From the NCBI RefSeq assembly GCF_009914755.1, contig NC_060929.1: DNA of 64,000 bases; one strand, given 5' to 3'. Numbering within the stretch: position 1 is the first letter of the stretch; every line of letters begins with the position of its first letter. The stretch comes from the human T2T-CHM13v2.0 reference genome, Homo sapiens. Positions 1 to 64,000 of the stretch are shown here, one piece after another. The translations under genes and the position numbers were made by a program. The notes under the pieces are model-generated. The model had not been told where the DNA came from, ran no database searches, and saw nothing but the letters and a program-made list of their open reading frames with translations.

Positions 1-279
1 GACATACGGACATGGCAATGACAAAGCACAATGTTCCCTCAGTGCTGCCATGAACACTTAAATCACCAATTGCCAACATAGCCAGAAAATTGGTAGAAGA
101 ACTATACAGTTTTACAGACTCATCAGTTACTTTGTCATGTGCCTTAGTAAATAAGGTAACTTCCAGACTGAGAGGCTGAGCACTAGAGCTCATAAATGTT
201 TATTAAAAATCAATATATGATTTTTAAAAATAGATAAATCCTTGAACTTCCAGTTAAATATGAAGAATTGAACATACTT

Positions 280-1795
280 TGTTTCTACTGTCTCTCTTGA
301 AATTCATTAAAATGATGGAGAAAAGATTTAAAGCTCGTAAGAATAAAGTAAGTCCAAGAAGCAATAACACAGACTAAATTTTGGAAGCTAGGAAGAGGAT
401 TAGGGAACAAGAAAAGTCCCAAATCAAAGAAACTGGAAGCTAGCTTTTTTTGGACCTTAGAATCCAAGAGATTCTCAGAAATTGGAGTCATCATAGCATG
501 CAATTGAATTTGATACAGGAGGACTGTTAAAGAATTTGTATAACATGTTATTGAAAACACAGATTCCCTCCTCCATTCCCACAGATAACTTAGAGATTAA
601 ATCAGGGAGACTGTATCTATATAAAACCCAGGCAAGTTGAAAAACAGAAGGATTAAGTGAATGTCTGTATACTGAACAATAAGATGCATGGGTCCTCTCT
701 CCTATTTGTCTCCAAGAACACCAGCAGACTTTAAATATCTTAGATAAGAAGTTAAAAGAATCATCTCTGAATTAACTGACCAGCACAAGTTAGGGAAAAA
801 TAAAACTACAATAATAATTGAAATTCCATTCCTGAAAGACCCAAGCCAAATAACCCTTCGGTGAGGGCCACCAATCAGCAACCTACATCTCTGCCACAAA
901 CATATACACACTTAAATTGACACACAACACTTCCAAACAGCTTTCTAGTGCCTCGCTCTTCAATGTGAACAGGTAGACAAGCAACATCAGATATTTTAGA
1001 AAAGCCTCCTACATGAAACAAAGACCAAAATGAACTGGAAAGTCAGAAACAGATGTCTTAAAGGGAGCCTGATATTTTACTTATTGTCTTTAAAGATGAA
1101 GAAAAAAATACTATATATATGAAAAAAAGAATGGCAAATTTTAAAGAAACACTCAAAGATCAAGAAAAAACTCTTGGGAATTAAAAATAAGATAGAAGAA
1201 ATGTCAAGAAGAATTAGAAGAAGTGGTTAAAGAAATCTCCAGAAAGTAGAGCAAATAAAAAAATAGAAAATGGGAAGGAGAAAAAAAGAAAATTTAACAA
1301 TGAGTCCAGGATGTCTACCATCCAAGTAACAAGAGTTCCAGAAAGAGAGACAGGAAATAAAGGAGAGGAAAGGAAATAAAGGAAATTATCAAATAAATCA
1401 TGCACAAAATGTTTCAGAATTGATAAAGTTAAATTTCCAAATTGGGAGTGGTTAACACAATAGACAGAAAAAGACTCACGCTGAAACAAAAGTGTATCAT
1501 CATGAAATTTCTCCACATAAGAGATAAAAATACATACACTAGAAACTTTCAGAGAGATAAATAAAGCAGGCAACAAAGAAAGGATAAGGCATCATAATGG
1601 CATTAAACTTCTAACTGGAATAAAGTATGCAATAGAGAAATACCTTCAATATCCTGAGGGAAAATTACTTCCAACCTCAAAGAACTCTAAGATAAAAATA
1701 AAGATACTTTTAGATATATAAATCATCAAAAATCTATTTTCCATGTGTTCTTTTTCAAGATCCTGAAGGAGATACTTATCCAAATTAGAGACTAA
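280..1795 (+). mobile_element. Ancient L1 (HAL1/L1ME-like) 5'/ORF1 region, left part
   Basis: Degenerate A-rich ORF1-like sequence (e.g. agagttccagaaagagagacaggaaataaaggagag..., aaaattacttccaacctc). Resumes at ~14535 after the MLT1/L1 insertions. Confidence 0.6.
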
Positions 1796-1800
1796 CCCAC

Positions 1801-2166
1801 TGTATTAGTGTTCTATTGCTGCTATAACAAGTTACCACAAACTTAGTGGTATAAAACAACTTATTATTTTACAGCTCTGCAAGTCAGAAGTCCTAAAATC
1901 AATGTGTTAGCAGCCAGCAACCTTGCATTCCTGCTAGAGGATCTACAGAAAATCTTTTTTCTTGCCATTTCCAGCTTCTAGAGGTTGTTCTCACTCCTAG
2001 GTCCATGGCCCTTTCATCTGTCTTCAAAGCCAACAGCATAACATCTTTGAATATCTCTGACTCTGATACTGACTCTCCTGCCTCACTCTTTCACTTATAA
2101 GGACTCATGTAATTACATTGGCCCCACACAGATAATCCAGAATAATATCCTCAAGATCATTAATCA
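1801..2166 (-). mobile_element. MLT1D-like MaLR solo LTR, left part (split by L1PA8)
   Basis: Begins tgtattagtgttctattgctgctataacaagttaccacaaacttagtgg. Continues at 14431-14529. 5-bp TSD cccac (1796-1800) / cccaa (14530-14534). Confidence 0.85.
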
Positions 2167-3097
2167 GTGGACAGCAGCGATCAGAGGCTCCCAACGAAAA
2201 AAAAACAAAATAAACATGTGAATCCTTCACCAGCAATCAAGGTATCCAGGTTCTCTCACCAGAACTGACTAGGTGGCTGGCGTAATCCACGGAGAGGAAG
2301 AGCAGTGTGGTGTGGCAGCCCACCTAAGAGCCACACAGAGCAGAGGAGCCCCCACCTCCCAACCAAGGGAGGCAGTGAGTGAGCGTGCTACCCAGCCAGG
2401 GAAACCATGCTATTTCCACAGAACTGTGTAACCCAGATCGAAAGATCCCACTCCCAAACCCATACCACCAGGGCCTTGTTTCCCAACCCCAGAGCTGCAC
2501 AGTTCTCAACAGCCTCTCAGCTAGAATCTGCTTAAGCCCACTGAGCTCCTGGGGAAAGGGGCAACCAGTACTACAGCTGTGGCTGCCTGCTGTCTAAGCC
2601 ATTTCAGCTCACTGGGGGAGGGGCAGCAGCCAGCACTGGGACTCACAACTGCCTAACACCCTAACCTCCCTGGGTGGGGGAAAGGCGGCATCCATCTCTG
2701 TAGGTCCAGGCCACACTTTTCCTCTGCTGGAGCCAGGGAGTCTGGATGGCTTGGTCCCAAGACATGTCCTCCACAGCCCAATATACCAGCTGTGGCAGAC
2801 TGCACTCAGAGTGCCTCTTCAGGCCTCATCCTGACTCATCCTTCCTCACTGGGTCGGGCCTCCCTGCAGGAACTCCAGTAACTCCAACCAGATGCTCAGG
2901 GACAGAACCCAGATCTCACTGGCCCTGAGTCCCTAGGGGAAGGGGTGGCCATAGTCTCTGTGGACCAGCAGACTTAGCCTTTCCTCCTGGTAGTTCTGAG
3001 GAATCCAGGCAGCCCAAATGAGTGGGTTACCCCAAGTGATGCTCACCTCCTCCACCAAGGGACAGTTAATGTACTTTGTTAAAAGAGTCCAGTTCCC

Positions 3098-3392
3098 AGA
3101 CGGGCACGGTAGCTCATGCCTGTAATCCCAGCACTTTGGGAGGCCGAGGTGGGCGGATCACCAGGTCAGGAGATCAAGACCATCCTGGCTAACACAGTGA
3201 AACCCCATCTCTACTAAAAATACAAAAACAAAAAAATTTAGTCAGGCATGGTGGCAAGCACCCTTAGTCCCAGCTACTCAGGAGGCTGAGGCAGGAGAAT
3301 GGCATGAACACAAGAGGCAGAGCTTGCAGTGAGCTGAGATGGTGCCACTGCACTCCAGCCTGGGCGACAGAGCAAGACTCCATCTGAAAAAA
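3098..3392 (+). mobile_element. AluY-like SINE
   Basis: Full dimer with Y-type diagnostics (ggctaacacagtga, gaatggcatgaac, gagcttgcagtgag). Very short A tail abutting the L1 5' end. Confidence 0.9.
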
Positions 3393-3700
3393 TGGGGGGG
3401 CCTGCTCCAAGATGGTCAAATAGGAACAGCTCGAGTCTGCAGCTCCCAGTGTGACTGACTCAGAAGACAGGAGATTACTGTATTTCCAACTGAGCCTCCA
3501 CTGGTAATACCCAGGCAAACAGGATCTGGAGTGGACCTCCAGCAAACTCCAACAGACCTGCAGCTGAGGAACCTGACTGTTAGAAGGAAAACTAACAAAC
3601 AGAAAAAAATAGCATCAACATCAACAAAAAGGACATCCACACCAAAACCCCAACTGTAGGTCACCAACATCAAAGACCAAAGGTAGATAAAACCACAAAG

Positions 3701-4479
3701 ATGGGGAGAAACCAGAGCAGAAAAGCTGAAAATTCTAAAAGCCAGAGCGCCTCTTCTTCAAAGGATCACAGCTCCTCGCCAGCAACGGAACAAAGCTGGA
3801 CAGAGAATGACTTTGATGAGTTGACAGAAGTAGGCTTCAGAAGGTCGGTAATAACAAACTTCTCCAAGCTAACGGAGGATGTTCAAACCCATCGCAAGGA
3901 AGCTAAAAACCTTGATAAAAGATTAGACAAATGGCTAACTAGAATAAACAGTGTAGAGAAGACCTTAAATGACCCGATGGAGCTGAAAACCATGGCATGA
4001 GAACTACGCAATGCATGCACAAGTTTCAACAGCCAATTCAATCAAGTGGAAGAAAGGGTATCAGTGATTGAAAATCAAATCAATGAAATAAACTGAAAAC
4101 AGAAGTTTAGAGAAAAAAAGAGTAAAAAGAAACAAACAAAGACTCCAAGAAATATGGGACTATGTGAAAAGACCAAACCTACATTTGACTGGTGTACCTA
4201 AAAGCGACGAGGAGAATGGAACCAAGTTGGAAAACACTCCTCAGGATATTATCCAGGAGAACTTCCCGAATCTAGCAAGGCAGGCCAACATTCTAATTCA
4301 GGAAATACCGAGAACACCTTTACAGACAAGCAAATGCTGAGAGATTTTGTCACCACCAGGCCTGCCTTACAAGAGCTCCTGAAGGAAGCAATAAAGATGG
4401 AAAGGAACAACTAGTACCACTGCAAAAACATGCCACTGCATGTTTCACGTAGCCACTACAAAAACATGCCAAATTGTAA
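3701..4479 (+). pseudogene. Disrupted L1 ORF1p (inner L1)
   Basis: MGRNQSRKAENSK... ORF 3701-4000 ends at a premature stop; internal deletion near 4318. Confidence 0.9.
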
Positions 4480-4542
4480 AGACTATCGATGCTAGGAAGA
4501 AACTGCATCAACTAATGGGCAAAATAACTAGCTAACATCATA

Positions 4543-8346
<3,804 letters not shown>

Positions 8347-10007
8347 ACAATGAGAACACGTGGACACAGGGCGGGGAACATCACACACCAGGGCCTGTCA
8401 GGGGGTGGGGGGTAGGGGGAGGGATAGCATTAGGAGAAATATCTAATGTAAATGACAGTTAATGGGTGCAGCAAACCAACATGGCACATGTATTCCTATG
8501 TAACAAACCTGCACGTTGTGCACATCTACCCTAGAACTTAAAGTATAATAATAATAAAAAAAAGAGTCCTGTTCCCTGTGCCACCCAACTAGGTGAGACC
8601 CTCCTACAGGAGTTGTCAGACTCCCTATAGAGGAGTGATCCTACTGGTATCATGTTTGTGCTCATTGAGGTCAGAAATCCCAGAAGAAGGAGCAGGGACC
8701 CATCTTTGCTGTTCTCCAGCTTCCTTGAATGGCATCTTCAGGCGCGGGAGTGAATCAGATGAATAGGGCCTGAAGTGACCCTCCAGCAAACCACAGCAGC
8801 CCTACAGAAGACGGACCCAACCTTTGAAAGAAAAACAGAAAGCAGAAACAACAAGAACAAAAAAAAGCCCACACAAAACATCCAAGGGTCAGCAGCCTCA
8901 AAGATCGAAACTAGACAAACCCATGAAGATGAGAAAGAATCAACGAAGCAAACACTGAAAATCCAAAAAGCCAGAGTGCCTTTTCTCCCCAAAATTGATT
9001 GCAACATCTCTCCAGCAAGGGCACAGAACTGAACGGAGAATGAGATGGATGAATTGACAGAAGTAGGATTCAGAAAATGGGTAATAAAAAAACTACACTG
9101 AGCTAAAGGAGCATGTTCTAACCCAATGCAAAGAAGCTAAGAACCTTGATAAAACGTTAGAGGCACTGCTAACTAGAATAACCAGTTTAGAGAGGAAAAT
9201 AAATGACCTGATGGAGCTGAAAAACACAGCACAAGAACCTCATGAAGCATACACAAGTATCAAGAGCTAAATCGACCAAGCAGAAGAAAGGATATCAGAG
9301 TTTGAAGACCACCTTGCTGAAATAAGGCATCCAGACAAGATTAGAGAAAAAAAGAATGAAAAGAAATGAACAAAGCGTTCAAGAAATATGGGACTTCACA
9401 AAAAGACCAAACTTACAATTGATTGGAGTACCTGAAGGAGATGAGGAGAATGGAAACAAGCTGGAAAATACACTTCAGGATATTATCCCCAAACTAGAAA
9501 GACAGGCCAACATGCAAATTCAGGAAATATAGAGAACACTACTAAGATATTCCATGAGAAGATCTACCCCAAGACACATAATCATCAGATTCTCCAAGGT
9601 CAAAATGAAGAAAAAAATGTTAAGGGCAGCCAGAGAGAAAGGCTAGGTTACCTGCAAAGGGAAGCCCATCACACTAACAGCAGACCTCTCAGCAGAAACT
9701 CTACAAGTCAGAAGAGATTGGGGGACCAATATTCAACATTCTTAAAGAAAAGAATTTTCAACCCAGAATTTCATATTCAGCCAAACTATGCCTCATAAGT
9801 GAAGAAGAAATAAACTCCTTTCCAGACAAGCAAACTCTGAGGGATTTCATTACCACCAGACCTGCCTTGCAAGAGCTCCTAAAAGAAGCACTAAATATGG
9901 AAAGGAAAAATCTGTACCAGCCACTGCAAAAACATACCAAAATATAAAGACCAGTGACACTCTGTAGAAACTGCATCAACTACTGTGCAAAATAACCAGA
10001 TGGCATC

Positions 10008-13856
<3,849 letters not shown>

Positions 13857-14048
13857 ACAATGAGAACACATGGACACAGGGAGGGGAACAACACATACTA
13901 GGCCCTGTTTGGGGGTGGGGGATGAGGGGAGGGATCTTAGAGGATGGGTCAATAGGTGCAGCAAACCACTGTGGCACACGTATACCTATGTAACAAACCT
14001 GCACATTCTGCACATGTATCCTGGAACTTAAAATAATTTTTTAAAAAA

Positions 14049-14416
14049 GTAAGCAGTGAAGCACAGACTAGAAATCATGTCTTCTGATTTGACTTACACA
14101 TTTCTCTCCAGATTGAAATACGTAACTAGTATAACCTGTCCCATTATGGACACTAATCAGTGTGCAATCATTGAGATTCATTTGAAGATATTACAATTCC
14201 ATTTAATTTAGCCATTGTTAAAATTAAGTTGCTTAAGAGGCTCATATACATATTTCTTAGTCATTTTGGAGTAGAAATAATTCTTTTAGTGTTGTTATTG
14301 GTGCTGCAGCTGCTGTAGGTTAATCTTATTACAGCTATTATCTTTTGATTTCATTTTGAATTTTCTTCTTTTATATAGATTTTTACCACTAAGAAAAAAT
14401 AAATTCAGTTTAAAAA
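14049..14416 (+). other. Probable L1 3'-transduced sequence ending in AATAAA + A-run
   Basis: Non-L1 sequence between the L1 3' end and the 3' TSD; AATAAA 14398-14403, A run 14412-14418; the host MLT1D resumes right after the TSD. Confidence 0.8.
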
Positions 14417-14430
14417 AAGATCTTTAATCA

Positions 14431-14529
14431 TATCTTCAAAGTCCCTTTTGCTATGTAAGGTGCGTATATACAGATTTTGGGGATTAGGACATGAACATCT
14501 TTTGCAGGGCCATTATTCTGCCTATTATA
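14431..14529 (-). mobile_element. MLT1D-like LTR, right part
   Basis: tatcttcaaagtcccttttgctatgtaagg...gggccattattctgcctattata continues the element broken at 2166. Confidence 0.85.
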
Positions 14530-14534
14530 CCCAA

Positions 14535-15545
14535 GAAAAAAAAGAAGTTCACTTAGCCCAAGAAACAGAGCTCCCAATTTAAAAAAGAAAAAAAAAAAGG
14601 AGGGTGGGATCTCAGAATGATGCTATAATGAAAAATCAACCAGTTCCTATTAGAGCAAGAGAATGGAGAGCACAAAGAGAAATGTTCTCATGAAAAAGTT
14701 GGAATTAATAGACTGCTTAATGTGTTTGAGAGTTTGAAAAGAGATTTATAGTTCTAAGGAAGAATTTGGGTATGAAAAAATGATAGGCAAAAAAATGAAA
14801 TTTTAAAACAAGTAAATCATTAATACTTGAGAAGACAAAAGGATATACAAGAAAGGAAATGCAATCATAACAAACTACATGGTTCAGATGAAAATAATAT
14901 TTATATAGTTATCATAACAAACTCTGAACCATGATCTAATTAAAACTAATGATGTAACTATTTTTAAAGATAGTGGGAGTGGACTGGGCATGGTGGTTCA
15001 TGCCTGCAATCCCAGCACTTTGGAAAGCCAAGATGGACTGATCACTAGAGCCCAGGAGTTCAAGACCAACCTGGGCAACATAGGGAGACCCTATCTCCTA
15101 AAAAAAATACAAAAATTAGATGGGCATGGTGGCATGCACCTTTAGTCCCAGCTACTGGGGAGGCTGAGGCTGCAGTAAGCAGTGATCACACCACTGCACT
15201 CCAGCCTGGGCAACAGAGCAAGACCATGTCTGAAAAAAAAAAAAAAGACAGTGGGAGAGAGGAGATTATAAGAGGGCTAAAATATCATTTTCAATAGAAG
15301 AAATCAAAACACAATGTGTAAAAGTAAAAAATCAAGACATAGTGTATAAATCTATTGTTTTTGAAGTACTAGAGATTAAAAAAATAACTAAAAGATTAAA
15401 AGTGGTTGTCTCTAAAAAACAGAAACTGCAGGTGGGAATAAGTGCAACAAAGGAGAGTTGCCCTTCCTTTTACCTCTTTAGAACTATTTGACCTTTTAAA
15501 CTTTGTATATCTGTAACTTGATAAAAGTAAAATGAAAAAGTACAT
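14535..15545 (+). mobile_element. Ancient L1 (HAL1/L1ME-like), right part
   Basis: Degenerate A-rich continuation of the 280-1795 element; contains an AluJ insertion. Confidence 0.5.
14981..15246 (+). mobile_element. AluJ-like SINE with right-arm deletion
   Basis: gagcccaggagttcaag and gaggctgcagtaagc J features; TSD aaaga(t/c)agtgggag. Confidence 0.88.
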
Positions 15546-15829
15546 GTCTACTAAGAGGATTTGTTGTATTAAAATAGGATATTATATATGCCTTTGCATC
15601 TTTATTCAGAGATGAGAGTGAAACTTCAGAGAGAAAAAAGATGTGAAAGTTGTTTTTCCACATTTGTCTGATGAAATAAGAGGATGCCTCACTTAGGTTT
15701 TATTTTTGTTTTGTTTTATTTTGGCTTTAAGAGAATTTATTTGGTTTCCAAACTTTTTCACAGAGTTGAAAACATTTAATTCAAATTCTTCACAACAATG
15801 AATAAAATATCTACTATTCACTTCCCAGC

Positions 15830-16452
15830 TCCAGTGTCACCTCCTCTGAAAGGCCTTCCCTGGCCTTAGATGGATATCTAAGGTAATATCACTCAACAGA
15901 TACAATCAAGTCACCTTGCTTTATTTGCCTCATAGCACTGACCATTGTCTGACACTTTCTTGTTTATTCCTTGTTTTATTATCTGTCAACATGTGCCTCC
16001 TTCCTCTAATACAGGGGTCCCCAACCCCCAGGCCACAGACCAGTAAAAGTCTGTGGCCTGTTAGGAAACAGGCTGCATGACAGGAGGTGAGCAGCAGGTG
16101 AGTGTTACCGCCTGAGCTCTGCCTCCTGTCAGATCAGCAGTAGGTATTAGATTCTAATGAGAGTGTGAACCCTATTGGGAACTGTGCATCTGAGGGATCT
16201 AGGTTGCATGCTCCTCATGAGAATCTAACTGATGCCTGATGATCTCAGGTGGAACATCTTCATCCTGAAACCATCCCCCCTTCATCTGCGGAAAAATTTT
16301 CTTCCCCAAAACCGGTCCCTTGTGCCAAAAAGGTTGGGGACTGCTTCTGTAGAATGTAAATTACAATAGAGCAAGCTGGTCTGCTGGTCCACTGACCCAT
16401 CCCCCGCATCTATAAGAGTGCTGGTCCTTAATAGGGCTCAATCCGTATTTAA
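15830..16452 (+). mobile_element. L2 3' fragment split by MER1B
   Basis: tgtcacctcctctgaaaggccttccctg ... tagaatgtaaa ... tagggctcaatccgtattt, typical of the L2 3' end. Confidence 0.65.
16012..16346 (+). mobile_element. MER1B-like hAT-Charlie MITE
   Basis: Termini caggggtccccaacc ... aggttggggactgct and a characteristic internal sequence. Confidence 0.88.
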
Positions 16453-16569
16453 CAATTCATATATAATTATGTGACTTAATTCTTTCCCCTACCTCCTTTT
16501 CCAATTATTTCTAAAAGCATATACTTGAAAAATGTATTCATTTTAAATCTACTTTAGAGACTAGACCAC

Positions 16570-16740
16570 ATTTAATGGGAAGAGCATGGGAAATCCTATT
16601 GCCTGGTTTGGAATTCTGACTCCTGTTTTTAGCTGTGTTGGCTGGGTAAGTTACTTAATCATCCTAGGACTTGGTTACCTCAGCTGTAAAATGGTGTTAT
16701 TTATAATAGCTATGTCATACAGTTGTTTGTGGATCATTCA
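16570..16740 (+). mobile_element. MIR
   Basis: Core agctgtgttggctgggtaagttacttaatc...cctcagctgtaaaatgg. Confidence 0.75.
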
Positions 16741-16917
16741 CTTCATTTTCTTAAATTGACAGATAAATCATTTTTTATTTAAGAGAAAGGTAAGTTATTC
16801 CTTCTCTCTCATCCTGTACATCACTCTGAGCAAGGCCAAGATCACACAGAGTTAAGAAAATGGCTTGGCAAATGCTGAGCAGCTTCAGGGAACAGAAGTA
16901 CAGCAAACTTTTTAAAA

Positions 16918-16968
16918 AATGTTTAAAGCTCAGAAAATATTTTTTATATTTTCTGAGCTTTAAACATT
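16918..16968. repeat. Perfect 23-bp inverted repeat with 5-nt loop
   Basis: aatgtttaaagctcagaaaatat-TTTTT-atattttctgagctttaaacatt. Confidence 0.95.
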
Positions 16969-19219
16969 CACATAATCTAGGTGCAATGTGGTCCAGGAAA
17001 AGTTTCTCAAACAAGTGTATCTTAAACAAGAGCTCAGGTGAGAAGTGGGTCAACCTAACCTGAGAGTTTATGCAATATATGAATCATGAAAAGGGGAAAT
17101 CCAAAAAGCAGGAAAGAAAAAACAAAGGACCTAGAAAAGGGAATATTATATCAGAATACGAATAGTGAGCCTCAAAGATATCAACACAAGACAGGCAAAC
17201 AAGAAATGCAGGCAAAGAAATGACAGCAGAGACTTACAGGAAAGCAATAATGACTTTATTAATTTTCTAATCTGTAAGCTATCAGAGACACTAAGGAAAA
17301 CAAATGAGCTAAATTACATTAAATAAAGCTATAATAATTTGCAGCATGTCACCCTCAGTTGAAGAGGGTACTGTAAGGATAAGGAAGAGTTCACCTAGCT
17401 CTTCACTGTCATCCCCATAGCGTGACTTGTTCTTGAGGGTAAAAGACAACAGGTGGTAGCTCTGATTTTTAAAAAAATGTCTTGGGAATTTCCATAATAT
17501 CCCATGGCAGGGACAAAGGAATGCTTTGAACTGGGAAACAAATAACTAGAACCAATGAATTTTTTCAGAAGAAAGTATCTAATTTCCTGCAGATATCCCC
17601 AGAGTCTGCCTCAAGAGAAGGACATTACCTTCTGTGCCCTTCATAGGGAGTATCACTGCAAATAACTAAATAATCTCCATTGGCAGAGCATGATCTACAG
17701 ATGTATGTCTTAAGGAGACAACAGAGTTAACATATTTTCAGCAATCCAAGATATCACAGACTCAGGGATTCCCCAAAGGTGATTGTTTAGCTGAGATAAC
17801 ATTACTTCTCATTTGTTTGTAGGCCACAGGCCAGAGTAATGGGGCAGGGGAGGGGGGAATGCTGAGTGTTACTTGAATTGCTTCTGTTGGACCAGGAAAA
17901 ATTGCATTCATTTTGCCATCAATAGAGTGGCTGGAACTTTAATGGGTTTTTAAGAGTTAGGCTCTTATTCAGTGCCTGCTGAGGCTGCTGCTCTTAAAAT
18001 AAGACTATGCTGAACATTTTGTCAGAGTAGCAGTTGTCTGTGCAATGAGCGTGAAGCAGGAGGACACAAGATGTTTTAGGGAGCTTGGCATTTACTCATT
18101 ACGTAAACTTTTATAGAACATTTGTTTTTTGCAAGGTGTTACGCAACATACTTGGGAAGTGAAGTAAATAAATAAACTTATTTACATCCAGTCCAGTGGG
18201 GAAAGCAGACAAGAAACAGACAATTAGAGTTGGTAAGTGCTAAGAGAAGGTTAGTGCCAGGTTCTAATGAGGTTGTTATTCATCTGACCCTTGCCACAGA
18301 GACCCAAAGACTCCATCTAGGTCATATACCACTGACCACAGAGGGTACAAGGCAACTCAGCAACTCAGATGAGACTTATTAGCACCAACAAACAAACAAA
18401 AAAAGAAAACTCAAAATGTATCTCCTACTGATACTGGCTCAAGAACATCAGCACTGAATATTTAATATATACATTATATCAGTAATAGAAATTGGTAAGA
18501 TGGAACTCTTGCTTGGGCCTATTTTCAGGCAGTGATACAAGAAAAAGACAGCTAATGATAAATGGTATTACACAGAAAAGAGGACAATACACTGATGACA
18601 GTGGCCTCCCCTCCTATTACCTCCCCCAGCCTCCCTCTACCCCATGCCAACAGCTTCCACTGGTATAACAGAAAATCAAAGGGAATTTTTACATAATGTA
18701 TTTCAACTCTTTCCCTGACACTTTGCTATTAGGAACACTGCAAAGTGTCAATTGGGTCAGCTAGAAGTAAATTGTACTATGAAGTTGTATTTTTTGAGAT
18801 TTTCCTGTTTGGGTATTTATTATGTCCTTCTGCTTTATTTAGTGTTTGTGTTTTGTAGACATGCCTGAGAGTCCAATGTGACAAATTTTGAAGACAAGTT
18901 CTGAGATGGAAAAGGAGGTTTCTAGGCCTAGATCTATGGACAATTCTGATAAAGATAGTGATAAATGATTATAATTTTCCAAGTATTTTGCTGTTCTAGT
19001 GCAATAAGAGACACTGATTTTTTTTTAAAAAATCAATCTTTCCAACAAAAGCTGCTTATTAATTAGTTTTACATGGCCTGGTGGTAATCCAAGTTGCTAT
19101 TACATTGTGGGTGGTTTGAGGCAAAGAACTTAAAACGGCAGTGATAGCTCCAGCAAAATTGAAATAAACACTGAACCATAAGTGACAGCTATTTAACAAG
19201 TAGAGATTCTGATCTTTTT

Positions 19220-19330
19220 TATTTTTAATTTTTGTGGGTACACAGCAGGTGTATATATTTACAGAGTGCATGAGATACTTTGATATGGGCATGCAATGCA
19301 TAATAATCACCATGGGAAATGGGGTATCCA
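19220..19330 (-). mobile_element. Short L1MA-like 3' end inserted in the pseudogene
   Basis: tttttgtgggtacacagcaggtgtatatattt...; TSD tctgatc(t/a)tttt at 19208-19219 and 19331-19342. Confidence 0.82.
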
Positions 19331-19604
19331 TCTGATCATTTTAAATGGCAATGGGAATCCTAGAACAGAGTAAAGCTTTCAGTAAAAAGGCCCAGGAAGC
19401 AAACTATTTAGTAATAGAACTTATTTCCTAGAAAAGGAAAAGCTACACAGTTGATGAGAACATATTAAGACTAGCATGTAAAATTATAGCACAGTATTAG
19501 GGCAAAATGAGTATGAGAAACAGTACAAGTCGATAACATATTAATGACATACAACATGATGCTCAAGAGGTTTTGAGTAATAAATTTTTTAAAAACTGCT
19601 TCTC

Positions 19605-19911
19605 GGTTGGGCTCAGTGGCTCACACCTGTAATCCCAGGACATTGGGAGGCCGAGGCTAGCAGATCACTTGAGGCCAGGAATTCGAGACCAGCCTGGCCA
19701 ACATGGTGAAACTCCATCTCTACGAAAAATACAAAAATTAGCCAGGCTTGGAGTCATGTGCCTGTGGTCTCATCTACTCAGGAGGCTGAGGCATAAGAAT
19801 CGCTTGAACCTGGGAGCTGGAGGTTGCAGCAAGCCGAGATAGGGCCACTGCACTCCAGCCTGGGCAATGGAGCGAGACTCCATCTCAAATAAATAAATTA
19901 AATTAATAAAT
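19605..19911 (+). mobile_element. AluS (Sz-like)
   Basis: Full dimer, (AAAT)n tail, TSD aaaactgcttctc at 19592-19604 and 19912-19924. Confidence 0.93.
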
Positions 19912-20037
19912 AAAACTGCTTCTCTGTCAAAGTTGGTGAATCAACATATTTCACCAATAAATTAATGCCATAGCATTTACAAGGTTTGTATATAATCATG
20001 AATGTGAGAAAATATTATCTGCTGCAAAAAGTTGCCC

Positions 20038-20167
20038 TGAGGGCAATAAAAATATTCTGGAATTAGTGGTGGTACTTGCACAACCTTATAAATATACTGA
20101 AAATCAACGAACTGTACATTTTTAAATGGTGAATTTTATGGTATGTGAATTATACCTCAATAAAAAC
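20038..20167 (+). mobile_element. Short L1M 3' end
   Basis: ggtgaattttatggtatgtgaattatacctcaataaaa; flanked by aaaag(t/c)tgccc TSD. Confidence 0.8.
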
Positions 20168-20598
20168 AAAAGCTGCCCAAAACAAAGAAAGGCCAAAATA
20201 AATGATGACAAAAGACAACTAAAATGCCCTCCCTCAGTCACTCACCCTGTACTCTCATAGTGTTCACTTTCTCTAATATGGCCCTCATCAGGGTTGTCCC
20301 ATGTTATAGTTAGCTTTGTAGTTCTCCAACTAAGTTTTAATTAGCTCAAGGACAATTAACACTAAGACATATTTATTTTGGCCAAATATTAACCACTTAA
20401 TCACTTTCTAGTTTTGCCTGAGGCTTTGTAATATCCTCACTGTAGTAGAGTTGTTGAAACTTCAGGTAACAAGAATTTCGCCCAGCCCAACATATGCCCC
20501 ATCAGAGGCATATAAAGTTTTAGCATGCATTTTTCTAGCCAAGGTCAGCTCTTTGGTCATAGAGAGTGACCAAATAGACCTAGTTTACTTTGCATCAC

Positions 20599-21037
20599 CG
20601 TGATGGTTAATTTTATGTGTCAACTTAACTAGGCCATGGAATACCCAGATAGTTGATTAAATATTATTTTGGATGTGTCTGTGAGGATGTTTCTGGATGA
20701 GATTAACATTTGAATTGATAGACTAAGTAAAGTAGATTGCCCTCCCCAGTGTGGATAGGCTTCATTCAATCCATTGAAAGCCTGAATAGAATAAAAGGGC
20801 TGAGTAAGATAGAATTCTCTTTTGTCTGCCAGACTGTCTTTGAGTTGTAACACTGGTCTTCTCCTGCCTTCAGACTCAGACTACAACTCACAACATTGGC
20901 TCTCCTGGCTATCAGATCTTTGGACTTGGACTGAAACTATTCCATTGGCTCTCCTGGATCTCCAGCTAGCCAGCTGCAGATCTCAGGACTTCTCAGCCTC
21001 CATATGATTCTGTTTCTTTGGAGAACCCTGACTAATA
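20599..21037 (+). mobile_element. MLT2-family (ERVL) solo LTR inserted in the pseudogene
   Basis: gtgatggttaattttatgtgtcaactt ... ggagaaccctgactaata; 5-bp TSD atcac/gtcac. Confidence 0.88.
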
Positions 21038-22564
21038 GTCACCCAGGGAGACTGAACTGGTCTCTAGAAGAGTGATATTTGTATAGATCAAGTCAACTTG
21101 ATGGCTGTGGAGTACAGAGAGTGACTGAAGAACCCAGAGAAGGCTATATCTTTGTTTTCTTCTTATTCCTCTTATCTAAATCTGGAGAGAGCCCCAAACT
21201 GATGTGATTCCAACAAACATTTTAGTCTTTCAAGCCATTGACCTATTCTGAGTACATATGCCACCTCAGTTTATTCCTGGGGTTATCCAAATTAATGGGA
21301 CATAACACTTGGGTACTCAGTGGACACCAGTGGATATATTGCTGGGAACCAAAAGCACAGTAATAATGGCTGAAGGCAAGTTTTCCTTGTAGAGAATGCA
21401 TCTGTTTCTCTCCATACTCTTACAGCCTTCAGTTCCCAAAGGAAGGTTTAATCCCATCATCAAAGTTAAAGATAAAGGCCTAATATGTCTGCTCTTCCCT
21501 AAATATCCTGATACAGCCAGTGTTGTTAAAACAAATTCCAATTTTAAAAAAGAGATAGCATAGCACAAAATATGAGATTGGAGACTATCTCAGAACATTG
21601 AGAGAATGTTGTCAGCAAGAAGACATACATCAACATCCTATTTGATGGTATAAATGAAACAACTTGTCAGATAAGTGTGGCTTTCTCACTGCCAAAATCC
21701 TCCTATAACTTACTAGTATCTCTGCAGCTCTAACCTTTGACATCTGCCTTTTAACACCATTAAGGCTGAGATTTTCCTGTGTCACAATTGGGTTTAGGGA
21801 GCAGCCCTAGGCCAGAAAGGCACAAACTTGCAGTTCTTACCCAATGCAGTAGTCTTTCAAGGGTGTATTTTTCTCAATTTCTGTCTGTCTTTGGGCATGT
21901 TCCAGTGCTTTCAGTTAAGCTGTCTTTCATAATATTGTCCAGATTTTTTAAACTGTGGAAGCCGTTGCTCCAGCTTCTCAAGTCACTATTCCTAGAAGTC
22001 CCATTTTTATTTGAGTTTAGAATTCATTTGGGAGAATTCAGCTGTTAAATGTGTCTCTTAATTCTCAACAATGACCCCAGTACTACACAAGTATCTTCAT
22101 GAGAGGAAGAGGATAGCAGCAGGAAGCAAAGAGCAGGTAAGAGGGAGACACTTCAGCAACTTTCTCTAAAAGAGAGACTGAAGTATTCTTACATAATAAC
22201 ATCCTTTACATAAAAAATATGCAACTGTGTCAAAACAGTCTAAGTCCGAGAATTAATAACAAGGCTCTTAAACTTTTTTCACTTTCTATGCCACCTTCAT
22301 ATCTACTACATCTTTTAAATAGTTATTTCTCTTTTGCTAGATAAAGTATTTCTCAAGCAGAGCTTGAGGGTGCTATATGGCCTGTCTTAGTCTTTGTAGA
22401 AAGCATTTTTGCCACTTGAAAAAGCTCAGAATATTCTGTCCAAGATGCCCCACTAATATAGCTTACTCCCCCTCCTTAGCCTAGTTGATCATGATAGAGG
22501 AATGGTTCTCAGACCATTTCATCTGATAAAATCCAATGACAAAAACAACAGAAGAAGGGGGGAA

Positions 22565-22805
22565 AGACTGTGTGTCCTACATTCAGGCTGCCTGTGTTCA
22601 AAATCGGTAGCATCTCTTTTTAGCTGGATGACCTTACAGAAATCACTAAAACTCCCTAAGCCTCAGCTGCTCCAATTATAAACTGGAGAAAAAAACCTAG
22701 TACCTATCTCACAGAAGTATACTGAGGTTTAAATGAAACTATCTAATTCACCTAGTGCAAGTCTTGATGGTACAAAATAATTGATCAATAAGCAGTAGCT
22801 ATTAT
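22565..22805 (+). mobile_element. MIR
   Basis: tagctggatgacctt...aagcctcagctgctccaattataaactggag core. Confidence 0.7.
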
Positions 22806-22976
22806 TAAGGAAAAGAAAAATTCAAAGAAGGTTACCAGTAGCCTGTTTCAGAGAATCAAAAATCTGAAAAGGCTAAAAGAAAGCACATGGATTTGGAGCT
22901 ATCATGAGAGGTACCAGAGGAAAGAGGGCATCTGGTTCATTTATATAATTGCCTGTAGTCCCTCACTGCTACCTAC

Positions 22977-23070
22977 CTCCGATGGATGTTTTCTGCTCTG
23001 ATCTCCAAGAACGCTCACAATATCTTCACAGTCTCACCGGGATTCAGCATCTAGTTTGGGAAACAATGAC
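22977..23070 (-). other. Candidate 94-nt non-coding exon
   Basis: Minus strand: ttgattttattttctag|GTCATTG...CATCGGAG|gtaggt; stops in all three frames; three CpGs retained. Confidence 0.45.
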
Positions 23071-24912
23071 CTAGAAAATAAAATCAAAGACATAGCAGCT
23101 TCAGTATTGGAAGCATTTCCCAAAGTCTAAAGTTTTACTTTTTTCCAATGTCATCTTTTTCATATTAACACTAACGAAACCTTGGCAGACTAATCTTTTA
23201 TCAGGGCATTTCATAGATCCTTTCTTGTTATGCTAATACAATATAACATGTCAGTGTTTCCATAAGCTACAATACCCGACTGAAGCATTTTATAGATAAT
23301 TGAACATATTTTTGGAATGCAAATATTTTAAAGATATTTTCACAGGTCTAATTAAGAAGTTCTAACAAACTATACATTTTACAGCTAAAATTTCACATAC
23401 ATAGAAAAGAAAATTAAATAATTTAGCAAACAAATGGCACATTCCATTTTTTAAAAGTAATTTGCATTGTCAGGGCCCTGTCTTCATCCTTTGGTATAGA
23501 GAACAATCCAAAGAAATAATATTTCATAGAGTAAGTTCTGAATGCTCCCTTTCTTTCTCTAAATATGTTTACGGCAATGTCTGGAGATTTTGCAGAATGT
23601 GAACCAAACCAAAGACAAAGATGACTTCTAGAACACTGAGCACCTCATGACAAAATTGTTAACCTAATTCTAATTCCTCAGAAGCTCATGAACATATGGA
23701 GATCCATGATTTCAGTATAGCATTATCCCAAACCACCCAAAGCCAGCAAAAAGCCTTCAAAACACACAAATTAATATCAAGAGCTAAACATTACATTTGA
23801 ACAATAAAAGGGGCTGTATAACTTTATAATGTTGCTGTGTCATATTATAAAAGTTCCTAGCAAAATAAGTTTCTGTGTTACATATACATTCTCCCAATTC
23901 CATTAATTTCCTCCGTTTTTGCTATAAACCTCAAAGATTTTCAAATAAAATAAAAGAAACTACATAAACTTTGGTACATTTTAAATTTGCTGTTTAATAC
24001 TTATATAATGTGGGCTATGTGCCAGGACAACAGGGCCTTAAGTAGCTGCTGCATATTTTTAACCCCTCTGAAAGAAAATGTATCTAGGTGATGAATATCC
24101 TCCAGATAAAATCTAATTTTTTCATGCGTTAGTTTTCAACCCCAAGGCAGAGAAGTTCCCAGAAAGCACATTTTCCTGTCAATAATTCCTTAAAACCTGT
24201 TTTGGTACAATTTGGCCCCTCCCTCCATGCAGCAGATCATAACATCAATTATTTTCCAATTCCCTCTTGCCAAATATCTTGGCTCTCACTACTCCATACA
24301 GCATGAGAGGTTCTTTCATGACTTTTGAGGAGGAAATAAATCATTTACTTAAATCTCAAATATATTTAAATTAAATTAAAATTTCCTGTTAAAGTTATAG
24401 AATGGCATGTGTTTTGTCTCCAGTTCATAGCCAGGGAGTACTTGAATTTCCCATATAGGAAACTAGCAAAATGTCCCTTCATCTTAAAAACTCTTCAAAG
24501 AACAAGCCCATGAAAAAACAGAGGACTACATTCTGTAGCTGAAGAGGCAAACTTGGAGTTGTCTCTCACATCAATGCACATGCTCAGCTCTGTCCACATT
24601 CACAAGAAGCTGCTAAGTCAATTTCTTTGAGGGCAAGGATCAGGTCTGCTTTGCCCATCACTGTAGGCACCACCGCAAGTCCAGAGCATATTATAGTGTC
24701 AGGGATGCATTTCATGAGTGAAGGAGCAAAATACTTATTAAAATCCTCAAAGTTCAAAGTTTAGTCAGTTTTTGGTTCAGCCTACAATTCCAGTAAGGTG
24801 TCTTCAACATCCCCAAATTGTAAAAGAAAGAAAAACACACTGACGGACATGGTTACAAATTTAAGGAAAAGTTCCTGCACATAGGTTCCAAGGCTTGTGC
24901 TGGAAGTCTACA

Positions 24913-25213
24913 TTTTTTTTTTTTTTTTTTTTTGAGACAGAGTCTCGCTCTGTCACCCAGGCTGGAGTGCAGTGGCGCGACCTTGGCTCACTGCAAGCTC
25001 TGCCTCCCGGGTTCAAGCCGTTCTCCTGCCTCAGCCTCCAAGTAGCTGGGACTACAAGTGCCCGCCACCACGCCCGGCTAATATTTTGTATTTTTAGTAG
25101 AGATAGGGTTTCACCGTGTTAGCCAGGATGGTCTCGATCTCCCGACCTCGTGATCCACCCACCTCGGCCTCCCAAAGTGCTGGGATTACAGGCATGAGCC
25201 ACCGCGCCTGGCC
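24913..25213 (-). mobile_element. AluY
   Basis: CpG-rich, Y diagnostics (gcaagctctgcctc, accgtgttagccaggatggtctcgatctc), long T run. Confidence 0.93.
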
Positions 25214-25270
25214 GGAAGTAGATTTTTATTGAGGTGGTGGTGGTGGTTTTTCTCTTTTTCTCCCAGTGGA

Positions 25271-26690
<1,420 letters not shown>

Positions 26691-26707
26691 AAGCAAAGCA
26701 GGATGAC

Positions 26708-28310
26708 CTAGAGGAACTAGAAAAACAGGAAAAAAAACTAACCCCGGAAAAAACTAACCCCAAATCTAGCAGAAGAAAATAAATAACTAAAATCAAAGCA
26801 GAACTGAATGAAATTGCAACCCCAAAATTGATACATAGAATCAACAAAACCAAAAGTTACTTTTCTAAAAGGATAAACAAGATCAATAGACTGCTAGCTA
26901 GATTAACAAAGAAAAAAAGAGAGAATATCCAAAATCACAATCAGAAATGATAATTGTGACATTACAACTGATGCACAGAAGTACAAAAGATCTTCAGAGA
27001 CTACAATGAACACCTCTAAGCACACAAACTATAAAATTTAAAGGAAATGGATAAATTCCTGGAAACATCCAACCTCCAAAGTTTGAATGAGGAAGAAATT
27101 GAATCCCTGAACAGACCAATACCAAGTTCACAAATTGAATCAATAATGAAAAACCTACCAAAAAGCCCTGGACAGACTGAATTAACAGCTGAATTCTACC
27201 AGGCATACAAAGAAGAGCTAGTAACAATTCTACTGAAATTATTCCAAAAAAATTAAGGAGGAAGGACTTCTCCCTAACTCTCTATGAAACGAGCATCACC
27301 CTGATTCCAAAACCTGGCAAAGGCACAACAAAAAAAGAAAACTATAGGCCAATATCCCTGATGAACATAGATGCAAAAATCCTCAAAAAAATACTATCAA
27401 ACCAAATCCTGCAGCAAATCAAAAAATTAATTCACCATGATCAAGTGGATTTCATTCCTGGGATGCCAGGTTGGTTCAACACATGCAAATCAATAAATGT
27501 GATTCACCATATAAACAAAATTAAAAACAAAAACCACATGATTATCTTGAAAGACATGAAAAAGGCTTTCAATAAAATCCAGCATTCTTTCATAATAAAA
27601 AACCTCAACAAATGAGGCATCAAAGGAATATACCTCAAAATAATATAAACCATCTATGACAAATCCACAGCCAACATTGTACTGAATGGGCAAAAGCAAA
27701 AGCTGGAAGCATTCCCCTTAAGAACTAGAACAACACAATACAAGGATGCCCATTCTCACCATTCCTATTCAACATAGTACTGGAAGTTCTAGCCAGAGTA
27801 ATCAGGCAAGAGAAAGAAATAAAAGGCATCCAAATAGGAAAAGAATTCAAACTATTGCTCGTTGCTGATGATATGATTCTGATTCTATACCTAGAGAACC
27901 CTAAAGACTCCATCAAAAGGATCCTGGAACTTTACTTCAGTAAAGTTTCAGGATACAAAATCAATGTACAAAAATCAGTAGCATTTCTATATACCAATAA
28001 TGTTCAAGCTGAGAGGGAAATCAAGAATGTAATTCCATTTACAATAGCCACATAAAGAATAAAATATCTAGGAATACATCTAACCAAAGAGGTGACAGGT
28101 CTCTACGAGGAAAACTCCAAAACACTACTTAAAGAAATCAGAAATGACACAAACAAATGGAAAGGAAAAACATTCCATGCTCATGGATAGGAAGGATCAA
28201 TATTTTTTAAATGGCTATATTGCCTAAAGTAATCTACAGATTCAACACTATTCCTATCAAACTACCAATGCCATTTTACACAGAATTACAAAAAAACTAT
28301 TCTAAAATTT
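26708..28310 (+). mobile_element. Old L1PA (PA15/16-like) ORF2 fragment
   Basis: MDKFLET..., MNIDAKIL..., VADDMIL ORF fragments; no 3'UTR. Confidence 0.85.
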
Positions 28311-29438
28311 ATAGAGATAAGTAAATTCAGTAAAGTCTCAGGATACAAAATCAATGTACACAAATCACTAGCACTGCTTTACACCAACAATGACCAAGCT
28401 GAGAATCAAATCAATAATTCAATCCCTTTTACCACTGAAAAAAAAAATCAAATACTTAGGAATATACTTAACCAAGGAGGTGAAAGATCTCTACAAGGAA
28501 CACTACAAAACAATGCTGAAAGAAATCACAGATGACACAAACAAATGGAAACACATCCCATGCTCATGGATGGGAAGAATCAACATTGTGAAAATGACTA
28601 TACAGCCAAAAACAATCTCCAAATTCATTGTAATTCCCATCAAAAAAACCATTATCATTCTTCACAGAACTAGGTAAAACAATCCTAAAATTCATATGGA
28701 ACTGATAAAGAACCTGCATAGCCAAAGCAATACTAAGCAAAAGGAACAAAACTGGAGGCGTCACATTACCCAACTTGAAATTACACTGTAAGGCTAAAGT
28801 TACCAAAGCAGCATGGTATAAAAATAAGCACATAGACCAATAGAACAGAATAGAGAACCCAGAAATAAAGCCAAATACAGCAAACTGATCTTCAACAAAG
28901 CATACAAAAACATAAATTTGGCAAAGGACACCCTATTCAATAAATGGTGCTGGGAAAACTGGAAAGCCACACGTAGAAGAATAAAACTGAATCCCCGGCC
29001 AGGTTCAGTGGCTCATGCCTGTAATTGCAGCACTTTGGGAGGCTGAGGCAGGTAGATCACAAGGTCAAGAGATCGAGACCATCCTGGCAAACATTGTGAA
29101 ACCCTGTCTTTACTAAAAATACAACAAAAACGCCTGTAGTCCCAGCTACTCTGGAGGCTGAGGCAGGAGAATCGCTTGAACCAGGATGCAAAGATTGCAG
29201 TGAGCCAAGATCACACCACTGCACTCCAACCTGGTGACAGAGCAAGACTCTGTCTAAAAAAAAAACAAAAAACTGAATACCCATCTCTTACCTTATATAA
29301 AAATCAACTCAGGATGGATCAAAGACTTACATTTAAGTCCTGAAGCCATAAAAATTCTAGAATATAACATTGGCAAAACTCTTCTGGACACTGGCATAAG
29401 CAAAGAATTCATGACTAAGATCCCAAAAGCACATGCAA
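28311..29438 (+). mobile_element. L1PB-like ORF2 fragment
   Basis: Restarts at gtaaattcagtaaagtctcaggatacaaaatc; ORF 28390-28677; no 3'UTR. Confidence 0.8.
28997..29268 (+). mobile_element. AluSc-like
   Basis: aggtcaagagatcgagaccatcctgg and cctggtgacagag; TSD aaaactgaat(c/a)ccc. Confidence 0.88.
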
Positions 29439-29440
29439 AT

Positions 29441-30420
29441 AAGAGTGTAGTTTCATTCTTCTGCATTTAGATATCCAGGTTTCCAAGCACCATTTATTGA
29501 AGAGACTGTCTTTCCTCCAGGGTATGTTCTTGGTATCTTTGTTGAAAATGAGTTCACCATAGGTGAGTGAATTTGTTCCTGGGTACTCTGTCCTGTTTCA
29601 ATTGTCTATGTGTGTGTGTGTTTCATGCCAGTTTCTTGCTGCTTTGGTTACTATAGCTGTGTAGTATAATTTGAAGTCGGGTAATGTGATTTCTCCAGTT
29701 TTATTCTTTTTGCTTAGTATAGCATTGTCTATTGCGGGTCTTTTGTGGTTCCATATGAATTTTAGGATTGTTTATTTCTATTTCTGTGAGGAATGTCATT
29801 TGTATTTTGATAGAAATTGCACTGAATCTGTAGATTGCTTTGGGTACTATGCACATTTTAACAATATTGATTCTCCCAATCCATGAACATAGAATATCTC
29901 TCCTTGTTTTTGTCTCCTCTTTAATTTCTTTCATCAGTGTTTTATAGTTTTCCTGTAGAAATCTTTCACTTCTTTGGTTAAGTTATTCCCTAGATACATA
30001 GTTTTATTTCTGGCTATTGTAAAAAAAATTACTTATTTTTTTTTCAGATTGTTCACTGTCAGCATATAGAAATGCTACTAATCTTTGTATGTTGATTTTG
30101 TGTCCTGCAACTTTACTTAATTTGTTTATCAGTTGTAATCATTTTTGGTAGAGTCTTTAGGTTTTTCCATATATAAGATCATGTCATTTGCAAACAAGGA
30201 TAATTTCACTTCTTCCTTTGCAAACTGCATGTCTTTTATTTCTTTCTCTTGCCTGATTGCTCTAGCTAGGACTTCCAGTATTCTATTGAATAACAGTGGT
30301 AACTGTGGGCTTTCTTGTCTGTTCCAGATCTTAGAGGAAAAGTTTTCAAGTTTTCCCTAATTCACTATGATACTAGCTGTGGGCCTATCATATACAGCTT
30401 ATATTATATTGAGGTAAATT
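29441..30420 (-). mobile_element. L1MA-like ORF2 fragment
   Basis: Minus ORF ...[12 protein letters not shown]...PKAIYRF; both ends truncated. Confidence 0.82.
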
Positions 30421-31310
30421 CCTAAAGACCCTTTCTGAAATCACTCTCTAGAATTAATTCTTGCCTAAGTTGTTGCTGATAAAAAAGAAAGCATAGGACC
30501 CTTTGGAGGAAGGAAAGTTACTTCTCGCTATATCCCTTTTGTTTAAATGTTGTACTCTGTGTAAGATAATAAATGCTATCAACCTGAAACTATGTTTTAT
30601 AGCAAACATGGCAGCTCTGCTACTGAAAAAAAAGTTGAATTTTTTAAAGATGCTCCTGTTAGATTTATTATAACTACAGGTAGCAGTAAGTGATTTAGAG
30701 ACACCCATCAATAAAACCAAAGAGTTTGGGAAACCATGTTAAACAAATCTTACATCCTATATGCCAAAAAGCAGTAAAAGATGAAAGAGAAAATACAAAC
30801 TCAGCATCAATGAAGTTATTAACTACACTTTAGTTTTATATTCTCATGAAAGATGGGAGAGAAAAGCTGTCACTCGTATAAAGAAAATAAAATCAATGAA
30901 TATTATTTTAACATTTTACTAAGCTACTTCAGCCTAAAAAAGAAATTAATTCCTGAAATTTGTCATTCTAGGGCATCTGAAACAACTTTATCTTATTAGT
31001 GCCAGTCAAATAGCCTTAGAAGATATGACAGTAGGTGAAACATGATTATGATGAAACTTCGAATTTCAGATATTATTTATTATCCAGAATTATGTGACTC
31101 AACCAAACAGAATATATATGAGGGAGAAAATGTAAGATTCCATCAAGTTCAAAGATCTTTTAGATGTAGACAGGAAACTATTTATATTTCTTATAAGTAA
31201 AAGAATACAAAGTCCAATTCAATGATATAGACACCTGGGTGGGAGATGTGTAGTACCTTAATTAGATTCAACTGATATAAACTCCAAATCCCTGTGATTG
31301 GAACTCAGTA

Positions 31311-32149
<839 letters not shown>

Positions 32150-32384
32150 AGTAGACATGAGCTGTGAGATCACTCCATGTAAGGGTCAATGATTTTGCCA
32201 TTGTGGCAGTCTTGGTTGGCCAACAAAAACTCAGTCGAGTCTGAATTTAAATCTCAGGTTGTCATCCAAACTTAGATGAGAAGATATCTTCAATTGCTTG
32301 AGGTGAAATAATTGTTTCCTTACTGAATAAGCACATTATAACCTTGAATTATAATTAGAGTTAAGAATAGAAATATTTAAGAAA

Positions 32385-32680
32385 ATCATATTGGGATTCT
32401 CCACGAATCTCTCATATTTCTGCACAGCTTGCTAGCAGAGGTTTCTGCTAAACTATCTTTTCAAACATGTTTGTAAAATGAACAGCCTAGTTGTAAAACT
32501 AATAGAGATAGTATCTTCCTCCAAAGCAAAGGGCAGGCAGGCTCACTGGCCATTATTTTTTAAAACTTGGACTCCCTAAGATCAGGGTTCCTCTTTGTAA
32601 CACAACCCACTTTACATGTAAGTGACACCTGGCCCTCTTTGCATCACATTGGGAACTGGAGCTCATGGAACAGTAGATTT
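32385..32680 (+). mobile_element. ERVL-type LTR fragment (MER76/MER54-like)
   Basis: actatcttttcaaacatgtttgt...agagatagtatcttcctccaaagcaaagggcagg...cagggttcctc motifs. Confidence 0.55.
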
Positions 32681-33467
32681 GGGATCTCAGTAAAGAGATA
32701 TCTAAATGCCTACTTAACAAATCATGCTAAATTAACAACTGCTAATAATAACATTTAAAGACTTTCATTCCACGCAGTGTCACATAGCTTGACAACCTTG
32801 AATTACTATATTTAATAGCAACATAGTAAATTATATTAGGAAAGAATTAATAAACACACATATATCACACAAAATAAGGATCCAGAGGCCAATTTACTTC
32901 TCTGATTGCCTTAACAAGAGTGATTCCTATAAATTCCTAAGCTCTGAAATATATATGTTGACCAAACAAAGAAATTTCAGTAGCAATATGGCTGATAAAT
33001 TAGGGAGATGATCAAGAAAAATGCCAACTTTAACTGTACACACATAAACAAACCATCTTAGGAAAAAATATTCTGTTGAAGAAGTTTTTCCTAAGTGGTG
33101 AGGTACATAGCCTTTTCTGAAATGATGCTGCAATTAAGGCTTTGTGCCTTGTCAAAGGAAGTTTAGTCAGCAAATGAGTAAAACTGGAAAAATGACTGAA
33201 TGTTAAAATGAAGTTCAGTACTACAAATACTTGATCCTGATTTGAATGAATGATGGAAGGTATACAAGGCTGTGCAGGGTACTACTGGGGAACATCTAAA
33301 TTCTAACCTGCTAGATTAACCTTTATAGTTACCATGTTTGTCTACAGCAAACGTGGGCCCTTATTGTCACTTCACCCTTATCTGTAATCTTCCCTGTGTT
33401 TCTTATCTCTACTGATTTTCTTAAACTACTTGCATACCAATCATTCTTAGACTACTGCTTCTCTATC

Positions 33468-34250
33468 TGTATAGGAAAAGCAAACTCTTTTCCTCTATAT
33501 TCGCACCAATACTTTTGACCACCAAATGAGTGGTGGCTTTTCCCATACCAATTCAACTGTGACACTATTTACCTGGAGTTAGCCTCAGATCCCAAAGGCT
33601 AGACAGCTCAGTCCCAGAAGACTGTCTGGCCTCTCATTTCAGATACTAATTGCAAGTTCAGGTTGTCACTTGTGCTTCTGACCAACTAGCTATAAATCAG
33701 AGATTCCCACCTCCTCAAGTATGATAATTTGCTAGAATGGCTCACAGAACTTGGGAAACAGTTTACTTACTAAATCACTGGTACATTATAAAATGATAAA
33801 ACTCAAGAACAGGTGATGAAAAAGATGCATAGGGGAAGGTATAGGGAAAGGGTGCAGAGCTTCCATGTCCTCTCCAAGTGCTCTATCCTCCCAGCACCTC
33901 CATGTGTTCACCAACCCAGAAGCTCTCCAACCCCATACTGGATAGATATTTATGGAGGCTTCATTACATAGGCATGATTTATTAAAGTATTGGCCTTTGG
34001 TGATTTGCCCAGCCTCCAGGCCCTCTTCCCTCATCAGGAGATAGAGGGAAGGGCTGAAAATTCCAATCCTCCAATTACAAGGTTGGCTCCCTTGGCAACC
34101 AGCCCCCACCCCTAAGGCAATCCAGGAGAACCCAGCCATTAGTCACATTAGCATACAAAATGACATGTCACCTCAGAGATTCCAAGGGTTTTAACAGTTG
34201 TGTGCCAGGAAACTGGGCAGAAACCACATACATATTTCTTATCTTATCAA
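33468..34250 (-). mobile_element. MER21-like ERVL LTR
   Basis: tgacactatttacctggagttagcctcagatccca...ttgctagaatggctcacagaact...atggaggcttcattacataggcatga. Confidence 0.8.
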
Positions 34251-35972
34251 ACTACCCCTTGAAGTACTCTATTTGTCCCAAGACCTCTAGAAGTGTAATT
34301 TTCTGTGGTCTAGAAGCATTCATATTATCAGTTCATTATTAGTGATCTGTGTATACCTGAACTCCACTTTTCTGTCTTGGGCAAAAGATTTTCAAACAAG
34401 AAAGTCTATCATGGAGCATAGTCATTTATCAGAAGAGATGGTACTATATTTATTGCCGACAGACTAAAAATCATGAAAACCTTTATTTGCATCCTTTCAT
34501 GGTGTTAGAAAATGTATACCATCAGCCTCTTCTCTAAGTTGCTTCTTACCCTGTAATATTTGTGACCAGAAACCTCAAGAAACTCCAACAATATATGCTC
34601 TCCTGCCCTTTTCTTTTCTTTTTTTTTTTAACTTTTATTTTAGGTTTTTTATTTTAGAAACATGTGAAGGTTTCTTACATAGGTAAACTCATGTCATGGG
34701 GGTGTGTTGTACAGATTATTACACCACCCAGGTATTAAGCCCAGTACCCAATAGTTTTCTTTCTAGCTTCTCTCTCTCCTCCCACCCTCCACCCTCAAGT
34801 AGGCCCCAGTGTCTGTTGTTTCATTCTTTGTGTTCATAAGTTCTCATCATTTAGCTCCCACTTATAAGTGAGAACATGTGGTATTTGGTTTTCTGTTCCT
34901 GCATTAGTTTGCTAAAGATAATGGCCTCCAGTTCCATCCATATTCCTGCAAAAGACATGATCTCACTCTTTTTTATGGCTGCATACTATTCCATGGTGTG
35001 TATGTACCATATTTTCTTTATCCAATCTGCCACTAATGGACATTTAGGTTGATTCCATTTCTTTGCTATTGTGAATAATGCTGCAATGAACATTCACATG
35101 CATGTGTCTTTTTTGGTAGAATGATTTACATTCCTTTAGGTATATACCCAGTAATGGGATTGCTGGATCAAATGGTAGTTCTGCTTTTAGCTCTTTGAGG
35201 AATCACCATACTACTTTCTACAATGGTTGAATTAATTTAGACTCCCACCAACAGTGTACAACTGTTTTCTCCCCAACCTTGCTAGCATCTGTTATTTTTT
35301 GACTTTTAATAGCATTTCTGACTGGTGTGAGATAGTGTCTCATTGTGATTTTGATATGCATTTCTCTAATGATCAGTGATTGAACTTTTTTTTCATATGA
35401 TTCTTGGCCCTATGTATGTCTTCTTTTGAAAAGTGTCCATTTATGTCCTTTGCCCATTTTTTTATGGGGTTGTTTTTCTCTTGTAAATTTAGGTTCCTTA
35501 TAGATTCTGGATATTAGACCTTTGTTAGATGCATAATTTGCAAATATTTACTCCCATTCTGTAAGTTGTCTGTTTACTCTGTTGATAGTTTCTTTTGCTG
35601 TGCAGAAGTTCTTAAGTTTAATTAGATCTCATTTGTCAATTTTTGTTTTTCTTGTGATTCCTTTTGGTGTCTTTGTCATGAAATATTTGCCCATTCCTAT
35701 GTCCAGGATGGTATTGCCTAGGTTGTCTTCCAGGGTTTTTATAATTTGGGGTTTTACATTTAAGTCTTTAATCCACGCTGGGTTACTTTTTGTATAGGGT
35801 GTAAGAAAGGGGTCCAGCTCCAGTCTGCATATGGCTAGTCAGTTATCCCAGCACCATTGGTTAAATAGGGAGTCTTTTCCCCATTGCTTGTTTTTCTCAG
35901 CTTTGTCAAAGATCAGATGGTCATACATGTGTGGCCTGATTTCCGAGCTCTCTATTCTGTTTCATTGGCCTA

Positions 35973-38646
<2,674 letters not shown>

Positions 38647-40251
38647 GTCTATGTGTCTGTTTATGTACCAGTATCATACTGTTTTGGTTACTGTAACCCC
38701 ATAATATAGTTTAAAGTCAGGTAATATGATGCCTCCAGCTTTGTTCTTTTTGCTTGGGATTGCCTTGGTTATTTGAGCTTTGCTTTGGCTCCATATGAAT
38801 TTTTAAATAGTCTTTTCTAGTTCTGTGAAGAATGTCATTGTTAGTTTGATAGGAATAGCACTGAATCTGTAAATTGCTTTGGGCAGTATGGCCATTTTAA
38901 TAATATTGATTCTTCCTATCCATGAGCATGAAATGTTTCTCCATTCATTTGTGCCTTCTCTCATTTCTTTGGGAGATTTTTCACCTCATTGTTTAGCTAT
39001 ATTCCTAGGTATTTTATACTTTTGTAGCAATTGTGAATGAGATTGCCTTTCTGATTTGGCTCTCAGCTTGGCTGTTGGTGTATAGGAATGCTAGTGATTT
39101 TTCTACATTGATTTTTGCACCCTGAAACTTTGCTGAAGTTGTTTATCAGCTTAAGGAGCTTTTGGGTCAAGACTATTGGGTTTTCTACCTATAGAATCAT
39201 GTCTGCAAACAGAGATAGTTTTACTTTCTCTCTTCCTATTTGGATACCCCTTATTTCTTTTTCTTGCCTGATTGCCCTGGCTAGGACTTCCAATACTATA
39301 TTGAATAGGAATGGTGACAGAGGGCATCCTTATCTTGTACTGGTTTTCAAGAGGAATTCTTTCAGCTTTTGCCCATTCAGTATAATGTTGGCTGTGAGGT
39401 TTTCATGGATGGTTCTTATTAGAGGTATTCTCCTTCAATACCTAGTTTGTTGAGAATTTTTAACATGAAATTGTGTTGAATTTTATCAAAAGCCTTTTCT
39501 GCATCTATTGAGATAATAACTGAGATAATCATGTGGTTTTTGTCTTTAGTTTTGTTTATTTGATGAATCATACTTATTGATTTGCATATGGTGAATCAAC
39601 ATTGCACCTCATAGAGGAAGCCTACTTGATAATGGTGGGTTAGTTTTTTGATGTGCTGCTGGATTTGGTTTGCAAGTATTTTGTTGAAGATTTTTGCATT
39701 GATGTTCATCAAAGATATTGGCCTGAGGTTTTCTTTTTTGTTGTTGTTTCTCTGCCAGACTTTGGTATCAGGATGATGCTGGCCTCATAGAATGAGTTGG
39801 GGAGGAGTACCTCCTCCTCAATATTTTGGAATCGTTTCTGTATTGGTAGAATTCAGCTGTGAATACATCAGGTCCTGGGTTTTGTGGGTTTTTTTTTTGT
39901 TTTTTGTTGTTGTTGTTTTGTTTTTTGTTTTTATTTATTTTTTTGGTTGGTATGCTATTTATTACTGATTCAATTTTGGAGCTCATTACTGGTCTGTTCA
40001 GGAAACCAGTTTTTTCCTGATTCAGACTTGTGAGGGTGTACGTGTCCAGGAGTTTATCCATCTCTTCCAGGTTTTCTAATTTGTATGCATTGAGGTATTT
40101 GTAGTAGTTTCTGATGGTTGTTTTTTATTTCTGTGAGGTCAGTGGTAACATTCTTTTCATCAACATTCTTTTCATCATTTCTAATTGTATCTATTTGGAT
40201 CTTCTCTTTTTTCTACTTTATTTGTCTAGCTAGTGGCCTATCTTATTATTT

Positions 40252-41003
40252 TTTATTATTATTATTATACTTCAAGTTTTAGGGTACATGTGAACAATGT
40301 GCAGGTTTGTTACATATGTATACATGTGCCATGTTGGTGTGCTGCACCCATTAACTCATCTTTTAGCGTTAGGTATATCTCCTAATGCTATCCCTCCCCT
40401 CTCTCCCCACCCCACAACAGGCCCCGGTGTGTGATGTTCCCCTTCCTGTGTCCATGTGTTCTCATTGTTCAATTCCCACCTATGAGTGAGAATATGCGGT
40501 GTTTGGTTTTTTGTCCTTGTGATAGTTTGCTGAGAATGATGGTTTCCAGCTTCAACCATGTCCCTACAAAGGACATGAACTCATCATTTTTTATGGCTGC
40601 ATAGTATTCCTTGGTGTATATATGCCACATTTTCTTAATCCAGTCTATCATTGTTGGACATTTGGGTTGATTCCAAGTCTTTGCTATTGTGAATAGTGCC
40701 GCAATAAACATATGTGTGCATGTGTCTTTATAGCAGCATGATTTATAGTCCTTTGGGTATATACCCAGTAATGGGATGGCTGGGTCGGATGGCTGGGTCA
40801 AATGGTATTTCTAGTTCTAGATCCCTGAGGAATCGCCACACTGACTTCCACAATGGTTGAACTAGTTTACAGTCCCACCAACAGTGCAAAAGTGTTCCTA
40901 TTTCTCCACATCCTCTCCAGCACCTGTTGTTTCCTGACTTTTTAATGATGGCCATTCTAACTGGTGTGAGATGGTATCTCATTGTGGTTTTGATTTGCAT
41001 TTC
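40252..41003 (-). mobile_element. 5'-truncated L1PA3/4-like element
   Basis: Young-type 3'UTR (ttaggtatatctcctaatgctatccc); TSD tcttattattt at 40241-40251 and 41004-41014. Confidence 0.92.
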
Positions 41004-44000
41004 TCTTATTATTTCTTTCAAAAAACCAACTCCTGGATTCATTGATCTTTTGAATAGATTTTGTGTCTCAATTTCTCTCAGTTCAGCTATGATTTTGGTT
41101 ATTTCTTGTCTTCTGCTAGTTTTGAGGCTGATTTATTCTGGCTTCTCTAGTTCTTTTAGTTATGATGTTAGGTTATTAATTTGAAATCTTTCTAACTTTT
41201 TGATGGGGGCATTTAGTGCTATGAATTTCCCTCTTAACACTGCCTTAGCTGTGTCCCAGAGATACTGGTATGTTGTATCTATGTTCTCATTAGTTTCAAA
41301 GAACTTCTTGATTTGTACCTTAATTTCATTATTTGCACACAAGTCATTCAGGAGGATGTTGTTTAATCTCCATGCAATTGCCTGATTTTGAGCTATTTTC
41401 TTAGTCTTGACTTCTATTTTTATTGCACTGTGGTCGAGAGTGTGTTTGGCATGATTTTGGTTCTTCTGCATTTGCTATCTCCTGCTCTTTTCTATAGCCT
41501 GACCCTCTTGATTTCTTACACACAAGCTTTTCACAATTAGGAAGTCAGAACTTTCCATCTGTAAAGTGACTGATCAGTTCAAGAAATATCCTATCTTTGT
41601 CTCATTCTTTTATAATCCCCAGGCTTCAAGAAAATTCTTATCTCCAATCCCAAGCCTCTTTCCAGATTCATTGGCACCATCTGCTTTCACAAGGCATGGA
41701 AATGTCAATAAATTTTTGGTAAGATGTCTTTTCATGGCTGCCACTGTGGTCTCAATTGTTATTAAATTTATTCCTGCTGGCTTTTGGCTTTTACCCACAA
41801 TAAGTTAACTTATTTTCCATTGTCATTACACAACAGTTTCTTCTGGGGGAAAAAAAGGAATACATTGATTTCATGAACTTGCCATTTTACATAAGTAGTC
41901 TAAAGGTGCCCCACAGGATTATCAGATGAGAGGGCTTAATTTGGCTCTCTAATGTTTATTTTGTCAAAATCACATAGCTAGTTAATGACAAAGCAAGTAC
42001 TATAAACCATCTGATTTATTTTACAGTTTAGTTAACTTGTAATTACACAGGAAATCATTCTGTTGCCTAAATCCTATGACTGGCAGTCTTTTCTAAAAAT
42101 GTCTGATTGTTTTCTAATTGCTTTTATTTGATTTTTATGAGGCTTATATTTTTCCAAAGGTTCTGGCTCCAAGTATTATAGAAAAGGGAGTTACTTACCA
42201 ATCTCCCTTCTTCACCATTTATTGAACCTGACTCTTTCTGATCAAGAACCTGCTATGAATATGACAGAAACTTTCCCTCAAGAATATCCTGGCAGTCCAA
42301 AGGGAAGAGAGATGGGCAATCGCCTTTGCAGGATGATAATGAAGTAAAAGAAGCATGAACAAATGCAGAAAAATAAAAGCAGATGAAAGAATTACTAATT
42401 GCTTGCATGGAGAAGAGAGATGTAGATTCTAATGATATCTATGCTAAGTCTTGAAGAATGCACAGGAATTTGCTGAACGATTATGGAGAAGAACATTTCA
42501 AACACAGGGAATAGCAAGTTCATAAGCAGCAAGACATAAAAAAGCAAAGTGTGTTTATTTAAATGAAGTGGTTGGATACTTCAAGAAGATGGAATACAAA
42601 GAGAAATACTCCAGAATATATTCAATATCTAACAAAAATATCATGGACAAGAAATTAATGCTAGCAAGCTTAGGCCATATTGTATAAAGCTGCGTTGGCT
42701 ATACTAAGAAATAGCAACAAATAAAAGTGGAAAATAAATATTCTTATATGCTCACCTTGTATTATCTTTTTCTCTCTCTCTTACTCCCCTAAGCATAAAA
42801 ATGTCTTACCATAGTCTCAGGTTTGCCCTAGCTACCATAAAGATGACTAATCTAGTGTAAATTAGCAGGGATTGGACAGAAGAGTGAGAAAAAAATTAAG
42901 TGCCTCTTTCTAGGAATGCACTAAAATATGAATCACTTTTGAAGTGTGGGCATTATTTCTGCTTAATAGTTTTGAACCAAGAAATTATTCCAAAGAAAAG
43001 GTAAAGAGGGTAACAGTAAAGGGGAGATTTTTTTAAAAAAAATTAAATGAGAGGGAGAAGTGAAGGTATGCTTCAATGACATTTTCAACTCTTGTTCACT
43101 TTATATTTCTGACAAAAAGATGAGTTAAGTTCAGGAAGGAATAGTTAGATAATCTGAATGAGTTCTGTTTTCCAGTATTTACATTCTTCACTAAATACTG
43201 AAGAATGGAGGCAAGATGAGGAAAAAAGTGGTGTAATATTTGGCAGGAGGACTCCTCTAATAAAGATAATAGACTTTGTGTCTCTGCAGAGTTTCATCCC
43301 CGCTGGCTATGACAAGCTGGTAAATCATCACACAAGTAATGGGCCTTAAAGACTGGAGGAAATGCAGCACCTGGATTTTGAAATCCAGAAATTACTTCCC
43401 AGAAAAATGCCCAGTCTTCTCATCATTTTTCTGGTTGAGCTGTATTTTTGTCCTGGACATAAACTGAAAAAGAAACTACCACCATCTTGTGCACCACAGA
43501 TGTCAGGCCCAGTAGATTTGATTTGTTCCTATGATTTGATTATTTGTGTCTTCACTTTTGCCTGTTCGGATGATCACTCACAATGCAACACTCATACTAA
43601 AAGAATGAATAGCATAGGCCCTAATATATTTAAAAGCATATGCCAGAGCCAAATGATAAACAAAATAATGGGCCATCATTCCTGATAACTCCTTTGAAGA
43701 TAAGACAGGATGAAAAACCATCTGAATGAAACTGAATTTCACCATGGGTCAAGAAGTTGGGGTGCAATATATCTAAAGAGAAGTTCTACATAGGGACAGT
43801 ACACACACATAGCAGCTACTCAGTAAATATTTGTTGAGTGATAGGGACTGGATTTCTCATCCAGCTCACTAAATTTTAATCGGACTTAATCAGGCTTAGT
43901 GTGTCAGAGTGTGAGTAATTCAGACTGCATCTTCACTCTTTGGAACCAAAGCCCATTTCTCTGATAGTTTGCAGAGCCATGTGGGAGGGAAGATAACTCA

Positions 44001-44010
44001 GCAAACCCTC

Positions 44011-44491
44011 TGTGGTATGGTAATAATGCCCCCATAAAAATGTTTACATCCTAAGGCCTAAAAATCTATGAATGTTACCTTACATGGCAAAAGGGTCTTT
44101 GTGTATGATTACGTTTAAAAATCTTGAGATTGGGAGATTATTCTATATTATCTGGTGGGCACAGATAATCACAAGGGTCCTTACAAGAGGGGAGCAGAGG
44201 TGAAAAGAAGAGACAAGTGTGACAATGGAAGCAGAGGTGGATGTGATGCACTTGGAGATGAAGGAATGAGCCAGGAACCAAGGAATGCAGATGGTCTTCT
44301 AGAAGCTCGAAAAGGAAAGGAGGCAGTTTCTTCCTTAGAGTTTCCAGAAAGCAACACAGCTCTGTTTGATTTTCACCTGTAAAACCCATCTTGGACTTCT
44401 GACCTCCAGTACTGTGAAATAATAAATGTGAGTTGTTTCAAGCCAGTAGAGTGTGTGGCAATTTGTCTGGCAGCAATAGAAAAATAATACA
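44011..44491 (+). mobile_element. MLT1D-like solo LTR
   Basis: tgtggtatggtaataatgcccc...ttaccttacatggcaaaaggg...gcagcaatagaaaaataataca. Confidence 0.85.
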
Positions 44492-44529
44492 TCCTCTTTT
44501 ATCTTCTCCAGCTACAGACGAAAGCCTCA

Positions 44530-45420
44530 ACGGTAAGATCCACCTATGCCTGAGGCTGGAAGAAAACAGATCAGAATATGGCCAATGCAGAATAAGTGGA
44601 AAGGCTCGGAATGTAAATGGCTTGGAATTTTCTAGGAACAAACAGCAGCTGAAGTGGCAGGAGCATGATGAGCAAAGAAAAGAGGAAATGCTCAAGATGA
44701 AGTAGAGAGGTGGGCAGGGCAGTGCAGGTGAGGCCTTGAAAACTATAGTAAGTAGTTTAGATTTTAGTCTTAGTACAATGAGAAAAACCATTTAAGTATG
44801 TTTTGAGCAGTGAGTGATGTGATATGATTTTTTTTTAAGAGACAGGGTCTTACTCTGTCACCCAGGCTTGAGTACAGTAGCACAATCATACCTCACTGCA
44901 GCCTTGAGCTCCTAAGCTCAAGCGATACTCCTGCCTCCACCTCCAGAGTAGCCAGGAATACTGGTGGGTACCACCACACCCAGCTAATGGTTTGCATTTT
45001 TAAGAGATCACTCTGGCTGCAGAGTGAAAAGCAAACTGTAGAGGGGAAATGAAAGCATAAAGCCATGGGGAGGCTATGAATTAGCCAAAGAATGAGATGG
45101 TGGTGGCTTGGGCTAAAGTATGATGAAGGGAGTGAAAAGTGAGAATAAATTCTGGAGATGGAACCTACAAGACTTGATGAGACATAAGTTATATGGGAAT
45201 GAGAGAAATTAAAGATGCAGCTGGGAGATTGGTTGAGGCATTTACTGACACTGGGAAGATTTAGAGAGGACAGTTTAGGAGTGGTAGGGAATAAAGACTT
45301 CATTTGTAGACATGTTAAAATTAAAAAGTACATGAGAGATTTGAGTGGAGATATGAAATAGGAAGCTGGATATGCAAGTGTGGACATGCAAAACTGGAAT
45401 TTGGAGAAATGGACAATTTA
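44530..45420 (-). mobile_element. L2 fragment with Alu right-arm (FRAM/AluJ) insert at ~44828-45000
   Basis: gagatcactctggctgc, ggacagtttagg...tgttaaaatt L2 motifs; Alu arm gagacagggtcttactctgtcacccagg. Confidence 0.7.
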
Positions 45421-47018
45421 AATGCTATCTTTTTTCTGATCATTCATAAAAGTCTTATTTAAATAAAGCACTAAGTTTTACTCATTAAAATCTGCATCTG
45501 TTTCTGCCTTAAATACCTTTTATCTATCTATCTAAATTTCTACCAAATTTTAAACTCCTTCAGTGAAGTAAAAAAATGTTTCATACATCTCTGGAACTTT
45601 TTATAATTATTTTCACAAAGTAGGGACACATTTGTTCGAATTCACCTAAATACAAACTACATCCCATTTTTTAAGAAGCGATAGAGAGGAACCCAATTTA
45701 ACATTTCTAATTATGTAAAAACAGTCACAGTTGGTCACTTTTATTTCAACATATTTTTCTACCTTATTTATGGGCCTTCTTGAAAAAGATTAAACAATGT
45801 AATTCTCACTCAATGACTTAAGGAAAATTAAGACCAAATTCATCCATCCAAATGTTTTCACTTTTTATTCTTTCCTTGAGCTAGGCTAGACTACTCTGAT
45901 AATAGGAAATTGTATAAAATTCTGAGCTCTTCTACCAAATGTCTATGTAATCCAACAAACAAACTGATATGTCTGTGTGTAACATCTACAGATTCTGTGA
46001 TGTTATTGAAGGTGGTGAATTGTCAGCTGGCCTTTCCTTTGGAAACAATAGAGGTCAGCAATTTTTCAGTTCTGAAGTCTCAGCCAAATTGTATTTGTCC
46101 TTTTAAGTACAAGATGAGAAGGTACAGCATAATCCTCTTTGCTACAGTTCTCATTAATTTAATGTGGGGCTATGGAGAAGTACAGAACAGCACTTCCTCA
46201 TTGGTGTCTCAATTGCAGTTATGAAGCCAAAAAAGCTAGGATTTTGAAGTAAAAGAATTTATATTCTCAATGACATAGCATTATGCTAGAAAATATGTTT
46301 CCATATCCTATTCAGGAAATAGCTAGGTACGAACAGTTTCTCACTGTGCTCCAATCTACTGAGCAATAATTTTCTCTAAATAAAAAAAGGAAAACTGCTG
46401 TCAGAGTAGGGTGGGGTTTTTTTAACCAAGAGGGAAATAAAAGAGTAAGTAAGGAAGAAAGTAGTCATTCTGCCAGTTTTGCCCACTGGGTTCTAATCCA
46501 AAAGCCATACCTTTAAATCTGCTTCTTAATTTGTGAGTTCAACTATTAAAACAAACAAAATAATATTTTCTAAATAGAAGTCAAGCAACAATATTATTTT
46601 ATTTCCTACCATAATGAGGTTTCACCTGGAAGAGGGGAAAAAAACTCTCTATCCAGTATATTGACTTCTCCATTGTTACTTTTATAAAAAGTATTTTTCT
46701 TTTTTAGTAATTGAATGCTTAAATGGTACAGAAAATTATTCTAATTATATTAGCAAATGTTTAGTATTACATACCCTTCAAGTGGGTGCTAAATAAATGC
46801 TAGGTTCAAAAACTATTTTTAATGAATAACAGCAAAGATTTATTGACACACATACATTTTCAGGAACATTAAAACTGATACTTTTCAAAAAGCATCTCCT
46901 TGGATTTAATCTCACATATGGGAATTTAGCCCAATATAATAAAAGAAAGAAAAATGTATGTATATATACACCAAAATGTGTAATGTTGTAATATTTTTGA
47001 CCTAGAGGATAAAAAAAA

Positions 47019-47340
47019 TTTTTATTATACTTTAAGTTCTGGGGTACATGTGCAGAACGTGCCGGTTTGTTACACAGGAATACATGTGCCATGGTGATTT
47101 GCTGCACCCATCAACCCGTCATCTACATTAGGTATTTCTTCTAATGCTATCCCTCCCCTAGCTCCCCACCCCCCAACAGGTCCTGGTGTGTGATGTTCCC
47201 CTCCCTGTGTCTATGTGTTCTCATTGTTCAACTCCCACTATGAGTGAGAACATGCAGTGTTTGGTTTTCTGTTCTTGTGTTAGTTTGTTGAGAATGATTG
47301 TTTCCAGCTTCATCCACGTCCCTGCAAAGGACATGAACTC
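47019..47340 (-). mobile_element. Short L1PA5-7-like 3' end
   Basis: tttattatactttaagttctggggtacatgtgcagaacgtg; TSD agaggataaaaaaa starting at 47004 and 47341. Confidence 0.9.
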
Positions 47341-47514
47341 AGAGGATAAAAAAATTAATGTATAAATGACCAGCAGTAGGTGACAGGCTTAGCAGATTAT
47401 AACGAGTTGACACAGTTAATTAAAAAGATAATAAAGAATGAAGTTTTGTGCCAAATGTATATAAAATAACGCTAATGTTAAATTGTAGAAAACAAAACAT
47501 TTTATATACTAGAG

Positions 47515-47892
47515 ACTATGGTCTGAATATGTACCGCAAAATTTATATGCTGAAACTTAATTTTCAATGTGATAATATTAGAGGTGGGACCTTTAGGAGG
47601 TGATTAAGTCATGACGGTGGAGCCCTCGGGACTGGGTTTAACACTGCTATAAAAGAGGTGCAAAGGAGTTAACCCCCCTTCCCTTTCACCCTGTCATCGC
47701 TTCTGCCATGTGAGGACACAGCATTTAAGGCACCATCTTAAAAGCAGAGACCAGGGCCCTCACCAGACACCAAACCTGCTGACGTTTTAATCTGGGGCTC
47801 CCCAACCTCTAAAATTGTAAGAAATAAATTTCCATTATTTATCAATTATCCAGTCTTGGATGTTTTGTTACAGCACCACAAACACACTAAGA
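47515..47892 (+). mobile_element. MaLR solo LTR (MSTC/MSTD/MLT1A-like)
   Basis: ctatggtctgaatatgt...gaggtgggacctttaggaggtgattaagtcatga...gaaataaatttcc...ctaaga. Confidence 0.8.
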
Positions 47893-47924
47893 TTCTAGAT
47901 TAACAAATATTTTCAACACATTCT

Positions 47925-48470
47925 ATGGGAGCCCACGCCTCCAATTTCCTATCTAACAGGATATGAGTTTAGTTAAGGGCAACACTGTGTCCAGCTGCTT
48001 AGGATGAAGCATGATTGGTCCAGAGCAGCTGTCACTGAGCCATTTATCCTTTGCTACTATTATTTCCCCATCTATGTGACCCAGTTCTAGTCAATGGGAA
48101 GTGATATATAAAGGGAAGTTTTCTAAAGACAGGAAATCCTTCTGAGAAAGTGTTTTCCTCCCTGATAAAACAAAAATCCCTTCTGTTACCCATGTCTTTC
48201 GATCCCTAATTGGAATTCCAGTGCTATGGTGTGAGGTTTGGAACTGTGGGAACCATCGTAAAATGAGGCAACAAACACAGGAACCAAAAGACAACATGCT
48301 AAAGGTGATGGAACAGAAGTAAAAAAGAGTGTGGGTCCTTGATTATATTATTGAACCTCTGCACCACACCGAGAAGGGCAATCTCTGCACTTTTAAGCAA
48401 ATAATAAATGTGGTTAATCCACCATTAGTTAGGTTTTCAGGTAATTGCAGTCAAACACATATTATCTAAT
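47925..48470 (+). mobile_element. Old MLT1 (K/L-like) LTR
   Basis: tatgtgacccagttctagtcaatgg...gggtccttgattatattattga...caggtaattgcagtcaaacac. Confidence 0.6.
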
Positions 48471-49295
48471 AAATACTCAAATGTACATGAAGACTGGTAA
48501 GGATCAGAAAAATTAAAGTAGATGCTTTAAGGTAGCAGAAATATAGCTCATTTTTTTCCTTTCAGAAAATACGGAAAGTATGGGTAGCATGGGAAATTAA
48601 AACTATTTGTTCTTCCCAACTCTCCATACATTACTATTAAGAACATTTTTGGCATAGACCCTTTCAAGTACGTATCTAGCAAGGGAACTTAAGTACCACC
48701 TGGTTTCCCCTCATTTCAGGAATCAGCCCCAAACTTGAAGGCATAGAGACTGTAAGTTTCCCCACATTGTACAGAGAGTCTAAAATGATTTTGGCAGACA
48801 TCCCCTCCAAGGTTTACAATAGGTGGAGGAAAATCTCAAGAGGCTAACAGCTCCTTTTAATGTCTGTCCATTAACATTTTTCAGCCTCACTCACATTCCC
48901 ATCTTTGAAATTTCCTAGAGCCTCCAATTCCTCAGTTTTTCCAGGACTTGTTTCTTGGCTTCTACCTTTTCCAAAACACCTTGCAGGCTGATGTTTCAAC
49001 CTTCTGACGTGCTAAGTTAGTTACCTGTTGTTTGTTCTTATCTCCCCATTCGTCCTTGGAAACTTACTTTTTAAATCTCTTTTCTATCATTTTAGTGGGT
49101 TGTGGGGTGGTAACAGGGATAAATGTATGTGTTTCATGATGTACACAAGGCATTTCATACATTTTCATGGAACTTACTATTGATTGACAAATGGCCTTTC
49201 AAAAGGGTTTTACCATTTACCCATGATGAGCTGGCTTTAGGGACCTTAAAATCAAATGTTAACAGAGTAGAAAATCTAATCAAGAATACAAAAAA

Positions 49296-49581
<286 letters not shown>

Positions 49582-49732
49582 TCACTAAAGAGACTTTAGG
49601 AGGATAAACTATTAAAAGTCTCCCTTGCTTAGAACACATACTTTCTACCATACTGTCTCCTGTTTGTGGCATTTAAATAATGAAACGATAAACTAATACA
49701 GAGATCTGTTAGTCTACTTTGCATTGCTATCA

Positions 49733-50330
<598 letters not shown>

Positions 50331-51504
50331 TCAGAAAACTTACAGTCATGGCAGAAGGCAAGCGAGGAGCAGTTGTGTCACATGGTGACAGAGTGAACAA
50401 GAGAGAGTGGCAAAGGTGCCATGTTATTTAAACAACCAGCTCCCACATGAACTAATACAACAAGAACTTACTTATTACCACAGGGCAGGCACCAAGCCAT
50501 TCATGAGGAATCCACTCCCATAACCCAAATACCTCCCGTTAGGCCCCACTTCCAACATTGGGGATCACATTTCAACATGAGATTTGGAGTGAACAAATAT
50601 CTAAACTATATCAAGAGATAAATAATATTCCCAAAGGAAATCAGATAAAACAGGTAAAAGAATCTCCAAGGGTAAAATCTAAATACACACAAGATAATAA
50701 ATGGAAAAAAATGCTTTATTGTCCAAAAGTAACTAGACATGACCACAAAAGCAGTATCTATCTCAGACCATTTCTTTCTTTACCACTAAGGAGACTGGAG
50801 AGATGTTTTTAGTGGAAATAGATACAGGAGTGAGAAAGGCTGGTCCCAAACTTCTGGTGGTAAACAAAGGACAAGCAAATAAAGACATCCATTCACTCAT
50901 TCAACAAATATTTATTCAACAACTATCTTATTTATGACAGACACTGTGCTTGACTTTAGGACTACCAGTGTGAACAAAAGGGATATGGTCTGCACCCTTG
51001 TCTGGAAAGTCTCTGCTCTCTGCTTTGGTCTGGAGTTCATAGTTCAGGAAGGATGAAAGATAATGAAAAAAACATAAATAATTATTTTGTCTACATTTGC
51101 CATAATCCTATTAGAGATAATAGTATGAAGCCGGCATGAGATGCAATAGAGGACCCAGCCTAGACTATGGACTAGAGAAAATATCATGTAAGATGTCACA
51201 TTTAACCAGTGATTCTCAAAATGTGATTCCTACATTAAAATTTGAGAACCACTAATGTACACTGCAACTTGAAGGGTATGGAGGAGTCAACAGGGAAAGA
51301 GGAGGTGAAGAGCCGAGACAGAAGGTGTAAAAGGGATAGGAAAACTTCCATGGGATTTCAGAGGATTAACAGACTAGTTGGTGCGTGCAGAGATCAAGAA
51401 AGTTATGTCAATTTCTTCCCATTTTTTTCTTAATTTTAGTTCTTCTATTTGCCCTGTGTAGACCACCAAAACTAGCTTTTCCTTCATGCTAAGGTCAGGG
51501 AGTG

Positions 51505-51830
51505 ATCTAACACAATTCTCAAATTTTATATGCATCAGAGTCACTTGTATATCTTCTTAGACCACAGATTCCTGGAGTTTATGATCCTGTAGATTTAAGT
51601 AGGGTCTGATAAGTTGCATTTGTAACAATTCCCTGGCTGGGCACAGTGGCTCACCTGTAATCCCAACACTTTGGGAGGCTGAGGTGGGTGGGTTGCTTGA
51701 GCCCAGGAGTTTGAGATCAGCCTGGGCAACATGGCAAAATCCTGTCTCTACAAGAAATACAAAAATTAGCCAAGTATGGTAATACTAGTAATACTGCTAG
51801 TTAAGGAACCATGCTTTGATAATCACTGCT
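51505..51830. mobile_element. MER5-like MITE interrupted by an Alu left monomer (~51635-51780)
   Basis: ttctcaaatttta...gcatcagagtcac...ttgcatttgtaacaattccc ... accatgctttgataatcactg. Confidence 0.65.
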
Positions 51831-52099
51831 GTAGCATGTGTTTCTAAAACTGAAATTCTGATTAAGAAGTCTGTGGTGAAGCCCAAGAATCTATATTTTA
51901 AACAATGGCTACGGTGATCCTTTTGATAAAGCAAAACTGGAAAACAAAGTTCTAGTTATAATTTCGCTTCTGGAGCCTCTCCTATAAAAACCTCTGCTGT
52001 TTGTTATTTTTCCTTCTATATTTAAATTACAAATTACTAATTTATCTACCCATGATGCATTCTCTTCACATTCAACAACAAGTAGAAGCCATTTAACTA

Positions 52100-53070
52100 A
52101 ACCCTTGGGTTTTGCGTTTTACTTACTGTATTTTTCATTTCCATTAGTTTTATTCTTTTTCACATTTGCTTGGTCAGGGATTATACTTGGTGAGATTGTC
52201 ATTAACATCTTTTTCCTTTACACTTATCATACATACTTATTTTATATTCTATTTTCAGTAATTCCAGTATCTGAGGTCTTCAAGGTTCTAATTCTGAAAT
52301 TGGTTGTTTCTGGGTAACTCTTATTTATACTTGCTTGTTCCTCCACATGTTTGGTAGTTGGTGTGTGTGTGTGTTTGTGTGTGTAGGTGTGTGTGTGCAC
52401 ACATGTGTGTTTGTCTATGTGTGTGTCTGAGAGACAGAGGGAGAAAGAGTTCATTCTTATTGAGAGTTATCTTGTTAGATATCGTTGAAGCCTCAGTTGA
52501 AGGTGTGATCCTCTAAAACAGGATTTGTGTTTGTATAACCAGGTTAAACTAAACACTTGGCTTGGGGTTTTCCTGGGCCACATAGGTAAAGTGAATTCTG
52601 GTCCCCAATAAGTGTGAGAATCAGCTTACAGTTACAAATTCTCATGAAAGAAGTTTTGCTTATATTTGGGCCATGGCCAAGACAAGCAAGATTCCTTACT
52701 ATCACCCTTTGTGGAAATTTTTTTCTGGCTCTCTATTTCGCTAAAGATGTCACTTTTCAGAAATCCTGATTTCTCCTCTAGTCTCTGATAAATCCACTGA
52801 TCTCTCTGTGTTCCTATCCTTGACCTATTAAAACTAAAGCCTCCAGGCCACTAGAAATCTGCAGATTAGCCCAGGGCAGCTGCTGGCTTCAGTGCTGACC
52901 AAACGTGAGGATTTATACTTATCATTTTGAACTCAGAATTTCCTTTTCATCCTTGCCAACCCAGCTATGCACCTAAAAATATGTATGTGTGTGTATGAGA
53001 GTGGTGCATTTATAAAGCTTTGGGGTATTTATGAACTATCTAGTCTACAACATTGCTGGAAATGGAAGCT
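52100..53070 (-). mobile_element. Ancient L1M fragment with (TG)n-rich tract at ~52360-52427
   Basis: T-rich degenerate L1-like sequence (ttccagtatctgaggtctt, ggctgctggcttc-like motifs). Confidence 0.45.
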
Positions 53071-55129
53071 CCCCTCACTATATTTTTATATTTTATCCTG
53101 AGGCAGAACCCTTTTGATCTCTGAGCCAAGGAAAGAATAACCTTTATCCTCCTCTATCTCTGGCTATGCTTGTAGAAAAAAATTATCAAAATATTCATCT
53201 TTGGTACTCTTATTTCAATTTTTTTCCATCTCCTGGCATCTTCTTTTCTTACTCATTCTCCCTTCCACTCTCTCTTCTCTCTAAGCACATGGGTCCTCCC
53301 CCTCACAGCAGGACTCTACTGAAGTTCTAGGAGTAACTGTCACTTTCTGTCATCAAAGTTCTACTTCTCCTTGAGTCCTCTTGAAACTTCAAGTTATTGC
53401 CCAACTTGCTTAATCATCCAGGTTATTAATGCTCCCAAGAGTACTTTATATATGTAAAGTATATTTCCTACATATTCACAGCACCCCCAGTTGATAGAAT
53501 TCCAGGCAACTTTTTAAAAGTAAAGGTAACACTAAAGAAATAGCTATTTTCCAGCCAGTGATTTCTCCCCATATTCCATTTAGAAACACAGAGAGGAATC
53601 TATTGCCCATGTAAGACCAGCACATACTCATAGCTAATGTGAAAGTTGACAGTCTTTAAGAGTGCACATTTAAATTACAGAAAATGTCAAGAAGAGTTAA
53701 CAAGAATAAAAATTGAAAGCCACAGAATAAGTTGTAACATATGGCACATTTGTTTAATGTCTTTGTTAATGAAACCAAAAATGTAAGCAGCAAATTAATT
53801 ACCATGTGCCAATGATACAAAATTAAGATGTGGCATCAGTGGCATGAGGAAAGAATACAGAGGTTCAAAGTTAAAAATATGGGCAGAAAAAGAAAATGGG
53901 CTTTCGGATGAGTACAAACAAGCTACCACATCATACGAAACATAACGACCCTTTATAAAAGAAAACCTTAGAACCAAGAGGCAGATAATGGGAGGGGAAA
54001 GACAAAAGTGGTCTTAAAGCAGCCATTTGCAATGTGAATGAACTAGAACCAAAGTAACAAAAATGAAAGCCTCTAACAATGACATTGCAGTGTCGATAAA
54101 GCACCAAATCACAACGTACCATTATTTTGGACTTTATAATATTTAAGCAGCAAAAGCAGCAACATAATGTAGAGGGAAATTTTCAGAGAAAGCTCTGACC
54201 CTACACTTCAGTGAAGGTTTATTTACAGAAGCACAGCTTTCTGAGTGGTTTAGTTTTGTTTTATTCTTATCTTAGAGAACACCCAACAAAGAAAGCAAAC
54301 ACCTTTGAGACTAGGCACTTTGCCCACAGGGAAAACAAAAATCAAGCCTTGCTGCGTGAACCCCAGTACCTTCCTGACCTGACTGGGGCTTTCCTTGCCT
54401 CATAATGACAGACAACCCAGTGGGAAAAGCAAGACAAAAGCTCTATTCACCTTCACATGCCAATACCTGGGTCTAAGCGGGGTACTTACTGGCCTACCCT
54501 GTCACTCACAAAGTTTTCCCCTTCTATCTATCCAAAACTCCCTTTCCCTGTATAGAAAAGCAGGAACCTCTCTCCCACTACCCCACACTCCCAACCTCCA
54601 GTCTTTCTCAACTGTAGATCCTCATTTGACCCACAGAAAACAAAAATAATTTGAATGATTCTTTTCTCAGTTCTCCCAAGGAGAGTACTAACTAATAACA
54701 TTCCAAAAGCATAAGAGAGAAATTAACTCATTACATACAATGACTGCTGTTGGACATTAGAGCTACATTCTCAAGGTTCTCGTGTCTTTTTTGTATTATT
54801 TGTTCTTCTGCATGATTCCTAATTTCCAGGACAATCACCAAGAAACAAGCCTAGCCTTGGCTCCTGCAGCCCACACATTGTTTCCCCAGTTACTCACACC
54901 AGCTCCACCTCCCCACACCTGGCCTTGTAAAGTCAGAATCACTCTGAGGGATAAGCATACAGCCAAACTAGAGTATTCAAGCAGCTTAAAGCTATCCTAC
55001 AGAACAGAACTAAATGTTTTTTGTTTTTTGTTTTTTTCATTCAAATGTCAAGAAGTCTTTGAGGACTGACTGGGATTCTGAAATGAAGACAAGTCTCCTC
55101 CTTGGGTAGCATGCCAACTGGTTGTGCAG

Positions 55130-55310
55130 CAGCACAGTGGTACAGGGAAAAGATCATGGGCTTTAGAGTCAGCCAGAACTCGTCTTACTCTACAGCTTTG
55201 CCTCTTGCTTTTTATGTGACTCTGGACACTTCCTATAATTTTACAAATCTTAGTTTCCTCTTCAAAAAAACATGGAAATATTAATCCTATCTCACTAGTT
55301 TGTTTTGAAT
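55130..55310 (+). mobile_element. MIR
   Basis: gcacagtggtacagggaaaagatcatgggctttagagtcag...tcttagtttcctcttc. Confidence 0.75.
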
Positions 55311-55734
55311 AAAAAATAAAATGGAATTATACACAGCAGCAATAGTATTGCACACATCATACACAAAAGAAGTATTACACAAATCAATATGTAGCAGACA
55401 GAGCAGAAATAGTAGTGTACATAAAAATGAGTGCTAGCTCCATGCTTTCTAGAGAAACAAAGCATGCCCACCTGGGAGAGGTGTGCAACAGTGCAAAGCA
55501 ATTACTGGTAAGTGTCCAGTGATAAATGATGTAGTCAGCAAATATGTTATTCTAAGTACAATTATGGATCTAGGAAGTACATTCTATTGTTGATAAGAAC
55601 CAAATGATAAATGGTCTACTTAGCAATATTCTTTCAGAGGAAGAAAAGAGAAACTCAATGTGGCCTGGAATGGACTAGAAAAGTAGTTGTGGGAAAGACC
55701 AGAGCTTGAAGGGTAGGCATTATTTGTTCTGTTT

Positions 55735-56690
55735 CTGATTTTGTTTTATTTTTATTTTATTTTTTAATCAACATGCCATGAAATTTAACTTTTTTCAGTG
55801 TACAGTTCTATGAATTTTAACTCAGGTATAGATTTGTATAAACATCACCACAATCAGGACACTGAATAGTTCCATCACCCCAAAACATCCACATTCCTGC
55901 TTCTCTAACTCCTGGAAATCACTGATATGTTTTCTATCACTACAGCTTTTCAAGGTTACCATATAAATGAAATCATACAGCATGTAACCTTTTGAGACTG
56001 GCTTCTATTTCATAGTGTAATGCCTTTGATTCATCTGTCTTATTGCAGGTACCAGCATATCATCCCATTCTACCGCTGAGACGTATTGCATTCTATACCT
56101 TCTATGGACATACCACAATTCTATGGACATACCACAATTTGGCTATCTATTCACCCAATGAAGTCCTTTAGGTCATTTTCAGGTTTTGGCTATTATAAGT
56201 AGAGTAGCCATAAACATTTGTGTGCAGGTTTTGTATGGACTAGGCACTTGGCTTGCATTGTTGTTTACCTCCCTTGGGCAGGCATGTTATTTTCTTTAGG
56301 AAGAATGGAACTAGCATTTATTATTATGTAAAATACTATTTTGTTATATATACTATGTATTGTTGTGTATTGTTTTCATGTCTCTGGACAAATACCTAGG
56401 AGTGGGACTGCCAGGTCATATGGTAAGTTACTGTTTAACTTCATAAGAAACTGCCCAACTGTTTTCCAGATTGGTTGTACCATTTTACATTCCCACCAGC
56501 AATGCATGAGATTTCCAGTTGTTCTGTTAAGTCAGCACTTAGTACTGTCAGTATAGATTTAACTTTAGCCATTTTAACAGCTGTGTAGTGGTACTGTATC
56601 ATGGTTTTAATTTGCATTTCCCTAATGTTTAGTGATGTTGAACATCTTTGCATGTGCTTGTTCACCACATGGATACCCTCTTTGGAGCAT
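55735..56690 (-). mobile_element. L1MC/MD-like 3' fragment
   Basis: Minus [21 protein letters not shown]; L1M 3'UTR motifs. Confidence 0.8.
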
Positions 56691-56753
56691 ATTTTTATCT
56701 TTTAAAATTTTTCTTTTATGACTTTTATTTTCTTTCCTAATTATAAAACTAAT

Positions 56754-56881
56754 TTTGTTTGTTTTTTGAGACAGGATCTCTCTCTCTGTCACCCAGGCTG
56801 GAATGCAGTAGTGCAATCACGGCTCACTGCAGCCTCAACCTCCTGGTTCAAGGGATTCTCCATGAGCCACTGAATACAGCC
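56754..56881 (-). mobile_element. Internally deleted AluJ
   Basis: First ~21 nt of the left arm joined to the right arm; perfect TSD cctaattataaaactaat at 56736-56753 and 56882-56899. Confidence 0.85.
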
Positions 56882-57284
56882 CCTAATTATAAAACTAATG
56901 ATTTTAAAGGGGATGTTTAAAATATAGAACATTTTTCAATACAAAAAGAATTCTGTCATTTCTATTGCCATCTTCTGTCCCAGCCAGTGACAAAACAAAA
57001 TGAATAATTTGGTGTGTTTCTTCCCAACTTCTGTAATGTATCATTGCAAATGTAAATATGGGCCTAGATTTGTGATGGAGTGTTTTTCAGCAAAATCAGA
57101 ATTATATAGTAAATACAGTTTTGATGCATGAAAGTAGTAAATTCATCACTATATATATCTTTTTGGAATACAGCAAATTTTCAAGTTCAGAAAAGAAGGA
57201 ATATATAAAGAATCAGGTATCAAATGACAACTTACTTTCAAAACAGGTAATTCCATTTTACTCCTAGTAATGTAATGGTGTCCC

Positions 57285-57660
57285 TGTATATTACTCAAAT
57301 AACAAATTATGCTACAATAACAAATAAATCCTGAAATCTCAGCAACTCCATGTAATAAAAGTTTCCTTCTCACTCATATCACAGACACTGTAATATGTAC
57401 TGCTCTCCTTTAACAGTGACTCAGGGACAAGTTATGTTTCCATTTTGCAATACGCTATCTTACACTTTTTCTTTTTCAGCTGCCTGGAGGAGCAAAGGAA
57501 AGGTTTATAATACTCTAACTGCTTTCAATCAGAAATGGCACATTATTTCTTCCCACTTTCCCATTGGTGAGAATAAATCCTGTGACTCACATATAGGTGC
57601 CTGGGGTTGAAATGCGGAGGAGCACACAGCAATCAGGGTGCACAAACCCGTCTGCCACTG
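57285..57660 (-). mobile_element. Old MLT1 (I/J-like) LTR
   Basis: tatgctacaataacaaataaatcctgaaatctcag...ttctcactcat...actcaggga motifs. Confidence 0.55.
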
Positions 57661-58169
57661 CCTGAAATGATGGTAGAGGCGTAATATCTGACTAATTCTA
57701 ATGGTGACAGAGGCATTCCAGAGAGACAAAGTTCATTCTAGCAAAGAAATATGTATATAGTTTTATTAAGCAATGATTAAAATTTTGCGTCCACTTAAAA
57801 GACATTCCCATGAAGGAGATAAATGCAAGTTATTTAAAATTCTAATTTAAAACATATTTTTTAAAAGCCGAATTATCTTAGGTCAGACGTATCACAGTAT
57901 TTTCATCTTTTGTTGTATGATTGATTTTTGCAAACTCTCTTTCATTTTAGTTGCAGCTCCCTTAAGAATAATAGACTTCTGTTGTCCTCATGGCTATCCC
58001 AACCACAAGCATTCCCTTCCAATTGTATATACACATATAATCACATGACCTTGTCTAGCCAACATTAAGAATTTGCCATTCCTTCATGCCCTATTTCCTT
58101 CAGCCACAATAGTGGTTAAGTACCAACCAGTTGTTAGTATTCTTTAACTGATTTAAGAATTAATCTCAT

Positions 58170-58296
58170 CAGATTTTGAATGTTCACAACACAAATGGCT
58201 GTGATGGATATGCTAATTATCTTGATTTGATCATTGTACATAGTAGACACATATAAAAACATCACTCTGTATCCCATGAATATGTACAATTATTGC
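58170..58296 (+). mobile_element. L1MA 3' end split by THE1 (continues 61364-61384)
   Basis: gtgatggatatgctaattatcttgatttgatcatt...tatgtacaattatt | tttgtcaactaaaaataaa. Confidence 0.8.
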
Positions 58297-61200
58297 TGAA
58301 TTAGTCCTCACACTGCTACAAAAAACTACCTGAGATTGGGTAATTTATAAAGGAAAGAGGTTTAATTGACTCACAGTTCAGCAAGGCTAGGGAGGCCTCA
58401 GGAAACTTACAGTCATGGCAGAAGGGGAAGCAAACACATCCTTCTTCACATGGTGGCAGGAGAGAGAAGTGCTGAGCAAAGTGGGAAAAGCCCCTTATAA
58501 AACCATCAGATCTCATGAGAATTCACTGACTATCAGGAGAACAGCATGGGGGAAACTGCCCCCATGATCCAATCATTTTCCACCAGGTCCCTCCTATGAC
58601 ACATAGGGATTCTGGGAACTACAATTCAAGATGAGATTTGGGTGGGGATACACCAAACCATATCATTCTGTCCCTGGCCACTCCCAAATCTCATGACCTC
58701 ACATTTCAAAGCACAATCATGCCTTCCCAACAGTCCCCCAAAGTCTTAACTCAACCCAGCATTAACTCAAACATCCAATTCCAAGCTCTCATCTGAGACA
58801 AGGCAAGTACCATCTGCTTATGAACCAGTAAAATCAAACACAAGTTAGTTACTTCCTAGATACAATGAATGGGGGTACAGGCATTGGGTAAATACACCCG
58901 TTCCAAATGGGAGAAGTTGACCAAAACAAAGGGGCTGCAGGTCCTATGCAAACCCAAAATCCAACAGGGCAGTCATTAAACCTTAAAGTTCCAAAATGAT
59001 CTCTTTTGACTCCATGTCTCACATCCATGTCACACTGATGCAAGTGGTAGCCTCCCACAGCCTTGGACAGCTCTGCCCCTGTGGTTTTGCAGGGTTCAGC
59101 CTCCATCCCGGCTGCTTTCATGGATGGGTGTAGAGTGTGAGTTTTCCAGGCACGTAGTGCAAGCTGTCAATGGATCTACCATTCTGGGGTCTAGAGGATG
59201 GTGGCCCTTTTCTCACTGCCCTAGCTACACTAGGCAGTGCCCCAATGAGGACTCTGTGTGGGGGTTCCACTCCCACATTTCCCTTCCACACTGCCCTAGC
59301 AGAGGTTTTCCATGAGGACTCTGCCCCTGCAGCAAGCTTCTGCCTGAACATCCAGGCATTTCTATACATCCTCTGAAATCCAGGTGGAGGTTCCCAACCC
59401 TCAATTCTTGACCTCTGTGCTTTCACAGGCTCAACACTACATGGAAGCCACCATGTGTTTGGGTTTGCACCCTCTGAAGCAATGGCCCAAGCTGTACCTT
59501 GGCCCCTTTTAGCCACAGCTGGATCTGAAGGAGCTGGGATGCAGGGCACCATGTCTCAAGGCTACACAGAGCAGGGGGTGCCTGGGTCTGGTCTATAAAA
59601 CCATTTTCTCCTCTGGGCATGCGATGAGAGGGGCTGCTGTAAAGGTTTCTGACATGCCTTGGAGACATTTTCCCCATTGTCTTGGTGATTAACATTCAGC
59701 TCCCAACTACTTACGCAAATTTCTGCAGCCAGCTTGAATTCCTCCCCAGAAAATGGGTTTTTCTTTTCTACTACATCATCAGGCTGCAAATTTTCCAAAC
59801 CTTTATGCTCTGCTTCCTCTTGAATGCTTTGCCATTTAGAAATTTCTTTTACCAGATATCCTAAATCATCTCCCTCAAGTTCAAAGTTCCACAGATCTCT
59901 AGGGCAGGGGTAAAATGCCACCAGTCTCTTTGCTAAAGCATAGCAAGAGTGGCATTTACTCCAGTTCCCAACAAGTTCCTCATTTCCATCTGAGAGCACC
60001 TTAGCCTGTACTTCATTGTCCATATCAGTATCAGAATTTTGGTCAAGGACATTCAACAAGTCTCTAGGAAGTTTCAAACTTTCCCACATCTTCCTGTCTT
60101 CTGAGCCCTCAAAGTCTCCAGGAAGTTCCAGACTTTCTCATATTTTTCTGTCTTCTTTTGAGTCCTCCAAACTGTTCAAAGCAATAGTGGCAGGAGGCAG
60201 ACAAATGCCTAGGCAGATAGGGACAGATCCCCAGTGAAAATCCACCTATAAGCCAAAGACTGTTTAAAGCCTGAAACCCTAGCTATAAGTCAAATCCACA
60301 GACTGGATTGAGAACCTGTCTTCCCGTTTGACACACTCCTCTGACTGATCCCCACCCTTCACCTATTTTACATATACCTACCCTTTCCTAATTGGTTTTC
60401 TACACTGCCATGACCATATTTGAGTTGTGCCTTTGCTTTAGTCTTTTGCTTTAGCCTTGCATACTCACAAACCAGTCAGCACATACTCCCATAGTCTAAG
60501 CCCACAAAAGCCCTGGACTCAGCCACACTGGGAGAAAAACCACCTGACTGTGGGGGTGAGGGACAACCCCCATGTCCACTCTCCACTAGAGCTGTTCCGT
60601 CACTCAATAAAATTCTTCTCCGCTCCCGTCACCCTTCAATTGACAGTGTATCCTCATTCTTCTTGGATGCAGGACAAGAGCTCAGGAACCACTGAACACA
60701 GGTACAAGCTATAACAGAGGCAGGCTGGGGCATGCCCAGCCCAGCTACAGGCTGAGCCAGCGCACAAGCCAAACTTAGCCCAGGTCAGGCAAGTGGGCAG
60801 GGTGCCTCCTGCAGCAGGTAGCGGGTCTGAGTGAGTCCCAGTGAGGGGCGTCACCAGCCAGAGGTCCCTGGCTGGCAAATTGACTGAGAAAAATCCTACA
60901 TCAAAACCTCTGCCTGTTACCCAGTTCCAAAGTCACTTCCACATTTTCAGGTATCCTGATAGCAGCAGTCCACTACCTTGGTACCAATTTACTGTATTAG
61001 TCTGTTCTTATGCTGCTATAAAGAACTGCCCAAGACTGGGTAATTTATAAAGAAAAGAGGTTTAATTGATTCACAGTTCTGCATGGCTAGGGAGGCCTCA
61101 GGAAACTTACAGTCATGGTGGAAGGTGAAGCGGGAACCTTCTTCACAAGTCGGCAGGAGGTAGGGAGTGCCAAGCAAAGGGGGAAGAGCCCCTTATAAAA

Positions 61201-61363
61201 CCATCAGATCTCATGAGAACTCACTCACTATCATGAGAACAGCATGGAGGAAACTGCCCCCATGATCCAATCACTTTCCACTGGGTCCCTCTCACAACAT
61301 GTAGGGATTATGGGAACTACAATTCAAGATGAGATTTGGGTGGGACACAGCCAAAGCATATCA
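58297..61363 (-). mobile_element. Full-length THE1D-like MaLR (LTRs 58297-58665 and 60993-61363) containing a MER50 LTR
   Basis: Two similar LTRs; internal ORF MWESLKLPRDLLN...; the L1MA host resumes after it. Confidence 0.92.
60182..60903 (+). mobile_element. MER50-like ERV1 solo LTR
   Basis: atagtggcaggaggcagacaaatgcctaggcagatag ... gaaaaatcctacatca; AATAAA ~60606; THE1 internal sequence resumes after it. Confidence 0.8.
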
Positions 61364-61639
61364 TTTGTCAACTAAAAATAAAAGGGGAAATTTAAACGGC
61401 GCCTAGAGCAGGCAGACAGGAGCCTTCTACACATGGTGCCAATTAGACAGAGTGTTTCTCCTTGTAAAAAGAAAGAGGAATTGGTGAAGGTGTGGGTCAG
61501 AAATGTTAATTAAATGAGACTTTCTTTCTACAAATGTGAATAGTTCATGTATTGCTATCTTCTAAGTAAAAGACAAAAGACAGGAAGGACTGACCTTTAA
61601 CTTCCTTTACAGTGTCATATTCCTAAAGAAAACCCATGA

Positions 61640-62180
61640 AAGTGATATCACCAAAAACAGTGGAGTACGAACACCAGGGCTTTTTCCCTCCACAAAAGCA
61701 ATTCATGAGCTGGCAAAAACTGAAATAACTTTACACAATTCTGGAATCAACCAAAATCTTTCAACAACCAGCTGAAGACTGGGTGAAAAAATAAGCTGCT
61801 GCTTTGTGGTAAGAGAGTGTCCTAGCATGTTAAATTGCCCACTTGCCATCCCTCACATCTCATGTTGGCAGTAGCCATTCGTGTAGCAGCCCACACTCCT
61901 GGCACAGACTCCTAGTACCAGGTGGAGTAACTCAGAACTTGTTCTTAAAGAAATATGATTGCCCATTTTGTCCTGTGTAGTGGCCCCCTAAGGAACTGGC
62001 AAAGTGGCTTGCCTTTGTTTAGCCACCTCAGAGTGTTCTCAAGGATGAGTGGCTTTCTGGGTAACATTTGCCAAAAGCATTGAAGGCAAAAGTACTGGCC
62101 ACAGCAGACTGGAGCAAGGTACAACACTTGGGCCAAGCAATAGACAGACTATAAAGAGAAATCTGAAGTAAGTTCAGAAA
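61640..62180 (+). mobile_element. Old L1M 5'UTR-like fragment
   Basis: gagctggcaaaaactga...tctggaatcaaccaaa...taacatttgccaaaagcattgaaggcaaa motifs. Confidence 0.5.
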
Positions 62181-62804
62181 AGAGATGTAATGGAAAAAAC
62201 AAATTGGCCTTCTTGGGCATATTTTATTATCAGGATTTATGGATTATCAGACTTTACTTAGTTGTAATCTAAAATGTGGTGGCCTCCCAATAAATGGTTG
62301 TTTAAATGATTGATTAGTGGATCCGTAGATGGATGGAATAAAAATGGTCTACATCCACTGTTTCTTATTTATTAAAAGTTAACTTTTTATCCTTTTCCAT
62401 ATTTTTGTGTTTAATTCATATTTCTATAATAAGACCATAAGACCCTCTTATACTACTTTTAGAATATTAAAACAATCAATAATAGCATTATACATATATA
62501 TCATTTTTAAACTGTTATGATTTAAAAATCATATTATTTAAGTTATGAAAACATAACTTATTAAAGTTATGATTTCATACTGAAAATATTAATGTCACTG
62601 AAATAGTTTAATTATATCAGATTTTTCAGACATTTAAACATAAACTGAATTCACTTGGTATCAATCCAATGCAACTGTTTTTAAACAAACAATAAAACCA
62701 CTTATGAAGACCTGTTCCTATTCTCCAGATTCCTTATATTCTATTAGACATTATTATCCAGATAGCTTGTTCTTTCTACCAAACTGGATATTGTCCTTTT
62801 TTTC

Positions 62805-63822
62805 ATGTTTTTAATTGATACATAATAATTGTATATATTTAGGGGGTATATAGTTTTATTTAGTTTTGTTTTTTGAGATGAGGTCTTGCTCTGTTGCCCA
62901 GGCTAGAGTGCAGTGTTACAATCATAGCTCACTGTAGCCTCAAACTCCTGGACTCAAGCTATCCGCATGCTTCAGCCTCCTAAGTAACTGGAACAACAGG
63001 CACATGCCACCATGCCTGGATAATTTATTTTTATTTTTATTTTTTCACAGAGTGGGTCTCACCATGTTGCCCAGGCTGGTCTCAAACTCCTGGCCTAAAG
63101 CAATCCTGTCACCTCAGCCTCCCAAAGTAATGGGATTACGAATGTGAGCCACTGCGCACAGCAGTACATAGTGATGTTGTGACACATGTAATGTATAGTG
63201 ATCAAATCAGGGTAATTAGCATATCTATCATCTCCAAAATTTATCATTTCTTTGTGTTGGCAACATTCAATATCCTCCTAGCTATTTGAAACTATATAAT
63301 ATATTATTGTTAACTATTGTCATCCTACATCTATACAACACTATAACTTATTCCTCCTATCTAGCTATAATTTATATCCTTTAACAAGACTCTCTATTTC
63401 CTCCTTCTCCATGCCTTTCCCAGCCTCTAGTATTTTCTGTTTGACCTTTTACTTCTATGAGATCAAAACTTTTTTAGCTTCCATACTGAGTGAAGACATG
63501 CAGTATTTAACTTTCTGTTACTAGCTTATTTCACCTAACATAATGTCCTTTATTTCCATCCATGTTGCCATGAATGACAAAATTTCACTCTTTTTATGGT
63601 TGAATAGTGTTCCATCGTGTGTGTATGCATTCGTTCATCTGTTGTTGGACACCTAGGTTGATTTCATATCTTGGCTATTCCAAATAGTGCTGTAATAAAC
63701 ATGGAGTGCAGATGTCTCTTTGATATACTGATTTCCTTTCCTTTGGGTAAATGCCCAGAACTAGGATTTCTGGATCATATGGTAGTTCTATTTTTAGTTT
63801 TTTTGAGGAACCGCCATACTGT
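62805..63822 (-). mobile_element. L1MA-like 3' fragment with AluJ insert (~62862-63162, minus)
   Basis: Minus ORF KKLKIELPYDP...LGIYPKERKSVYQRDICTP; AluJ flanked by gta(t/c)atagt TSD. Confidence 0.85.
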
Positions 63823-64000
63823 CCTGAAATCTTGGACCATGGCAGAGTGTCACATAGGATGAGTTCAAAGTTTTCATGTGGATTAAACTGGCATGTACTA
63901 GATTTTTGAAACACTCAAAGCAATCAGAATGCTGTGAATCTTCCCAAGATGTTGTAAAGGGTCAAAATAATGAGACTAGAAAGAAAACGCATCAAGGCAG

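What the first reader, a model, noticed from the sequence alone, without database searches (positions are those of the whole stretch)
14049..14430. Ancient L1PA8 3' transduction of ~360 bp
Seen: the L1 ends at ~14048 in aaaataatttttt with no AATAAA. The 14-bp TSD (2153-2166 vs 14417-14430, one mismatch) and the continuation of the host MLT1D come only after ~360 bp of non-L1 DNA ending AATAAA-ttcagttt-A7. Known: L1 read-through to a downstream poly(A) signal mobilises 3' flanking DNA. Inference: this segment tags the source L1 locus and possibly a family of sibling insertions.
Basis: partly seen in the sequence, partly recalled or inferred. Interest (0 to 1): 0.7.

Follow-up and report, generated by a model that had tools for sequence, protein, structure and literature searches.

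The report
Ancient parentless L1 flank transduction
A 365-base piece of DNA copied from another chromosome sits at the tail end of an old LINE-1 jumping gene, inside its insertion marks; it was likely carried along about 40 million years ago from a parent element that is absent at the source site in this genome, a well-known and ordinary kind of event.

Summary
Window 14046-14410 has one other copy in the genome, G000:C9:130807415-130807782, 88-89% identical. That copy has no A tail and runs on in both directions, and an old SINE-like repeat crosses its 5' breakpoint unbroken, so it is the donor. The 14-bp target-site duplication (2153-2166 / 14417-14430) encloses the L1 and the segment together, and the host LTR resumes in register after it. 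Segment and L1 have the same age: K2P 0.120 against 0.117 +/- 0.014. No L1 adjoins the donor, and no sense L1 3' end lies within 37 kb upstream. No sibling insertion was found. Best reading: a 'parentless' 3' transduction whose source L1 was likely never fixed (0.78), a configuration described in print. Rivals: a separate insertion into the L1's A tail (0.10), or a spliced or template-switch chimera (0.08). The subfamily looks more like L1PA8A than L1PA8 (recalled, not tested). Real but ordinary.

The parts
1795..2152 (.).
   Evidence: 2580 candidates genome-wide, best 67-75% identical; continuity with the right part
2153..2166 (+). Left copy of the 14-bp target-site duplication; target TC|AAGA, two transitions from TT|AAAA
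2167..3097 (+). 5' part of the outer L1 (5' UTR), up to a nested insertion; whether the first few tens of bases are missing was not tested
   Evidence: 39 best relatives 80-85% identical, many matching from query base 5-6
3098..8576 (+). Later nested Alu (3098-3392) plus younger L1 (3394-8559) inside one 17-bp duplication (3081-3097 / 8560-8576); interrupts the outer L1 and is not part of the transduction
8577..14045 (+). Rest of the outer L1 to its degenerate A/T tail; reading frames decayed (91-99 stops per frame); outer element about 6.4 kb in all
14046..14410 (+). Transduced segment, copy of G000:C9:130807415-130807782; 325 matches, 40 substitutions, 3 gap columns; 30% GC, no stop-free stretch over 60 codons
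14398..14403 (+). AATAAA, shared with the donor; the only AATAAA in the segment; likely the signal at which the read-through RNA ended
14411..14416 (+). T plus 5 A not present at the donor: likely remnant of the poly(A) tail
14417..14430 (+). Right copy of the 14-bp target-site duplication
14431..14530 (.). Right part of the host LTR, resuming in register

Best explanation
The 365-bp segment is a copy of a unique stretch on contig C9 and lies with the L1 inside one target-site duplication; it was likely carried here as a LINE-1 3' transduction from a parent L1 that is inferred to have sat at the C9 site and never become fixed. Shown: donor copy, sharp ends, shared AATAAA, A run only at the window copy, common TSD, equal divergence, no L1 at the donor. 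Inferred: a parent L1 inserted at TT|AGAA at C9:130807413; RNA polymerase read through its end and polyadenylated 7-10 bases after the AATAAA about 350 bases downstream; the L1 machinery copied the whole RNA into an old LTR here by target-primed reverse transcription, roughly 40 million years ago; the daughter was fixed while the parent allele was lost. An Alu and a younger L1 entered the 5' part later.
For: One donor, E 2e-128, 89%; homology confined to the segment in 30 kb of C9 against the whole window. A profile built from 50 SINE-like copies, with both test sites masked, matches the donor across the breakpoint without a gap there (15.3 bits, E 1.2e-5 in 4 kb; 16 columns inside the segment, about 70 outside) and gives no hit at the window copy, so C9 is the undisturbed original. 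TSD and host continuity. K2P 0.120 (non-CpG 0.105; uncorrected non-CpG 0.098, SE 0.016) against 0.117 +/- 0.014 (0.093 +/- 0.015) for the outer L1 versus 23 relatives with at least 600 aligned bases, 6 of 29 dropped as shorter. The donor breakpoint lies at an endonuclease-like site, one transition from TT|AAAA; background 0.46% per position, 1.4% for any of 3 adjacent positions. Parentless transductions are the majority in dog data: 17 of 18 (PMC7980453, passages) and 24 of 27 (PMC13141329, passages).
Against: The parent L1 is not seen; its existence is inferred. The same breakpoint also follows a YAG with 11 of 17 pyrimidines, background 0.76% per position, so the site statistic does not single out the endonuclease reading; both were computed after seeing the site. 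Only 7 shared bases follow AATAAA, below the 10-40 bases reported for human donors (PMC9311842, passages); cleavage at the CA 10 bases on needs changes next to the tail. The 50 bases downstream at the donor are not U-rich (28% T). The segment is bracketed by its own short repeats (TTTAAAAAA at 14040 and 14409; AAAAAAG at 14043 and 14413). The L1 relatives used for dating are the best hits, so their distances lean low.
Confidence: 0.78

Rival explanations
1. Two events: the L1 inserted first; soon afterwards a short retrocopy or orphan transduction of the C9 sequence landed in the L1's T/A tail, with its own short A-rich duplication.
For: The tail offers a TT|AAAA site and 7-9 bp direct repeats bracket the segment. 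The window shows another possible insertion into an A tail (Alu plus L1 in one duplication).
Against: The bracketing repeats are low-complexity; the left one overlaps donor sequence and the right one overlaps the host TSD. T4+A3+ tails occur in 9 of 26 relatives. The segment is not younger than the L1. Short TSDs are not typical of sequences mobilised in trans (PMC2912911, passages). It still needs an RNA from C9, so a lost L1 or an unknown transcript.
Confidence: 0.1
2. RNA-level chimera: the L1 RNA's 3' end was joined to a terminal-exon-like piece of a C9 transcript by cis- or trans-splicing, or reverse transcriptase began on the C9 RNA and jumped to the L1 RNA's A tail.
For: The donor's 5' breakpoint follows TTAG with a modest pyrimidine stretch (0.76% background) and the segment ends at AATAAA, the outline of a last exon. 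AAAG at the junction is shared by tail and donor. L1 chimeras with mRNA pieces whose source lacks an L1 are described, at the 5' side (bioRxiv 2025.02.02.635956, passages).
Against: No sense L1 3' end within 37 kb upstream; the only sense L1 piece is a 77% internal fragment at C9:130770096-130770587, and the nearest near-age L1 is on the minus strand 11 kb downstream. The L1 tail is retained, so a donor would have to lie just behind it. The described chimeras have the opposite order. No Rfam match in 3.4 kb round the donor. No transcript data were available.
Confidence: 0.08
3. The parent L1 was fixed at C9 and later removed cleanly by recombination between its target-site copies, or the segment was captured at the DNA level during break repair.
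For: A precise removal would leave the same empty site as seen.
Against: Precise removal of a 6-kb element is rare (recalled). DNA capture does not predict an end 7 bases after the only AATAAA, an added A run, or enclosure by the L1's TSD; the capture paper found (PMC2671141, search listing only) concerns proximal DNA.
Confidence: 0.04

Closest known systems
LINE-1 3' transduction (described in PMC9311842, PMC3024322, bioRxiv 2021.07.12.451456; passages read)
   Same: L1, unique flank, AATAAA, A run and TSD in that order; donor copy elsewhere lacking the A tail; interchromosomal; length within the reported 8-997 bp.
   Different: About 40 million years old rather than polymorphic L1HS; tail almost eroded; only 7 shared bases after AATAAA.
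'Parentless' 3' transductions (dog: PMC7980453, PMC13141329; passages read)
   Same: Donor sequence not adjacent to an L1.
   Different: There the parent is presumed still segregating; here it is inferred to be long lost and the daughter old.
L1 chimeras with mRNA or lncRNA pieces (bioRxiv 2025.02.02.635956; passages and one section read)
   Same: Unique sequence and L1 inside one TSD, source without an L1.
   Different: Those carry the foreign piece at the 5' side; here it is 3' and ends at a poly(A) signal.

Membership tests
L1 3' transduction | Non-L1 sequence between L1 end and the 3' TSD copy | tested here: met
L1 3' transduction | Second genomic copy that lacks the A tail and continues past the end | tested here: met
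   G000:C9:130807415-130807782
L1 3' transduction | Poly(A) signal and tail at the end of the added sequence | tested here: met
   AATAAA at 14398 and T+A5; spacing short (7 shared bases)
L1 3' transduction | Endonuclease-type target and TSD of typical length | tested here: met
   TC|AAGA, 14 bp; peak 14-16 bp for full-length L1 in PMC2912911
L1 3' transduction | L1 and segment arrived together | tested here: inconclusive
   equal divergence within error; a separate insertion into the tail is not excluded; needs primate orthologues
L1 3' transduction with mapped parent | Same-family sense L1 directly upstream of the donor | tested here: not met
   none adjacent, no sense 3' end in 37 kb upstream; hence filed as parentless
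Transduction family (siblings) | Further insertions carrying the same tag | tested here: not met
   only the two copies; one search adds one 2-mismatch hit at control level with no flanking homology; 0 of 29 L1 relatives carry it
L1PA8 subfamily | Diagnostic 5' and 3' UTR positions of the subfamily consensus | not testable with these tools
   no repeat library; recalled motifs fit L1PA8A better; divergence fits the L1PA8/8A era (about 40 Ma for L1PA8 in PMC3525338)
MLT1D host LTR | Best match to the MLT1D consensus | not testable with these tools
   an old repeat family in register on both sides is shown; the name is recalled
Segmental duplication | Homology extending over kilobases on either side | tested here: not met
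   homology stops at both ends of 365 bp

The most novel reading that the evidence does not exclude
The junction is not read-through at all but a 3' chimera: a near-full-length L1 RNA joined by splicing or template jumping to a last-exon-like piece (acceptor to AATAAA) of a separate transcript, the reverse of the order in catalogued L1 chimeras. Some 'parentless transductions' would then never have had a parent.
Probability: 0.08. Interest if true: 0.55.

Novelty: new member of a known kind. Interest (0 to 1): 0.24.

Why it matters
Modestly. It is a clean, old example of L1 moving flanking DNA between chromosomes, with its donor mapped. If the best reading is right, the tag records an active L1 allele that segregated in early anthropoids and is absent from this genome, which makes the C9 site a specific place to look for it in other primates. 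No coding or known RNA function attaches to the segment, and no gene is annotated in the window (hub annotation).

Tried and rejected
Segmental duplication: rejected, homology ends sharply. Window copy as donor: rejected, the SINE-like repeat continues upstream only on C9 and the A run and TSD are only here. Minus-strand L1 at C9:130818802 onward as parent: wrong orientation, 11 kb away. Segment first, L1 later at its 5' edge: rejected, no second TSD copy after the L1 tail. Sibling candidates: C11:20081762 (44 bases of AT-rich match), C23:72844757 (pattern hit at control level) and three short hits to a SINE-like stretch downstream of the donor are not copies of the segment. Missing AATAAA at the L1 end as the cause of read-through: not supported as special. 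Rfam: no match. The 5' ends of full-length relatives were not obtained, so completeness of the first bases of the outer L1 is open. Szak 2003, Pickeral 2000, Khan 2006 and the journal version of Hoyt 2022 were not held; PMC5381506 had no passage on L1PA8.

Full report
Observation. The sequence is as described. The outer L1 runs from 2167 to a degenerate tail at about 14045, interrupted by a nested Alu and L1 (3098-8576). After the tail come 365 bases of non-L1 DNA with AATAAA at 14398, then T and seven A, of which the last two open the right TSD copy at 14417-14430. The two TSD copies differ at one base. Of 654 14-mers from the left flank, only this one recurs with at most one mismatch in the kilobase after the L1 end; one more 1-mismatch hit exists elsewhere in the window, at 26228. 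The flanks, aligned separately to 19 other copies of the host LTR family, project to the same base in 5, to within 27 bases in 16; two copies are offset by 456 and 569 bases and the right flank does not beat shuffles in two. The insert itself scores at shuffle level against all 19.

Donor. A search of the whole genome gave two matches for the segment: itself and G000:C9:130807425-130807782 (89%, E 2e-128). C9 is taken to be chromosome 9 because the hub gives C5 as chr5. Local alignment extends the match to window 14046-14410 against C9:130807415-130807782, with 325 matches, 26 transitions, 14 transversions and 3 gap columns, K2P 0.120. Beyond these ends the two loci share only common repeats. 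At C9 the sequence continues after AATAAA-TTCAGTT without an A run. A profile built from 50 SINE-like copies in the fetched DNA, with both test sites masked, matches C9 across the 5' breakpoint without a gap there, weakly but clearly (15.3 bits, E 1.2e-5 in 4 kb), and does not match the window copy; I recall this repeat as MIR. So C9 is the undisturbed original and the window holds the copy.

No parent, no siblings. Fifty kilobases of C9 (130770001-130820000) were compared with the window's L1s. No L1 touches the donor. The only sense piece upstream is a 77% internal fragment 37 kb away; a near-age L1 lies on the minus strand 11 kb downstream. Searches with the segment, the donor plus 1.5 kb downstream, its 5' end at E up to 10 and three patterns with 2-3 mismatches gave only the two copies, apart from background hits checked. 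None of the 29 best L1 relatives carries the tag within 1.5 kb. These searches score only the best candidates, so a very diverged sibling could be missed.

Age. The outer L1's last 1.8 kb differs from 23 relatives by K2P 0.117 +/- 0.014 (non-CpG 0.093 +/- 0.015; 6 of 29 dropped for under 600 aligned bases). The segment differs from its donor by 0.120 (non-CpG 0.105; SE about 0.016). The copy is therefore as old as the L1 within error, not younger. The relatives are best hits and lean low. L1PA8 activity is placed near 40 Ma in PMC3525338 (passages). From recall the 3' UTR and the 5' UTR type fit L1PA8A, which that paper's table places just before L1PA8 and a preprint calls a side branch (10.1101/2021.04.06.438727, passages); I could not test the label.

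Mechanism. The order L1, tail, unique DNA, AATAAA, A run, TSD is what read-through and target-primed reverse transcription produce (PMC13141329, passages). The donor breakpoint sits at TT|AGAA, one transition from the endonuclease consensus; 0.46% of positions in 30 kb of C9 are this good, 1.4% if any of three adjacent positions may count. That fits an L1 once inserted exactly there. Parentless donors are common: 17 of 18 and 24 of 27 in dogs. I put this reading at 0.78. Against it: the parent is inferred; the spacing after AATAAA is 7 shared bases where 10-40 is reported (PMC9311842, passages); the donor's downstream 50 bases are not U-rich; and the absence of AATAAA at the L1 end says little, since 12 of 26 relatives lack it too.

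Rivals. First, a separate insertion into the L1's tail: 7-9 bp A/T repeats bracket the segment, but they overlap donor and host TSD, such tails occur in 9 of 26 relatives, and the ages match (0.10). Second, an RNA chimera: the breakpoint also follows TTAG with 11 of 17 pyrimidines, background 0.76%, as rare as the endonuclease reading, and the segment ends at a poly(A) signal like a last exon. No upstream parent for cis-splicing was found within 37 kb, the L1 tail is retained, and catalogued chimeras have the foreign piece at the 5' side (10.1101/2025.02.02.635956, passages and section 23) (0.08). Third, a fixed parent precisely removed, or DNA capture (0.04).

Novelty. The mechanism and the parentless state are in print. 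Six literature searches (by topic, not by coordinate) showed no paper naming this locus, but that is weak: Hoyt et al. catalogued 183 top-confidence L1 3' transductions in CHM13 and more in lower bins (preprint, passages), and their supplementary tables, those of the chimera preprint, and Szak 2003 and Pickeral 2000 could not be seen. PMC3024322 (passages) uses the same confirmation test on L1HS. Verdict: real, correctly read in kind, a new member of a known kind, interest 0.24.

Noticed in passing
window 3394-3494/3495: The nested younger L1 lacks most of its 5' UTR: the join CAACTGAG|CCTCC lies about 100 bases from its start. 25 of 39 best relatives match across the join and 14 start at query base 100; 7 of 7 fetched copies have the join at the same base. 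It fits the spliced L1 class SpIRE97/853, of which PMC5860796 lists nine using a 95% identity cut (passages); at least 26 copies at 87-91% are seen here, so older members may be under-counted. The removed stretch's GT-AG ends were not checked.
   Followed up: partly
window 3081-8576: An Alu (3098-3392, six-A tail) and the younger L1 share one 17-bp duplication (3081-3097 / 8560-8576, one mismatch, TT|AAAA target). Either an Alu/L1 chimera, 113 of which are described, or an L1 that landed in the Alu's tail. None of 7 related spliced copies shows an Alu end in the 43 bases upstream.
   Followed up: partly
window 26228-26241: A chance 1-mismatch copy of the TSD 14-mer inside an old L1-like stretch.
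   Followed up: yes
L072, G000:C9:130770009-130770587: Old L1 fragment with a short inverted piece abutting it at the edge of the fetched stretch.
   Followed up: no
L019 and L023 (G000:C1:83122773 and C7:78026677): Two L1 relatives with near-identical ends and tails and the same aligned length, likely a duplicated pair.
   Followed up: no
L030 (G000:C20:42341599-42342000): An L1 relative whose last 40 or so bases are repeated in tandem after its tail.
   Followed up: no
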